This document shows positions 1 to 64,000 of a stretch of DNA of 64,000 nt, one piece after another (within the stretch, counting starts at the first letter, position 1; each line of letters opens with the position of its first letter). Below the pieces are notes generated by a model. The model made no database searches. It saw only the letters and a list, made by a program, of their open reading frames with translations, and was not told where the DNA came from. Both the position numbers and the translations under genes were made by a program. This DNA is from Escherichia phage CJ20. The DNA lies in sequence record MT533174.1. One strand, 5' to 3'.

Positions 1-236
1 TTTAAAGACATTGCAGTTGGTGAAAAATTTGTCCTGGGTAATGGTCAACAACTGATTCGCATTTCGCCTTTAATGGATTCAAATGAACATCCTGTGCGCA
101 CTGAAAACTGTTTGGATTATCCTTTTTATCAGAAGCGTTTTGCAATTGAAAATAATACTGAGTGCTTCACAGTTGATGAACTGATGGAATCATCAGAAGA
201 AGTTGACTTGTGGGATGGTGTGGTAGACCCTGAATA
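1..236 (+). CDS. hypothetical protein, 3' fragment entering from upstream of window
   Basis: Open frame from window edge to TAA at 234-236; next gene follows after GAGGAAAA RBS. Confidence 0.35.
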
Positions 237-252
237 AACTGAGGAAAATATT

Positions 253-597
253 ATGTCTAAAGTATTTTTTGGTAATGCTAAAGTTATGTTCTTTAAACAG
301 ATTAGCCTTCAGGAGGCGTCGGAGGCATTCAATCAAAGTATGATTCCTGACGTACATCCAAAAGTTATGACGAGTGCTGATTTCGTTTTCGTCCAAGACC
401 CGGAAACAGGCTTTTATCGGTTCATTAAATTTCGTATGAGTATGGAGCCAGGTTATCATAGTGCTTACTACGTGAGTTATGAAAATGTTATCAAAGAATT
501 GCGTAATACCTATAAGCGCGCTTTGACCCCGCTGAATAAGGTGTATAATGCTTCCTTTTATACGAGCGGATTTATTTTAGAACAACTTCAAAAATAG
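253..597 (+). CDS. hypothetical early protein (114 aa)
   Basis: ATG preceded by GAGGAAAA RBS; compact spacing with neighbours; no recognisable motif. Confidence 0.5.
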   Translation: MSKVFFGNAKVMFFKQISLQEASEAFNQSMIPDVHPKVMTSADFVFVQDPETGFYRFIKFRMSMEPGYHSAYYVSYENVIKELRNTYKRALTPLNKVYNASFYTSGFILEQLQK

Positions 598-626
598 TGT
601 ACATACTCTTGGGGTCAGAGTATAAT
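597..626 (+). promoter_or_regulatory. T4-type early promoter (-35 GTGTACA 597-603, 17 bp spacer, -10 TATAAT 621-626)
   Basis: Matches T-even early consensus GTTTAC-N17-TATAAT; -10 sits in loop of inverted repeat GGGGTCA/TGACCCC. Confidence 0.6.
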
Positions 627-670
627 GACCCCACTGGAGCACAAAACTTTAACTTACTGAGGAAATTAAT

Positions 671-1120
671 ATGACTACTTACATGACCCGTCGTGACGTA
701 CTGAATGCTGGCGCTACCACTGTTGCTCACATCCATAATGGCAATTATGTTGCAGGGCGTCCAACTAAAGAAGCTATCGCCCAACCAGGTTTTTATTTCG
801 TGGTCAAAGGTGAAGGCGAATCGCGTATTGTTGCCGCACGTTTTTATGTTGGTAACCAACGTTCACAACAAGGGTTTGACACTGTATTAAGTCACATCCG
901 CAAACAGCGTTCACAACTGTCACGCACAATGGCGAACAATGGTGTTATCTATGAAGTCCTGTTTGTTCCAGTTTCTAAAATGAAACCCCTGACAACTGGT
1001 TATGGTAAAGGTCAAATTGCGATGGCGTTCACTCGCTCACATAGTTCTGATTGCCAGACCCTTTCAGAAATGAATCGCATGCTTGCTGATAACTTTAAAT
1101 TCATTCTGCAGAGCTATTAA
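671..1120 (+). CDS. ndd: nucleoid disruption protein Ndd-like (149 aa)
   Basis: Size and position immediately upstream of stp/ac/gene 52 as in T4; C-terminal [10 protein letters not shown] motif recalled from T4 Ndd. Confidence 0.6.
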
Positions 1121-1121
1121 T

Positions 1122-1202
1122 ATGAGTAATTTCCATAACGAACATGTGATGCAATGGCATCGTCATAATCTTAAATTAACTGGCGTCTTTGGACGCCCTT
1201 GA
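1122..1202 (+). CDS. stp: Stp peptide (26 aa), activator of host PrrC anticodon nuclease
   Basis: 26-codon [29 protein letters not shown] closely resembles recalled T4 Stp; lies between ndd and ac as in T4. Confidence 0.6.
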
Positions 1203-1209
1203 GGAAAAT

Positions 1210-1374
1210 ATGACATCAGTTTTTACTTTTATCTGGCTCGTAGCTGTTATCGTTGCTGTGACTCTTTTTGCTACAGGTGTATGGGTCCCAAGTACTCTTT
1301 TTGCAGGATTTATTTGCACATGGTTTGTACTGGATGCCTTAGTTAAATTTCTGGAATCAGCGGTTAATAAATGA
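1210..1374 (+). CDS. ac: small membrane protein, Ac-like (54 aa)
   Basis: ATG after GAGGAAAAT RBS; single hydrophobic helix; position between stp and gene 52. Confidence 0.45.
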   Translation: MTSVFTFIWLVAVIVAVTLFATGVWVPSTLFAGFICTWFVLDALVKFLESAVNK

Positions 1375-1511
1375 TTAAACAAATCTTGGGCTACTCGTTA
1401 GCCCTTGCTACCTTATTGGTAGCGCTGTATTATGGAGTTATGTTTGCATTAGTGCAGGTTGTGCTTTTTATTTCTGATGCTATAATGGCAGTACATTCAC
1501 TGATATGGTAA
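1371..1511 (+). CDS. small hydrophobic protein (46 aa)
   Basis: ATGA start/stop overlap with preceding ORF; predicted TM helix; ends 4 nt before gene 52. Confidence 0.3.
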   Translation: MIKQILGYSLALATLLVALYYGVMFALVQVVLFISDAIMAVHSLIW

Positions 1512-1515
1512 AAAT

Positions 1516-2847
1516 ATGCAACTGAATAAACGTGATTTAAAAGACATTATTGACGTGGAAGCATTGTCATATGCTATCTACACTGTGGAAGGTCGTGCAA
1601 TCCCAAACATGATTGATGGTTTTAAACCAGTTCACAGATTTGTTATGGCGAGAGCATTAGACCTGGCGCGTGGTGATAAGAATAAATTCCATAAGGTTGC
1701 ATCCATCGCCGGCGGCGTGGCTGATTATGGTTATCACCATGGCGAAGCATCAGCGGAAGAAGCAACTTCTGGTCTGGTCGCAACATATAAAAATGAATAC
1801 CCCATGTTTGATGGGCAAGGCAACTTTGGTTCCAGAATGGTGCCAGAAGCATCATCAGCTCGTTATGTATTCGCAAGGGTTTCAAAGAACTTTTATAACT
1901 TGTTTAAGGATACAGAATATGCTCCGGTCCATCCTGATGAAGAACATAAGCCTCCTGCTTTTTATCTTCCTGTTATTCCTACTGTATTACTTAACGCCAC
2001 TTCTGGGATTGCTGTTGGCTTCGCTACTGATATTCTTCCTCATTCGTTCCAGGACGTCAAGGAAGCTGTTAAAGCTATCGTGGAAGGTCGTGAGCCGGTT
2101 GCTCCGAAAGTAAAATATCCAGAATTCCGTGGTGAAGTTGTTGAGCTGGAAGAGCCTGGTAAGTATGAGCTTCATGGCACGTACAAAATGACTTCCAGAA
2201 CTCAAATGGAAATTACTGAAATTCCAGTCCAATGGAACCTGGAAAAGTATACAAGTAAAATCCTGGACCCACTGGAAGAGAAAGGTTTTATCACCTGGAA
2301 AGATAACTGTGGCGAGCATGGTTTTGGGTTTAAGATTAAATTCCGCAAAGAATACAAGCTGGATGGTACTGAAGAAGAGAATCATGAGAAAATCATGAAA
2401 GACTTCGGTCTGATTGAGAAGCTCTCCCAGAACTTAACAGTGCTTAATCACAAAGGTAAACTGGCTGAATACACCAACACGCTTGACCTGATTCGCGATT
2501 TCGTTGATGTCCGTAAGACTTATGTCCAAGTGCGAATTGATAGTAAGATTAAAGAAACTGAAGCAGCATTTAAACTGGCCCGGGCGAAAGTTTTCTTTAT
2601 TAAAGAAGTGATTGACGGCAAGGTTGTTATCCAGGGGAAACCTCGTAAGAAGTTGATTGAGGAGCTCCAGGCAAGCGAAATATATGGTGAGTTTGCAGAG
2701 AAGTTAGTGGCGATGAACATCTACCATATGACCTCTGATGAAGCCAAGAAGCTTGCAGACGAAGCAAAGGCTAAGAAAGCTGAGCATGAGTACTGGAAGG
2801 CAACTGATGTTAAAACTGAATACCTTAATGACTTGGAGGCTCTATGA
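1516..2847 (+). CDS. 52: DNA topoisomerase II medium subunit (GyrA-like cleavage-religation subunit), 443 aa
   Basis: N-terminal GyrA-like region (IPNMIDGFKPVHRFV, NFGS); size matches T4 gp52 (442 aa). Confidence 0.9.
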   Translation: MQLNKRDLKDIIDVEALSYAIYTVEGRAIPNMIDGFKPVHRFVMARALDLARGDKNKFHKVASIAGGVADYGYHHGEASAEEATSGLVATYKNEYPMFDGQGNFGSRMVPEASSARYVFARVSKNFYNLFKDTEYAPVHPDEEHKPPAFYLPVIPTVLLNATSGIAVGFATDILPHSFQDVKEAVKAIVEGREPVAPKVKYPEFRGEVVELEEPGKYELHGTYKMTSRTQMEITEIPVQWNLEKYTSKILDPLEEKGFITWKDNCGEHGFGFKIKFRKEYKLDGTEEENHEKIMKDFGLIEKLSQNLTVLNHKGKLAEYTNTLDLIRDFVDVRKTYVQVRIDSKIKETEAAFKLARAKVFFIKEVIDGKVVIQGKPRKKLIEELQASEIYGEFAEKLVAMNIYHMTSDEAKKLADEAKAKKAEHEYWKATDVKTEYLNDLEAL

Positions 2848-2933
2848 GCATAGAAAATGAATACGCAGTGATTTGTGCTGCTGTAGCTGGCCTGTTGATT
2901 GCCTGGGTTATTGGCAAAGTGATTGATTCTTAA
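2844..2933 (+). CDS. small hydrophobic peptide (29 aa)
   Basis: ATGA overlap with gene 52 stop; single TM-like segment; below ORF-track cutoff. Confidence 0.25.
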   Translation: MSIENEYAVICAAVAGLLIAWVIGKVIDS

Positions 2934-2935
2934 AA

Positions 2936-2965
2936 ACTAGGACCCTTCGGGGTCCTTTTTATTTT
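2936..2965 (+). terminator. rho-independent terminator (GGACCC-UUCG-GGGUCC + U-run)
   Basis: GC stem with UUCG tetraloop followed by T-run downstream of gene 52. Confidence 0.7.
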
Positions 2966-2973
2966 AAAAAGTA

Positions 2974-3003
2974 GTGTACAATCCCCTTGACCTGATGCAT
3001 AAT
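2974..3003 (+). promoter_or_regulatory. T4-type early promoter (-35 GTGTACA, -10 CATAAT) with conserved leader
   Basis: GTGTACA-N17-CATAAT followed by conserved GATTCCATACTGAGTTAC leader shared with other copies. Confidence 0.6.
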
Positions 3004-3052
3004 GATTCCATACTGAGTTACAAACTGAATCACAAAAACTTTGGAGAATAAA

Positions 3053-3268
3053 ATGTTTACTGCACAACAGAATGAAGGTCAAGAATACATTAACGCTAAA
3101 TTCAAATCTAATAAAGAAGCTTGCTATTATTACTTTGACATGTTCAAACTGGCGAATTCTAAAGAAGAACGTAAACAAGCGATTGATGTTATTGTTTCTA
3201 CTTCCCATATGAAGCGTACTGTGGTACAATCATATGCATCCAATTACATGAAATCTATTAAGGGATAA
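3053..3268 (+). CDS. hypothetical small protein (71 aa)
   Basis: ATG with GGAGAATAAA RBS downstream of early promoter; ORF-track start at 3041 uses TTG. Confidence 0.4.
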   Translation: MFTAQQNEGQEYINAKFKSNKEACYYYFDMFKLANSKEERKQAIDVIVSTSHMKRTVVQSYASNYMKSIKG

Positions 3269-3270
3269 TT

Positions 3271-3879
3271 ATGAACAAGTTAAATTATATCGTTAAATGC
3301 TCCCAGAACGCTCTACACGAGACTGATGTCAATGCTCTGGTGTTTGTATACAAAAACAACTTTGTTCGTCCAGAGGTTGTTTTAGACCAGCAGAACACAT
3401 CAATTGATAGCGTACAGACATTGTTGAATAACAACTATGTTGAAGCTTCTGGTGATGGTTTGATGGTTACAGAAAAAGGTGTTGACCTTATTCTGGATGC
3501 GGCTGAACTTTGGGCAAATGAAAATAATCCTGACCTTCTGGAAGTAAAGAAGACAAGAACAAAACGCGGTGTGACTGATGAAATGGAAGCGACTGCAGAA
3601 TATATCAAAGAGCAATTGTTGTCCATTGGTATTGACTTTAAGAGCATTTCAGAAGACCGCAGTAATTTGATTGTGAAGTTCAAGCGTGTCAAGACATTAA
3701 AACAGATTGATGTGCGACGTGATGGTCAGATTCGCGTGCATGCGTATAATACTGAACAAAAGATAGTAAAACAGTTTACAGACGTGGGATTTAGCGTTAA
3801 AGTAGGTGGATTGAATACCTACATTGACAATCATATGTCAACTGAAAACATTCAACATGTTATTAACATCTTAAAGTGA
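3271..3879 (+). CDS. motA: middle transcription activator MotA-like (202 aa)
   Basis: Shares SGDGL(I/M)xT and KQFTDVGxS motifs with recalled T4 MotA; position next to gene 52. Confidence 0.6.
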   Translation: MNKLNYIVKCSQNALHETDVNALVFVYKNNFVRPEVVLDQQNTSIDSVQTLLNNNYVEASGDGLMVTEKGVDLILDAAELWANENNPDLLEVKKTRTKRGVTDEMEATAEYIKEQLLSIGIDFKSISEDRSNLIVKFKRVKTLKQIDVRRDGQIRVHAYNTEQKIVKQFTDVGFSVKVGGLNTYIDNHMSTENIQHVINILK

Positions 3880-3886
3880 GGAAATT

Positions 3887-4231
3887 ATGAATAAGCTGAA
3901 TATTGTTAATGAATTGCGTGCTTGTGTAGAACCTACTCAAGAGGGTTGGGATGTTTGGTATCATGGCGCTTATCTTGGAACTATTATCAAGGTCAAAGCT
4001 GGGTTATATTTAATCATTCGTGAAAATTCTGAATTCCCTAATGGAGTAGCTCCTGGTGGTATTCGCAAGAACTTCATGGCGGCAATTGGTGCCTTTGTTC
4101 CAGCAGCATATGAAGTATATAAAGCTGACTACAAAGAATACCAGGAATCACAACCAGTTATTCGCTCAATTGGTGTTAATAAAGCACAACAGAAAAGTCT
4201 GTGGCAACGTGTTAAAGGTTGGTTCAAATGA
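3887..4231 (+). CDS. hypothetical protein (114 aa)
   Basis: Tightly packed early ORF with RBS; no recognisable domain. Confidence 0.5.
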
Positions 4232-4716
4232 ATCCATTAAAAGGTAAAGAATTATCCTTTAAAGACCGTATGGCCTTATTGGATAAAGCTCTTTCTCGTG
4301 AAACTCCTGAAAGTCTCGCTGCTAAACTACAGGCATATGGTGATTACACTGAATATACAGAAGAGGATGTTTTAGAAGAGGTTCCTGAAATCTGTTGGCA
4401 GATTGCTCATTGGAACAACAATGAAAAATATCAGCGACGGATTGTGTGTGCTGCCAACCGCTTTAAGTTAAAAGATGGTGGGACTCTGGTTATTCCTGGT
4501 GCCAGACATTATTCCAAGGATATGGCAGAAGTGCTTGACCAGGTAAGTGATAAACTCGTGTCAGACCATGTTTGTGGTGACGACCAAGGATTTATTGACC
4601 AATACAGCAATTACTGGACCCGCGAAGAAGCAATGATTATTGCGACTTATGCAAATCAGGTGCGCATTGAACGTGGTGGCAGTGAGAAAGAACTTTATTC
4701 AGAGGACCTTTACTAA
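4228..4716 (+). CDS. hypothetical protein (162 aa)
   Basis: ATGA overlap with upstream ORF; in-frame with track ORF 4219-4716. Confidence 0.5.
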
Positions 4717-4994
4717 TGAACCTTAAACAACTCCAAATTGATGCGATTGAAAACCATATTAATCATATCAAACGTCTGAATACCATGATGGAAGAAAACT
4801 GGGGAACTTATGTTAACCAACCAGCTTGGGATGCCCTAGACCATGAATATATAAAGGATATTAGTGATAACACATATAGAGTTAGAGAAGGTCTGAAGCC
4901 CTTCCTGCGTGATATGTATATTGCGACTAATAAAGAAATTATTAGCTCTCTTGAATACCAATTAAGGAAATTGCATGAACAACCTGGTAGCTAA
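4716..4994 (+). CDS. hypothetical protein (92 aa); size and position compatible with Arn
   Basis: TAATG overlap with upstream ORF; 92 aa lying between motA and asiA; assignment by position only. Confidence 0.4.
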   Translation: MNLKQLQIDAIENHINHIKRLNTMMEENWGTYVNQPAWDALDHEYIKDISDNTYRVREGLKPFLRDMYIATNKEIISSLEYQLRKLHEQPGS

Positions 4995-5094
4995 ACACGA
5001 TTTCAATAAGGCGTCTGTCCATAAGGATAAGAAGAAAACCGAAATGCAGTCCAAACGCAAGCAGAAGCACAAGGAGAATCACTATGAGTCATAA
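4975..5094 (+). CDS. small lysine-rich basic peptide (39 aa)
   Basis: ATG-initiated ORF overlapping end of previous gene; very basic composition; may be non-coding. Confidence 0.2.
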   Translation: MNNLVAKHDFNKASVHKDKKKTEMQSKRKQKHKENHYES

Positions 5095-5248
5095 CTTAGA
5101 GAACACCATCACTGGTCAGCGTACACGCGAGCAGGCTTGCTTTGAGGAATTCCTTGGAGCTGATTTTAAGTTCCAGGAACCAGTTGAACAGTTGTATCAG
5201 GAATATGTTGTACAGATGGAAAATCATGTGTACAACCCAGAGGAATAA
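5084..5248 (+). CDS. small hypothetical protein (54 aa)
   Basis: ATG-initiated ORF filling gap before asiA. Confidence 0.25.
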   Translation: MSHNLENTITGQRTREQACFEEFLGADFKFQEPVEQLYQEYVVQMENHVYNPEE

Positions 5249-5306
5249 TAGTACAATATCCCTACTGAATAATTGAATGTCTTATTGAATACTTGAGTAA
5301 ATTAAA

Positions 5307-5582
5307 ATGACTAAATTTGAAATCGTTTCTGAAATTGTTACTGTAACTTCAATTTTGATTAAAACCGACCGGGAAGATATTACGATGAAGCGTGATGTGT
5401 TTATCGCGTTTTTGAATGAGTTGGGATTGAGGAATGAGAATGGTAATGAGTTAAACAATGTATCGTTTAACAAGTTGTTTAAAAGTTTATCTGAAGATGA
5501 AATTGAACAAATCATTGAACAATTTAACGAAGGATTCGAAGATATACACCGTTATCTTATGATGTATACCTCCGGATTCTAA
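5307..5582 (+). CDS. asiA: anti-sigma70 factor AsiA (91 aa)
   Basis: Strong similarity to recalled T4 AsiA (VTVTSILIK, FIAFLNE, NEGFE, YRYLxMYT). Confidence 0.8.
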   Translation: MTKFEIVSEIVTVTSILIKTDREDITMKRDVFIAFLNELGLRNENGNELNNVSFNKLFKSLSEDEIEQIIEQFNEGFEDIHRYLMMYTSGF

Positions 5583-6232
5583 CGTGTACGCCCGAGCGTA
5601 CGACCTGCTTGTCCACACATAGCAGAAAGCCTATCAAAACTAAGGTCGGGTTTTTGCTTATACCAGTACAACGAGACTGTGCCTGCGTAAACGTTTTCCA
5701 AATTAAAGAATGGGCAGCTGAACATATATTCGAAGCTGCTTTTTTTCTTTGTTGGTAAGAATACAGATTCCGTGCCGGATTCAAAATAATTACCATTAAC
5801 CCCCGCCAAATATTCTGCTGAAGTTTTATCTATTGGAAACCCACCCAAATTTTTTTCATCAACTGATTCAGGCAATATCCCCTCATACCCCACCATATCC
5901 ACAAAGTAGTTAAGGTTAGTTGGTCTAAAGGAATATATCGCCGTGAAGTCAGCTCCGCTTGACGAGTGGACTATCTGGATTTGCTCGATAGCTGCAATTT
6001 TAAATCTGTTATCCTGGTCTTGCCTTATCATTTCTGTGTACGAGGCGTATGAAGCATCCCTGTACGCATCTAAAATTGCATCACCTTTATACCAGATTAC
6101 CGCCATTAAAAATAATAGAACAATAACTAGTACCCGGGAAAAAACAACTTTCCCGGTCGCATTATCTTTAAAAATTCTATCAAGAAGTCCAAAAAGTAGG
6201 TCTGATAATGAAAATCCTACTTTTGGTTCCAT
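5579..6232 (-). CDS. t: holin T (217 aa)
   Basis: Close match to recalled T4 holin T (SDLLFGLLDRIFKDNATGKV, NYFVDMVGYEG, DRLSAMCGQA); one N-terminal TM segment. Confidence 0.85.
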   Translation of the reverse strand: MEPKVGFSLSDLLFGLLDRIFKDNATGKVVFSRVLVIVLLFLMAVIWYKGDAILDAYRDASYASYTEMIRQDQDNRFKIAAIEQIQIVHSSSGADFTAIYSFRPTNLNYFVDMVGYEGILPESVDEKNLGGFPIDKTSAEYLAGVNGNYFESGTESVFLPTKKKSSFEYMFSCPFFNLENVYAGTVSLYWYKQKPDLSFDRLSAMCGQAGRTLGRTR

Positions 6233-6250
6233 ACTTTTCTCCTTTAAAGA

Positions 6251-6258
6251 TATTTATA
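6251..6258 (-). promoter_or_regulatory. late promoter TATAAATA for holin t
   Basis: TATAAATA on minus strand about 19 nt upstream of t start, with AAAGGAG RBS between. Confidence 0.55.
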
Positions 6259-6269
6259 ATACAGAAGTA

Positions 6270-7052
6270 TTACACACGGCTTCCGTGGATGGTTCCTACG
6301 TTCTGCCAAGAAGGAGCATTGCCTGTAACGGCTGCACCGCCGGCCCCACCGCCTGATGTTGAGACTTTCTTGCCCCAACCATTTCCCCCGGCAGCAGCTA
6401 CGTTACCACCATTACCGGCACCCCACTGTCCACCAGCGTTACCACCTGAACCAGCCGCAGTTAGAGACGCGTTACCACCCGGTTGATACCCAACGGAGCC
6501 ACCGAGTCCGAATGGACGGCCGCCACCACCACCACAGGTGGCATTAGTTGGCCATCTATTTTGCAATGATGCAGCGCCGCCGCCACCGCCGCCACCGGCG
6601 ATAGAACCATTATTACGAATACGGAGTTTAGTTCCGGCAGCGTTATGGATTGCTGTACCACCTGCTTGGCCTGCAGAACCATTGGTAGAACCGTTACCTC
6701 CTCGACCATAAACAGTTACACCGCTGTTAATAGTAAGCTGTATATACGCATTAGGTAAGTTGCTAGGGAATTCCAGGCAAGGGTTTCCTCTGCTGTTAGA
6801 TACTAAGTCACCAGTGATTGTAATAACCACTGGCGCACCACCTTGGGCTCTCATCCAGTTAATAAGGGAGTTTCTATCATAATTATGGTTGGCGCCTATA
6901 GATAGATAAATTTCTTTTGATTGTCCTGCCATCGAACCCATCCAACCCGGTACTGCAACTCGCACATCTCGCATTGCCGCATCCATCCAACGTTGTCCCG
7001 TTTCATCTACGGCAGATTGTCCAATCCAACCAGGAACACCTACAATTGCCAT
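6270..7052 (-). CDS. 38: long tail fibre adhesin gp38, T2-type glycine-rich receptor-recognition protein (260 aa)
   Basis: Multiple poly-Gly islands separating short variable segments; located directly downstream of gene 37. Confidence 0.75.
   Translation of the reverse strand: MAIVGVPGWIGQSAVDETGQRWMDAAMRDVRVAVPGWMGSMAGQSKEIYLSIGANHNYDRNSLINWMRAQGGAPVVITITGDLVSNSRGNPCLEFPSNLPNAYIQLTINSGVTVYGRGGNGSTNGSAGQAGGTAIHNAAGTKLRIRNNGSIAGGGGGGGAASLQNRWPTNATCGGGGGRPFGLGGSVGYQPGGNASLTAAGSGGNAGGQWGAGNGGNVAAAGGNGWGKKVSTSGGGAGGAAVTGNAPSWQNVGTIHGSRV
6330..6620. repeat. low-complexity GGN/CCN codon repeats (glycine islands of gp38)
   Basis: Runs of ccgccgccacc-type triplets on plus strand encoding Gly stretches on minus strand. 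Confidence 0.7.
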
Positions 7053-7063
7053 TAAAAATCCTT

Positions 7064-7081
7064 AGAGGGCCGAAGCCCTCT
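7064..7081 (-). promoter_or_regulatory. stem-loop between genes 37 and 38 (AGAGGGC-UUCG-GCCCUCU) just upstream of the gp38 RBS
   Basis: Perfect GC hairpin with UUCG loop in the 31 nt gap between gp37 stop and gp38 start. Confidence 0.5.
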
Positions 7082-7083
7082 TG

Positions 7084-10000
7084 TTAATTAAGTTTTGCTT
7101 CAAGTTCTTTAACTTTAGCCGACAGAGTTTTAACTGCTTCAATTAACAGAGCAACTTGTGCCTGGGTTGAAACGGTAAGAACTTTGTTACCTTTAATGTC
7201 GTCAACTTCACGAATAGCTTCAGGTAATACTTTTTCTAAACTCTGTGCAATAACACCTGCTTCGGTATGAACAACTTCGCCACCAATATAATCAGCTTTA
7301 TCATAGATTAAACCGTCTAGCTGTTCAACCTTATCAAGAGCATTTTCAATCGGTTTGAAGTTAGATTTCAAACGAATATCAGAACGAATATAAACGTTCG
7401 GGGCGTTAATATTCATATCCGAATAAGTATCACCTGACTGGAATCTCATGCGGCGGGCGGCATTAGTAATAATATCAAAAATACCGTCACCGCTCTGTTT
7501 AATACCAGTGTCATTATCACCGATTGCAATCGAGTTGCCACCAAGTGCGTTATTGATGTTAATACCAAATGAATTCATTTGATTAACACCAGATACAGTA
7601 GCGTTATTTAATACAAAGCGGTTAGCCCCGCCTGGAGTTTTTTCAAAGTAAGCAATATAGTTAGTTTCATCGGCAATTTCAATACGGTTACCGCGCGTAC
7701 CATCACCTGCATGAAATATACTCATATGTCTTGGATTAGCACCAGACTTATTAAAGTGAATATAACCATTATCTTTGATAACAATATCATTATAGAATGT
7801 GGCAAAGTCGCGAACAGATATGCCATTATTCATTGATACTTCACCAGTCGACAAGCTAATTGCGAAAGGACGTTTACTGTTCCAATCACCATTGACTGTA
7901 GCTGCGCCATCAGTAGCATTTTTATCTGTAAACAGAATATAAAAACTTCCACCGTCGTTTCGTAACATTGTAGCAACAGAACCAGTTTTATCATAGTTAC
8001 TTCTGATACGAATACCGGTTTGGTTATTAATAGCTATTTCAGAATCAGCTTCATAACGTTTTACTTTACCTGTGTCTACCAGGTTGTTAAGCATGTTAGC
8101 TACTTGGCCTTTAACATGATCAACTGGCAAAGAATCTACTGGGTTTTGAGTAGGACCAAAAGCGCCGATAACTTCTACGGTAGCATTATCAACTGCATGC
8201 CAGGTATAAGCTAATTGGTTGGCATAAGTACCAGATTCAACATAGACATCATATGTATTTCCTGAGGTATTAACTACAGCAATATCAGTAAGACCCGCAG
8301 CTGTTCTGGTATACATCACGGCGTTTAAACCTAATGGGCGGTCATTACCAGTACGAAGAACAATTTCTGTTATAGCACACTGCGTAAACAGTCCAGTATT
8401 AAATCCTTTACCACCAGTTACGGTAAATGAAGCAGTAGAAGTAGATTGTGGCATTGTTACTGTTGCAAACTTATACCATCCAGCAGTTGCACCGTATGTT
8501 ACAAATCCGGAATTGACCTTACGGTTTAATGTGGTATTCAAGTTAACAAAATTACCAGAACCACCTGTAATATTACCAGTTCTATCAAATCTGACTTGGC
8601 CTGCTATTAAATCGCGAGGTGAAATAAAATCACCGTTTTTAATAAATTCCCATCCAAAATCAGCGGTCTGTGGACCTGAAGAACCGTTATCTCCGCCACC
8701 ATGGTAATGAACTCGGAAATTACCATTATTAATTAAAGTCCCCAATGAATAGCAACCGTTACCTTGAACATAACGCTGTTTCAAAATCGGAACATATGTA
8801 CCAGTATCAGCTCTATCAATATTCATATAGAACGGCGCACGGACATTTTCATTATTCTGGGAAGCAAATGAACCCGCACCAGCTGGTCGAACTGCGTCAG
8901 TGCATTCGGCATCAATATACGATGCTTGTCCTATCTGCATACGGAAATTAGGAGAAATGCGACTATTACTAGTAACAACAACAAGTTTGCTATCATTGTC
9001 CACAGTAATCATATTACCGCCAGCTCCATCATCGCCTAACGTAACAGAATGGCGCATTTGTACCATACCATTATTAAGACTAATACTTAGCGGGCGGAGA
9101 TTACTTATTCCACCACTTTCACCAGCGTCTTTAGGAGTTGGAATAATATGCAATGCCGCTTCTGAACGACGGAAAATAGCACCGTATTCAGCGTTCCAAA
9201 TTCTTAATGCATCTGCTGTTCCACCAATTTTTACTTGTCCGGTAATAGAAGAACCACCACGAATAGTAGCCCCATTTTCAAAAGTAACGCCACCGCCAAA
9301 TGTACCTTTACCGGAAGCAGTAATATCACCAAGGCCTATGATATGGCCTGTTTCAACAGTTCCGTTAAACTTAAAGTTGACAGGTCCTATACCTCCGGCA
9401 ACGGCCGGATTTGTACGCTGGGCATAAAAATAATAACCTTGCGAATCTGATACTTCAAATACAGTTTCTCTGTTACCGCCGCCTGCATTAAATGAATTAC
9501 CCCAAGCTTTAAGTGTTACAGTGTTTTTGTTTTGACCGTTACGAAGACCTGCGTCCCAATTGATAGTTTTAGTACCATCAACACCAGAAGGCGCTTTAAA
9601 CGATAAAGCATTAGTATTATCATCACCATTTAAAAACAAGCCCGTACGCATAGAAATACGCTGGGTGGAGTTAATTGTTCCGTCCGCTCTAATAGCAACG
9701 CTATTGGAACCGGTTTTAATATCTAAAATTCCTGGTTCAACAATTAAACCTTCTGCCATACCAACAGCCATACGACCCGTGCCACGGAAATAGTGATACA
9801 TTTTAGAATTGCTGTTATAACCGATATGAGTCTGACCATCACCGTTATTATTACCATCAACCTCGGTACGCGCAGTAAACATTGCTTGGTTGTTATTTGG
9901 GAAATCCCAAGTAGAACCAGAATCTCGACTATAACCAACCATCAATTTTTTAGTACTATTAATACCGTTATTAAGAATAGTTGCAGATGAAATACCATTG

Positions 10001-11016
10001 GCCATTAAATCGATAACGCCGTCACGGACCCATTTAATACCTGTATCGTTATCACCAATGGCAATACCTATAGAAATAGCTGAATCTAATGGATAACGAC
10101 CATTTACGCCACTATCAGGAAGACCTACCGAAATAGATTTACCTGCAGTAATACGCCCACTAGTATCAAACGCCCATTGGAAAGATGAAGGCCCAATACC
10201 AGTCCACCAAGAAATTTCTTGTGGCTTACCTTTGCGACAATCAGCAATTTCATGGAAAATACTTGATGCACTTGATGCGCGTAATTTACGCAAATAGTTT
10301 AAACCGTTAGTAGTATCATCAGAACCATCAGCTGGTGGGTTATAAACCCAGGTCGGTAATGAAACCCAGTCATAGCCGATGTTGGCATTTGCAACAAATG
10401 ATTTTGTACTGAAATTAATATTTTTGGTAACAATTTCAGGTCCAGTGATAATACCGTTGGCCGAGTTAATATTACCCGAAGCCGAAATATTACCTGCGCG
10501 GACCTCAATATTGCCATTATCTACAATAAAACTACCATTACGATTAAAAGTCCAATATTTTGAATCACCCGCTTCATTAATATAATGGAATTTAAAACTG
10601 CCTTCGCTTACTAATGTACCTGCTGAAAAAGTGCCGTCTTTATAACGTTGCTTAATCAAAGGGTGATATTCTGATACTGAGGTAGTTGAACTCAAATCCG
10701 TAAAGATAGGTGCTTTAGTCAGATGTTGGTTTGCCCATGCGCCATTACCGGCGGTCTTAGGTAAAAATTCAATATATTTACCGGCATAAACAAATTGGTT
10801 ACCGTTAAGGTTAAATGTCCCATTTTGAAGAACATCCCCATCAATAGTTCCGCCTTTTGCAAAGCCCAAATCAATAATCTGTCCTTGGTCGGATTTAGTA
10901 AAAATAGTGCGGTCACGCAAGTTAATAGCCAGTTCGCCTTCATCTAACTGAGCTGCAGTAGGCTTGGCTCCTGGTGTTTTACTTCTTTTAAATTGTATCG
11001 ATTTTAAAGTAGCCAT
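7084..11016 (-). CDS. 37: long tail fibre distal subunit gp37 (1310 aa) with C-terminal intramolecular chaperone domain
   Basis: N-terminus and central blocks match recalled T4 gp37; C-terminal SDIRLK motif plus coiled coil. Confidence 0.85.
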   Translation of the reverse strand: MATLKSIQFKRSKTPGAKPTAAQLDEGELAINLRDRTIFTKSDQGQIIDLGFAKGGTIDGDVLQNGTFNLNGNQFVYAGKYIEFLPKTAGNGAWANQHLTKAPIFTDLSSTTSVSEYHPLIKQRYKDGTFSAGTLVSEGSFKFHYINEAGDSKYWTFNRNGSFIVDNGNIEVRAGNISASGNINSANGIITGPEIVTKNINFSTKSFVANANIGYDWVSLPTWVYNPPADGSDDTTNGLNYLRKLRASSASSIFHEIADCRKGKPQEISWWTGIGPSSFQWAFDTSGRITAGKSISVGLPDSGVNGRYPLDSAISIGIAIGDNDTGIKWVRDGVIDLMANGISSATILNNGINSTKKLMVGYSRDSGSTWDFPNNNQAMFTARTEVDGNNNGDGQTHIGYNSNSKMYHYFRGTGRMAVGMAEGLIVEPGILDIKTGSNSVAIRADGTINSTQRISMRTGLFLNGDDNTNALSFKAPSGVDGTKTINWDAGLRNGQNKNTVTLKAWGNSFNAGGGNRETVFEVSDSQGYYFYAQRTNPAVAGGIGPVNFKFNGTVETGHIIGLGDITASGKGTFGGGVTFENGATIRGGSSITGQVKIGGTADALRIWNAEYGAIFRRSEAALHIIPTPKDAGESGGISNLRPLSISLNNGMVQMRHSVTLGDDGAGGNMITVDNDSKLVVVTSNSRISPNFRMQIGQASYIDAECTDAVRPAGAGSFASQNNENVRAPFYMNIDRADTGTYVPILKQRYVQGNGCYSLGTLINNGNFRVHYHGGGDNGSSGPQTADFGWEFIKNGDFISPRDLIAGQVRFDRTGNITGGSGNFVNLNTTLNRKVNSGFVTYGATAGWYKFATVTMPQSTSTASFTVTGGKGFNTGLFTQCAITEIVLRTGNDRPLGLNAVMYTRTAAGLTDIAVVNTSGNTYDVYVESGTYANQLAYTWHAVDNATVEVIGAFGPTQNPVDSLPVDHVKGQVANMLNNLVDTGKVKRYEADSEIAINNQTGIRIRSNYDKTGSVATMLRNDGGSFYILFTDKNATDGAATVNGDWNSKRPFAISLSTGEVSMNNGISVRDFATFYNDIVIKDNGYIHFNKSGANPRHMSIFHAGDGTRGNRIEIADETNYIAYFEKTPGGANRFVLNNATVSGVNQMNSFGININNALGGNSIAIGDNDTGIKQSGDGIFDIITNAARRMRFQSGDTYSDMNINAPNVYIRSDIRLKSNFKPIENALDKVEQLDGLIYDKADYIGGEVVHTEAGVIAQSLEKVLPEAIREVDDIKGNKVLTVSTQAQVALLIEAVKTLSAKVKELEAKLN

Positions 11017-11024
11017 AATGCCTC

Positions 11025-11684
11025 TTAATAATATCCAAAATCTTCAGATGTACCTCTAAGAACAACCTGGTCAATACGAGGAACGTGTTCGTTCAATGTA
11101 CCTGGGTTCCTAGATATGAAATTCGGGGCTGAAAGAACACCAGCCATAGATTGTATGTTACTATTATTTATTTGGACCTGTTTTGCGTTATCCACATCAC
11201 TTAATCCAACTTGTGCTTTTGACGGAGTATTCCCTGGAGAAAACACTCGACCTGATTCGTCTTTAATTTGACGACCAAGGATATCACCCATTACAGTAAG
11301 ACGGTTTGCACCTATAACAGTAGTCGGGTCGAAAATTACAAACGGTGTACCATCCGATGTCTCAAGACCCATACCTTTGCTCATTCTAAATGAGAAAGAA
11401 TATGTAGCAGACATCGGGGAGTTGTTTACTTTACGTCCTAATTTAACCCAATACCCATCAGTGTCTTTAAACTGTAAATCTTTATCAAACCCTACAGTGT
11501 TTAAATATGTCCCACCTGCTGCTTTAGAAACAAAGTCGTTATCTGCTGCTTGCGGTTTATTGAATTCTGTATATACTTTATATGTTTTGTAAAATAAATC
11601 ATTGCTTACGGGCGTCAACGGAAAATTGCCCTGGTGCCATATTACTGACCCGCCAGTCGTTGAGCCTACTCTTAAATCGGCCAT
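11025..11684 (-). CDS. 36: long tail fibre subunit gp36 (219 aa)
   Basis: Size and position between genes 35 and 37 as in T4. Confidence 0.7.
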   Translation of the reverse strand: MADLRVGSTTGGSVIWHQGNFPLTPVSNDLFYKTYKVYTEFNKPQAADNDFVSKAAGGTYLNTVGFDKDLQFKDTDGYWVKLGRKVNNSPMSATYSFSFRMSKGMGLETSDGTPFVIFDPTTVIGANRLTVMGDILGRQIKDESGRVFSPGNTPSKAQVGLSDVDNAKQVQINNSNIQSMAGVLSAPNFISRNPGTLNEHVPRIDQVVLRGTSEDFGYY

Positions 11685-11709
11685 ATTAGTTCCCCTTATT
11701 AGATAGGAG

Positions 11710-11717
11710 TATTTATA
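11710..11717 (-). promoter_or_regulatory. late promoter TATAAATA upstream of gene 36
   Basis: TATAAATA on minus strand about 26 nt upstream of gene 36 ATG. Confidence 0.55.
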
Positions 11718-11720
11718 ACG

Positions 11721-11745
11721 AAAAAAGGACCCGAAGGTCCTTATT
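11721..11745 (-). terminator. rho-independent terminator after gene 35 (GGACC-UUCG-GGUCC + U6)
   Basis: GC hairpin followed by U-run on minus-strand transcript, between gene 35 stop and gene 36 late promoter. Confidence 0.55.
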
Positions 11746-12877
11746 GTTTTTCTCTGAATTCCGCGGCAAATACGAATCCAGCTTGACTGGACCTTGTTGC
11801 ATTTTTATCATTCAATTGTGCAATGACATTACCCATATTACCTGGTTCTCCAGCCACAACCATTCTTATGCCGTTAATACCGATTTCTGCGGATTTAGCC
11901 TGTGTTTCTTGTCGAGCGATTTCTGTAAAGAAAATATTCCTTACTCCACCTTGTCCAGCAGCAACGGTCTTCCTTGCATACAATGTAAATCCATCAGCAT
12001 TCGGTGGAACAACAACATAACGTTCAAACGTCATCCATGCACCAGCCGGTGGACTTGCTTGACCTGTAGATGGGATATCATAATCGTTTGACTGAATCAT
12101 CGTCTGACCATTAAAGAATCGAACAGACATCTGAGTTGTTCCAAGGTCTTTAAGCGCCTGGTCATATGTCAGCTGAAACTTCAGGTAAAAAGTATCACCA
12201 GGGGCCATATTATAATCGGCCGCAGGAGTGATGGGAGAGTCTGTGGGGAAGCGTTTTATTTCTTGTGTACTATTACTATAATATGTGTTTCCGTCTTCCA
12301 CGACGCGCAGAGGGAATCCTGTGCCACCCACATCAGCAAAGTCGTCGTACACCATTTCCAATGGAGTCAATACATCTTCAACAGTTTTCCCGTCATTATA
12401 CAACACATGCTCTTTAACGATTGCATTTCGACCAGAGATATAAAAAGCCGAATACGAAGTATCAACTTGGTCAATCAACCACTTATCCGGAAATGCAGTC
12501 GAGCCGCGTGTTCTGAACCAATCAATTAAAGTTTGGGAAGCATTCAATTTCCCCTGCGATATCAAACAAACAATCCTACCCGCTGGAATGGAATTAATAT
12601 AAGTCACAAAGGCCTGTGAAATGACATCATAGTCTTTTGTGAAACCATAGTTTTTGGTTGCAGTGATTGTATTTGTTACTGGGTCAATCTCAATAAGGTT
12701 TAATCCATTTTGGAAGTTCTGAGGCCCGAAGGCCTCATCTTGAAACTTAACGTAGGGATAGTTTGGCGATTTGGTACAAGTCCCAGCAATCGACAATTTA
12801 TATCTTACTGCGTTATTTTCAGAAAGCACGGGAACTTGGACATATCCCTGTCCAAATTCAGCCATAAATCTTTCCAT
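11741..12877 (-). CDS. 35: long tail fibre hinge protein gp35 (378 aa)
   Basis: Size and position between genes 34 and 36 as in T4. Confidence 0.7.
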   Translation of the reverse strand: MERFMAEFGQGYVQVPVLSENNAVRYKLSIAGTCTKSPNYPYVKFQDEAFGPQNFQNGLNLIEIDPVTNTITATKNYGFTKDYDVISQAFVTYINSIPAGRIVCLISQGKLNASQTLIDWFRTRGSTAFPDKWLIDQVDTSYSAFYISGRNAIVKEHVLYNDGKTVEDVLTPLEMVYDDFADVGGTGFPLRVVEDGNTYYSNSTQEIKRFPTDSPITPAADYNMAPGDTFYLKFQLTYDQALKDLGTTQMSVRFFNGQTMIQSNDYDIPSTGQASPPAGAWMTFERYVVVPPNADGFTLYARKTVAAGQGGVRNIFFTEIARQETQAKSAEIGINGIRMVVAGEPGNMGNVIAQLNDKNATRSSQAGFVFAAEFREKQ

Positions 12878-12885
12878 AATACCTC

Positions 12886-15800
12886 TTATGGTGTATCAAT
12901 CCATTCGAATTTAACGGATTTAGTTACTGGGTCCGGAACAATACGTACGTTACCGATTCTTAACCAATCCCTGATAGTCAGGTTACTCATCGAAGCGTTA
13001 TCAGCAGGCAATGCACCAATATCCGACGGCTGAGGTGGGTTACCGCCATCAAAGACCTGAACAAAACCAGACCATGCGTTTTTGTTCTGCTGCCATGTAC
13101 GAGTCCAACGAGTGGTGCTTGCATTAGCAGTATTCGGATAAGTAATCCAGTCTTGATAGAGTGAATTCAGCGTGTTGCCAAACTGAGTCAATGTACCAGG
13201 TGATTTAACTTCTTCACCACGCTCCAAATAAGGCAGACCAGTTACTTCGTTAGTCTTTTCAACCATTTTGAAATAACCAGGGAATTGCTTATAAGTGGCT
13301 TCGTCATTAACGTCAACGGACCAGAAACCGGTATTATCTGCATTAGGTTTTCTAGAATAAAGGTCCGCAGGTTTAGTACCCTGAGAACGAATTCTCGAGT
13401 TAACAGTTAAACCACCCAAATTTATAGTAGCACCTTTGGCAATGATTAAGCTTTCACCAATCGTTACTTGGCCAGATGTATTACTAATAGCTAATGGTCT
13501 TAATCCGTTAAAGCCACCAGTCTGGTCATTTGCATTTGTAAGCATGAAATAGATGTTCGAGTTATCATTACGAATAAAGAACCCGTACTGTCCATTAATA
13601 GCTCTAAATGCGTTTGCACTATAGGTTATAAATTCACCTTGTGCAGTCACCGAACGTCCAAATGTTGCCGCACCATTAGCATTCAATGTTCCGGATGCAT
13701 TAACGTTAATCGGTTGAACTGTGCCGTTGATACTAAAAGTAATATTACCAAGATTATTCCGTTGCGAATAAAAGTGATTAGATGTTTCATCACCAACTTC
13801 AAACACGGTAGAACGAGTCGTATCCGAACCGCCACCATACTGGTTACCCCACACACGGATGCTCATTGACTGAACCGGGTTTGCACCGGATGCAGGACCT
13901 TTTTCGAAAACGATACGGGTCGGAGTTCCTGTGTTACGTATAGTAAATGTGGAGTTAGCAGCCAACGAGCCACCAAATTCACCGGTACCACCAGTCGCCA
14001 GCTGACCATCAACTCTTATGTTCTTTCTAAGGGTTAATGTACCTTCAACGATTTGGTCAATATCACGACGAATGAACTGCGTGCTATCCAGGTTATCCAG
14101 TTTATCCGAGTCTGCGGCTTTAGCTAAACGCGGCAGGAAGTTACCAAGGGTTTTGTTTAACTCATACGGAGAGATAGCATAGCTATTTTTCTCGTACAGG
14201 TCAAGAGCCTGGGTCGAACCTGCAGTTGCATTACCGACAAAAGTAATTGCACCTTCAGACATCTTAGCAAAGCCGCGGGTCGTCGTGGTTGCTGCCCATG
14301 TTGGTTCGGACTGCGCAATCCATTTCAGACTAACCGGAGAAACAGCCAGAACTGAACTTGTTCCTGCGATAGTTTCTGCGCGAGTAGCGATGCGAACAAT
14401 ACCTTCGGTGCCTTCTGTGGCTTTTTTCGACATCAACTTAAGCGGAGTAACGATTGTTTTATCGTCAGTACCAGTATTAACTTCAAGTTGAGTAGCCAGT
14501 CTTGCAGTGCCACGTTGAGTCTCATTTGCTTCAAGAATATTCAGCGTATAATGGTCCCAGAGCGTCCCTGTTTCTACTAAACCACTTGCTGCAATAACAG
14601 AAGTACGAGCAGTATTATTAAGTCTAGTTTTAATTTTTAATGGCGTTGCGATACGAGTATCATCAGTGCCAGTATCAAATTCTGATTGCGTAGCAATCTC
14701 GGCTATGCCGGATAATGATTCTGTTGCTTTACGGTCATTCAACGTTTTAGGAGTCACAGCTCTGGTATAATCGGTTCCGGCATTAGTTTCAGCCTGAGTT
14801 GCAATCTCGATTAAACCATGGTTTGAATCTGTTGCTCTGCGTGCACCTAATGTTTCCGGAGTCACGACCGAGTTACTGAATCCTGTATTTGTTGCCCCGG
14901 CGTTAACTTCTGACTGAGTAGCCAGATATACAGCACCTTGGTTATTCTGGTCAGCTTTATATTGGTCCAAAGCTTTCGGAGAAATTACCAGAGTGGTTGT
15001 ATTTTTATTATAAACGTTTGTCCCAACAGTTATACGGCTTGCTGCTGGAGTAGTCCCAGTAGTAGGAACATACTTAACGATACCAGATAAGCTTTCGGAG
15101 CCCTGACGAGCTTGTAGCTTGCGTGGAGTGATGATTGTAGTATCATCTATACCTGCATCAGTTTCTTGCTGTGTGGCGATTTCTGCGAGCCCACGTCTTG
15201 TTTCTGTAGCTGTACGTTCGTTTAACTTTTTCGGAGAAACGATAATATCATCCTGGAAAGCAAAAGTCGTATCCTGGTTCACCTGAGCAGTGTTAGCAAT
15301 TCGTGCAATACCACGACGTGATTCAGTAGCCACACGGTTAGCCAAAGTCTGCGGAGTAATTGCTAATTCTTTTTCAGGGTTATTTTCATGGTCAACGTTG
15401 GCCTGTGCCTGGTTAGCCAATGCAATAACACCCAGACGAGCACGGGTCAAATCATCCTTCGAGTCAACTCGTTCTACAGTCGGAACGTTTTGCGCAACAA
15501 CCCAATAGTTAATGTTCTTAACCGTATCTTCAAGATAACTTAATTCGATAACTGGCGTATAACTTATGTTACCATTGAAAGTCAAAGAGTCAACCAATAC
15601 CCATTCAGTATCCGGTGGATATTCCGAACGTTTCGGGAACTGGAGCAGCTGAACAGAAGACGCGATTTTATCAGTAGCCGAAGCTTTAATATTAACAGTC
15701 TGTGCCTTGCGAAGATAGTTCAGAGCAATCTTAACTACGTCCCCTGGACGAACACCCGTCGGAAGGTCGATGTTAATTGTCTGCGAGGTGTTGTTATCAT

Positions 15801-16785
15801 TACCGAACACGATAATACTTTCGTTTGACAGCAATTTCACACTGTCACGGATTACGCGCAGGCGAGTTTTGTTATCACCATCCCAAGTCACCCACAGTTT
15901 TTCAGTGGCATTATAAACGAAGAAGCCATCACCAGTTGTACGGAATTCCATACTGTGCTGACCCTGTTTACCCAGAGAGCTTGACTCGTCAAACGTTTCA
16001 ACATCCAGGTGATATAATGGCCCTAATCCATCTATGTCTACCGATTTGACAATATCACCTTGGTTAGCATACTTAGGAAGAACAAATGTAATTTTTTCTG
16101 CAGTCGTATAATGACGCATAATAAAATCTGATGCTTGAGTTCGATATTTACCAGAGCTTGGTTCAATTCTTATTCCGCGTTCTTCGTTACCGGCTTCCCA
16201 AAACTGCCATAAGCGGTTTGAAAAGATAAGCATGTTATAAGAGAACGGTTTTGTAATTAAAACTTCTGAATACTGATTACCAAAACGAACAATCTTTTGG
16301 TTACCTTGACCAGGTACGTTGCTCGATTGAACTTTGATTTCATTATAACCGGTATTACCACCGATATCTTTAATAACGATGGTATCACCATCAGTCGGGT
16401 TCGGGGGTAATGTAAATGTGGTAAAGCTTGCAGCTGAGTCGACCGCGATAAATTCCCCGGAATTAAGCTGACGAGTCGGAGATGCAACAGTTTCCCATTT
16501 CGGGTCAGTACGGGTTGCAGTCCAATATTGCTGAACAAATGAGCCAGCTGGTTCTGCGATTTCGCGTTGGGAAACCCAAATACGGTTATCATAGATAACT
16601 GCGAAGTTCTTTTTGTATCCACGCGTTGCATCATATTGTTGAACTGTGTTTTCTTCTATAAAGAAATCTACGTTAACGCCGTCTGACAAAACTGAGTAAT
16701 CAGCTTTAGCGACATTAATGACTTTCTCACCAGCAGCATCGAGACCGGATGTTGCTCTGAATGCTGGTTTTAAAATATCGGCCAT
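12886..16785 (-). CDS. 34: long tail fibre proximal subunit gp34 (1299 aa)
   Basis: Size close to T4 gp34 (1289 aa); first gene of 34-38 cluster; internal repeats. Confidence 0.8.
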   Translation of the reverse strand: MADILKPAFRATSGLDAAGEKVINVAKADYSVLSDGVNVDFFIEENTVQQYDATRGYKKNFAVIYDNRIWVSQREIAEPAGSFVQQYWTATRTDPKWETVASPTRQLNSGEFIAVDSAASFTTFTLPPNPTDGDTIVIKDIGGNTGYNEIKVQSSNVPGQGNQKIVRFGNQYSEVLITKPFSYNMLIFSNRLWQFWEAGNEERGIRIEPSSGKYRTQASDFIMRHYTTAEKITFVLPKYANQGDIVKSVDIDGLGPLYHLDVETFDESSSLGKQGQHSMEFRTTGDGFFVYNATEKLWVTWDGDNKTRLRVIRDSVKLLSNESIIVFGNDNNTSQTINIDLPTGVRPGDVVKIALNYLRKAQTVNIKASATDKIASSVQLLQFPKRSEYPPDTEWVLVDSLTFNGNISYTPVIELSYLEDTVKNINYWVVAQNVPTVERVDSKDDLTRARLGVIALANQAQANVDHENNPEKELAITPQTLANRVATESRRGIARIANTAQVNQDTTFAFQDDIIVSPKKLNERTATETRRGLAEIATQQETDAGIDDTTIITPRKLQARQGSESLSGIVKYVPTTGTTPAASRITVGTNVYNKNTTTLVISPKALDQYKADQNNQGAVYLATQSEVNAGATNTGFSNSVVTPETLGARRATDSNHGLIEIATQAETNAGTDYTRAVTPKTLNDRKATESLSGIAEIATQSEFDTGTDDTRIATPLKIKTRLNNTARTSVIAASGLVETGTLWDHYTLNILEANETQRGTARLATQLEVNTGTDDKTIVTPLKLMSKKATEGTEGIVRIATRAETIAGTSSVLAVSPVSLKWIAQSEPTWAATTTTRGFAKMSEGAITFVGNATAGSTQALDLYEKNSYAISPYELNKTLGNFLPRLAKAADSDKLDNLDSTQFIRRDIDQIVEGTLTLRKNIRVDGQLATGGTGEFGGSLAANSTFTIRNTGTPTRIVFEKGPASGANPVQSMSIRVWGNQYGGGSDTTRSTVFEVGDETSNHFYSQRNNLGNITFSINGTVQPINVNASGTLNANGAATFGRSVTAQGEFITYSANAFRAINGQYGFFIRNDNSNIYFMLTNANDQTGGFNGLRPLAISNTSGQVTIGESLIIAKGATINLGGLTVNSRIRSQGTKPADLYSRKPNADNTGFWSVDVNDEATYKQFPGYFKMVEKTNEVTGLPYLERGEEVKSPGTLTQFGNTLNSLYQDWITYPNTANASTTRWTRTWQQNKNAWSGFVQVFDGGNPPQPSDIGALPADNASMSNLTIRDWLRIGNVRIVPDPVTKSVKFEWIDTP
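14390..15380 (-). repeat. internal tandem protein repeats in gp34
   Basis: At least six repeats of a motif like RGIAxIATQxExNxGTDDTxxxTPxxL in the translation. Confidence 0.6.
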
Positions 16786-16815
16786 GTGCTTTATCCTTAT
16801 TGATTGGTATACGTG

Positions 16816-16823
16816 TATTTATA
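16816..16823 (-). promoter_or_regulatory. late promoter TATAAATA upstream of gene 34
   Basis: TATAAATA on minus strand about 31 nt upstream of gene 34 ATG. Confidence 0.6.
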
Positions 16824-16852
16824 TTGCTTTAAAAATTTTATGCTAATATAAT
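16823..16852 (+). promoter_or_regulatory. middle promoter (MotA box ATTGCTTTA + -10 TAATAT/TATAAT) upstream of rnh
   Basis: MotA-box-like TGCTTTA about 12-15 bp upstream of a -10 hexamer; abuts divergent late promoter. Confidence 0.5.
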
Positions 16853-16880
16853 CGAGTCAACTAATTGAACAGAGGTTCAT

Positions 16881-17825
16881 ATGAATTTAGATTTTTTACT
16901 CCCTGAAGAAGACCGTCAAAAAGATGGTTTTCAGTTACTCGATTTTAGTCAGCTCATCATGGCTGCAGCCTTCCAGGAATTCGGCAAAGACGCAGGCTTT
17001 CCGAAGGTAACAACTGCAATGACCCGCCACTTGGTGCTGAACTCTATCCGAAAAAATATCGTGCAGTTCAAGAAGCTCGGTTATACGATTCCAATTATTT
17101 GTGTTGATAACTCGAAGAATGGTTATTGGCGTCGAACGAAATCTTATTATTATAAGAAAAACCGTGCGAAAGCTCGCGAAGAGTCTCAATTCGATTGGGA
17201 AGGTCTACATGCTGCCATGCACATCATCATCGATGAAATGGAAAAACATATGCCTTACATCGTGATGAATATAGATAAAGTCGAGGCTGATGACCATATT
17301 GCAGTATTAACAAAATTGCTCACTGGTCTCGGTCATCCGGTTATGGTTGTTTCTTCAGATGGTGACTTTACCCAGTTGCATAAATTCCCTGGGGTGAAAC
17401 AATGGTCCCCGATGCAGAAAAAATATGTCAAAACTAAATCAGGCGATGCCCTTATGGATTGCGTGACAAAGGTTGTTAAAGGTGACAAAAAAGATAACGT
17501 GTCGAGCATCAAGGTTCGTGGTGATTTTTATTACACTCACGAAGAAGGTGAACGCACTCCACCGACACGTGCAGCCGAGCTTGAACAAATTGCGCTCAAC
17601 TATTACGACCATGACGTGCTGAAAACGCTTTTAACAGAAGAGCAATATAATAGATTCTGTGAAAACCAATTGTTGATTGATATGGACTTTATCCCAACGG
17701 AAATATCCGCTTCAATCTTAGAACGATATAATAACTACGTTATCCCAGCCAAAAGTAAAGTTTATCCTTACTTTGTTAAGTCTGGTCTGTCTAAACTAAC
17801 TGCAAACATTGCTGAATTTTATTAA
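16881..17825 (+). CDS. rnh: RNase H / 5'-3' flap exonuclease (314 aa)
   Basis: Strong similarity to recalled T4 RNase H (GYWRR, YYYKKNRAKAREES, ADDHIAVL, SSDGDFTQLHK, KGDKKDNV). Confidence 0.85.
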   Translation: MNLDFLLPEEDRQKDGFQLLDFSQLIMAAAFQEFGKDAGFPKVTTAMTRHLVLNSIRKNIVQFKKLGYTIPIICVDNSKNGYWRRTKSYYYKKNRAKAREESQFDWEGLHAAMHIIIDEMEKHMPYIVMNIDKVEADDHIAVLTKLLTGLGHPVMVVSSDGDFTQLHKFPGVKQWSPMQKKYVKTKSGDALMDCVTKVVKGDKKDNVSSIKVRGDFYYTHEEGERTPPTRAAELEQIALNYYDHDVLKTLLTEEQYNRFCENQLLIDMDFIPTEISASILERYNNYVIPAKSKVYPYFVKSGLSKLTANIAEFY

Positions 17826-17833
17826 GGTATATT

Positions 17834-18103
17834 ATGAAAGAGAAAAAAGTGAAAGTTGAATTTTGTCCTGATACTCATGGTGCTGAACTGGCCAAGCTGA
17901 TTAAAGCTGCTTCCGATACCAAATTAAAAATGGAAGCATATGCAGACGAAATTAAAGACCTTAAAGATAAGGCAAAAACTGAATTAGGCGTTGACGGTAA
18001 GATGTTCAATACACAGCTCGGCCTGTATCATAAAGGCACTCGTGAGCGTTTTGAAGATGAAAAAACCGAAGCTGTGGAGCTCTATGATGTCCTCTTTAGT
18101 TAA
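17834..18103 (+). CDS. dsbA: dsDNA-binding protein DsbA-like (89 aa)
   Basis: 89 aa as in T4 DsbA; position between rnh and gene 33. Confidence 0.6.
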   Translation: MKEKKVKVEFCPDTHGAELAKLIKAASDTKLKMEAYADEIKDLKDKAKTELGVDGKMFNTQLGLYHKGTRERFEDEKTEAVELYDVLFS

Positions 18104-18377
18104 TTTTGATACACAGAAAACTGAATCGCCTTCTGGGGCGATTAGTAAGCAGCAAAACGGGCTTGATATTGAAGCCATGGTCGAGTCAACTGAAATGTCT
18201 TATCTGGAAGCTACAACTGCCTGGTTGGAAGAACGTGGAATTCCTGAGGGCAATTTTGCGCGATATATCCCTGCGGGAATCGTCGATAAGATTATGAATG
18301 AAGCATATGATGATAACCTGCTTCGTCCGAGTATGTCTCGTACACAGAAAACTAATACGCTGGACTTTTTGTTATGA
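18084..18377 (+). CDS. 33: late transcription co-activator gp33-like (97 aa)
   Basis: Position between dsbA and 59; start chosen at first ATG near dsbA stop (track start 17991 would overlap dsbA by over 100 nt). Confidence 0.45.
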   Translation: MMSSLVNFDTQKTESPSGAISKQQNGLDIEAMVESTEMSYLEATTAWLEERGIPEGNFARYIPAGIVDKIMNEAYDDNLLRPSMSRTQKTNTLDFLL

Positions 18378-19042
18378 TTACGATTCGCATGCCTCCAAAT
18401 AACAACCGATATATAAATGGTAAATCAGTATACCAACTGTACTTATCCATCAAACAGCATTTTTCGGGTCGTTATGATATTATCAAATATAACTGGACCA
18501 TGCGAATCTCCGATAGTGCTTATCAAAAACGTCGCGATAAGTATTTTTTCGAAAAGCTTAGCGATAAGTACACTCTTAAAGAATTAACGTTAATATTCAT
18601 GTCAAACCTGGTTGCGAACCAGGATGCATGGATAGGCGATATAAGTGATGCCGATGCTCTGATATTTTACAGAGAATACATTGGCAGACTTAAAAGAATT
18701 AGACAAGTATACGAAGATGATATAAAGAACATCTATTACTTCAGTAAGAAAGTCGAAGTCAAATCGCTCCAAGAGATTTTCGAGTATAATACTAAAGTGA
18801 ATACAAGTTATATTTTCAAACTTCTCCAATCGAATGTTATCTCATTTGAAACGTTTTGTTTGCTTGATTCATTTTTAGGTATTATAAATAAACATGATGA
18901 ACAGACTAACGACTTGGTTTGGGAAAAGTATTCAACCAAACTAAATGCCTATAAGAAAATCTTAAATATAGATTCTCTTGAAGCTCGTAAATTGTTCATC
19001 GAGACCGTTAAAAACTGTCAAATAACGCTTCAAACACTTTGA
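18374..19042 (+). CDS. 59: helicase loader gp59 (222 aa)
   Basis: Very close match to recalled T4 gp59 (NLVANQDAWIGDISDADAL, YYFSKKVEV, SYIFKLLQSN). Confidence 0.85.
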   Translation: MITIRMPPNNNRYINGKSVYQLYLSIKQHFSGRYDIIKYNWTMRISDSAYQKRRDKYFFEKLSDKYTLKELTLIFMSNLVANQDAWIGDISDADALIFYREYIGRLKRIRQVYEDDIKNIYYFSKKVEVKSLQEIFEYNTKVNTSYIFKLLQSNVISFETFCLLDSFLGIINKHDEQTNDLVWEKYSTKLNAYKKILNIDSLEARKLFIETVKNCQITLQTL

Positions 19043-19102
19043 AGTATAATTAATACGTAATCAAAACAACTGCTAAAAATCAAATAATCTAAGGAAAATC
19101 AT

Positions 19103-20014
19103 ATGTCTATGTTTAAACGTAAAAACCCTGCTGACCTGGCTGCTTCCCTTAACGCTCTTAAAGGTGGTTCTGGTTTCTCTTCTGACGATAAAAAAGAATG
19201 GAAACTGAAAGATACTGATGGCGTCGGCTCTGCGGTTATTCGTTTCCTGCCTTCTAAGAATGAAGAAAATCCATCTCCATTCATCAAGCTCGTTAACCAC
19301 GGCTTTAAAAATGCTGGTCAATGGTATATTGAAAACTGTACTTCTACTCACGGCGATTATGAAAACTGTCCTGTGTGTGCGTACATGAATAAGAATGACC
19401 TGTACAATACAAACGAATCCGAATATCGTAAACTGAAGCGTAATACTTCTTACTGGGCTAACATCCTGGTCATTAAAGACCCTGCTGTTCCGTCTAACGA
19501 AGGTCAAGTATTCAAATATCGCTTTGGTAAGAAAATCATGGACAAAATCAACCAGATGGTTGAAGTCGATGTTGACATGGGCGAAACAGCTATTGATGTA
19601 ACTTGTCCTTTTGAAGGTGCGAACTTCGTACTGAAATCTAAACTGGTTTCCGGTTATAAAAACTACGATGATTCCAAATTCATGAACCAGTCTGAAATCG
19701 CCGGCATCAATGATGAAGCATTCCAGAAAAAACTTTGGGACGACATGTCTGACCTGAATGAATTGCTGGTATTTAAATCTCTTGAAGAGAATCAGAAGAA
19801 ATTCTCTAAAGTAATGGGTACAGCTGCTCTCGGTGGTGCTGCTTCTAAAGCTGCTGCGCAAGCCGATAAACTGGGCGCTGACCTGGACGATTTTGATAAA
19901 GATATGGAAGACTTCACTTCCAGCAAACCTGCTAAGTCTGAACGCGCTGCGACTGCTCCAAGCACTCCAGAGCCTTCTGATGATGGTCTTGACGACCTTC
20001 TGGCTGGCCTTTAA
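19103..20014 (+). CDS. 32: single-stranded DNA-binding protein gp32 (303 aa)
   Basis: MFKRK N-terminus, zinc-site C-x3-H-x5-C-x2-C, acidic C-terminal tail; matches T4 gp32. Confidence 0.9.
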
Positions 20015-20018
20015 TATA

Positions 20019-20046
20019 AGGGGACCTTCGGGTCCCTTTTTTATTT
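20019..20046 (+). terminator. rho-independent terminator after gene 32
   Basis: GGGACC-UUCG-GGUCCC hairpin plus T-run. Confidence 0.75.
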
Positions 20047-20056
20047 TCAAAAAGTA

Positions 20057-20086
20057 GTGTACAAGTCCTTTGAGCTAAGGCATAAT
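20057..20086 (+). promoter_or_regulatory. T4-type early promoter (GTGTACA-N17-CATAAT)
   Basis: Consensus early promoter with conserved leader GATTCCATCAACTACTGAT. Confidence 0.6.
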
Positions 20087-20124
20087 GATTCCATCAACTA
20101 CTGATAACAACTGAGGAAATAAAA

Positions 20125-20487
20125 ATGGAAATCGGCAAAAAATATGAGTTCAATCCACATCGTATTAAATCTTTCATTGATATTAGTTCATCGAATGCTA
20201 GTATGGTCGACATCATCCAAGAAAATGGCGGTTGGTTTGAAGTTAAATCAATATCAAGTGCAGACGGCTATGATTATGTAACCGAAATCATTTGTGCTAA
20301 TGGTGCAATCTATAATGATGATGGCATGGGTGATGATTATTTTGAACTTAGTGAAGAAGAGTTTTATTGCTTCCGCGAATACTCCAGTTATGCAAAAACA
20401 CCTTCAGGGGCGGTTTCTATTAATTGTGTTGTGGATGCTAATAACGTCGACCAAATCATTGAACTTCTACAAAAAGCTTTCAAATAA
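20125..20487 (+). CDS. hypothetical protein (120 aa), member of a small paralogous family
   Basis: RBS + ATG; shares GKKY and DDYFELSEEEFYCF motifs with ORF 20834-21202. Confidence 0.5.
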   Translation: MEIGKKYEFNPHRIKSFIDISSSNASMVDIIQENGGWFEVKSISSADGYDYVTEIICANGAIYNDDGMGDDYFELSEEEFYCFREYSSYAKTPSGAVSINCVVDANNVDQIIELLQKAFK

Positions 20488-20549
20488 CAGTTTACAACGG
20501 GTCTATGGTTGAGATACTATAGGCCTATCAACTACATGAGGAAAATAAA

Positions 20550-20777
20550 ATGGCTAAAGTTAATATTGATATCGTTGATTTTGAATACACTTACGAAGTT
20601 ATCCGCAATCGTTATCCTTCTTTGTGTATGACTTACATTAAAGATACCCAATTCTTTAGTGTTCAAATTGAAGTCCAGGGTCCTCTTGAAGACCTTACCC
20701 GCTTTATGCAAAATGAATATTGCGAAGGGATGCACCCGGAAGACGCTAAATTTTATATGAATTTGATTGAAGCTTAG
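20550..20777 (+). CDS. hypothetical protein (75 aa)
   Basis: GAGGAAAATAAA RBS; own early promoter upstream (GTTTACA 20490-20496). Confidence 0.5.
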
Positions 20778-20833
20778 TATACAAACCAACGGGAACATGC
20801 TAATATGTTCCCAACTGAAATGAGGAAATTAAA

Positions 20834-21202
20834 ATGATGGAAACTGGTAAATTTTACGTATTAGACCCTGCTGCTAAAAAACAATTCATCGCTGGTAGTC
20901 CTGATGATAATTCGTGCATAGTCAAGCTGATGGAACAGCATGGCAGTTCCTTCAAAGTCCTGGATATGTGCTTTATTGATGGCGATTATTTTGTTGAAAA
21001 AGTTGAAATGAAAGATGGCACCATCCTGAATAGTATGGGGGATTCTGATGAGTACTTTGAACTCGCTGAATGGGAATTCTGTCACTTCCTGGAAGTTGAT
21101 GGCGATGCTCCTTATGTTGATACCCAAACCATTCATGTGCAGGTAAATCATAAAAATGCCGCAGAAGTCATTGCACTGATTAAAGCAACTTTTGGGGTCT
21201 AA
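20834..21202 (+). CDS. hypothetical protein (122 aa), paralogue of 20125-20487 and 33097-33639
   Basis: Shares GKFY...AKKQFIAG with ORF 33097 and DEYFELAEWEF with ORF 20125. Confidence 0.5.
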   Translation: MMETGKFYVLDPAAKKQFIAGSPDDNSCIVKLMEQHGSSFKVLDMCFIDGDYFVEKVEMKDGTILNSMGDSDEYFELAEWEFCHFLEVDGDAPYVDTQTIHVQVNHKNAAEVIALIKATFGV

Positions 21203-21203
21203 T

Positions 21204-21458
21204 ATGACTAAAGATGATTTCCTGGATGCAGTAGAAAAAGCAAGCGAACAATTTGAAGTAATGGGTGTACGAGTTCATAAAGACAGAAATTATGGCCTCG
21301 ATGTTCAAACATACTCATTGTGGCTTGTTGGTGAACACAGTCTTGCAACCAATCTTGTTATGGGGGTTGATACTCATCCTTTATTAGTTAAGTTCAGAAG
21401 TATGGAAAAAGCCACCAAGGAAATGATTAAACTTGGCAAATGGCTTGATAAAATTTAA
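21204..21458 (+). CDS. hypothetical protein (84 aa)
   Basis: First ATG in frame; ORF-track start at 21192 is TTG. Confidence 0.45.
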   Translation: MTKDDFLDAVEKASEQFEVMGVRVHKDRNYGLDVQTYSLWLVGEHSLATNLVMGVDTHPLLVKFRSMEKATKEMIKLGKWLDKI

Positions 21459-21464
21459 AAAGTA

Positions 21465-21494
21465 GTGTACAACCAAATGGGGCTATGACATAAT
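21465..21494 (+). promoter_or_regulatory. T4-type early promoter (GTGTACA-N17-CATAAT)
   Basis: Conserved cassette AAAAAGTAGTGTACAA...CATAATGGTCCCATACTGAGTTAC. Confidence 0.6.
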
Positions 21495-21531
21495 GGTCCC
21501 ATACTGAGTTACCAAATAACTGGAGAATAAA

Positions 21532-21771
21532 ATGAAATTACAACGTGAGAGCATCAAAGATTCAGAAGTTAAAGGTAAATGGTACTTCACAATCCAGGGT
21601 AACAATCCAGAAGCTCTGGAAAAAGCTGAACAAGCTTTGTGTGAAATGGGTTGGAAAGATGAGTGTGATGGTTGTCCTCTTTATGAAGATGGCAGCTCGT
21701 CTGGTTTCTGGATTCACCACTCTGATGTTGACCAATTTAAAGCTGACTGGAAAGTTGCTAAGAAAGCGTGA
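21532..21771 (+). CDS. hypothetical protein (79 aa), Cys-containing
   Basis: RBS GGAGAATAAA; CEMGWKDECDGCP motif may bind metal. Confidence 0.5.
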   Translation: MKLQRESIKDSEVKGKWYFTIQGNNPEALEKAEQALCEMGWKDECDGCPLYEDGSSSGFWIHHSDVDQFKADWKVAKKA

Positions 21772-21781
21772 GGAAAATATA

Positions 21782-22119
21782 ATGCTTGCTGAATACACTT
21801 GTTTTGCTAAAGATGATGCACATCCTGAACTGATTCTTGAAGTTAAGGTTAATACTCTTGAACAAAAATTTGATTGGAGCCTTTACATCTATCCTAAAAA
21901 TAATATTGATGGTCCACAGAAATATACGCTTAATGACAAGTGCATTAGTGGTATCATTGGATATGGTACAAGTGAAAGCAAATATTCATTAGAAGATATT
22001 CGCCAATCACGTTGCGCGGTATCATATTTTGATACAGATACAATTAAACATCTTTACAAATTGATTCTCGATATTCGCAAAGATTTTACTGCCATTAAAA
22101 AGACAGTTAAGGAATTAAA

Positions 22120-22123
<4 letters not shown>
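21782..22123 (+). CDS. hypothetical protein (113 aa)
   Basis: ATG after GAGGAAAATATA RBS; track ORF 21545-22123 is the same frame extended upstream. Confidence 0.45.
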
Positions 22124-23785
<1,662 letters not shown>

Positions 23786-23916
23786 TGCAAATTCAAATTG
23801 CTGGCATTTTATTTTTGGTCGTAATGGTCAGACTTAACTTCCTTCTATAAATACGATTCCGCTCCAGGGGTCATGTGTTAGTATAAGCATGACCCCATTT
23901 TATAACAGAGGAAAAC

Positions 23917-26172
23917 ATGCAAGTACAAAAAAGTAGTGGCGTATCTCAAGATTTTGATGGCCAGAAAATTATTAAAGTTCTTTCCTGGTCATGTGAAGGA
24001 ACCAATATCGACCCGTATGAATTATACGAAACAATCAAACCACATCTGCGCGATGGTATGACTACTCGTGATATTCAGACGGTTATCATCAAAGTGTCTG
24101 CTGGGCTTATCTCGGTTGAAGAACCAGATTACCAATACGTTGCAGCGAAGGCTACGATGTTTGCTCTGCGTAAAGATGTTTATGGCCAGTTTGAGCCACG
24201 TTCTTTTATTGACCAGATTTCTTATTGTGTTAATGAAGGCAAATATGACCCGGAGCTGTTGTCAAGCTACTCGGCTGAAGAGATTACTTATCTGGAATCT
24301 CGTATCAAGCACGAACGCGATTTTGACCTGACTTATGCAGGCGCGATGCAGTTGAAAGAGAAATACCTGGTTAAAGATAAAACCACTGGGAAAATCTACG
24401 AGACTCCACAATTCGCTATCATGGCTATCGGAATGGCACTGCACCAGGATGAACCAACGGACCGTCTGAAGCACGTTTGCCGTTTTTATGATGCAGTATC
24501 CACTCGACAGGTTTCGTTGCCTACACCTATCATGGCGGGCGCCAGAACACCTACCAGGCAGTTCAGTTCCTGCGTGGTTATCGAAGCTGCTGACTCCCTG
24601 AAGTCAATCAATAAGACTGCCAATTCAATCATCGAATATATCAGTAAGCGTGCGGGTATCGGCATCAACGTTGGTATGATTCGTGCCGAAGGTTCGAAAA
24701 TCGGTATGGGTGAAGTCAAGCATACTGGTGTTATTCCGTTCTGGAAACATTTCCAAACGGCTGTTAAATCCTGTTCACAAGGTGGAATCCGTGGCGGCGC
24801 TGCTACTGCTTATTATCCTATTTGGCATTTGGAAGTTGAAAATTTACTCGTTCTGAAGAACAACAAAGGCGTTGAAGAAAACCGTATCAGGCATATGGAC
24901 TATGGTGTCCAGTTGAATAACCTGATGATGGAACGACTGGCCAAGAATGATTACATCACTCTGTTTAGTCCACACGAAGCTGGCGGTGAATTGTATTATT
25001 CATATTTTGATAACCCGGATAAATTCCGTGAGTTATATGAAGCCTTAGAAAAAGACCCGACAGTTCGTAAGAAACGTATCAAAGCAAAAGATGTATTTGA
25101 ATTATTCATGACCGAACGTTCCGGTACAGCCAGGGTTTATCCGCAGTTCGTCGATAACGTGAATGACTACACTCCGTTCATCCGCGATAAGGCTCCGATT
25201 CGTCAATCAAACCTTTGCTGCGAAATTGCAATCCCGACTACTGATGTGAACAGCGAAGACGCTGAAATCGGATTGTGCACCCTCTCTGCATTTGTTCTGG
25301 ATAGTTTTGACTGGCAGGACCAAGATAAGATTAACGAGCTAGCCGAAGTTCAAGTTCGTGCTCTTGATAATCTGTTGGACTACCAGGGTTATCCGGTTAA
25401 AGAAGCTCTGAAAGCCAAAAAACGCCGCAACCTGGGTGTTGGGGTTACTAACTATGCTGCATGGTTGGCAAGCAATTTCGCTTCCTACACTGATGCAAAC
25501 GATTTAACGCATGAACTGTTCGAGAGATTACAATATGGCCTTATCCGTGCATCAATCAAACTCGCCAAAGAAAAAGGACCTTGCGAATATTATTCAGACA
25601 CTCGTTGGGCTCGAGGCGAATTACCTATCGACTGGTACAATAAAAAGATTGACCAAATCGCAGCTCCAAACTACGTTTGTGACTGGGCGCAGTTGCGGGA
25701 AGACCTGGTTGCGCATGGCATCCGTAATAGCACATTATCAGCACTTATGCCTTGTGAGTCATCTTCCCAAGTTTCTAACAGTACAAACGGTATCGAACCT
25801 CCGCGTGGACCAGTCTCTATTAAAGAGTCAAAAGAGGGTTCCTTTAATCAAGTCGTGCCCAATATTGAGCACAATAAAGGATTGTACGATTACGCATGGG
25901 TGCTAGCTAAGCAAGGTAACAAACCTTATCTGACACAAGTCGCGATTATGTTGAAATGGATTTGTCAGTCAGCATCAGCCAATACATATTATGACCCGCA
26001 GAATTATCCGAAAGGAAAAGTTCCGATGTCAGTTATGCTTGACGACCTGATGTACTTCTGGTATTTTGGTGGAAAAAACCTTTATTATCATAACACTCGA
26101 GATGGTTCCGGAACAGACGATTACGAAATCGAAGCTCCTAAAGCAGAAGACTGCTCCGCCTGTAAACTTTGA
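23917..26172 (+). CDS. nrdA: ribonucleotide reductase large subunit NrdA (751 aa)
   Basis: Class I RNR active site SNLCCEIAIP; C-terminal CSACKL redox pair; length close to T4 NrdA. Confidence 0.9.
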   Translation: MQVQKSSGVSQDFDGQKIIKVLSWSCEGTNIDPYELYETIKPHLRDGMTTRDIQTVIIKVSAGLISVEEPDYQYVAAKATMFALRKDVYGQFEPRSFIDQISYCVNEGKYDPELLSSYSAEEITYLESRIKHERDFDLTYAGAMQLKEKYLVKDKTTGKIYETPQFAIMAIGMALHQDEPTDRLKHVCRFYDAVSTRQVSLPTPIMAGARTPTRQFSSCVVIEAADSLKSINKTANSIIEYISKRAGIGINVGMIRAEGSKIGMGEVKHTGVIPFWKHFQTAVKSCSQGGIRGGAATAYYPIWHLEVENLLVLKNNKGVEENRIRHMDYGVQLNNLMMERLAKNDYITLFSPHEAGGELYYSYFDNPDKFRELYEALEKDPTVRKKRIKAKDVFELFMTERSGTARVYPQFVDNVNDYTPFIRDKAPIRQSNLCCEIAIPTTDVNSEDAEIGLCTLSAFVLDSFDWQDQDKINELAEVQVRALDNLLDYQGYPVKEALKAKKRRNLGVGVTNYAAWLASNFASYTDANDLTHELFERLQYGLIRASIKLAKEKGPCEYYSDTRWARGELPIDWYNKKIDQIAAPNYVCDWAQLREDLVAHGIRNSTLSALMPCESSSQVSNSTNGIEPPRGPVSIKESKEGSFNQVVPNIEHNKGLYDYAWVLAKQGNKPYLTQVAIMLKWICQSASANTYYDPQNYPKGKVPMSVMLDDLMYFWYFGGKNLYYHNTRDGSGTDDYEIEAPKAEDCSACKL

Positions 26173-26210
26173 TATAATTATGCTCATGGATGAGCTATTG
26201 AGGAAATAAA

Positions 26211-27389
26211 ATGAGTACAGTTTTTAATACCACTCCAGTGGATGTTTTAGCTGAGCCGATGTTTTTTGGTTCAGGATTGGGGATTGCCCGTTATGATATC
26301 CAGCGCCATAAAGTTTTCGAAGAATTAACAGAAAAGCAATTATCATTCTTCTGGCGACCTGAGGAAGTAAACCTGATGATGGATGGAGCCCAATTTAATA
26401 AGCTTCCTGAACATCAACAAAATATTTTTACCAACAACCTGAAATACCAATCACTTCTGGATAGTATTCAGGGTCGTGCTCCAGCTGCAGCATTAGCCGC
26501 ATTAGTTTCTGACCCGAGTCTTGATACATGGATTCAGACCTGGACATTCAGCGAGACAATTCACTCTCGTTCTTATACGCACATAATGCGAAATCTCTAT
26601 ACGGACCCGGCGAAGGTATTCGACGAAATCCTGTTAGATGATGCAATCATGAAGCGTGCAGAATCCATTGGTCATTACTATGATGATGTTCTGAATAAAA
26701 CTCGTCAATGGCAAAACCAGATTGCTTTTGTTGAACTGGCCAAAGAAACTCCCGAAGCGGACGAACGTTTGGAACGAGCTATCAAACAAGAAGCTATCGC
26801 CAAACGAGTATTGATGAAGTCTCTTTATCTCTGCCTGCATGTTATTAACGCGCTGGAAGCTATTCGTTTTTATGTATCTTTTGCATGTACTTTCAACTTC
26901 CATAAGAACATGGAAATCATGGAAGGTAACGCGAAGATAATGAAGTTCATCGCCCGTGATGAACAGCTCCATCTTAAGGGGACCCAATATATTCTTCGTC
27001 AGCTGCAGACTGGTGTTGACGGTGACGAATGGGTTAAAATTGCTCACGAATGTGAAGCAGAAGCCGCAGCTATTTTCATGGAAGTCAATCGCCAGGAAAA
27101 GGAATGGGCTGTACATCTGTTTAAAGATGGTGGACTCCCCGGGCTGAGCGTCGAGATTCTTAACCGGTTCATCGATTACCTGACGGTTTCTCGTATGAAG
27201 CAATGTGGTCTCCCGTGTGAAATCGTGTTAGAATCTACTAAGCACCCGATTCCATGGATTCGCGAATATCTTAACTCTGATAATGTGCAATCTGCACCAC
27301 AAGAAGTTGAGTTGTCTGCTTACCTGGTAGCCCAGATTGACAATGACGTCGATGAGAATGTTCTTGCTGGTTTCCGTAAATATCTATAA
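26211..27389 (+). CDS. nrdB: ribonucleotide reductase small subunit NrdB (392 aa), uninterrupted
   Basis: Di-iron ligand motifs (SETIHSRSYTHI, DEQLHL); continuous ORF. Confidence 0.9.
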   Translation: MSTVFNTTPVDVLAEPMFFGSGLGIARYDIQRHKVFEELTEKQLSFFWRPEEVNLMMDGAQFNKLPEHQQNIFTNNLKYQSLLDSIQGRAPAAALAALVSDPSLDTWIQTWTFSETIHSRSYTHIMRNLYTDPAKVFDEILLDDAIMKRAESIGHYYDDVLNKTRQWQNQIAFVELAKETPEADERLERAIKQEAIAKRVLMKSLYLCLHVINALEAIRFYVSFACTFNFHKNMEIMEGNAKIMKFIARDEQLHLKGTQYILRQLQTGVDGDEWVKIAHECEAEAAAIFMEVNRQEKEWAVHLFKDGGLPGLSVEILNRFIDYLTVSRMKQCGLPCEIVLESTKHPIPWIREYLNSDNVQSAPQEVELSAYLVAQIDNDVDENVLAGFRKYL

Positions 27390-27390
27390 G

Positions 27391-27412
27391 GAAAGGGCTT
27401 CGGCCCTTTTTG
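27391..27412 (+). terminator. rho-independent terminator after nrdB (GGGC-UUCG-GCCC + U5)
   Basis: GC hairpin with UUCG loop and T-run; ends 4 nt before denA ATG. Confidence 0.65.
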
Positions 27413-27415
27413 CCC

Positions 27416-27826
27416 ATGAAACAAATCGCTGATGAATACAGTTTTATAAAATACGCGGAGTTAGAGTTAGTCGATGGTAAAATCCCTATCCTTACTCTCG
27501 CAAACAAGAAAAATGTTATCTATGCTATTTCAGTTGATGATGAACTAGTGTATATTGGTAAGACGAACAACCTTAAGAAGCGTATCAACTATTACCGGAC
27601 TGCGATTAACCGAATCGACCAGACGAGTGATTCAAACAAATCCCGGATGATACATGAAGCTTTACAAGAAGGTAAAAAGGTGGTATTCTATGCACGACAA
27701 TGTTTCAATCTGTCAATGACCAATGAACTTGGCACAATGTCAGTCGAAACGATGTCTCTGGAAGAGCCGATGTTCATCAAGCTTTTTAATCCCCCGTGGA
27801 ATTACCAACATAAGGTGAAGAAATGA
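27416..27826 (+). CDS. denA: endonuclease II DenA-like (136 aa), GIY-YIG-type
   Basis: 136 aa as T4 DenA; N-terminus and VYIGKT...LKKR motif; position after nrdB. Confidence 0.6.
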   Translation: MKQIADEYSFIKYAELELVDGKIPILTLANKKNVIYAISVDDELVYIGKTNNLKKRINYYRTAINRIDQTSDSNKSRMIHEALQEGKKVVFYARQCFNLSMTNELGTMSVETMSLEEPMFIKLFNPPWNYQHKVKK

Positions 27827-28959
27827 TTGAATTATATGATAACTTAATGAAGCTTTGCGCCGAATCCGATAAAGGTAAGTTTTTCTATACGGATTTTGTT
27901 TCTCCATTTGAAACTAAGTTCCGCATCTTCAGCTATAACTATGCTTCCTATAGTGATTGGCTTCTTGATGATGCACTGGAGTGTCGTGGCATTATGTTTG
28001 AAATGGATGACAATGGTCCAGTTCGCATTGCTGCCCGTCCTATGGAAAAATTCTTTAATCTGGGTGAGAACCCAATGACCATGGACCTTAACCTTGATGA
28101 AGTTGTCCTGGTTACTGCAAAAGCTGATGGTAGCTTGGTTTCTACTTATATGGACCAGACCAATATTGCTTTTAAATCCAAAGGGTCAATTAAAAGCTCC
28201 CAAGCTGCTGAATCTCTGCAGGTGTTTAAACAACCGCACCGTGAAGCGTTCAGGGCTCGTGTGACTGAAATCACTGAAGCTGGTTATACATGCAATATGG
28301 AATATGTTGCACCAACCAACCGCATTGTTTTGCCTTACCAGGAACGTGACCTGATTTTACTGAACGTTCGTCATAATGAAACTGGCGAATATATTCCTTA
28401 TCCTGAGCTGTTCAAAGATGCTGCACTCCGTCCTTTCCTGGTTGAAGCATATGACCTGGTGAGCATTGAGAATGTTCGTGGTATGAAAGAGATTGAAGGT
28501 TTCGTCTACGAGCTGGCAAGTGGTCAGAAGTTCAAGCTGAAAACAGAATGGTATTGTGCTCTGCACCATACTAAAGACTCCATTAATAATAATGAGCGCC
28601 TGTTTGAAGTTGTTGTTGCCGGCGGCGCAGATGATGTTATTGCCATGTTTACTGGTGATGATTATGCTCGCGAAAAAGTTAATGCCTTTACCATTGTACA
28701 TCTGGATTATCTGTCTAATACGCTGGGATTGTTGCTTGATGCCCAGAAACAGTTAGCAGGAAAAGACCGTCGCGAGTTTGCGATTAAAGGTCAAGAGTTG
28801 TGTAAACCATACCCGGGATTGTTCTCCGTATTAATGAACACATATCAACGCCCGCAGGAAACCGAACAAACGATTGCTCAAATCAATAAAGTTTTCCTTA
28901 AAAATCATAAACTTTACATTCCGTCGGACTACCAAGCGGAAGTAATCCTTCCTGAATAA
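27823..28959 (+). CDS. rnlA: RNA ligase 1 (378 aa)
   Basis: Adenylylation motif KADGSL; extensive similarity to recalled T4 Rnl1. Confidence 0.85.
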   Translation: MIELYDNLMKLCAESDKGKFFYTDFVSPFETKFRIFSYNYASYSDWLLDDALECRGIMFEMDDNGPVRIAARPMEKFFNLGENPMTMDLNLDEVVLVTAKADGSLVSTYMDQTNIAFKSKGSIKSSQAAESLQVFKQPHREAFRARVTEITEAGYTCNMEYVAPTNRIVLPYQERDLILLNVRHNETGEYIPYPELFKDAALRPFLVEAYDLVSIENVRGMKEIEGFVYELASGQKFKLKTEWYCALHHTKDSINNNERLFEVVVAGGADDVIAMFTGDDYAREKVNAFTIVHLDYLSNTLGLLLDAQKQLAGKDRREFAIKGQELCKPYPGLFSVLMNTYQRPQETEQTIAQINKVFLKNHKLYIPSDYQAEVILPE

Positions 28960-28969
28960 TAAAAAAGGG

Positions 28970-28999
28970 GTGTACAAGCCCCTCCTTTCTATACATAAT
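28970..28999 (+). promoter_or_regulatory. T4-type early promoter (GTGTACA-N17-CATAAT); -35 lies in loop of GGGG/CCCC hairpin
   Basis: Consensus spacing; leader GGTTCCATCAACTACTGAT shared with promoter at 20057. Confidence 0.55.
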
Positions 29000-29030
29000 G
29001 GTTCCATCAACTACTGATGAGGACTAAAAC

Positions 29031-29264
29031 ATGTTAAACTTAATTACAAATGAAAGAGTTACACAGGCATATGGTGACAGTAATGACGGAATCTATGTCT
29101 ACAAGGGAGACCGCCGGATTGGTTTCATTACTGACCTGAAGGCCAAATTGTTAAAAGAACTGAAAGCTCAAACAGGTGATTCTGGGTTTAGAGCAAGAGC
29201 CAAAAAGAAAGATGAACGCCTGGGTGCCAACTCTTTTGGTCCCCGGGGTTACAACCGCTACTAA
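29031..29264 (+). CDS. hypothetical protein (77 aa), tandem paralogue of next ORF
   Basis: Shares YGDxxDGIYVYKGxxxIGxxTDL N-terminal motif with ORF 29278. Confidence 0.45.
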   Translation: MLNLITNERVTQAYGDSNDGIYVYKGDRRIGFITDLKAKLLKELKAQTGDSGFRARAKKKDERLGANSFGPRGYNRY

Positions 29265-29277
29265 TGAGGAAAATATT

Positions 29278-29781
29278 ATGGATATGCAACTGATTTCAAA
29301 TGAAATGATTGTCAATGAATATGGTGACCGTCATGACGGAATTTATGTCTATAAAGGGACCAAGAAAATTGGTCTCATGACTGACTTGCGGAAAAAACTC
29401 GCCTCCAATAAAAAGTTGAAGGCGAAACAAAAAGAATATCGCGATAAAAAATCAGAAGAGCGGAAAGAAGCACTGCATGAATCTGTTCCTGAAATGGTTG
29501 ACTTCTTAAAGAACCATTTGGTTAAATATGATGCAGAAGTGTTCATCAATCAGACCCAACCTAATGTGCATATCAATGGATGTGTTTGTTATGTTGTGGT
29601 TGAACCCCTGACACTTCAACACCGCCTGGGAATTAAACACCCAGTGTTAACCCAGGATGATATGGCGGATGAAGTTGGTAATCAGTTCCGCATTTCAGCA
29701 TCTGACAGTACAAATCACATCCTCCTGAATGGTTTATCCCAGGATGATATTGTTGAGGTAATCATCAAGTTATGCAAATAA
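29278..29781 (+). CDS. hypothetical protein (167 aa)
   Basis: GAGGAAAATATT RBS + ATG; N-terminal third paralogous to ORF 29031. Confidence 0.5.
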   Translation: MDMQLISNEMIVNEYGDRHDGIYVYKGTKKIGLMTDLRKKLASNKKLKAKQKEYRDKKSEERKEALHESVPEMVDFLKNHLVKYDAEVFINQTQPNVHINGCVCYVVVEPLTLQHRLGIKHPVLTQDDMADEVGNQFRISASDSTNHILLNGLSQDDIVEVIIKLCK

Positions 29782-30125
29782 GTAATCTCACTGCAGGGCT
29801 TATGCTCGCCCTGATAGTAACTGCTGGTAGTGGTTTCTATCTAAAAGCAAAAGTGGATAATCTCAAGACAGCGGTGGCGGAAGTCACCAAAGTCGCAGAA
29901 GATAATGCGAAAAATCTGCAATCAGTAAAAGACCAGGTTAATCAAATTAATCTCCTTGACCAACAGCGCCAGGAATATGTTGAACTCCTGCAGAAGGAAA
30001 ATGATAAACTTCGCGCAGATGCAAAACGTGCTAAGGTTGTGGCTGCGAAGCCTAAATTAGTTGAAAAACAGATTAATCAGTCATTTGATAAGTTCGCCCA
30101 GGACTTCCAGGAGCTCACCAAATGA
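29772..30125 (+). CDS. putative i-spanin (Rz-like), 117 aa
   Basis: N-terminal TM helix then coiled-coil-like periplasmic region; directly precedes a lipoprotein ORF. Confidence 0.55.
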   Translation: MQISNLTAGLMLALIVTAGSGFYLKAKVDNLKTAVAEVTKVAEDNAKNLQSVKDQVNQINLLDQQRQEYVELLQKENDKLRADAKRAKVVAAKPKLVEKQINQSFDKFAQDFQELTK

Positions 30126-30412
30126 TGAAATCTATCATGGCAGTATGTTTGGCTATTGGACTCGTTTCATGCGCCCAGAAGCCCGTTGTGGAGCCCACAA
30201 TCCAAGTTCATCCTAATTGGCCTGTTGCATTGGCTGATTACAAACAGCAATGGGAAGTTAAGGTAATTGATGGTCAAGTCTGGGTTGGTATGCCTTTTGA
30301 AGCATCGCAAGAATTCAGGATTTGGATGAATGATGTAAAAAGGTATGTACATGACCAAAAAGGTATGTTATGTTATTATCGTTCTGAACTAAAAGAGGAA
30401 CGTTGCAAATGA
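30122..30412 (+). CDS. putative o-spanin (Rz1-like outer-membrane lipoprotein), 96 aa
   Basis: Signal peptide with lipobox LVSC; ATGA overlap with i-spanin; several Cys. Confidence 0.55.
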   Translation: MMKSIMAVCLAIGLVSCAQKPVVEPTIQVHPNWPVALADYKQQWEVKVIDGQVWVGMPFEASQEFRIWMNDVKRYVHDQKGMLCYYRSELKEERCK

Positions 30413-30516
30413 TTGAGTCTTGTATCGATGGGTCGGATGTCATTCTATTTGGCTTTACATGCTTTTGTTTTGGAATCGTGCTTAGCATGTGTATAAATGG
30501 TATTTTTGGAAAGTAG
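30409..30516 (+). CDS. small Cys-rich hydrophobic peptide (35 aa)
   Basis: ATGA overlap with o-spanin stop; may be non-coding. Confidence 0.2.
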   Translation: MIESCIDGSDVILFGFTCFCFGIVLSMCINGIFGK

Positions 30517-30545
30517 TTTACAAACTCTTGGGAGCAGAGTATAAT
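30516..30545 (+). promoter_or_regulatory. T4-type early promoter (GTTTACA-N17-TATAAT) with -10 inside GGAGCA/TGCTCC hairpin
   Basis: Consensus elements and 17 bp spacer; same loop sequence GAGTATAA as promoter at 597. Confidence 0.6.
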
Positions 30546-30573
30546 GCTCCTACGGATTATAAAATTTGAGGAA

Positions 30574-31058
30574 ATGACTATGACATTACGTGATAACAGT
30601 TTTGTGGCTAAGCCTGAATACATTTCAGGTGTTAAATCCCCTGCATTACAAAAGCTCTTAAAATTAGGGTCCTGTGCAAGTACACCAATTGAAAAGAAGG
30701 CAACTTTTGATTTTGCTTGGGCTATGGTGGACGGTATTGATGTAGTAAGACAGGTAACTTTTTATGCTCCGGGCGCTATTAAGCCTTCGCAAATTATTAA
30801 TCTGGATGGAAGTAATTATATTACTATTCAGCATTGGTATCGTATGATGCGACCTGTTTGGGAATACCCGGAATTTATTGAAGAATACAATGAAAAAGAA
30901 CGTATTCGTGAGCTAGTAAAAAGTTTTGAATACGCGGCTAAACGCCATGGTCAAATGCAATCTGCCGCTGCACTTGGTGATGTTTCTGAAAGTGCAGCTT
31001 ATGAAACTGGTAAAATCCTTAAAACCTGTCGCGAAGAACTTTATAAGGAGCTTGGCGT

Positions 31059-31062
<4 letters not shown>
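30574..31062 (+). CDS. hypothetical protein (162 aa); position compatible with Alc
   Basis: ATG after GAGGAAATGACT RBS; placement before pseT resembles T4 alc; no diagnostic motif. Confidence 0.4.
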
Positions 31063-32280
<1,218 letters not shown>

Positions 32281-32281
<1 letters not shown>

Positions 32282-32478
32282 TGAATAATATCGAAAAGAT
32301 TTTTCGTACAATCGAAGAAATTGAAAAACGTAAATGCTTTTTCTTCGGAGTATGGCCTTTAACTGATGGACGTATTGGCCTGGATGTTATGGACTATAAA
32401 GATGAAGACAAGGTCGATGGTGGTATTTTTAAATCCGCTCCAGAACTCTTAGCCTTCTTGGAAGAACATTATGTATAA
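32281..32478 (+). CDS. hypothetical protein (65 aa)
   Basis: ATGA overlap with pseT. Confidence 0.45.
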
Positions 32479-32686
32479 CAAACACCATGAAGTTGAAGAA
32501 GAAGCTTATAAAGAGCTTCAGAAACTGGTAGGGCAGAATATGTCTCCTGCTCTTATCAACAACCTGGCTGCACTGCGCAATGATATCAACGAACGATACA
32601 AGGGCGAATATTATGTTGAATTCGTTCCGCTGACTGAAGTCATTGACCGATTTATCGTTAATGTCAAGGTGCATACCGTCCATTAA
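32471..32686 (+). CDS. hypothetical protein (71 aa)
   Basis: Overlapping start with previous ORF. Confidence 0.45.
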   Translation: MYNKHHEVEEEAYKELQKLVGQNMSPALINNLAALRNDINERYKGEYYVEFVPLTEVIDRFIVNVKVHTVH

Positions 32687-32711
32687 CGCTTTAAAAATTT
32701 TATGTTATAAT
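32685..32711 (+). promoter_or_regulatory. middle promoter (MotA-box-like AACGCTTTA, 12 bp spacer, -10 TATAAT) followed by GGGGTCTAGGTCC palindrome
   Basis: Same architecture as promoters at 51303 and 56051. Confidence 0.45.
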
Positions 32712-32757
32712 GGGGTCTAGGTCCTTTGGATACCCCAATAACTAAGCGAGAAAAGAA

Positions 32758-33036
32758 ATGTTTCCTACATATTCTGAAATTGTTAAAGTAGTTTTTAGTC
32801 AGATTGTATCTGATTATCTATACGAAAGCGTCGACGTGTCGACTGAACTAAAGGTGCATGGTCGTTTGTCTGCTATTCTGGAAATCATGTTCCCGGATGC
32901 AGTTGATGCAATCACTGTTCAACTCACGCCTGGCGCAGCATTTGCAATTGTTCCATTTAAAATTGATAACCACATTTTGGCTATTTCATGCAAAATGGAC
33001 TTCCAGAAACAAACGGTAGTTGTCGAAGCAATTTAA
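32758..33036 (+). CDS. hypothetical protein (92 aa)
   Basis: RBS + ATG downstream of middle-type promoter. Confidence 0.5.
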   Translation: MFPTYSEIVKVVFSQIVSDYLYESVDVSTELKVHGRLSAILEIMFPDAVDAITVQLTPGAAFAIVPFKIDNHILAISCKMDFQKQTVVVEAI

Positions 33037-33096
33037 GTGTTTACTTTCACCACGGATGGTGTATAATGAATTTCATCAACACATGAGGAAAACAAA

Positions 33097-33639
33097 ATGA
33101 GTAATTTCTTTGAAGAAGGAAAGTTTTACAAGTTCGCATCTGAAAATGCCAAAAAACAGTTTATTGCCGGAGGCTGGGCAGCTAATTACCAAATTGCCAA
33201 ATACATCGGTATGACTCCGTTTGAAGTGAAAATTGTACCTGATACCGCGAGCGGTGGAAGAAAAGTTTGTGAGATTCGTTTGATTGATGAAAAGAATTTT
33301 GTGGATTTGGCAAAAATATCTGGTGCACAGAACAGGCATCATGGAGCAATGTTTGTTTCTGCTGGTCCATTGTCTGATGAATTTGATTATTTCATCCAAG
33401 CGGAAGTTGGTGTTAAGCCAGAAGTTGAACCTGTGCCAGTGAAACTTGCATCAGTTTGGAAATTGCTTGTGGTTAAAAATGGCAAGATTGAGATTAACTC
33501 TCGTCATGTGTCAAAAGAATATGCGGAAGGCGAAGCAGAGCGTCTGTTAAACCGTGGTACTGTTGAAGATTGCTATATTATCAAAGGCGATATCACAAAA
33601 GCTTCTATCATTAAACAAGTAAAACAGGAGACAATCTGA
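33097..33639 (+). CDS. hypothetical protein (180 aa), paralogue of ORF 20834
   Basis: GAGGAAAACAAA RBS; N-terminal GKFY...AKKQFIAGG motif shared with ORF 20834. Confidence 0.5.
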   Translation: MSNFFEEGKFYKFASENAKKQFIAGGWAANYQIAKYIGMTPFEVKIVPDTASGGRKVCEIRLIDEKNFVDLAKISGAQNRHHGAMFVSAGPLSDEFDYFIQAEVGVKPEVEPVPVKLASVWKLLVVKNGKIEINSRHVSKEYAEGEAERLLNRGTVEDCYIIKGDITKASIIKQVKQETI

Positions 33640-33884
33640 TGCTTAGCGAAACCCCAATTACTGTTGAAGAGTTCCACGAAAAAGTGAAGGCATTTGCTCA
33701 AGCGATGATTAATCGCGTATCAGAGCGATTCCCTGCTGCGACTTTGCAAGTTATTCAGGAATCTGCACGCAGTTTTATGATTGTCATTAATCCGAAAATT
33801 ACTCTAAAAGGTGGTGACCAATTGACCCAACTGAAATTGGGTTCTGACGGTCTGGTTGAAGCGCAGCGAGTGTATATTCAATGA
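33639..33884 (+). CDS. hypothetical protein (81 aa)
   Basis: ATGA overlap with neighbours. Confidence 0.45.
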   Translation: MLSETPITVEEFHEKVKAFAQAMINRVSERFPAATLQVIQESARSFMIVINPKITLKGGDQLTQLKLGSDGLVEAQRVYIQ

Positions 33885-34216
33885 TGAATTTAATGGATAT
33901 TTTCAAAGAAGCACTTAAAAATGATTTAGGTGACCATCGTAAGTTGGACCCAGAAACAACTGCATTTATCAAAGTAACGCTTGCAAATGATGCTCTGTTT
34001 AAAAGTATTCACCCAAGTAATTATGATGCGGTTGTTATTACAGAAGCTCCTGTAGAAATTGGTGAGCGAATGTTTGGGGTGATTTTTGGCGATAAGAAAA
34101 AACGCTTCAGCGACGGTGATAGTATAATTACAACACATGTTAAGAGCATTACTAAATTGCGACATGAATTATATCGTGTTGAAACTATTAAAACCAATTA
34201 TCTCGTGGTGATGTAA
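33881..34216 (+). CDS. hypothetical protein (111 aa)
   Basis: ATGA overlap with neighbours. Confidence 0.45.
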   Translation: MMNLMDIFKEALKNDLGDHRKLDPETTAFIKVTLANDALFKSIHPSNYDAVVITEAPVEIGERMFGVIFGDKKKRFSDGDSIITTHVKSITKLRHELYRVETIKTNYLVVM

Positions 34217-34798
34217 ATGAAACCAACTACTGTTCTGCAAATCGCATACCTTGTATCTCAAGAATCAAAATGTTGCTCCTGGAAAGTGGGAGCTGTTATT
34301 GAAAAGAATGGCCGCATTATTTCTACAGGGTATAATGGTTCCCCTGCAGGTGGGGTTAACTGTTGCGAGCATGCGGAAGAGCAAGGTTGGTTACTGAATA
34401 AACCTAAACCTGTTCTCGTCCCTGGACATAAGCCAGAATGCGTGAGATTCGGTCAGGTTGACCGTTTTGTATTGGCGAAAGCTCATCGCGAAGAACATTC
34501 TGCATGGTCAAAGAACAACGAAATTCATGCCGAGCTTAATGCGATTCTGTTTGCAGCCAGAATGGGTTCATCAATTGAAGGCGCTACTATGTATGTGACG
34601 CTTTCTCCTTGCCCTGATTGTGCAAAGGCAATTTCTCAATCAGGAATCAAGAAATTGGTTTACTGTGAAACGTATGATAAGAATATTCCTGGTTGGGATG
34701 ATATCCTGAAGAATGCAGGAATTGAAGTGTTCAATGTGCCTAAGCGTAGTCTAGACAAATTGAACTGGGAAAACATTAACGAATTTTGTGGTGAATAA
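34217..34798 (+). CDS. cd: dCMP deaminase (193 aa)
   Basis: Zinc-site HAELNAI and PCxxC motifs; length equals T4 Cd. Confidence 0.8.
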   Translation: MKPTTVLQIAYLVSQESKCCSWKVGAVIEKNGRIISTGYNGSPAGGVNCCEHAEEQGWLLNKPKPVLVPGHKPECVRFGQVDRFVLAKAHREEHSAWSKNNEIHAELNAILFAARMGSSIEGATMYVTLSPCPDCAKAISQSGIKKLVYCETYDKNIPGWDDILKNAGIEVFNVPKRSLDKLNWENINEFCGE

Positions 34799-35031
34799 TG
34801 AAATTTCGTCTAGTTAAATTTTCAGGGCTAAACTCAAAAGGCGAAAGCTTAGTAGCCTATTCAGTAGAATACAAAAAGTACTTTTTCTCTCGCTGGAAAT
34901 CGTACTATAAATCCGAGTGGGTTCGCGCCGAAACGAACTATAAAACGGTGCCTATTCTTGAAAATTGTCACCATCTATTGCGTGCTCTAAAAGAGCGTAA
35001 TGCAACCACTATTAAAACTGTTTTGGAATAA
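34798..35031 (+). CDS. hypothetical protein (77 aa)
   Basis: Start overlaps cd stop. Confidence 0.45.
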   Translation: MKFRLVKFSGLNSKGESLVAYSVEYKKYFFSRWKSYYKSEWVRAETNYKTVPILENCHHLLRALKERNATTIKTVLE

Positions 35032-35033
35032 TT

Positions 35034-35333
35034 ATGATTTTAACTGAACAAGAAACAATTCGTCTTCGTGAAAAAGTCAAGACTATCTTGTCTGTTGGCT
35101 TTCATGAAGTTCTGTTTGAAAAAGCAGATGGCAGCGTTCGTCGTATGACTTGTACTCGCGACCTGGACCTGCTTCCATATAAAGAAATCCAGACCCCTGG
35201 ACCAGAAGCTCATAAAGAACCAGTTAGCTATATCCGGGTATTTGATACCAAGCTTAATGAATGGCGTTCATTCTGTTTCAATAAATTGATTTCCGTGAAT
35301 GGGCTACAGACCGAGACTCTGCTTGTCCTTTAA
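35034..35333 (+). CDS. hypothetical protein (99 aa)
   Basis: Compact spacing after previous ORF. Confidence 0.45.
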   Translation: MILTEQETIRLREKVKTILSVGFHEVLFEKADGSVRRMTCTRDLDLLPYKEIQTPGPEAHKEPVSYIRVFDTKLNEWRSFCFNKLISVNGLQTETLLVL

Positions 35334-35364
35334 TGCTTCAAACGGTGCGTGTTATTATTAATAC

Positions 35365-35712
35365 ATGACCAAACAACATGGATTAAATATGGAATTACCA
35401 ATTAAAGCAGTAGGTGAATATATTATTTTGGTTTCTGAGCCAAAGCAAGCTGGTGATGAAGAAACTACGGCATCAGGTATCGTTATCGGAAAACTCCATC
35501 AGGGTGAAATCCCAGAGATGTGTGAAGTATTTTCGGTTGGTCCAGATGTTCCTGAAGGTTTCTGTGAAGTAGGTGATTTGACTCCTCTTCCGGTTGGCAA
35601 GATTGCAAACGTTCCACATCCTCTGGTTGCTCTGGGACTTAAGCAGGCTAAAGAAGTTAAGCAGAAATTTGTGACCTGCCATTATAAAGCTGTTCCTTGT
35701 CTTTATAAGTAA
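35365..35712 (+). CDS. 31: co-chaperonin gp31 (GroES analogue), about 111-115 aa
   Basis: Close match to recalled T4 gp31 (AVGEYxILVSEP, [25 protein letters not shown](V/I)PCLYK); alternative start at 35389. Confidence 0.8.
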
Positions 35713-35883
35713 AATTAGCGTTATAAATAATAATATGGATTGGTTGATGTCATACAGAGCTTTGCTGGTGTATGGGGTTAGCTAATCCTAAACGGTGGAC
35801 TACAACTGAGAGACTTGCCGCAAGGAAGTGAAATTCAGAAGAACGTGTCCACCAAATATTCACCTCATATTGAGGCTTCTAAA

Positions 35884-36138
35884 ATGTCTTTAAACAAACA
35901 ATTACAACACGCTCTCGAACTGCAACGCACTGCATGGAATAACGGTCACGAAAACTACGGCGCATCTATTGATGTTGAAGCCGAAGCACTGGAAATTCTG
36001 CAGTATTTCAAACATCTTAACCCGGTTCAAACCGACCTTCGCGCAGTGCTCGAAGCAAAAGATGAACTGAAATTTGCTAAGCCGCTGGCATCTGCTGCCC
36101 GTAAAGCTGTTCGCCATTTTGTCGTAACCCTGAAGTAA
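35884..36138 (+). CDS. rIII: rIII-like lysis-inhibition accessory protein (84 aa)
   Basis: C-terminal FAKPLxSAARKAVRHFVVTLK and EALEILQYFKHLNP resemble recalled T4 rIII; position after gene 31. Confidence 0.5.
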   Translation: MSLNKQLQHALELQRTAWNNGHENYGASIDVEAEALEILQYFKHLNPVQTDLRAVLEAKDELKFAKPLASAARKAVRHFVVTLK

Positions 36139-36200
36139 GCTGTAGGTGATTCGCTACCTTAGTGCGGCTAGAAAATCGAGGAGCCGTCGAACTGCCTGAT

Positions 36201-36220
36201 TAATGATTCGCGAATCATTA
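36201..36220. repeat. perfect 20 bp palindrome TAATGATTCG/CGAATCATTA
   Basis: Exact inverted repeat inside an ORF-free GC-rich intergenic region. Confidence 0.9.
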
Positions 36221-36434
36221 TAGTTTTAAGACCCCAGCAGTTTTACGGTGTACCTCTTGAATGTATTTTGTACTATCACGCGTCAGAAAAAGGTTATCTG
36301 TCTAAGCCGTGGTTGGTATGATGACGAGGTTTATGGTTATCCTGTCGTTAAATATCCGAAACCTAATGTTCCCTTCGAGGGCTTGCGCAGGCAACGTCAA
36401 TAAGTCCTGCATTCTATTTTAAAGAGAATTTAAT

Positions 36435-36596
36435 ATGGCTAAGAAAGAAGTTAAAGTTGTTGATGGCTCCTCCAAACGCGCTGGTTACAAGCGTGCGTCC
36501 AACAAGCGAATCAATCAGGTAACTGATAAACTTCAGGCTCGTGCTCGTGCGGTATTGCGTGCCGATGCAGCTTGCTTTGGTAAGCCGAAAGCATAA
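36435..36596 (+). CDS. small basic protein (53 aa), Lys/Arg-rich
   Basis: ATG-initiated ORF followed directly by a strong terminator; may be non-coding. Confidence 0.3.
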   Translation: MAKKEVKVVDGSSKRAGYKRASNKRINQVTDKLQARARAVLRADAACFGKPKA

Positions 36597-36601
36597 GTTC
36601 A

Positions 36602-36629
36602 GGGACTCTTCGGAGTCCCTTTTTTATTT
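36602..36629 (+). terminator. rho-independent terminator (GGGACUC-UUCG-GAGUCCC + U-run)
   Basis: GC hairpin with UUCG loop and T-run. Confidence 0.75.
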
Positions 36630-36640
36630 TCCATAAAGGG

Positions 36641-36670
36641 GTTTACAACAGGGTTTGACCAGTGCATAAT
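36641..36670 (+). promoter_or_regulatory. T4-type early promoter (GTTTACA-N17-CATAAT) with conserved leader
   Basis: Cassette GTTTACA...CATAATGATTCCATACTGAGTTAC. Confidence 0.6.
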
Positions 36671-36711
36671 GATTCCATACTGAGTTACACAATAAAACAC
36701 TGGAGAATAAA

Positions 36712-37080
36712 ATGAAAATCAATCTTAACTCATACATCAAAGGTAAAGACCACGACGGTTACAAAGCCATTGAAACTAAAGAAATGCAATGGCACTTGTA
36801 TAAAGAACAGTTTGAATTCGTTTCTTGTATGACTCCAGAAGGTCCTTCTGATGACTTCTCCTGGAAAATTATGGTAACAAACTTTTTTACTGGTGATACC
36901 TACGAACTGAAAACTTTGATTCTTGGCAAGATTCGTTGTAAGACCTATGAAGATGAAGAAACTGGTTATTCTGAAGATGTTACATGGTATCAAAATGGTC
37001 GCACCACTGCTGATGATTTGATTGAAAAAATGAAAGCTAAGGGTGAATTAAATTTAGATAATTGGATTAAAGTCGCATAA
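36712..37080 (+). CDS. hypothetical protein (122 aa)
   Basis: GGAGAATAAA RBS + ATG after early promoter. Confidence 0.5.
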   Translation: MKINLNSYIKGKDHDGYKAIETKEMQWHLYKEQFEFVSCMTPEGPSDDFSWKIMVTNFFTGDTYELKTLILGKIRCKTYEDEETGYSEDVTWYQNGRTTADDLIEKMKAKGELNLDNWIKVA

Positions 37081-37151
37081 AACAGTTTACTTTGGTACAG
37101 GTTATGATATTATAGACCTGTACCAACAAATGAAAACAACTGGAGAATAAA

Positions 37152-37517
37152 ATGAACTACATCAACTTTGAACGCAAATATGTTTCTAACTGCATCCCAG
37201 GTTCTTCTGAAGTTATTTGCCTGTGGAAACATAAAAATGGTTCAGTGTGCGAAATTGAACAGTATATGACTCCTAACTACGTTTATATGCGATTTGAAAA
37301 TGGTATCACTCTTTCAATCACTATGACCGGTTCAACCTTTAAAATTGCTTTAGATGATGATTTCCGTGAACGTGATTTAGGGACTCATCCTTGCTGGAAT
37401 GGTGTTAATCGCAAGCCGTTGGTTAAAACTTGGATTCGTCATATCCTGGGTAACAAAGCAAAACCTGAACACCTGGAAGCAATCTTTGATGTAGTTCTTA
37501 ATGAATTTGATATCTAA
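37152..37517 (+). CDS. hypothetical protein (121 aa)
   Basis: GGAGAATAAA RBS + ATG; own early-type promoter upstream (GTTTACT 37085-37091). Confidence 0.5.
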   Translation: MNYINFERKYVSNCIPGSSEVICLWKHKNGSVCEIEQYMTPNYVYMRFENGITLSITMTGSTFKIALDDDFRERDLGTHPCWNGVNRKPLVKTWIRHILGNKAKPEHLEAIFDVVLNEFDI

Positions 37518-37553
37518 TCTTAAACGGGGCGAAAGCCCCTTGAGGAAAATACT

Positions 37554-37841
37554 ATGTTTATGACTACTTACTTTGATACACGTAAAAATTTCTGTGAAGT
37601 TGTCTTTTCTAAAGCAAGCCCAGGCGTACCTGCTGATAAGCAACCAACTAAAGAATCCATTAAAAACTATGCGGATATAGTTTGCCCAGTTGAATTCAGG
37701 ACTGTTAATGGACGTGATACTCTGGCAATCACCAAGCTTAGCCGCGACATTGATATTGACCCAATTGCAGCACGTGAAGTCAATTCGTCTGATATTAATG
37801 GCGGTAATGTTAAATCACACGGTTTCCAGATGAGGTTCTAA
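37554..37841 (+). CDS. hypothetical protein (95 aa)
   Basis: GAGGAAAATACT RBS + ATG immediately after a GNRA-loop hairpin. Confidence 0.45.
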   Translation: MFMTTYFDTRKNFCEVVFSKASPGVPADKQPTKESIKNYADIVCPVEFRTVNGRDTLAITKLSRDIDIDPIAAREVNSSDINGGNVKSHGFQMRF

Positions 37842-38035
37842 TGAAACTATTTCTATCGCAAACCGTCCAGTTAAAAGGCGTAGGTATTCCTGGAATGATT
37901 TCTAAGGTCTTGCCTGCTTTTCAATTAGGCAATATTTCCATTAAAGAAGCATATGCAGTCCTGTGGGTTGACGGAACAGAAGACGTTCGCATGGGTGGTG
38001 AGTTGTCTGTAATCAAATGTTTAAAGCGAGGATAA
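37841..38035 (+). CDS. hypothetical protein (64 aa)
   Basis: Overlapping start/stop with previous ORF. Confidence 0.4.
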   Translation: MKLFLSQTVQLKGVGIPGMISKVLPAFQLGNISIKEAYAVLWVDGTEDVRMGGELSVIKCLKRG

Positions 38036-38036
38036 T

Positions 38037-38249
38037 ATGTTTAAGAAACTGATTCAGAAAATTTTGGGAACAGAAATGGTTGAAGTTACTTATCGCGTAA
38101 CTGACGTGAGTCCATGGGCCCGAAATATTGAACCATATACTAAAACAATTAAAATGCTGAAATCTGACGGTGGATTATCTATTAAAGACCGTCTACCTGG
38201 TTATGGTCATTGGGCTGATGTAGATATTATCAGCGTCAAAGATATTTAA
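38037..38249 (+). CDS. hypothetical protein (70 aa), tandem paralogue 1
   Basis: Shares EMVEVTYRVxD...SIKxRLPxxGxWxxxxIISVKD with next ORF. Confidence 0.45.
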   Translation: MFKKLIQKILGTEMVEVTYRVTDVSPWARNIEPYTKTIKMLKSDGGLSIKDRLPGYGHWADVDIISVKDI

Positions 38250-38258
38250 GGAACCTTC

Positions 38259-38471
38259 ATGATTAAGAAATTATTTAAAAAGCTGTTTGGCTTGGAAATG
38301 GTTGAAGTTACTTATCGTGTTATTGATTTATCACCTCCATATGCTTGTGATGAAGATGCTATTAAGACTGTTGTAATGCGAAAAACATATCGCGGGCGGT
38401 CAATTAAATCCAGATTACCGGACCACGGTATGTGGTATGCAACCAAGATTATCAGTGTCAAAGATGTCTGA
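38259..38471 (+). CDS. hypothetical protein (70 aa), tandem paralogue 2
   Basis: Same length and conserved motif blocks as ORF 38037. Confidence 0.45.
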   Translation: MIKKLFKKLFGLEMVEVTYRVIDLSPPYACDEDAIKTVVMRKTYRGRSIKSRLPDHGMWYATKIISVKDV

Positions 38472-38922
38472 GTTAGAAATCAGAAGCAATTTCCCATGGC
38501 CGTCATGTGCATTAAGTAACTTTGCTAAACGGCCTTTTGTTATGGAGGGCATCCAGTTTGGGGGTCTTGAAGGCTTCCTTCAAGGGTGTAAGGTGAAAAA
38601 TCATGAACAACAAAAACGTATATTTGGGATGTCCGGCTTGGCCGCCCAGCAAAGTGGAAGAGCTTATGCAAGAGCTGCGGACCGTGGGACGCTTTTCTGG
38701 CTTGGAATTCCCTTTTCAAGATACTCTGCAGCATGGAAAGAGTTGTATACAAATGCATATTTTGAAGCAGCGCTCCAAAACAGAGGGTTTCGCGATGCGT
38801 TACAATCCACAAAAGGCAAAGTTTTAAAGCATTCGATGGCGAGCCACCTTACTGTTCATGATACAATATTGACTGAACAAGAATTTATTGACATACTTAA
38901 CCAATTGAGAGATGCATTATGA
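38464..38922 (+). CDS. NADAR (YbiA/DUF1768)-like domain protein (152 aa)
   Basis: N-terminal LSNFA...P...EG..F...EGFLQGCK pattern resembles the NADAR/YbiA signature; motif-level only. Confidence 0.45.
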   Translation: MSELEIRSNFPWPSCALSNFAKRPFVMEGIQFGGLEGFLQGCKVKNHEQQKRIFGMSGLAAQQSGRAYARAADRGTLFWLGIPFSRYSAAWKELYTNAYFEAALQNRGFRDALQSTKGKVLKHSMASHLTVHDTILTEQEFIDILNQLRDAL

Positions 38923-39743
38923 AACCCGTTATTTTAACAGATATTGATGGCGTATGTTTGTCATGGCAGTCAGGCTTGCCTTATTTCGCCCAAAAATACA
39001 ATTTACCCCTGGAACATATCCTTAAGATGATTCAGGATGAAAAATTTGTGACCCCTGGTAAACTGTTCAATTGTGATGAAGAGTTGGGAGCACAGTTGAT
39101 TGAGAAATATAACTGTTCAGATTTTATTCGCTATTTGTCTCCTTACGCAGATGCGTTAAGGGTTATTAATAACCTCAAAGAGCAATATGATTTTGTGGCT
39201 GTTACTGCCCTAGGTGATTCCATTGACGCCCGTCTGAATCGTCAATTCAACCTGAATGCTTTGTTCCCTGGTGCATTTAAAGAAGTGATGATGTGTGGCC
39301 ATACAGCCTCTAAAGAAGAGTTATTCCAGAAAGCGAAGACCAAATATAATGTCGTTTGTTATATTGATGACCTTGCACACCATTGCGACCATGCGAGTGA
39401 AATCCTTGAAGTCCCGGTTTATTGGATGGCCCGTGGCGAACGTGATGCTATTCCTAAAACAGCTTCCAAAGTTTTTAATTGGGACGATATTGCTGGACAG
39501 CTTAAACTGAAACACAAAGATGAACCAGTCAAACCAGAATTCACCCCTGATGAACTCCGTAAACTGGAAGAGTTGTTTCGTGAAACTCGCCGTCTTCAAC
39601 AACAAATGCAACAAGGCTGGCAGCCAGGTCAACCATGGACCCCTGGATATAATCCAGCATATCCATATCAATATGGCCCACGCGTAGGTACTGGCATTGA
39701 ATATTGGTACAATCAACCGACTGGTGGCCAAGGGGGTAATTGA
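38919..39743 (+). CDS. HAD-superfamily hydrolase-like protein with Gln/Pro/Gly/Tyr-rich C-terminal tail (274 aa)
   Basis: N-terminal LTDIDGV (DxDG HAD motif I); low-complexity tail QQQMQQGWQPGQPWTPGYNPAYPYQYGP. Confidence 0.45.
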   Translation: MKPVILTDIDGVCLSWQSGLPYFAQKYNLPLEHILKMIQDEKFVTPGKLFNCDEELGAQLIEKYNCSDFIRYLSPYADALRVINNLKEQYDFVAVTALGDSIDARLNRQFNLNALFPGAFKEVMMCGHTASKEELFQKAKTKYNVVCYIDDLAHHCDHASEILEVPVYWMARGERDAIPKTASKVFNWDDIAGQLKLKHKDEPVKPEFTPDELRKLEELFRETRRLQQQMQQGWQPGQPWTPGYNPAYPYQYGPRVGTGIEYWYNQPTGGQGGN

Positions 39744-40021
39744 TGTTTGTCGTTCATACTATTTCTGATTACGGTCCTACTACTACCATGGATTATGGCC
39801 ATGTTAATCAGTTTATTCGTCATGTGAATCATGATTACTCGTTTGATATTAACCCAGCCAAAGACCATCCGGTTTGGCGTGAATGTGTTGAGCAAGGGTT
39901 TATCTATGTTCACTTTATGTCTAAGTTTAAACCAGATGGGCGAATGAGATTTGTGTTCACTTATCACAAACGCCTGGATTTGCTTTTGGAAGATGTGGCA
40001 TATAATAGAGCCAACGACTAA
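39740..40021 (+). CDS. hypothetical protein (93 aa)
   Basis: ATGA overlap with previous ORF. Confidence 0.45.
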   Translation: MMFVVHTISDYGPTTTMDYGHVNQFIRHVNHDYSFDINPAKDHPVWRECVEQGFIYVHFMSKFKPDGRMRFVFTYHKRLDLLLEDVAYNRAND

Positions 40022-40030
40022 GAGGTGATT

Positions 40031-41563
40031 ATGATTTTAGATATTTTAAATGAAATTGCTGCAACCGATTCCACTAAAGAGAAACAAGCTATCCTGGAAT
40101 CATATTCTGACAATGAAACCCTTAAACGCGTGTATCGTTTGACATATTCCAAAGGCATCCAGTTCTATATTAAGAAATGGCCAAAACCTGGGACAACGAC
40201 TCAAAGCTTTGGTATGCTGAATATCGATGATATGCTTGACTTTATCGAATTCACATTAGCCTCTCGTAAATTAACAGGTAATGCTGCAATCGAGGAATTA
40301 TCTGGCTATATTGCTGATGGTAAAAAGGCTGATGTTGAAGTCCTGCGGCGTGTTATGATGCGTGACCTGGAATGTGGGGCATCCGTATCAATTGCAAATA
40401 AGGTTTGGAAAGGTTTAATTCCTGAACAACCGCAGATGCTCGCTTCTTCCTATGATGAAGCCGGTATTGCCAAGAACATTAAGTTCCCGGCCTTTGCGCA
40501 ATTGAAAGCCGACGGCGCTCGGTGTTTTGCAGAAGTTCGTGGCGATGAGTTGGATGATGTTCGATTGTTATCCCGAGCTGGCAACGAATACCTCAAGCTT
40601 GACCTTCTTAAAAAGGAATTGATTGAAGCTACCCGTGAAGCGCGTGAGAGACATCCTGAGGGCGTTTTGATTGACGGTGAGTTAGTATATCATGAACAGA
40701 AAATAGCTCCCCAGAATGACGGTTTGGGCTTCCTTTTTGACGATTCAGATGAGATTGCCCCTGCACAAGAAACTGCGGAATCAAGAACCTTTTCAAATGG
40801 TCTGGCAAACAAATCATTGAAAGGAACTATTTCGGCAGCAGAAGCTTCTTGCATGAAATTCCAGGTTTGGGATTATGTTCCGCTGATTGAAGTCTATTCT
40901 GATGTTAAGATTCTCAATCCGTTGAAATACGATGTGCGTTTTGCTGTTCTGGAAAAAATGATTGCAGATAACGTGGTGCTGCATGGTTTTGACCGCATGA
41001 TTCTGATTGAAAACCATGTTGTTAACAATCTCGATGAAGCGAAGGTTATCTATAAGAAATATGTGGATGAAGGTCTTGAAGGTATTATCCTTAAGAACAT
41101 GGCATCGATTTGGGAAAACAAGCGCTCAAAGAACTTGTACAAGTTCAAAGAAGTAATTGACATTGCAATGGAAATCATTGGATATTACGAGCACGATAAA
41201 GACCCGGATAAGATTGGCGGTGTTGTGCTTCGTTCTTCTTGTGGTAAGATTACAAATAACTGTGGTTCTGGGTTTAAAGACACAACTCAAGTTAAAGATA
41301 AGAAAACCAAAAAATGGGTTACTATTCCGATTGAGGAGCGTCATGAAATGGACCGTGAAGCCTTGATGGTTAAAGCTCGTAAAGGTGAATTGGTTGGAAT
41401 GATTGCTGACTGTGAATGTAATGGTTGGTTGACTTCCGAAACTCGTAAAGATAATACGGTTGCATTGTTCCTGCCGATTATCAAAGGGTTCCGTTTCGAT
41501 AAAGACCATGCAGACACATTCGAAGATGTATTTGGCGACTGGGCAAAGACCGGGTTAAAATAA
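40031..41563 (+). CDS. 30: ATP-dependent DNA ligase (510 aa)
   Basis: Adenylylation motif KADGAR; long blocks matching recalled T4 gp30; ATG at 40031 preferred over GTG at 40025. Confidence 0.9.
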   Translation: MILDILNEIAATDSTKEKQAILESYSDNETLKRVYRLTYSKGIQFYIKKWPKPGTTTQSFGMLNIDDMLDFIEFTLASRKLTGNAAIEELSGYIADGKKADVEVLRRVMMRDLECGASVSIANKVWKGLIPEQPQMLASSYDEAGIAKNIKFPAFAQLKADGARCFAEVRGDELDDVRLLSRAGNEYLKLDLLKKELIEATREARERHPEGVLIDGELVYHEQKIAPQNDGLGFLFDDSDEIAPAQETAESRTFSNGLANKSLKGTISAAEASCMKFQVWDYVPLIEVYSDVKILNPLKYDVRFAVLEKMIADNVVLHGFDRMILIENHVVNNLDEAKVIYKKYVDEGLEGIILKNMASIWENKRSKNLYKFKEVIDIAMEIIGYYEHDKDPDKIGGVVLRSSCGKITNNCGSGFKDTTQVKDKKTKKWVTIPIEERHEMDREALMVKARKGELVGMIADCECNGWLTSETRKDNTVALFLPIIKGFRFDKDHADTFEDVFGDWAKTGLK

Positions 41564-41565
41564 CA

Positions 41566-41586
41566 AAGGGCTTCGGCCCTTTTTAG
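41566..41586 (+). terminator. rho-independent terminator after gene 30 (GGGC-UUCG-GCCC + U-run)
   Basis: GC hairpin with UUCG loop and T-run. Confidence 0.65.
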
Positions 41587-41619
41587 TATAAATACATCAT
41601 ATTTTATAAGGAACCTATT

Positions 41620-43680
41620 ATGTCTGAACAATTAAATGAACTCTTTGACAAATATATCGAAGCCTTCGGTTATCCTGTCATTAATATGAACCCAAAATAC
41701 AAGGTCCCACAGGTTTGGCAATTCGGTGTTCCTGGGACCAATTCTCTTATGGCTCGTTTGATGCAATTCACGGGCAAAGAAACAGTTAAACAGTATAAAC
41801 GCGGTGATGCAATTGCCGAGGTATTCCTGCTCTCCGGGACTTCACATGGCCATGCTGTTCCTCTGAAGGGTGGTCTAGGTGAAAAACCTCTTGATGCAAT
41901 TAACCTGATTTTTGTTACAGTGTGGGAAAGCATTAAACTGGGCAAACCTGATGTAGTCTTGTTCCGTTTCCCATCCAAAAAGATGAAAGGACAAGACCAA
42001 GCTGTTATTCGTATTATGAATCGACTGATTCAAATGAAAACCAGCGGGCGTTATCATGTTCTTCCGAATGCTTCTGGCCTCGGTAAAAAGAACGCTTATG
42101 TAATTATGTACAAAAAGGGTGTTGACCTGCTTTCGGTTGATGGTATGCCACCAGTCCCTGAGAAATATCAAAAAGTTGAAACTAAAGTTGGCGATGTATT
42201 CACCAATAAAGATACAGGTGCTCAAGTCTCCAAACAAGAAATCGCAGCCGAAGTTCTGATTGACGCAGCAAACAAAAAGACCGACGCTGCTGTTGCCCAG
42301 AAAACTAAAATCAGTCGCCGAGCTATTGCACAAGCCCAGTACGCACCAAGTGATTCCGTGCCAGAAGGTTGGGACGAAATTGATGCAGAAGCTGCTAAGT
42401 TTAGTCGACCGGCTACGGCAGAACTTATCGATGATTATGAAGAACTGGAAATTTTTGTTCGACCTTCCGAAACGAATACTATGGCTCGTATGCGCGCAGC
42501 AGATGAGGCTATGCGAGCAAATGGTGTTTGGAAAGAAGAAATTCGTGTTGAAGACTCTGACCCAATTTTTAACCGTATGCATCGTGAACTTAAACGTGCC
42601 CCTGTTGGCAGTATGAAGCAGATGCAGATTTTTGCCGAATCATGTGCCGAGATTCTTAACCTTCGCAAAGCTGCATTTATCGAAAGAAAAATGAATGATG
42701 CTCCTCCTAACCTGGATGCAGCCACTTATGCAGCCTCGCTCTGGGAAAAAGAATACACAAGCGCCATTCGTGTTGCAGTTAAAGACTTTGCCGAAGAAGC
42801 ATCAGAAAACACTCTTAATTTCACAGCAGGGTATACTGACAACCGTTTCCATTATGGCCAGCGAGAAGCAATTGCAGATTATTGTGGAGCAAACTATGCT
42901 GATATTAATAATTATTTGATGGGCAAATATTATGAAGAAGAAGCTGAATTCCTAAATCTAGACAGAGTTGTCGAAACAATTAAGGAATTGGATTCGGCCT
43001 TTGAAATTGGACATAAGTTGCCGCCTAATACAACTCTTTGGCGTGGTCAATATTTAAATGTTCCTACATTTGATAAAATTAAGCAATCGAAATTATTTTA
43101 TTTCAGGAACTATGTATCAACGTCGTTTAAACCGATTATCTTTGGTGGTTGGGTGGCGAACGTTGCTATGGCTGCAGTTCATCAGGACTATCGTGATGGG
43201 ACATCTTTCCAGGCTGATGACGAAATTGTTTTACCAGATATGCCGGATGCACGCCGCGACCACGTAATGATGCATGTTGGTTGGAAAATTTCTGGGGCGG
43301 ACTTAATTAACGTAATTGTTCCTGGGGAATTGTCAGGCAACCCATCCGAGCAGGAAGTTATTCTTCCGCGTGGAACTGTAGTTAAGATTACCAAAATTAC
43401 TGATGCTTCGTATCAAGGAAACGCGAACGTCAAAATGCTGGAAGCTGATATCCAGACTACGGACCAACTGGATGAAAATGCAGTTATCTATGATGGTGAT
43501 GTGTTGATGGAAACTGGTGAGCTTGTCGTTTATCAGGGCAAGGAAACAGAAGAGCCAGCAGAATCTGTTGACTTTGCATCGTTTGCATCCTCTGGGGTAA
43601 CGAAGAAAGTCAATCAAGGTCTTGGTATTCTTGCTAGTTGTATTAATTTGGAAGCTATTCCTCCTAAATTCCTTTCGTAG
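41620..43680 (+). CDS. alt: Alt-like ADP-ribosyltransferase (686 aa)
   Basis: C-terminal ART triad R (LWRGQ) / STS (YVSTSF) / ExE-like (SEQEVILPRG); size and position next to gene 30 as T4 Alt. Confidence 0.65.
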   Translation: MSEQLNELFDKYIEAFGYPVINMNPKYKVPQVWQFGVPGTNSLMARLMQFTGKETVKQYKRGDAIAEVFLLSGTSHGHAVPLKGGLGEKPLDAINLIFVTVWESIKLGKPDVVLFRFPSKKMKGQDQAVIRIMNRLIQMKTSGRYHVLPNASGLGKKNAYVIMYKKGVDLLSVDGMPPVPEKYQKVETKVGDVFTNKDTGAQVSKQEIAAEVLIDAANKKTDAAVAQKTKISRRAIAQAQYAPSDSVPEGWDEIDAEAAKFSRPATAELIDDYEELEIFVRPSETNTMARMRAADEAMRANGVWKEEIRVEDSDPIFNRMHRELKRAPVGSMKQMQIFAESCAEILNLRKAAFIERKMNDAPPNLDAATYAASLWEKEYTSAIRVAVKDFAEEASENTLNFTAGYTDNRFHYGQREAIADYCGANYADINNYLMGKYYEEEAEFLNLDRVVETIKELDSAFEIGHKLPPNTTLWRGQYLNVPTFDKIKQSKLFYFRNYVSTSFKPIIFGGWVANVAMAAVHQDYRDGTSFQADDEIVLPDMPDARRDHVMMHVGWKISGADLINVIVPGELSGNPSEQEVILPRGTVVKITKITDASYQGNANVKMLEADIQTTDQLDENAVIYDGDVLMETGELVVYQGKETEEPAESVDFASFASSGVTKKVNQGLGILASCINLEAIPPKFLS

Positions 43681-43682
43681 GG

Positions 43683-43712
43683 GTTTACAAGCACAAGGAA
43701 GTGCGATACAAT
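43683..43712 (+). promoter_or_regulatory. T4-type early promoter (GTTTACA-N17-TACAAT)
   Basis: Consensus -35 and spacing, weaker -10. Confidence 0.5.
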
Positions 43713-43743
43713 GTTCATATCAATTGCACATGAGGAAAATAAA

Positions 43744-44034
43744 ATGAAATCATCTTTTCGCTTTAATGGTCAGGAACTGGTAGTTGAGAATGTTATCCCG
43801 GCTTCAGAAGAGTTTGACAGCGCGGTGGGTAATGAACTGCGGCGCGTGTTTGGCGAAGATAAGAAGTTTGACCTTCGCCCTGTTGAAAACTTTGTAAATT
43901 CTGAACAAACAGAAAATATTTTTAATGGTGTAGTAACTGGGCAACTTGAATCTGAAGCACCAATTGCAATTACAGTATTTGTTAAGAAAGAAGCTGTCAT
44001 GACTGCAACAGGTTTCATTTCATTCCGCAAATAA
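43744..44034 (+). CDS. hypothetical protein (96 aa)
   Basis: GAGGAAAATAAA RBS + ATG after early promoter. Confidence 0.45.
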   Translation: MKSSFRFNGQELVVENVIPASEEFDSAVGNELRRVFGEDKKFDLRPVENFVNSEQTENIFNGVVTGQLESEAPIAITVFVKKEAVMTATGFISFRK

Positions 44035-44064
44035 AAAAGGGACCTTCGGGTCCCTTTCTTTTTA
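44033..44064. terminator. bidirectional rho-independent terminator (A-run, GGGACC-UUCG-GGUCCC, T-run)
   Basis: Sits between convergent ORF 43744-44034 (+) and gene 54 (-). Confidence 0.75.
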
Positions 44065-44073
44065 TAATATACG

Positions 44074-45006
44074 TTAACTTCTCCCAGAACCAGTAAACGT
44101 ATTGTATAGACTTGTTAATCCAGATTGAGCACCAGACAAGCGACTCAATTTGGCAACTTCTGCGTTCAAGTTGTTATCTGAACTAATACCAGATACACCT
44201 TTAATAACCTTATCTTCCAACCATTCCAATGCAGCAGCTCTTCCCACCGCACCAGTTGACATAACGCGATAAGCAAAAGTTACATCAAATGTAGCTATCT
44301 GATTATCCCCTTCATAGCTCAATTCAGGCGCTGATACACTTACAGGAACACAACCGGTTAACATAACAACCGTATGTGGTAACCCATTACGCGAATGAAG
44401 GTTAACCTGAATATCAGCTTCAACGTCTTCAGGCAAAGCCCTTAGTTGGGTAACTGGGTCCTGTACAGAGTTAACCCAATCGTTAAATGCTCTGAAGTTC
44501 CCCGCCTCTGAATCCATTCTAAAGCTCAATACCAACGGAGAATATTCTCTCCCTGTTATCTTGATATTTGGCGCATTATGGTTAAGGTCCATTTCGTAGT
44601 TCAATGTGTTATCCGGAAGCTTAACAGAGTGAACTAATAGACCAGCCGTTGGATAAGCCATATTAAAGAAATCAAGCAGGTAAGTACCAACCTCAAATTC
44701 CCCTAATAATGATTGCACAACACGGTTACTCATTGCACCGATAAGATATTTGCTTATCCCTGATTTACGAATAAGCTTTTGTGTTCCGGCAGTAACAAGA
44801 GTTGTTATCCCTTGAGTTAAGTCACCTTGTGTTAATCCGAACCAATCTGAGTTAACAGGAAGGTTGCTGAATAATGCGCCACCAAACTGGTCCAGAAGAT
44901 TCTGAGATTTAGAGGAAGGTGCGGTCGCGAAGACCACACTAAAAAGGTTATTCCTTTGCAAGTCGATATTAATCGCTTGTGTTTGAAATTCTTGTAAAGT
45001 AAACAT
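44074..45006 (-). CDS. 54: baseplate tail-tube initiator gp54 (310 aa)
   Basis: Size and order 54-48-29-28-27-51 as in T4. Confidence 0.75.
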   Translation of the reverse strand: MFTLQEFQTQAINIDLQRNNLFSVVFATAPSSKSQNLLDQFGGALFSNLPVNSDWFGLTQGDLTQGITTLVTAGTQKLIRKSGISKYLIGAMSNRVVQSLLGEFEVGTYLLDFFNMAYPTAGLLVHSVKLPDNTLNYEMDLNHNAPNIKITGREYSPLVLSFRMDSEAGNFRAFNDWVNSVQDPVTQLRALPEDVEADIQVNLHSRNGLPHTVVMLTGCVPVSVSAPELSYEGDNQIATFDVTFAYRVMSTGAVGRAAALEWLEDKVIKGVSGISSDNNLNAEVAKLSRLSGAQSGLTSLYNTFTGSGRS

Positions 45007-46100
45007 TAGAAACCTTCCGCATATAATGAGCCACGGTTAAGCGTAATGATTTCACGGAAAGTGATTTCAAGTACAAAAGTCGATGGCAGGTTAGGAGCAA
45101 TAGCCAATCCACCGAAATGACCATCTGGGGATTTATCGAATCTTATGCTCTGAATCTGACACGGCCCAAATAGCTCCCCGCGACCATCATACGAGCTTGT
45201 ATCGCCAAAGTTGCGGATATACCAAATGGTAGGGTTAGAGACCACCAGAACGTTCGTTAGGAAGCTTGTTATCTCTTCACCGAGCAACTTGCCGTCAAAG
45301 TTATCGATTGCTTCCTTTTTGAAGGTGGATTTATACCATGTATCGATTTTTTCTTTCAGCTCGGAAGCAAACGAACTTTTACCAGTTTCCCCATAGGAGT
45401 AATAGTTAAAAATCTCGTATATCTTCACTATCTGGATTAAGTCCTGGGCTGAACGTGGTGTCATTTCCCATGTGTAAACTTTTGTCCTGTTATCCGGGCC
45501 AGCGTACATGCTTCTTGCCGTTGTGTAAATCTGTTCACCGTGGTCGGCCATTACACCGTTTGTAACTGATTCGAGTGCGCCGAAAACTGCAGTCGATGCA
45601 ATGTTACTAAGAATGCCAGTAGCTGAGCCACCACCTTTCGTAATAAGAGACTCACCAACATCGTTGAATCGATGCGATACGGATTCTACATCAGACTTCG
45701 AACGAGGCAACAGGATATTTGCAACAGCGTTCGAATCAAAACTTTTACCTGTTGAACCGGCTCCGGTTAATTTTGATTTAGCAAAAGATGTTAAACTTTT
45801 AACCGGGTTAAATGAAGCACCGTTGGAAACTTTCTTTAATGAAGTCAATTGGCTTGACCTGTCTGAGCGTAATTCCGGAGATGTTCTTGAACTGAAATTG
45901 TATGCCGTGAATAACAGACCATTTTTATAAAGGTCATTAACTCGCATATCATCTGAAGAATCATTACCGGAAGCTCGTTCTGCTGGATATTGCGCCACAA
46001 TAGTAGCTTGAGTCTGGGCAGCTTTTGACTGCCCAGCGGAGGTCTTAGAACCTCCGTTAAATAAACCCGCAATATCAATATCGAGTTCTTTTACTTTCAT
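45006..46100 (-). CDS. 48: baseplate tail-tube cap gp48 (364 aa)
   Basis: Same length as T4 gp48; position. Confidence 0.75.
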   Translation of the reverse strand: MKVKELDIDIAGLFNGGSKTSAGQSKAAQTQATIVAQYPAERASGNDSSDDMRVNDLYKNGLLFTAYNFSSRTSPELRSDRSSQLTSLKKVSNGASFNPVKSLTSFAKSKLTGAGSTGKSFDSNAVANILLPRSKSDVESVSHRFNDVGESLITKGGGSATGILSNIASTAVFGALESVTNGVMADHGEQIYTTARSMYAGPDNRTKVYTWEMTPRSAQDLIQIVKIYEIFNYYSYGETGKSSFASELKEKIDTWYKSTFKKEAIDNFDGKLLGEEITSFLTNVLVVSNPTIWYIRNFGDTSSYDGRGELFGPCQIQSIRFDKSPDGHFGGLAIAPNLPSTFVLEITFREIITLNRGSLYAEGF

Positions 46101-46108
46101 GTTATTCC

Positions 46109-47854
46109 TTAGTTAATTCTCGTGGCCTGTCTCATGCCAGGGGCAGGGGTTGAACTTTGAGGAGGCATATTGTATTGCGTCCTGGAAGTCTTCTGAATAT
46201 TATTGACCGTGTTAATTTGTGCCTGAGCCGGTGCATCCTTGTATTTATTTTCTTTGGCCTTCATGCCTTCGTCAACCTTCGCAGCTTGTTGTGCATCCGG
46301 AGAAGTCTTAACATCCGGCGGTTTAACTTTCGGTTCGTCTTTGAACTTCTCAAGAGACTTATCAAGTTTTTCCAACAGGGCGCGCATATTCAGGTCTTTC
46401 GGAGCTCCACCTTTTGCCATAGCAGGGTCAGCTAATTGTTTTTCAATGTTAGCTCTCATTTCCAGCGCATTCTTTTTATCGGTTGCGTCTGGCTTCATTA
46501 GATTGTCGGCAGTTTGGGTCAAACGAATAATATCAGCCTGTGCTTTGTCACGCTTCTTGAAATAGTCCAGACGTTCTTCTTCCGGAAGGTCTCTGAAGCT
46601 TGTGTCAATACCGCCTGCGCGAAGTTGGTCAGCTTGTTCCTTGGTAAGATTACCATATTTTTCGGCTTGATTAATTAGTTCAGGTTTATCCTTATACTTC
46701 TTATTCATCTTCTCTGCAGCTTCCATTGCTTCAGCCGAACGTTTGTCATGATATTTTGCTATCTTGGTTTGGTCTTCATCATCCAGAGTTGCCCCTGTAT
46801 TTTGCTGATAAGACATCAAAGCCGAGGCTTCCACATTATCGGCTAAATCGCCCATCCCAGGGATTTTGCTTAAGATAGCTGAAATCAGTTTCGAAATCCC
46901 AAGCATAAGAAGTTGAGCCATGTTCTTCGTTAAGTTGACCATCCCACGGATAATAGCTTCAGCTAATCCCAACCAATTCTTTTGACTAAACATCGCTTCG
47001 GCGTTCTTAGCCCAGGTCATTAGTCCTTCGAGCAACGGGCCCCATTCTTTGAACTTATTATTAAATTCAACCCATCCTTTTTCGAATTGCTTCATGAAAT
47101 ATTGGAAGTAAACTCGTATCGCATCGATACCGAATACCAACAACAATAATCCACCAATAAGCTTGGCTGCTTCGGCTGCTGCCGTAATTGTATATTTGAA
47201 CAGCATCCCGGAGATTCGGTCAGCTACAGAAATCGATGCCTTAAATCCTTTTTCGGTTATCTTCGAAAGGGTATCAAGCTTATCGCCGAGAGACCAAGTG
47301 TTAGTCTCTTTACCTTCTGCATCATTCTTTGGCTGCTCCGGTTCCGGTATGAAGTCTGCCTCTGGCTTTTGTTCTTCAGGCGGTATGAGCGCCGGAACGC
47401 TCGCTGTGGGCTTATTCTCTTCAGGCTCTGGTAATGCATCCTCAACGGGTTTAAGGCTTTCAGAACCAGCCACAGGAGACGTGACGCCTATTTTACCGCT
47501 TATCATTGCGCTGAGTTTGTCGAGCTTATCTGAGAGAATATCCGTAAGGTTTTTAATCCCTTGTTGAGTCTTCTCGGTGGCTTCGGCCGTCAGTTCGACC
47601 CCAGCACTGATATCCTGGAGAACTCCATTATTGGTTTGGATATTCTCTATAATCTGATTACCCTTATCCTCAATAGCTTCCGATACAAGTTCGGTCGCAG
47701 CCTGAGTATTTGTAAGAGTCGTATTCAGATTCGATAGTTCATCATTCTGTTCAGCAGAGAGGGCTTCCGCCCTCCTTTGTGGTGCTAATTCTTCGATAAG
47801 CTTTTTATTCGGTCCACCACGTCTGAAGCTCGTTTGTTCGGAGTTCTTATTCAT
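46109..47854 (-). CDS. 29: tail tape-measure / baseplate hub protein gp29 (581 aa)
   Basis: Size close to T4 gp29 (590 aa); charged coiled-coil-rich composition; position. Confidence 0.75.
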   Translation of the reverse strand: MNKNSEQTSFRRGGPNKKLIEELAPQRRAEALSAEQNDELSNLNTTLTNTQAATELVSEAIEDKGNQIIENIQTNNGVLQDISAGVELTAEATEKTQQGIKNLTDILSDKLDKLSAMISGKIGVTSPVAGSESLKPVEDALPEPEENKPTASVPALIPPEEQKPEADFIPEPEQPKNDAEGKETNTWSLGDKLDTLSKITEKGFKASISVADRISGMLFKYTITAAAEAAKLIGGLLLLVFGIDAIRVYFQYFMKQFEKGWVEFNNKFKEWGPLLEGLMTWAKNAEAMFSQKNWLGLAEAIIRGMVNLTKNMAQLLMLGISKLISAILSKIPGMGDLADNVEASALMSYQQNTGATLDDEDQTKIAKYHDKRSAEAMEAAEKMNKKYKDKPELINQAEKYGNLTKEQADQLRAGGIDTSFRDLPEEERLDYFKKRDKAQADIIRLTQTADNLMKPDATDKKNALEMRANIEKQLADPAMAKGGAPKDLNMRALLEKLDKSLEKFKDEPKVKPPDVKTSPDAQQAAKVDEGMKAKENKYKDAPAQAQINTVNNIQKTSRTQYNMPPQSSTPAPGMRQATRIN

Positions 47855-48365
47855 TTAGGAGTTCCATTATTTTCAGTAACCCCTTAACAGGACCATTCGG
47901 GCCCGGGATTGCTAATGTGCTTGTGATATCGTCTGCCCACTTAGCAACAAAAGCAGGCATATCCAGAAAGTCTGGAACATCTTCCCCGAGATAAAGGGTC
48001 TCCAGGAGATTGTCAACTGGTCCGAATTCTTCATACGGTTTATTGGAGCGGAATTTAAATGTCTTTCCTTGATAAGAGAATTCAAGGCGCTGACAGATAT
48101 AAACATCATCCAGCTTATATGTAAATCCATTAATCTCGCGTTTGTCTTTTAGCTTACCATTGAATTCCAGAAGATGTAAAGATACAAAGTCGGATTCGGC
48201 TGCTGTAAGATTAGGGAATATCGATTGCATAATCTTTCTTAATGCAACATAAGGATTAGGTTCGTTTTTAATCAGATTGTGATGCTTGAGTCCAAGCTTG
48301 GGCACATGAATCTCTTTATCACCCAGCTGTATTTTCTTCGTCGGCAGAATCAGTTTTAAGTTCAT
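47847..48365 (-). CDS. 28: baseplate hub distal subunit gp28 (about 172 aa)
   Basis: Start at internal Met (MNLKLILP) to limit overlap with gene 27; track ORF extends to 48407. Confidence 0.55.
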
Positions 48366-49488
48366 TTTTAACCTTCGGTGGTTCTTCAACTTCGATAGGC
48401 TTACCATTGGTAAACATATAGAGGTTTGTAATTGATGTATTGTTACTCACTTCATGAATAACTTCGTCTACGTAAAAATCATATTTGAATTGGTTCTTCG
48501 GGTCATAGAAATTTATCTTATCACCCGGGGTTAATTCAAAGTTCCCGTATGTTTTGCAGTGCGCGTAACCATCATATTGAGACATGGTTATTAATCGTTG
48601 TGCTTCCTCGAAACCATTTCGGTATGTGTAATCTGCATAGCCCCCGGAACGAGATACCAGAATGCTGTTTTGTCCTTCCCCAAAAGTTATTCTGGTTGCG
48701 TTCTTATCAAGGAATGAATGCGCGTACACGGTTGCGTTTTCATATGGTTTTCTTGTATGTTGGTTTGCTTTTGTTAACCATTCAAAATCGAAGGCTAACG
48801 GAGTCTCGAGGTTTTGTACAAACTGACCAACCAATCGAGGTTCACCCACCACAAAATTAATCGGCTCTTGTGTGGTTAACCATTCATAATCCTGAATACT
48901 TATGCCATCGATATCTTCCCATACAAATACAAATTTATCAGACTCAACCGCAAGACCTACTTCCCTTATGAATTCCATATATTGGTTCATCGAATCACAC
49001 CATGGAACATTAGGAGCATAAACGTTTATGCCGTTTATCGGAGGAGCAAGTAATGGTCGGTCCTGATAAATTACCCCGGTCATTTCTACTAATGTTTCTT
49101 GTACACTCGGGTAAAACATACGACTAAATTTCAGGTCTTCAATTTCGTGAATAGGCGCCAGTTGAATTGTAATTATGTTATCACCCTTTGAATCCACAGA
49201 AACTGCAAAGTGTTTGCTTCCATATATTCTGGATTGAGTTCGGTCAGAGTTGGCATTCTTAACGGAGACCTGAATAATTTGTTCACCGTTCATTTTTGTA
49301 TGTAAGTTCTTTGTGTCGTAGAATTGCAACAGACCTTCATTTCTTCCGTAAAGAGAATCACGCATGGTCATAGTTGTAAATGTCGCAGCCAGTTCTACAA
49401 AACGGTGTTCGAGCCAGGCATCATAATCTTCGTAAAGGCGTATGCTGATATTAGGAAAGCCTTCACGCTGCATAGATTTAGCTGTCAT
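48319..49488 (-). CDS. 27: baseplate hub subunit gp27 (389 aa)
   Basis: Extensive similarity to recalled T4 gp27 ([33 protein letters not shown]). Confidence 0.85.
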
Positions 49489-50237
49489 TTCTTCAAGTCC
49501 TTCTCAACTAACGATAAAGCAATACCTCGTTCGATGGGAATCATATGCATGATGCTATCGAGCGTATATTGGTTCTTTACCAGCAAGTGGTTAATTTGAT
49601 AAAATACAAAGACTTCATCCGGGTTAAGGATAAGCTTAAAGACATCAATCAAGTCTGTATATTCGGTTTTGTGTTTTTCGCAGCAACCATATGTAAATGG
49701 AATATAAACTGAATGCATTTTCTTAAGGAGCTCTTCGAGACTCTCTATATCAATTGCATCAATAACCTGCATCTTCGTTTCTTCAGGAAGGTCTTCCCAA
49801 TTGTACTTTTGTTCTGAGTCTTCGACAGTCTGGATGGTGTTTAGAACAAGCTCCGACTTATCTTTATATTCCACTTCAGGGAACTTAAATTGTATTTTTA
49901 TCCCTGCAGTTTCCATTGTCGGATTTATCAATGGACCTTGACTCATATTAAACAAAGTCTGCTTTGTCTTTTTACATTTTTGACATTCGAACGCTACCGG
50001 GACTTTTGTCTTACCGATAGAGGAAGTGAATACCTTCAGGAATATATAAGGTCTCCATGCTTTCGGATACTCTCCAAAATAATCTTCCAACAGTTCGTCT
50101 AATAATTGTTTTTGTTCTTCGACGGATTTGTTGTTCATGTCGTTCCGCACAAGCAGTAAATCACGGTAATCAGCGACTGTAAACGGTTTGAAACGATGAA
50201 CTCCGTCTGGCATTTCACATCTTACGATATTGGCCAT
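49485..50237 (-). CDS. 51: baseplate hub assembly catalyst gp51 (250 aa)
   Basis: Size equals T4 gp51 (249 aa); position between 27 and 26; Cys-rich segments. Confidence 0.65.
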
Positions 50238-50261
50238 AGAATCCCCTTTTATCTTTATTGA

Positions 50262-50273
50262 TATTTATAAATA
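50262..50273. promoter_or_regulatory. overlapping divergent late promoters (TATTTATAAATA) for gene 51 (-) and gene 26 (+)
   Basis: TATAAATA reads on plus strand at 50266-50273 and on minus strand at 50262-50269. Confidence 0.55.
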
Positions 50274-50290
50274 CAGTAAAGGAGCAAATT

Positions 50291-50914
50291 ATGACTTATG
50301 AATTTATTGTCCAAATTAAAAATAAAACTATAAATTGTAGGGCTTTTACCTTGCGCGAATACAAAGATTTGCTTCAGGCAAAATTAGAAAAGCGTATGGA
50401 ACCTGCAATAATTGAACTGCTTAATAAATGCACTGATGCTAAAGGGTTAAACAAACAGGAAGCTGAACTGCTTCTTATTAATCTCTGGGCAAATAGTCTC
50501 GGAGCTGTTAATGTCGAGCATACATGGGTATGCGAGTGTGGAAAGGAACAAGATATTCCTGTGACTATAAGTCGCGCAAGCATCGTGGATGAGTCTGAAG
50601 TTATTCGTGATTTCGGGGCGTTTAAAATTAAATTCCGTTATCCTGGACTGTTTGAAGATGGCGATAAAGGAAAAATGATTGCTTGTTGTATCGAATATAT
50701 TATCACGGAAGGCGGCGAGCGCATCGTTGTTGATGACTTAAATGAAGCCGAAATCGAGGACCTGTACAATGCAATTACCCTCGATGATATAAATGCACTA
50801 ACGGAAGAACTTCTCAAGCCACAGGTCCAAATGGCTATTCCTATCTCTTGCGAGTGTGGAGCGCATTCTGTCCATGTAATTAAGGGGCTTAAAGAATTCT
50901 TTAAGTTTATGTAA
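50291..50914 (+). CDS. 26: baseplate hub subunit gp26 (207 aa)
   Basis: ATG after AAAGGAGCAAATT RBS gives a length near T4 gp26 (208 aa); position. Confidence 0.65.
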   Translation: MTYEFIVQIKNKTINCRAFTLREYKDLLQAKLEKRMEPAIIELLNKCTDAKGLNKQEAELLLINLWANSLGAVNVEHTWVCECGKEQDIPVTISRASIVDESEVIRDFGAFKIKFRYPGLFEDGDKGKMIACCIEYIITEGGERIVVDDLNEAEIEDLYNAITLDDINALTEELLKPQVQMAIPISCECGAHSVHVIKGLKEFFKFM

Positions 50915-51304
50915 ATGAATATAAACAAAATGTATAGCGATGTATCTCCTGACTTGTCAATGAGTTGGGATAAAGACGTTGCTAAAGTAACTGGCGCAAG
51001 GTCCGTTAAGAACAGCCTTCTGGGAATAATCACCACAAGAAAAGGGTCAAGGCCTTTTATGCCTGAATTTGGATGTGATATAAGTAATCAGCTTTTTGAG
51101 AATATCACTCCATTAATCACAGATACCATTAAACGCAACATCGTCTCCGCGGTGCGGAACTTCGAACCGAGGATAAGCAATCTACAGGTTGCAGTTGTCC
51201 CTATGTATGATGATAACTCCATTATCGTAACGGTTCAGTTCAGCATTGTTGATGACCCTGATACCCTCGAACAAATCAGGATTCAGCTAAGTCAAAACGG
51301 TTAA
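50915..51304 (+). CDS. 25: baseplate wedge protein gp25 (129 aa)
   Basis: Strong similarity to recalled T4 gp25 (KNSLLGIITTRKGSRPF, PEFGCD, QLFEN). Confidence 0.85.
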   Translation: MNINKMYSDVSPDLSMSWDKDVAKVTGARSVKNSLLGIITTRKGSRPFMPEFGCDISNQLFENITPLITDTIKRNIVSAVRNFEPRISNLQVAVVPMYDDNSIIVTVQFSIVDDPDTLEQIRIQLSQNG

Positions 51305-51329
51305 TGCTTTAATTTTATGGCTGTATAAT
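51303..51329 (+). promoter_or_regulatory. middle promoter (MotA box AATGCTTTA, 12 bp spacer, -10 TATAAT) followed by GGTTCTAGACCC palindrome
   Basis: Sequence architecture upstream of uvsY. Confidence 0.55.
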
Positions 51330-51357
51330 GGTTCTAGACCCTTACATTGGATACATT

Positions 51358-51792
51358 ATGAAAACAGAGATTGAATATAAGTTGGAAGTATTTCAGGACG
51401 AGTTAGATGCAGATTTAAAAATTGATGGTACACAACTTCAATATGAAACACAAAACAACGTTTTGTTGCATAGCAAATGGTTGAGATTGTATACTAACTG
51501 CAAGAAAGAAATAATGCGTCTTGAGATTCAGAAGAAAACTGCACTGAAAAAACGACTAGACCATTATACAGGAAGGGGTGACCCAGGGGAAGAAGTATGC
51601 ATGGATGTATACGAGAAGTCAGAATTGAAAACAGTCATGGCCGCGGATTCAAGCGTGCTGAAGATTGATACTTCAATTCAATATTGGGCACTACTCCAGG
51701 ACTTCTGTAGCGCTGCATTAGATGGTGTTAAGTCACGAAGTTTCGCACTTAAACATATGTTAGAAATAAGACAATTCGAGGCAGGTAAATGA
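51358..51792 (+). CDS. uvsY: recombination mediator UvsY (144 aa)
   Basis: Strong similarity to recalled T4 UvsY (TQLQYE, LYSKWL, YSGRGD, DTSIQYW, LDGVKSRSFALKH). Confidence 0.8.
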   Translation: MKTEIEYKLEVFQDELDADLKIDGTQLQYETQNNVLLHSKWLRLYTNCKKEIMRLEIQKKTALKKRLDHYTGRGDPGEEVCMDVYEKSELKTVMAADSSVLKIDTSIQYWALLQDFCSAALDGVKSRSFALKHMLEIRQFEAGK

Positions 51793-51933
51793 TGAAACAG
51801 AATATTAGTAAGATTCTCGACGAGATGGTTATCTCTGCAAACTGAATAACTGAAATTGTTAATGAGATGAAAGCTCGTGCTGCTATTATGAAGAGTACTA
51901 AATAGATATGTAAGTTTAACTGAGGAGACAATC

Positions 51934-52101
51934 ATGTCAGATAAGATTTGTGTTGTCTGTAAAACTCCAATCGATTCTGCGTTGGTTGTGGATACAGACC
52001 AAGGTCCGGTGCATCCGGGCGCTTGTTATAATTATGTTCAGAGTTTGCCAGTTACGGAAAATACAGAAGAGCAACTGAACGAGACCCAACTTTTAATTTA
52101 G
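51934..52101 (+). CDS. small Cys-containing protein (55 aa), possible zinc ribbon
   Basis: CVVC...C motif; lies between uvsY and the terminator, as the uvsY.-x genes do in T4. Confidence 0.3.
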   Translation: MSDKICVVCKTPIDSALVVDTDQGPVHPGACYNYVQSLPVTENTEEQLNETQLLI

Positions 52102-52125
52102 CTAGTGTTGTTAACCATTTTGGTT

Positions 52126-52156
52126 TTGCCCCTTCCTTTTGGTTGGGGCCTTTTTA
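52126..52156 (+). terminator. rho-independent terminator (GCCCC / GGGGC stem, 12 nt loop, U-run)
   Basis: Hairpin plus T5 run between convergent uvsY operon and uvsW.1. Confidence 0.5.
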
Positions 52157-52157
52157 T

Positions 52158-52385
52158 TTAGAAATCTTCGTCTTCTTCATCGTCCATATCCTCAAGCTCG
52201 GCACGTTTACCGGCAAGAGCGTCACGAACACTGATATCATCGGAATCTTTCAATTCAGCTTCTTTGCTGCGCTTTTTATAATAACCTTCCAGCTCCTTCA
52301 GACCGTCCATGGTCTGACAAGAACCTATCTTAGACATGAAGCTTTCAATTGCCGCTTCATACATAATTTCTTCAAATGACTTCAT
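52158..52385 (-). CDS. uvsW.1: UvsW.1-like acidic protein (75 aa)
   Basis: Small ORF immediately downstream of uvsW with acidic C-terminus, as T4 UvsW.1. Confidence 0.55.
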   Translation of the reverse strand: MKSFEEIMYEAAIESFMSKIGSCQTMDGLKELEGYYKKRSKEAELKDSDDISVRDALAGKRAELEDMDDEEDEDF

Positions 52386-53884
52386 TATATTTCCACCTGT
52401 TTAATGATATAATTGAATTTTTCGTCTGCATACCGCTGAATACGTTCTAATGCGTGTTTCAGTGCAAAGTTAATATGAACATATTTCTTTTTAGCGTTTG
52501 CTGATTTGGGTTTGACCCCCATATCATCCACGATGTCCCACACGTTTGCGGTCGATTTGGATTCATGTTTTCGAAGTACACGACCAATTGTCTGGAGTAC
52601 AATTACCTTTGACTTGACCGGGTGAGCGAAAATAATATGATGGAGGTTTTTAACGGAAATCCCCGTTGAGAATACACCGTATGAAGCTACAACAATAATT
52701 CCCTTTCCATTCTCTGCCATGACCTTCAGAGCATTACGGGTTTCGGTATCAACTTCCCCGGAAACATAATACACATTCTCATGACCGGCTTCCTTAAGCA
52801 TTTCAAACATCGATTTACCGTGCTCGATATTCTTAAACATCAAAAAGACGTTTTCATCTTTTTTAGCAAGCTTAAGTGCAAGGTTTGTTACCCATTTATT
52901 TCTACGCGTAGCTTTCGTAATTACCTTGATTTCATCCTGATAAGTTTTACCTTTCATTTTAACGGTGAATTCATCAGGATATCGAAGGAAAATACTATTT
53001 ATCTTAAGGTCAGTAACTTGTCCTTCATCCATTAATTGGGATGTGGATACTGGTTTAAAGATATCACCAAACAGACCCATATATTGCATAAGGTTTGCTT
53101 TGCCGTCACGGAGAGAACCAGAGAGACCAAATTTAAACATACAATTAGTCAGGCCTTCGATAACGGTCGAAATGGATTTACCAGTAGCCATATGGCATTC
53201 ATCATTCATAAACTGACCGAACTGTGAAAACCATTCTTTAGGTTGTTTTACTGCCGTCTGATAAGTAGACACATAAATCATTGCATCCGAATCACGTTTA
53301 GTTCCGGAACGGATACCGAGACAAGCTTCTCGAGGGAACAATCTATAATCAACAAAGTCATTAATCATCTGGTCAACGAGCGCAGTTGTAGGTACAAGGA
53401 TAAGAACCTTGCCTTCATAGTTCTCGAGATAATATCGCGCCAGAAGCGCCTGGATGAGGCTTTTACCTGCAGATGTAGGTAAGTTCAATATTTTTCTTCT
53501 GTTGACCAGACCGTCGTATACGGCGTCTGTTTGGTACCAATGGGGAGTAATCTTGGTATGGCCTGAATAGATTTCTTTTGACTCGACCCATTTGTCGAAT
53601 TCTTCGCGAGAGATTTCTTCTTTCTCGGTGATTTGCGGGTCAATCCAAAATGAATAACCAAACTGGTCAGCGAATTTTTTAATCTGGTTAACTAAGCCGT
53701 ACGGTAATTTACGGTTATAATCCAGGAGACGGATACGTCCGTCCCAAACTCCCGCTTTGAATTTAGGGTTAAACCGATAGTTTTCGGCTTCAAAACTGAA
53801 ATAGTCACGGAGTTCATAGAAGATGCTATCTTCACATTCAACATGTACATGACTAAAATTTAAAAAGTTGATTTTGATATCCAT
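52385..53884 (-). CDS. uvsW: SF2 DNA helicase UvsW (about 499 aa)
   Basis: Walker A PTSAGKS, DECH box, helicase motifs; start at MDIKINF as in T4; track start 53923 adds 13 codons. Confidence 0.85.
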   Translation of the reverse strand: MDIKINFLNFSHVHVECEDSIFYELRDYFSFEAENYRFNPKFKAGVWDGRIRLLDYNRKLPYGLVNQIKKFADQFGYSFWIDPQITEKEEISREEFDKWVESKEIYSGHTKITPHWYQTDAVYDGLVNRRKILNLPTSAGKSLIQALLARYYLENYEGKVLILVPTTALVDQMINDFVDYRLFPREACLGIRSGTKRDSDAMIYVSTYQTAVKQPKEWFSQFGQFMNDECHMATGKSISTVIEGLTNCMFKFGLSGSLRDGKANLMQYMGLFGDIFKPVSTSQLMDEGQVTDLKINSIFLRYPDEFTVKMKGKTYQDEIKVITKATRRNKWVTNLALKLAKKDENVFLMFKNIEHGKSMFEMLKEAGHENVYYVSGEVDTETRNALKVMAENGKGIIVVASYGVFSTGISVKNLHHIIFAHPVKSKVIVLQTIGRVLRKHESKSTANVWDIVDDMGVKPKSANAKKKYVHINFALKHALERIQRYADEKFNYIIKQVEI

Positions 53885-53912
53885 GATGATTCCAAGGTAA
53901 TAAATATATCTA

Positions 53913-53920
53913 TATTTATA
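53913..53920 (-). promoter_or_regulatory. late promoter TATAAATA upstream of uvsW
   Basis: TATAAATA on minus strand about 30 nt upstream of uvsW ATG. Confidence 0.5.
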
Positions 53921-53938
53921 CAATAACCGAGGTTCATT

Positions 53939-54607
53939 ATGATTGATAAGAACTATATTGAGGAAATTCGTGTCCTCGAGAAAAAAGAAGCCAAAGAAAA
54001 ATTAGCCAAATATGCAGCATCACTTGGTGTTGATGTTAAGAAAACAAAAACCTTTGATAATATGTTGACTGACCTGGAAGCAGGACTTAAAGCATTTGCT
54101 GACATGCCTATGCCTGATGATAATGAAGGCCTGAGCATCACTGACCTTATCGATGCCGATGATGAATTGTCAGGTGCTAAATTTGATGGCGATGAGTCAG
54201 CTAAAGAAGAAGCTAAACTCTTATTTGATGCTCCAACCGAAGCAAAGGTTGAAGTTGTTGAAATCGAAGAACCAACAGTTGTTGTGGTTGAAGAAGACGT
54301 TCCTTTTGTCGAAGAAAAGTTCGAAGCTGCTGTTGCTAAGGTTATCGAATCTGAAAAACCTGTATTTGCTCTGCCAAAAAACTTTAGTCCAAATCTTATG
54401 CTTATTGGCAAGAACCCTGGATTCTGTACTGTTCCATGGTGGATTTATCAGTGGATTGCCGAGACTCCAGATTGGAAAGAACGTCCAACTGCTTTCCCAC
54501 ATCCCACCGCGCACCAAACTCTATTTAGTTTGATTTATTACATCAATCGTAATGGGTCTGTTCTAGTACGAGAAACTCGTAACTCATCTTTTGTCACTTT
54601 AAAATAA
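53939..54607 (+). CDS. hypothetical acidic protein (222 aa); position and size compatible with Inh
   Basis: Size near T4 Inh (226 aa) and position next to hoc; acidic central region; by position only. Confidence 0.4.
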   Translation: MIDKNYIEEIRVLEKKEAKEKLAKYAASLGVDVKKTKTFDNMLTDLEAGLKAFADMPMPDDNEGLSITDLIDADDELSGAKFDGDESAKEEAKLLFDAPTEAKVEVVEIEEPTVVVVEEDVPFVEEKFEAAVAKVIESEKPVFALPKNFSPNLMLIGKNPGFCTVPWWIYQWIAETPDWKERPTAFPHPTAHQTLFSLIYYINRNGSVLVRETRNSSFVTLK

Positions 54608-54616
54608 GGGTTTATT

Positions 54617-55465
54617 ATGGCTTATACCGTAACTATTGCTCCTTTGGCGGCTACGGCCGTTATTGGAGCAACAACCAATTTCACTGCGACCGGTTCCGGT
54701 GCTGCAGCTGAAGGTACCGAATCATTTGTCTGGACCGTTGATGGCGTTCCTCAATCTTCTGTGACTGCTGCAATGGATTATGTTGCTGTTGGTCCAGCAG
54801 GCAGTAAGACTATTAAAGTTGTTGCAACAACTACACCAGCGGACGGCGGACCAGAAACAGCTGAAGCCGAAACAACTTTAACTATCCAGAATAAAACAAT
54901 GTCTGGTGTTTCTGTGACATTAACCCCAGCTTCGATTAATGTTCCGGAAGACACCATAGCTTCATTTAAAGCAGATGTAGTTGGCGCACCGAGTGGAGCT
55001 ACTTTTGCCTATTCTTGGAAGAAAGACGGTTCTCCTGTAGTTGGCACCACGGATACTTTAGCAATCGATACAAGCGCCGAAGGTTCCCAGTTAATTGAAG
55101 TTTCTGTTGTTGTATCTGCTACAGATTATAATCCTGTTACAGTTACCAAAACCGGTAATGTAACTATCACAGCCAAAGTCGCGCCAGTTCCAGAGGGTGA
55201 ACTACCTTACGTTCATCCGCTGCCAGTTCGTAATTCAGCTTATATCTGGTGTGGTTGGTGGGTTATGGACGAAATTCAGAAAATGACTCTTGCTGGGCAA
55301 GACTGGAAAACTGATGCTCCAGATAGCCCGTATTATTTGCACCGATATACCCTTCAAAAAATGATTACCGACTATCCAGAGGTTGATGTACAGGAATCTC
55401 GTAATGGTCGAATTATTCATCGCACCGCTTTAGAAGCTGGTATTATATACGATTACGTTTATTAA
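54617..55465 (+). CDS. hoc: Hoc-like outer capsid decoration protein with Ig-like repeats (282 aa)
   Basis: Thr/Val/Ala-rich beta-strand repeats typical of Ig-like domains, then Trp-rich C-terminal domain; position after inh. Confidence 0.5.
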   Translation: MAYTVTIAPLAATAVIGATTNFTATGSGAAAEGTESFVWTVDGVPQSSVTAAMDYVAVGPAGSKTIKVVATTTPADGGPETAEAETTLTIQNKTMSGVSVTLTPASINVPEDTIASFKADVVGAPSGATFAYSWKKDGSPVVGTTDTLAIDTSAEGSQLIEVSVVVSATDYNPVTVTKTGNVTITAKVAPVPEGELPYVHPLPVRNSAYIWCGWWVMDEIQKMTLAGQDWKTDAPDSPYYLHRYTLQKMITDYPEVDVQESRNGRIIHRTALEAGIIYDYVY

Positions 55466-55469
55466 TTAA

Positions 55470-55498
55470 AAAGGGACCTTCGGGTCCCTTTGTTTTTA
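55470..55498 (+). terminator. rho-independent terminator after hoc (GGGACC-UUCG-GGUCCC + U-run)
   Basis: Canonical hairpin and T-run. Confidence 0.75.
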
Positions 55499-55581
55499 TG
55501 GTACTGTACAAACGTTGCCTGGCATAAAAACCCTGTTTACAAGTTAAAAATTCCATGTTAAGATAGCTTCACTAACTCAAC

Positions 55582-55785
55582 ATGAGAATCATTATGGATA
55601 AGGTTAAAGTACATTTTCTGCATGAATCTGGTATGACATTTATTGAAATCGCCAAGGTATTAGGCGGGACTGCTAAAGAGATGGCAAAAGCCTGGGTTGA
55701 TGTAGAACAAGCTAAAGCTAAATTTAAAGCGAAAGAAAAGATTGTTTATCGTAAACGTTTGAATAACAAAAAGGTGAAGAAATGA
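55582..55785 (+). CDS. hypothetical small basic protein (67 aa)
   Basis: ORF with basic C-terminus; GMTFIEIAKVLGGTAKEMAKAW resembles a helix-turn-helix by eye. Confidence 0.4.
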   Translation: MRIIMDKVKVHFLHESGMTFIEIAKVLGGTAKEMAKAWVDVEQAKAKFKAKEKIVYRKRLNNKKVKK

Positions 55786-56045
55786 CATTTGCAGAAGAAC
55801 TACGCCAAATAGCCAAAGAGTCACAAGATAAAGTTGCAAATGACTTTATTGCTATATTTCGCAAAGTGGCTATTGCCGCTGCCGAGAATGGCAAAGATGC
55901 TGTTAATATGGCAGTTTCTGAAAAAGAGTATGAAGAAGGAAACCGTGCAAAGATATCTGAATTTCTGCGGGCAGAAAAATTTACATCATTTACCTGGAAT
56001 TATGACTGGCAAGAAGCCAAGCCCATGCTGTATGTAAAATTCTGA
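55782..56045 (+). CDS. hypothetical protein (87 aa)
   Basis: ATGA overlap with previous ORF. Confidence 0.45.
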   Translation: MTFAEELRQIAKESQDKVANDFIAIFRKVAIAAAENGKDAVNMAVSEKEYEEGNRAKISEFLRAEKFTSFTWNYDWQEAKPMLYVKF

Positions 56046-56050
56046 CCCTT

Positions 56051-56078
56051 TTTGCTTCAAATAAAAATGCGGTATAAT
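56051..56078 (+). promoter_or_regulatory. middle promoter (MotA box TTTGCTTCA, 13 bp spacer, -10 TATAAT) followed by GGTTCTAGACCC palindrome
   Basis: Same architecture and identical downstream palindrome as the uvsY promoter. Confidence 0.5.
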
Positions 56079-56174
56079 GGTTCTAGACCCTTTGTGACTA
56101 TTAATTCCTTTCAGAGAAAGAAAGTATAGTGGGTCTAATTTATAATGATATTTATAACATCAAAGTGAGAGATT

Positions 56175-57182
56175 ATGTTTAAAAAATACAACAGCCTTGA
56201 AAATCACTATAACAACAAGTTCATTGAAAAGATTCGTCTACAAGGCTTCACCAGCGGTGAATGGGTAGCTCGTGAAAAGATTCATGGTACCAATTTTTCA
56301 TTAATTATTGAACAAGACAATGTGACATGCGCGAAACGCACTGGACCTATCCTACCCGCAGAAGATTTCTATGGTTATGAAATTGTATTAAAGAACTACG
56401 CAGATTCTATTAAATCTGTGCAGAAACTTTTGCAGGATATTAATTACCAGGCTTACCAGATTTATGGCGAGTTTGCCGGGGCAGGTATCCAGAAGAATGT
56501 GGATTACGGTGATAAAGATTTCTATGTGTTTGATATCCGCGTTACTAAGGAAGATGGCTCTGAATCCGTCCTGACTGACACACTTATGGAAGCCTTCTGC
56601 ATTATTCATAAGTTTAAAGTTGCTCCGCGCCTGGCTACCGGAAGCTTTGAAGACCTTATTAAACTCCCTAATGACCTGGATTCTGTGGTCCCTGATTACA
56701 ATTTTACAGTGGATAACGCAGGATTGACTACAGCAAATACCACTGATTTTGATGCAAAGGTGGAAGGTAAAGTATTCACTGCTGAAGGATTTGTATTAAA
56801 ACCTGATGTTCCTGCCTGGTTACCTAACGGCGAGCGTGTAGCGATTAAATGTAAGAACTCTAAATTCAGTGAAAAGAAAAAGTCTGATAAACCTATTAAG
56901 GCTGCTGTTGTGTTGTCCCAGGAAGACCTGGATATTTTATGGAAGTTCACTGATTATGTGACTGTTAACCGTATTAATAATGTTATCAGTAAGATTGGTG
57001 AAGTATCTCCGAAAGACTTTGGAAAGGTAATGGGTTTGACTGTCCAGGATATCCTGGAAGAAGCTGGTCGTGAAGGCCTTGAATTGACCCAGTCAGAAAA
57101 TCCTGTTGAAGTTAAAAAGCAACTTATCACAAATGTAAGAGAAACATTAAGACATGTTTGGATTGCATTAATTAGTGAATAA
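56175..57182 (+). CDS. rnlB: RNA ligase 2 (335 aa)
   Basis: Motif I KIHGTN; near-identical N-terminus to recalled T4 Rnl2. Confidence 0.85.
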
Positions 57183-57185
57183 AAA

Positions 57186-57212
57186 AAGGGCCGCAAGGCC
57201 CTTATTCTTTTT
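57186..57212. terminator. bidirectional terminator (GGGCC-GCAA-GGCCC flanked by A7 and T-rich runs)
   Basis: Between convergent rnlB (+) and gp24 paralogue (-). Confidence 0.7.
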
Positions 57213-58485
57213 CCAGTGGTGGAAGTTTAACACCAAGATAAGAACTCAATTGGCTTTGGTTAGCCATCTTATCCATATCAGCCCCATCAATAAGGCGGGC
57301 TTCTTTATCATCTTTAGCAACGGTGTAGGGGTTAGCTGTCAAAGCATAACGAGCTAACAGTGCAACCGTAGGCTGTAAGCTTTCAGGGTCAACAATAACC
57401 TTGAATTCCCCAACCGATGTATCACCCTCATCATCAACTTCGCTAAGCCCTTCCGTATAAGGCGCATAATACAAAGATGCGACCGTCTGACCCTCGCCCA
57501 TATCCGCATTTACGCCAACAATAACATAATCGCATGGACTATTCATATCTGCATAAAGAGGCAAACCGTTCTTCAGAACACCATAGGCCAATTCATCCTG
57601 GTCTTCCTTTTTCTCAACCCAGCCAGAAGCGGCTAAAATAGCTGCACAACGGGAAGAAGCAACCGCATATGTACCAGCAAACGAAGTCTGACGTTGAACT
57701 GCAGAATTCATTTCACACATATAATAATACAGGGTTCGTGCGCGGTCCTGTGCGTTATCATATTTCGGGTCAGTGAGATTCAACACACCTTTTTCAGAAA
57801 CACCTTGTACCTTGAAGCGAGAACTAACAGTAATAAGGGATTGCAATACATCCTTATTAATTTCCTCTGCCATTTGAATGCCGAGAATATTATCGATGAA
57901 GTCTGTTGCATCGAAACCGTTTGCTTCCAGGTCCTGAGCAAGCTCGACAGTTAAAGAAGTTTTCAACTTTCTGGATTTAACTTCAGTCTGCCATTTATCG
58001 ATACGGAAACCAGCTTCAGCAATTTCAGGATGCCCCTTTTCAAATTTATCAGTGAAAGCAGCATCTGACATCATTCTTATATGTCCAGCAGCAATGGCTT
58101 CAGAAATAACTTCACCTAAATCAGTTTCGAGTGTCCCGGCAAAGGGGGAAGCTTCCAGAACTTTGAATACAACGCTTTCAAACTGAAACATATCGCCGAC
58201 TGCATAAGCTTCGTCTTTGTTCGTAAATTCTGGGATATTCTTACGCTCGAACATACCAATCTGGCCCGCGAATGTCGCTCCACCAAGATATGTCATTTTA
58301 TCATCTGGGGTCAGAACACGAACACCATACAACGCTGCAACAGGCTGGGTAGTTTTCTGTTCGGCAACGAGTGCTTTAAAAATTCGTTTATTCGTGGCCT
58401 GGGTATAAGAAAGCAAATTAGGACGGGCGACCTGGTTGGCCGCCGTTAATGTTGATTCGTGAATTAGTGCGTTAATCTTTTGCAT
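57202..58485 (-). CDS. head vertex protein gp24 paralogue (427 aa), second tandem copy
   Basis: gp23/gp24-fold signature blocks shared with upstream copy; GAGG RBS; start abuts upstream stop (TAAATG). Confidence 0.75.
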   Translation of the reverse strand: MQKINALIHESTLTAANQVARPNLLSYTQATNKRIFKALVAEQKTTQPVAALYGVRVLTPDDKMTYLGGATFAGQIGMFERKNIPEFTNKDEAYAVGDMFQFESVVFKVLEASPFAGTLETDLGEVISEAIAAGHIRMMSDAAFTDKFEKGHPEIAEAGFRIDKWQTEVKSRKLKTSLTVELAQDLEANGFDATDFIDNILGIQMAEEINKDVLQSLITVSSRFKVQGVSEKGVLNLTDPKYDNAQDRARTLYYYMCEMNSAVQRQTSFAGTYAVASSRCAAILAASGWVEKKEDQDELAYGVLKNGLPLYADMNSPCDYVIVGVNADMGEGQTVASLYYAPYTEGLSEVDDEGDTSVGEFKVIVDPESLQPTVALLARYALTANPYTVAKDDKEARLIDGADMDKMANQSQLSSYLGVKLPPLEKE

Positions 58486-59766
58486 TTACGCCTCATAAAT
58501 GATTGGCGGAAGTTTAACACCGAGCAGATAAGACATATTGCTCTGGCCGGCCATTAAATCCATATTAGTTGCATCGATAATACGAGCTTCTTTGTCGTCT
58601 TTAGCAACGGTGTAAGGGTTAGCTGAAAGTGCATATCGAACCATCAGGGAGATAGATGGCTGCAAACTGTCTGGGTCCACAATGACCTTAAACGCACCTA
58701 CGTGTTCTTCATCATCTAAGTCCAGGCCTTCGGTATAAGGAGCATAGAAGATTGAGCCTACGACTTCGTTTCCACCGTAATTTTCTTTAACGCCAACGGT
58801 TACATAATCCAATGGACTGTTAACATCACAGAATACAGGAAGACCATTAATCAAATAACCGTACGCTGTTTCAGGAAGCCATTGCTCGTCTTCAGGTTTA
58901 TGCTTCAGCCAGCCAGAACCAGCCAACATAGCAGCAACACGGCTAGAGGCAACAACAAAGGTACCGGAATAAGATGTAGTTTTCTGAATTTCGGAGTTCA
59001 TTTCGCAAACCAGTTCGTACAGTTTACGTGCACCTTCTGGAGCTGCATCATATGTTAAATCGATGGTGCCATTGTCAGAAACGCCAGTTACTTTATAACG
59101 CTTGGAAACGGTAATAAGAGACTGAAGAACATCTTTGTTAATTTCATCTGCCATAATAGTGGCAAGCAGGTCTTCCAAGAAAGCAGGAGCGTTAAACCCA
59201 TTTGCTTCCATATCCTGAGCAAGTTCAACAGTTAGTGCAGTTTTCAATTTACGTGTTTTAACCGGAGCATTCCATTTATTAACCTGGAATACAGCATTAC
59301 TAATCTCAACATCACCGGCTTCAAATTTCTCGGTGTGTGCCGCATCAGGAACCAAACGAATGGTTAATGCAATAAGACCTTCTTGCAGAACATCAGATAA
59401 CACTGTTTCTTTGGTCGATGCAAATGGATTATCAACCAGAGCTTTATAAACGGTATTTTGATATTTTACATATTCACCTTTAGCTACAGGCTGAGTGGCT
59501 GTAGTTAATTCTGGAATAGTTGTACGGTCTTTAGAACCGACTTCGCCACCATAAGTAGCACCAGTCTGGAAACTGAATTCATTATCAGGAGTAAGATATT
59601 TAACACCGTACAGAGCCGCAACTGGCTGGTTAGTACGTTGTTCAGCGATAATATCGCGGTAAATCAATTTGGTTGTAGCACGGGTCAAAGCAACAAGATT
59701 CGGGCGGCCCAAGGAGTTGCTGGTAGTGGTAGTTGACTCGCGCAGTAATTTGTTAATCTTTGCCAT
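58486..59766 (-). CDS. 24: head vertex protein gp24 (426 aa)
   Basis: Similarity to gp23 core blocks; size equals T4 gp24 (427 aa); late promoter upstream; position next to gene 23. Confidence 0.8.
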   Translation of the reverse strand: MAKINKLLRESTTTTSNSLGRPNLVALTRATTKLIYRDIIAEQRTNQPVAALYGVKYLTPDNEFSFQTGATYGGEVGSKDRTTIPELTTATQPVAKGEYVKYQNTVYKALVDNPFASTKETVLSDVLQEGLIALTIRLVPDAAHTEKFEAGDVEISNAVFQVNKWNAPVKTRKLKTALTVELAQDMEANGFNAPAFLEDLLATIMADEINKDVLQSLITVSKRYKVTGVSDNGTIDLTYDAAPEGARKLYELVCEMNSEIQKTTSYSGTFVVASSRVAAMLAGSGWLKHKPEDEQWLPETAYGYLINGLPVFCDVNSPLDYVTVGVKENYGGNEVVGSIFYAPYTEGLDLDDEEHVGAFKVIVDPDSLQPSISLMVRYALSANPYTVAKDDKEARIIDATNMDLMAGQSNMSYLLGVKLPPIIYEA

Positions 59767-59792
59767 TTGCGCTTTCCTTTTGTGATATACTT

Positions 59793-59800
59793 TATTTATA
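59793..59800 (-). promoter_or_regulatory. late promoter TATAAATA upstream of gene 24
   Basis: TATAAATA on minus strand about 27 nt upstream of gp24 ATG. Confidence 0.6.
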
Positions 59801-59806
59801 AAAGTT

Positions 59807-59836
59807 GTTTACAACCCGATTAAGATAAGACATAAT
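59807..59836 (+). promoter_or_regulatory. T4-type early promoter (GTTTACA-N17-CATAAT) with conserved leader
   Basis: Cassette shared with promoters at 2974, 21465 and 36641. Confidence 0.6.
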
Positions 59837-59872
59837 GATTTCATACTGAGTTACCAAACAATGGAGTCTAAA

Positions 59873-60154
59873 ATGAACAAAGTATCTTTCCTTCGGAATA
59901 CCTTTAAAAATCTGGAAATTGAAGTTGTTGCATTGGTCAACAAATACCCAAATGGTGTTAATGGTAATGCTCTGAACAAACTAGTTAAAAAATATGAAAA
60001 CTTAGCATATGATACTGATTTTTGGTGGAATGGTAATTATTCTACTCACACCAAAGACAAATCAGGTAACTGGTTGAAACTTCAAGAGAACAGTGTTAAT
60101 TTCAGAGACCTCATCAAGCGCCGGGTAGAAGTTCATTTAAATGGTATGGTATGA
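59873..60154 (+). CDS. hypothetical early protein (93 aa) between late genes 24 and 23
   Basis: GGAG RBS + ATG after early promoter; opposite strand to flanking late genes. Confidence 0.45.
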   Translation: MNKVSFLRNTFKNLEIEVVALVNKYPNGVNGNALNKLVKKYENLAYDTDFWWNGNYSTHTKDKSGNWLKLQENSVNFRDLIKRRVEVHLNGMV

Positions 60155-60162
60155 AAACAAGA

Positions 60163-60187
60163 AAGGGACCTCAAGGGTCCCTTTTTA
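60163..60187. terminator. rho-independent terminator (GGGACC...GGUCCC + U-run)
   Basis: Hairpin between convergent ORF 59873-60154 (+) and gene 23 (-). Confidence 0.65.
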
Positions 60188-60204
60188 TTTAACTTAATCT
60201 AAGA

Positions 60205-61764
60205 TTAAATTCCCTTAACATATACACGTCTAAAGTAACCGTTCAAGCCGAGGCTGTTAACGATGTCCGGCATACCGTTTTGAATACGCTTGGTCGGAGC
60301 CTGAGCTGCCGGGTCAGCGAACGGGTTAATACCGATACCGTAACGGGTTTTGAAGCCCATAACCGGCTGGAAGTTTTTCGGGTCAGAGCCACGCAGCGGG
60401 GTCAGTGCAACATATGGTGCGTAGTAGATACCAGCATCCATTTCGTTAGCGCCTTTGTAACCGATGGTGAAGTAATCTGCGCGAGCATACTGGTCGATGT
60501 AGACACGGTATTTGCCACCCAGAACACCAGCGAACACAGCTTTAGTGGTGTCAACGTTGAAACCTTTACCCAGACCCTGAGCAGCATAAGATACGGAGGT
60601 ATCAACTGCAGCCAGTACGTTAACTACGTTACGGGAAGCGATGATGAAGTTACCTGCACCACGACCGGTCTGACGAGCGATTTCAGCGGCTTCTTTATCA
60701 ATCTGGAACAGTAAAGCTTTGAAGCTTTCACCAGCCCAACGAGCACCACGGATATCAATCGGGTCCTGGAAGTCAAACACACCAGCTTTAGCGCCAACGG
60801 TGTTGGTCATACCAGATTTACCAACCTGAGCGGAGTAGTTAATCCAATCGATAACTTCACGGTTGATTTCCAGCATAATTTCGGTAGCCAGAATACCACT
60901 CAATTCGGCATCAGCATCCATACCATGAACAGCGCGCAGGTCCTGTGCCAGTTCGATGGAGTAGCTTGCTTTCAGCTGACGGGATTTAGCTTCGATAACT
61001 TGTTTATCGATACGGAAGCCCATTTCGTTCCACGGGTTATCAGTAGAACCGTTAAAGCCTTCCTGCAATTCGGCGATAGAAGTAGCCATACCTTCAGCGA
61101 TTTCTGCCAACTTACCAGCTTCGAGCAGTTTGGTAACTTCAGCGTCAAGTTTAGCAGCATCAGTAGCACCAGCATCAACGGTTACAGCTTCAACAGCCTG
61201 GTAGTGTGCAGAACCGGTTGCTTCGAAGAAGTGAGAATAAATTTTACCAACAGTAAGCAGTTTGCCTGCAGCCAGTGCTTCGAAAGTTTTAGCAGCGCCC
61301 TGACCAGAGAACATAGCGTTCGGAGCATACATCGGGTGGAAAGCTTCTTTAGCACCAGATGCAACAGGGTCTTTACCGTAAACTGCACGCAGGGCAAATA
61401 CCTGGCCAGTTGGGTTGTTCAGAGGCTGTACGCCACAAATATCAAACGCAATCAGATGCGGGATAGCACGACGAACCATACCCATAACTGCCGGCCCAAT
61501 CTGAGTTACTGCACCAGAGGTCTGGCCAGCAGCGATATTGGTAGCATCATAACCATGGTCACCACCGATTTCAGCTTCAGTCAGGAAAGAACCAAATGCT
61601 TCGGAGATTTTTTCGTCACGGTATTCAGGAGCGGTCAGGATATCTTGTTCCTGGTTTTCAAAGATTTTAGCGATGATAGCTTGTTTAGAAGCACCAACGA
61701 TTTCAGGAAGAGCTTCGTTTTCCAGCAGAGCGGACCATTTTTGAACTAATGCATTCTTTTTCAT
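60205..61764 (-). CDS. 23: major capsid protein gp23 (519 aa)
   Basis: Long near-identical blocks to recalled T4 gp23 (AIIAKIFENQE, GSFLTEAEIGGDHGY, NPWNEMGFRIDKQVIEAKSRQLKA, C-terminal YFRRVYVKGI). Confidence 0.9.
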   Translation of the reverse strand: MKKNALVQKWSALLENEALPEIVGASKQAIIAKIFENQEQDILTAPEYRDEKISEAFGSFLTEAEIGGDHGYDATNIAAGQTSGAVTQIGPAVMGMVRRAIPHLIAFDICGVQPLNNPTGQVFALRAVYGKDPVASGAKEAFHPMYAPNAMFSGQGAAKTFEALAAGKLLTVGKIYSHFFEATGSAHYQAVEAVTVDAGATDAAKLDAEVTKLLEAGKLAEIAEGMATSIAELQEGFNGSTDNPWNEMGFRIDKQVIEAKSRQLKASYSIELAQDLRAVHGMDADAELSGILATEIMLEINREVIDWINYSAQVGKSGMTNTVGAKAGVFDFQDPIDIRGARWAGESFKALLFQIDKEAAEIARQTGRGAGNFIIASRNVVNVLAAVDTSVSYAAQGLGKGFNVDTTKAVFAGVLGGKYRVYIDQYARADYFTIGYKGANEMDAGIYYAPYVALTPLRGSDPKNFQPVMGFKTRYGIGINPFADPAAQAPTKRIQNGMPDIVNSLGLNGYFRRVYVKGI

Positions 61765-61785
61765 GTGTTGTATAACCTTATTAAA

Positions 61786-62604
61786 TTAAGAAATTCGTGA
61801 TGCTGCGAGAGCAGACAAGTCCGCGAAGGACAGGGTAGGCTTGGCGCCTTTTTCTTCAACTGCTTCTGAGATGTAATTCAGTGCCGCAGCATCGTCTACA
61901 GAATTATTTATAGCTGCTTCGGTGATAGGTTTTTCGGCGGTGTCTACCTGACCTTTAACCATTTCAACGATAGCGCCAATTTTGGTACCGAACGCATCGG
62001 AATAATCCATACCTTCTACCAGAGAACCAACTTTTTCTTTCTGAGATTCGGTCAGGTCTTTGGTCGCTTCAGTCAACGCAACTTCACGTTGGACATAATT
62101 GATATAAGCATCACGCTTAGCAACTTCTTCGAACAGATTAGCGGTTTCTTCTTTCTGTTCAGCCAGTTCTTCCTGCATTTCTGCAACAACATCAACAGAT
62201 TCTTCTGGAACAACAACGTTGTGCTCAACGAACAGTTCTTTCATGCCAGTAAACATGGATTCGAACAGGTCAGCTTTAATGCCACGGTCGACAGCCAGTT
62301 TGTTTTCAGCAAGCCATTCTTTAGCAACGTGGTCCAGGAATTTAGCTGCAGATTCTTTCAGTTTTTTCTCTGCTTTTTCGTCGGATTCTTCTTTATTCTT
62401 TTCGACTTCTTCTTCAGCTTTTTCAGCAATTTTCTGAATGTGAGATTCTGCCAGTTTGATGGCGTGTTGCTTGACGGTAGCTTCGAATACAGTGCCGAAG
62501 GTAGCTTTCGCTTCCGGGGACAAATTAACTGATTCGAAAATACTATCGAGAGCAACGGAAGCATCGATGTTTTGAGCTTCAGAAATGAGTTGTTCTTTAA
62601 GCAT
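61786..62604 (-). CDS. 22: prohead core scaffold protein gp22 (272 aa)
   Basis: Acidic coiled-coil-rich protein of T4 gp22 size, between 21 and 23; late promoter upstream. Confidence 0.75.
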   Translation of the reverse strand: MLKEQLISEAQNIDASVALDSIFESVNLSPEAKATFGTVFEATVKQHAIKLAESHIQKIAEKAEEEVEKNKEESDEKAEKKLKESAAKFLDHVAKEWLAENKLAVDRGIKADLFESMFTGMKELFVEHNVVVPEESVDVVAEMQEELAEQKEETANLFEEVAKRDAYINYVQREVALTEATKDLTESQKEKVGSLVEGMDYSDAFGTKIGAIVEMVKGQVDTAEKPITEAAINNSVDDAAALNYISEAVEEKGAKPTLSFADLSALAASRIS

Positions 62605-62633
62605 TTTGTAGTCCTGTTGTTAAGATATACATT

Positions 62634-62641
62634 TATTTATA
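62634..62641 (-). promoter_or_regulatory. late promoter TATAAATA upstream of gene 22
   Basis: TATAAATA on minus strand about 30 nt upstream of gp22 ATG. Confidence 0.55.
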
Positions 62642-63275
62642 ACGTCTTTAAAGCCTCTGCGAGAGCCATAAAGGCGTCATCGGCACTGGTATCGGCTTCC
62701 GCCGTTTGTGATTCTGTAATCTGCTTTGGTTTGACCCAAGCGTCCGGAGCACTTGGCCCCCATACTGCGTCTACTCCAACCGTCAATTTAAAACCTTCAT
62801 TAACGATGCTATAACCTTTTGCTGATTTAGTCAGGGAACCAAGTCCACGACTAGATACGCCAGGAATCCAACCTGCTCTTATATTCGCAGCAAGTTTATC
62901 ACCTGGACCATGGTCGCCTTCGATAATACGCGCGCGGCCATATACATCATTCCCTTTCCACCACATTTCCTCGATAATAATTGCTGCCTGCATAGGGTCA
63001 ACGTTTGCGCGAGGTGGATGGTTTAATTCTCCAAGAGACTGCTTGGTTTCAACCTGTTCGGCGATATAGTCCGCAACGGCTTTTTCCAAAATATGTTTAG
63101 GATAAAGTCGTTTATTACGGTTAACAACTTCAGCTTGTAGGAAAATACCTTCAATATAAAGTCCTGGCTTTAAACCGCTGCTGGAACCATCATGAGATTC
63201 CAACATCGGTACACCATCTTTAATTTCGCCCGGTTGACCCCAGTGTTCGATTAGTAACTCTGGTTTCTGTTCCAT
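62637..63275 (-). CDS. 21: prohead protease gp21 (212 aa)
   Basis: Same length as T4 gp21; position between 68 and 22. Confidence 0.75.
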   Translation of the reverse strand: MEQKPELLIEHWGQPGEIKDGVPMLESHDGSSSGLKPGLYIEGIFLQAEVVNRNKRLYPKHILEKAVADYIAEQVETKQSLGELNHPPRANVDPMQAAIIIEEMWWKGNDVYGRARIIEGDHGPGDKLAANIRAGWIPGVSSRGLGSLTKSAKGYSIVNEGFKLTVGVDAVWGPSAPDAWVKPKQITESQTAEADTSADDAFMALAEALKTL

Positions 63276-63703
63276 TAATCAAGTCCGAATGCTTTACGCT
63301 TAGCTCGAGCTTTTTTGCGCTTGCGCTCTGCTCTGATTTGCGTAGATGGGTTTGCTCTTTTCGTTTTAGTAGCCAGACGGGCAATTTGACGACGTTTAGC
63401 TTTAGAAAGACCAGTTGTTTGGAAAGCATTACGCTTACGAGTAGCTCGGTCTTTTGTGCGGGTTAACTCACCGCGAGACGATACATGTTTAACGATAAAT
63501 TCGTTAAGCTGAACACCTTCATTCAGAGCGCCGATAACCGTTGCTTTTTCGTATTCACCGGCTGCAAACATGTTTTCTACAATAATATTTATATCGTCTT
63601 TTTCTAAGGCTTCAGATAATGAATCAAATTGTCCCTGAGCTTCTTCGGAAACACTTTCGATGTTTTCAAGAGTTAATTCGTAATCATCAGGGATAATAAA
63701 CAT
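63275..63703 (-). CDS. 68: prohead core protein gp68 (142 aa)
   Basis: Size and position as T4 gp68; basic C-terminal half. Confidence 0.6.
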
Positions 63704-63963
63704 TATTCATCGTCCTCATCATCATCATCGTCGCCTTCGTCAGCGTCATCAGATTCTTTTTTGTCTTTCTTTTCTGCTTTACCGTCGTCCTTGCCTTCAT
63801 CTTCATCTTCTTTAGGCTCTTCGCCTTCAATCATGATGGAACGTGCAATTTCAATCTTACGTTCTTCAATCAAACTACCGCATACTGGGCCAATGTTTTC
63901 AGCAAAATATTTGCGAACGGCTACGAGGTCGTTTGATTTAATGGCTTCAAATAAATCATCCAT
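63703..63963 (-). CDS. 67: prohead core protein gp67 (86 aa) with poly-acidic C-terminus
   Basis: Size and position as T4 gp67; Asp/Glu-rich tail. Confidence 0.6.
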
Positions 63964-64000
63964 TAGAAATCCTCTTCTTCTTCTTCAGGGTTTTGGAAAC
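63963..64000 (-). CDS. 20: portal vertex protein gp20, 3' fragment (continues beyond window)
   Basis: Open minus-strand frame ending ...EEEEEDF-stop with TAATG overlap onto gene 67; identity inferred from T4 order 20-67-68-21. Confidence 0.4.
   Translation of the reverse strand, partial: FQNPEEEEEDF

What the first reader, a model, noticed from the sequence alone, without database searches (positions are those of the whole stretch)
57202..59766. Tandem duplicated, diverged head-vertex (gp24) genes
Two adjacent minus-strand ORFs of 426 and 427 aa share the gp23/gp24 capsid-fold blocks (for example QPVAALYGV, LKT(A/S)LTVELAQD(M/L)EANGF, DEINKDVLQSLITVS, ANPYTVAKDDKEAR) but are only about half identical by eye. 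The upstream copy's stop abuts the downstream copy's start (TAAATG at 58483-58488), and the downstream copy has its own GAGG RBS. Only the upstream copy has a late promoter (TATAAATA 59793-59800), so they look co-transcribed. T4 has a single gene 24; two diverged vertex paralogues could form specialised or mixed vertices.
Basis: partly seen in the sequence, partly recalled or inferred. Interest (0 to 1): 0.55.

Follow-up and report, generated by a model that had tools for sequence, protein, structure and literature searches.

The report
Known paired head-vertex (gp24) genes
This T4-like coliphage carries two old, diverged, co-transcribed copies of the capsid vertex gene 24, a pair already annotated in its relatives (JS98, VR7, S16-like phages), and what the second copy does is still untested.

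Summary
Two abutting minus-strand ORFs, 58486-59766 (426 aa, "24-I") and 57202-58485 (427 aa, "24-II"), are both full-length homologues of T4 gp24. They are 56% identical in protein and 62% in DNA. One late-promoter motif lies upstream of 24-I, a GAGG site precedes 24-II, the stop and start codons abut (TAAATG), and a terminator hairpin follows 24-II.

The pair is not new. The window is a VR7-like (Gaprivervirus) phage, and the same pair is annotated as 24(1)/24(2) in VR7, vertex protein I/II in VR20/25/26, and 24a/24b in JS98. It also occurs in Gelderlandvirus, Marfavirus, Erwinia phage FBB1 and metagenomic contigs, always in the order I then II.

What I add:
- 24-I is the T4 gp24 orthologue (70% identity). 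24-II is a separate, 100%-supported clade that is as far from 24-I as from T4 gp24, so the split is at least as old as the split of 24-I from the T4-group gp24s.
- Both copies are under strong purifying selection (dN/dS 0.02-0.06).
- Both keep the gp21 protease motif at residue 10.
- Divergence is strongest in the surface insertion domain, and several 24-II-specific changes cluster in the N-arm.

Whether the two proteins make mixed or specialised vertices cannot be tested here. Verdict: real, ordinary, already known. Low to moderate interest.

The parts
59793..59800 (-). T4-type late promoter motif TATAAATA upstream of gp24-I
   Evidence: Exact match. It is the only match with 0 or 1 mismatches upstream of either gp24 start. 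The same motif sits at the same relative position in VR7, JS98, F48, CF-SP2 and metagenomic loci.
59775..59778 (-). AGGA ribosome-binding site of gp24-I
   Evidence: Read from the sequence (AAAGGAAAGCGCAAATG). Conserved in VR7, JS98 and CF-SP2.
58486..59766 (-). gp24-I, 426 aa: orthologue of T4 gp24 (capsid vertex protein I / 24(1) / 24a)
   Evidence: ORF. Pfam PF07068, 2.2e-97. PDB 1yue (T4 gp24), 653 bits over the full length. 70% identical to T4 gp24 and 96% to VR7 24(1). Falls in the I clade with 100% support.
58491..58494 (-). GAGG ribosome-binding site of gp24-II, inside the last codons of gp24-I
   Evidence: Sequence. Conserved in VR7, JS98 and CF-SP2.
58483..58488 (-). Stop/start junction TAAATG (gp24-I stop abuts gp24-II start)
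   Evidence: Stop and start abut, overlap or lie one base apart in all 9 two-copy loci examined.
57202..58485 (-). gp24-II, 427 aa: second, deeply diverged vertex-protein paralogue (capsid vertex protein II / 24(2) / 24b)
   Evidence: ORF. Pfam PF07068, 3.3e-97. PDB 1yue, 494 bits over the full length. 56% identical to gp24-I, 98% to VR7 24(2) and 95% to JS98 24b. Falls in the II clade with 100% support. dN/dS is 0.017-0.029.
57186..57203 (.). Bidirectional intrinsic-terminator hairpin that ends the gp24-I/gp24-II transcript and the convergent rnlB transcript
   Evidence: Terminator scan reports it on both strands: 7-bp stem, 5 G-C pairs, T run.
60205..61764 (-). Context: gene 23 major capsid protein, upstream, with its own terminator-like hairpin at 60162-60184
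   Evidence: 28-29% identical to either gp24 copy over about 250-280 aa.

Best explanation
The locus is a late bicistronic operon encoding two paralogous gp24-type pentameric vertex proteins, in the order late promoter, 24-I, 24-II, terminator. 24-I is the direct counterpart of T4 gp24. 24-II is an old sister lineage that has been inherited together with 24-I, always immediately downstream and translationally coupled, across several genera of T4-like phages. Both proteins are functional capsid-shell subunits. Each is made late, enters the prohead, is trimmed by the gp21 prohead protease after Glu10, and contributes to the eleven non-portal five-fold vertices.

Shown here: homology, gene order, the transcription and translation signals, the age of the split, co-inheritance, purifying selection on both copies, and retention of the cleavage motif.

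Inferred: that both proteins are in the virion, and how they share the vertices. My best guess is that they form distinct pentamer types rather than freely mixed ones. The reason is that 24-II-specific fixed substitutions cluster in the N-arm (T4 residues 25-36), which in T4 pairs with the neighbouring subunit's insertion-domain linker within the pentamer.
For: Identity of the proteins:
- Both are full-length matches to T4 gp24 (1yue), at 653 and 494 bits, against 46-50 bits to gp23.
- Both match Pfam PF07068 and the same PHROG.

Operon structure:
- There is a single TATAAATA at 59793-59800 and none before 24-II, even allowing one mismatch.
- GAGG lies 5 nt before the 24-II ATG, and the junction is TAAATG.
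- A terminator hairpin lies at 57186-57203.

Conservation of the pair:
- 73 phage records hold at least 80% of the region, annotated as two vertex proteins. VR7 names them 24(1)/24(2) and JS98 names them 24a/24b.
- The pair is also present in Marfavirus F48, Gelderlandvirus CF-SP2 and Erwinia phage FBB1.
- In four metagenomic lineages the II-type gene (65-69% identical to the window's) always directly follows an I-type gene.
- Stop and start abut, overlap or lie one base apart in all nine two-copy loci examined.

Selection:
- dN/dS between the window and VR7 is 0.055 (I) and 0.029 (II). Between the window and JS98 it is 0.056 (I) and 0.017 (II).
- There are no frameshifts or stops in any of the 10 I/II pairs.

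Cleavage motif:
- (L/I)-x-E followed by S at residues 8-11 is kept in every I and II sequence. T4 gp24 loses its 10 N-terminal residues to gp21 (PMC9546572).

Phylogeny:
- The II clade has 100% support. The two I clades have 100% support each and hold the same sets of genomes as the two II sub-clades.
- d(I,II)=0.67 and d(II,T4 group)=0.66, against d(I,T4 group)=0.43. II is only 0.08 faster than I relative to outgroups.

Pattern of divergence:
- Identity is lowest (25-50%) across T4 residues 60-160, which cover the insertion domain and its linkers. The spine helix and the C-terminal P domain are 70-85% identical.
- Of 20 sites fixed differently between the clades, 17 carry the I state in single-copy gp24s, and five of the 20 lie at residues 25-36.
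Against: No direct evidence shows that 24-II is in the particle, forms pentamers or sits at vertices. No virion proteomics or structure for a two-copy phage was found in the searchable literature or among PDB sequences. T4 builds all eleven vertices with one gp24, and gp23 point mutations can even bypass gp24, so a second vertex protein is not structurally required. The codon adaptation of 24-II to gp23 usage is slightly lower than that of 24-I in all eight genomes tested, which fits lower expression. The backbone of the gp24 tree is weakly supported (30-51%), so the exact timing of the split and the number of losses are uncertain.
Confidence: 0.75

Rival explanations
1. 24-II was not made by in-situ duplication. 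It was captured by recombination from a deeply diverged, unsampled T4-like lineage (a xenologue) and inserted next to the resident gene 24. This rival concerns the origin of the second copy only, so it is compatible with the functional explanation.
For: 24-II is no closer to 24-I than to any other Tevenvirinae gp24, or to Acinetobacter-phage gp24: d(I,II)=0.67, d(II,T4 group)=0.66, d(II,Acinetobacter phages)=0.67. Its N-arm shares states with outgroup gp24s. The head module shows mosaicism: the gp23 and gp24-I similarity patterns conflict. Single-copy genera are interspersed with two-copy ones in the tree. Under the duplication model that pattern needs several independent losses.
Against: No phage or contig was found in which a II-type gene is the only gene 24. 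Every II-type gene, down to 65% identity, sits behind an I-type gene. The I and II sub-clades hold the same genomes, so any capture must itself be very old. Ancient duplication followed by losses explains the same distances.
Confidence: 0.3
2. 24-II is no longer a vertex subunit of the mature head. It could be an assembly-only factor or a minor shell component at special positions. It could also be a decoy or alternative that lets the phage escape host systems or antibodies which recognise capsid proteins.
For: T4 needs only one gp24. The largest differences between I and II lie in the exposed insertion domain. 24-II shows slightly weaker codon adaptation than 24-I.
Against: 24-II keeps the full length of gp24. 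It has 124 positions invariant across all I and II sequences, including the spine-helix and P-domain blocks. It also keeps the protease motif. 24-II is more conserved than 24-I between genera (95% against 90% between the window and JS98), which points to tight structural constraint typical of a lattice subunit. No evidence for any defence link was found.
Confidence: 0.15
3. The second copy is a redundant, decaying duplicate or a sequencing or assembly artefact.
For: None beyond the fact of the duplication.
Against: DNA identity between the copies is 62% and the longest shared run is 17 nt. The pair was sequenced independently in at least 73 phage isolates and in metagenomes. Both reading frames are intact in all 10 pairs. 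dN/dS is 0.017-0.063 for 24-II.
Confidence: 0.02

Closest known systems
Annotated gp24 pairs of JS98-type and VR7-type phages: JS98 24a/24b (EF469154), VR7 24(1)/24(2) (HM563683), VR20/25/26 capsid vertex protein I/II, S16-like Gelderlandvirus
   Same: The same two genes in the same order and orientation, between gene 23 and rnlB. The window copies are 96% and 98% identical in protein to VR7 24(1) and 24(2), and 90% and 95% to JS98 24a and 24b.
   Different: Nothing of substance. The window is another isolate of the VR7-like group; its best DNA match is Escherichia phage UPEC01 at 96.5%.
T4 gp24 head vertex protein (PDB 1yue; in situ 5vf3, 7vrt, 7vs5)
   Same: Same fold family and length, with an N-terminal 10-residue propeptide motif. 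The gene sits after gene 23 and is expressed late. 24-I is 70% identical to T4 gp24 and 24-II is 56% identical.
   Different: T4 has one gene 24. Here a second, deeply diverged paralogue is translationally coupled to the first.
The older gp23/gp24 duplication that produced a specialised vertex protein in T4-like phages
   Same: Another round of duplication and divergence within the same capsid-protein family (PF07068). As background, PMC10580926 and PMC9546572 describe gp24 as a gp23 derivative that gp23 mutations can bypass.
   Different: gp23 and gp24 are only 28-29% identical and have clearly different roles, hexamers against pentamers. I and II are 56% identical and no division of labour is known.

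Membership tests
T4 gp24 head vertex protein family | Full-length sequence homology to T4 gp24, clearly stronger than to gp23 | tested here: met
   24-I scores 653 bits and 24-II 494 bits to 1yue over residues 1-424. Both score 44-51 bits to gp23 chains. Identity to the window's own gp23 is 28-29% over a partial alignment.
T4 gp24 head vertex protein family | About 420-430 aa, lacking the 65-residue gp23 propeptide, with an insertion domain between the N-arm and the spine helix | tested here: met
   The proteins are 426 and 427 aa. They align with few gaps to T4 gp24 across residues 60-160, the insertion domain and its linkers. This is tested by sequence only; no model was built.
T4 gp24 head vertex protein family | Gene located directly downstream of gene 23 in the late head-gene cluster (21-22-23-24) and expressed from a late promoter | tested here: met
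   The gene order 21, 22, 23, 24-I, 24-II with convergent rnlB is seen and in annotated relatives. The TATAAATA motif is present. Transcription itself was not measured.
T4 gp24 head vertex protein family | N-terminal propeptide removed by the gp21 prohead protease after Glu10, at an (L/I)-x-E motif | tested here: met
   The motif is LLRE|S in 24-I and LIHE|S in 24-II, and it is kept in all 20 I and II sequences. T4 cleavage is described in PMC9546572. Actual cleavage is not testable here.
T4 gp24 head vertex protein family | Forms pentamers at the eleven non-portal vertices of the mature head | not testable with these tools
   This needs virion proteomics or cryo-EM of a two-copy phage. None was found among PDB sequences or in the searchable papers.
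JS98/VR7-type tandem gp24 pair (24a/24b, 24(1)/24(2)) | Two gp24 genes in the order I then II, abutting, each orthologous to the corresponding annotated copy | tested here: met
   Window I groups with VR7 24(1) and JS98 24a. Window II groups with VR7 24(2) and JS98 24b. Support is 100% for each clade. The junctions are compared.

The most novel reading that the evidence does not exclude
Two vertex proteins may be the ancestral state of the T4/JS98/Karam/Kanagawa-type phages, with T4's single gene 24 a secondary loss. In phages that keep both, the paralogues would form distinct pentamers at non-equivalent vertices of the prolate head, for example the apical vertex against the ten shoulder vertices. 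That would be a second tier of capsomer specialisation beyond gp23 and gp24.
Probability: 0.15. Interest if true: 0.55.

Novelty: already known. Interest (0 to 1): 0.25.

Why it matters
The pair is a textbook-style case of repeated duplication and specialisation within one capsid-protein family. If the two proteins occupy different vertices or form mixed pentamers, that would bear on how large prolate capsids handle non-equivalent five-fold positions. It would also matter for engineering JS98-, VR7- and S16-type therapeutic phages. As it stands, the feature has been annotated in public records for many years. This window adds another example, not a new kind of thing. The open point is functional and needs experiments.

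Tried and rejected
- Assembly artefact or recent duplication: rejected. DNA identity is 62%, the longest identical run is 17 nt, and synonymous sites are saturated (dS about 1.7).
- Pseudogenisation of one copy: rejected. Frames are intact in 10 pairs and dN/dS is at most 0.06 in the unsaturated comparisons.
- A separate late promoter for 24-II: none found with 0 or 1 mismatches.
- Duplication within the I lineage followed by faster evolution of II: only partly tenable. The relative-rate excess of II is 0.08 (CI 0.005-0.18), while the extra I-II distance is 0.24. II is also equidistant from I and from the T4 group.
- A foreign base composition for II, as a sign of recent transfer: not seen. 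GC, GC3 and ENC are close to those of I.
- A lineage with II as its only gene 24: none found in the phage collection (the identity series drops from 79.7% in two-copy records to 63.6% in single-copy Jiaodavirus) or in the large protein set.
- Literature: nine full-text searches and several paper look-ups found no accessible paper that discusses or tests the pair. One search was badly framed and returned only noise. The JS98 genome paper (Zuber et al. 2007, PMC2168658) is not held. The VR7 and S16 papers were not looked up. From memory, these may mention the duplication.
- Not attempted: structure prediction, because the full-length alignment to a solved gp24 already settles the fold, and the tool offers no multimer mode.
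Full report
**1. Observation.**
The ORF list shows two minus-strand ORFs exactly as described. These are 58486..59766 (426 aa, here 24-I) and 57202..58485 (427 aa, here 24-II). They lie downstream of genes 21 (62637..63275), 22 (61786..62604) and 23 (60205..61764), and they converge on rnlB (56175..57182, plus strand).

BLASTP between the two gives 56% identity over the whole length, E=4e-173. At the DNA level they are 62% identical, with no identical run longer than 17 nt.

- the TAA/ATG junction at 58488-58483;
- GAGG at 58494-58491;
- TATAAATA at 59793-59800.

The late-promoter motif occurs 15 times in the window against 4.5 expected. It is the only match with 0 or 1 mismatches ahead of either start codon. 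A terminator-like hairpin at 57186-57203 follows the 24-II stop and also serves the convergent rnlB. Another hairpin, at 60162-60184, follows gene 23. The unit is therefore late promoter, 24-I, 24-II, terminator.

**2. What the proteins are.**
Both match Pfam PF07068 and the same PHROG. Against PDB sequences, both align end to end with T4 gp24 (1yue). 24-I scores 653 bits and 24-II scores 494 bits, while gp23 chains score only 44-51 bits. Each copy is 28-29% identical to the window's own gp23 over part of its length. Both are therefore vertex-protein (gp24) homologues, not extra gp23 copies.

**3. Already annotated elsewhere.**
Megablast of the region finds 82 phage records, of which 73 cover at least 80% of it. 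The best is Escherichia phage UPEC01 at 96.5%. The window is a VR7-like phage (genus Gaprivervirus). The pair is named in several records:
- 24(1)/24(2) in VR7;
- capsid vertex protein I/II in VR20, VR25 and VR26;
- 24a/24b in JS98, genus Dhakavirus.

It is also present in Klebsiella phage F48 (Marfavirus) and Salmonella phage CF-SP2 (Gelderlandvirus).

A tblastn search with 24-II finds 1416 phage records but 1534 places, so at most roughly 120 records carry two copies. In the sampled ranking, every two-place record has a II-type match of at least 79.7% identity, and every record at 63.6% or below has one place. Single-copy examples that I fetched are T4, HX01, JD18, Entb_43, PEi26, Ac42, Phi1, pR7_1 and an Aeromonas phage.

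**4. Wider distribution and linkage.**
A search of the large protein collection with 24-II gives a graded series from 99% down to 65% identity. It includes Erwinia phage FBB1, which has both a II-type protein (P0017) and an I-type protein (P0073). Many hits pair with an I-type hit whose longest contig has the same length.

I looked up four of the most divergent II-type proteins (65-69% identity). In every contig the II-type gene directly follows an I-type gene, which follows gene 23 wherever the contig reaches that far. In all nine two-copy loci compared, the stop of I and the start of II abut, overlap or lie one base apart (TAAATG, ATGA, TAATG, TGATATG/TAATATG). The late-promoter motif is kept upstream of I in seven of the eight loci whose upstream sequence is available; mg18 has CATAAATA. 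I found no case where a II-type gene is the only gene 24.

**5. Age and origin.**
In a 19-sequence NJ tree, the I clade (99%) groups with the T4, Mosigvirus, Karamvirus and Kanagawavirus gp24s (88%), excluding the II clade (100%).

With 39 sequences, all ten II-type proteins form one clade (100%) with two sub-clades (100% each). Their I-type partners form two clades (100% each) containing exactly the same genomes. Single-copy gp24s fall between those two I clades, but on weakly supported branches of 30-51%.

Mean Kimura distances:

| Pair | Distance |
|---|---|
| I to II | 0.67 |
| II to T4 group | 0.66 |
| I to T4 group | 0.43 |
| I to Acinetobacter-phage gp24 | 0.64 |

Relative to the outgroups, II is only 0.08 faster than I (CI 0.005-0.18). 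That is too little to explain the 0.24 excess of the I-II distance over the I-T4 distance. The I/II split is therefore at least as old as the split between I and T4 gp24.

24-I is the T4 gp24 orthologue at 70% identity; 24-II is 56% identical to T4 gp24. Two origins remain open. One is an ancient tandem duplication followed by loss of II in T4-type and other lineages. The other is an ancient capture of a diverged gene 24. The data do not decide between them.

The similarity patterns of gp23 and 24-I also conflict. Window gp23 is 90% identical to single-copy PEi26 but 82-84% to F48 and CF-SP2. For 24-I the ranking is reversed. This indicates recombination between genes 23 and 24.

**6. Are both copies functional?**
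Nei-Gojobori estimates for comparisons that are not saturated:

| Comparison | dN/dS, 24-I | dN/dS, 24-II | dN/dS, gene 23 |
|---|---|---|---|
| Window vs VR7 | 0.055 | 0.029 | 0.081 |
| Window vs JS98 | 0.056 | 0.017 | 0.047 |

24-II is more conserved between genera than 24-I (95% against 90% between the window and JS98). All 20 I and II sequences are intact and keep the (L/I)-x-E-S motif at residues 8-11. This corresponds to the site where T4 gp24 loses ten residues to the gp21 prohead protease (PMC9546572). Keeping this motif makes sense only for a protein that enters the prohead.

**7. Where the copies differ.**
Mapped to T4 gp24 numbering, identity between I and II is 25-50% across residues 60-160. 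From the T4 structure paper, this span covers insertion-domain linker 1, the surface-exposed insertion domain that lies on the neighbouring subunit, and linker 2, which contacts neighbouring capsomers.

Identity rises to 70-85% in the spine-helix region (170-230) and the C-terminal P domain (340-410). In total, 124 positions are invariant across all I and II sequences.

Twenty positions are fixed differently between the two clades. At 17 of them the single-copy gp24s carry the I state. Five of the 20 cluster at residues 25-36 of the N-arm. In expanded T4 heads, part of that arm pairs with the insertion-domain linker of the adjacent subunit in the same pentamer. Several II states in this segment are shared with outgroup gp24s such as Phi1 and an Aeromonas phage, which fits an old lineage.

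Codon adaptation to gp23 usage is slightly lower for II than for I in all eight genomes tested (for example 0.39 against 0.46 in the window). Base composition is similar.

**8. Mechanism.**
The best-supported reading is that both proteins are late-expressed, protease-processed shell subunits for the five-fold vertices. They are made in a fixed ratio through translational coupling.

Homology, operon structure, co-inheritance, selection and motif retention are shown here. Presence in the virion and the arrangement at the vertices are inferred. The N-arm cluster leads me to favour distinct pentamer types over random mixing, but this is weak inference. T4 needs only one gp24 and can dispense even with that through gp23 mutations, so the second paralogue is an elaboration, not a necessity.

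**9. Literature.**
Nine full-text searches and several paper look-ups found no accessible paper that discusses or tests the two-gene arrangement. The F48 genome paper does not mention it. The JS98 genome paper is not held. From my own recollection, which I have not verified, the JS98, VR7 and S16 genome papers may note the duplication. The GenBank annotations are enough to call the feature known.

**10. Verdict.**
The feature is a real, conserved and ancient gp24 paralogue pair that is already annotated in many relatives, so it is not novel. The residual interest lies in the untested question of what the second vertex protein does, and in the possibility that T4's single gene 24 is a derived state.

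Noticed in passing
window 59767-60204 (ORF 59861..60154, + strand): The gap between genes 23 and 24-I holds a 97-aa opposite-strand ORF of unknown function (phrog_6003; VR7ORF190c / JS98 orf173). T4 has the homing endonuclease segD at this position. gp23 and gp24-I give conflicting similarity rankings among genera, which suggests a recombination breakpoint in or near this slot.
   Followed up: partly
window 57186-57203: A single G+C-rich hairpin with T runs on both sides looks like a shared bidirectional terminator for the convergent rnlB (+) and gp24-II (-) transcripts.
   Followed up: partly
window 57202-58485, protein residues 24-37: All II-type proteins carry an N-arm signature LL(S/A)(Y/F)T(Q/K/R)ATN(K/R)RIF(K/R). 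I-type proteins and nearly all single-copy Tevenvirinae gp24s have LVALTRATT(K/Q)L(I/V)Y instead. Several of the II states are shared with distant outgroup gp24s (Phi1, an Aeromonas phage).
   Followed up: partly
window 54617-55465 and 53939-54607 (+ strand): By gene order and the annotation of JS98, the 282-aa ORF is Hoc and the 222-aa ORF is Inh. This Hoc is markedly shorter than the T4 hoc gene annotated in L007 (1131 nt, about 376 aa).
   Followed up: no
L014, L017, L018 (metagenomic two-copy loci), genes directly downstream of 24-II: In the deeper two-copy lineages, two extra same-strand genes (about 335-350 aa and 165 aa, no Pfam hit) follow 24-II before rnlB. They are absent from the window.
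   Followed up: no
window 60205-61764 compared with 57202-59766: Gene 23 has much stronger codon bias (ENC 33) and lower synonymous divergence (dS 0.11 between the window and VR7) than either gp24 copy (ENC 43-48, dS 0.32-0.41). This fits its roughly 17-fold higher copy number in the capsid.
   Followed up: partly
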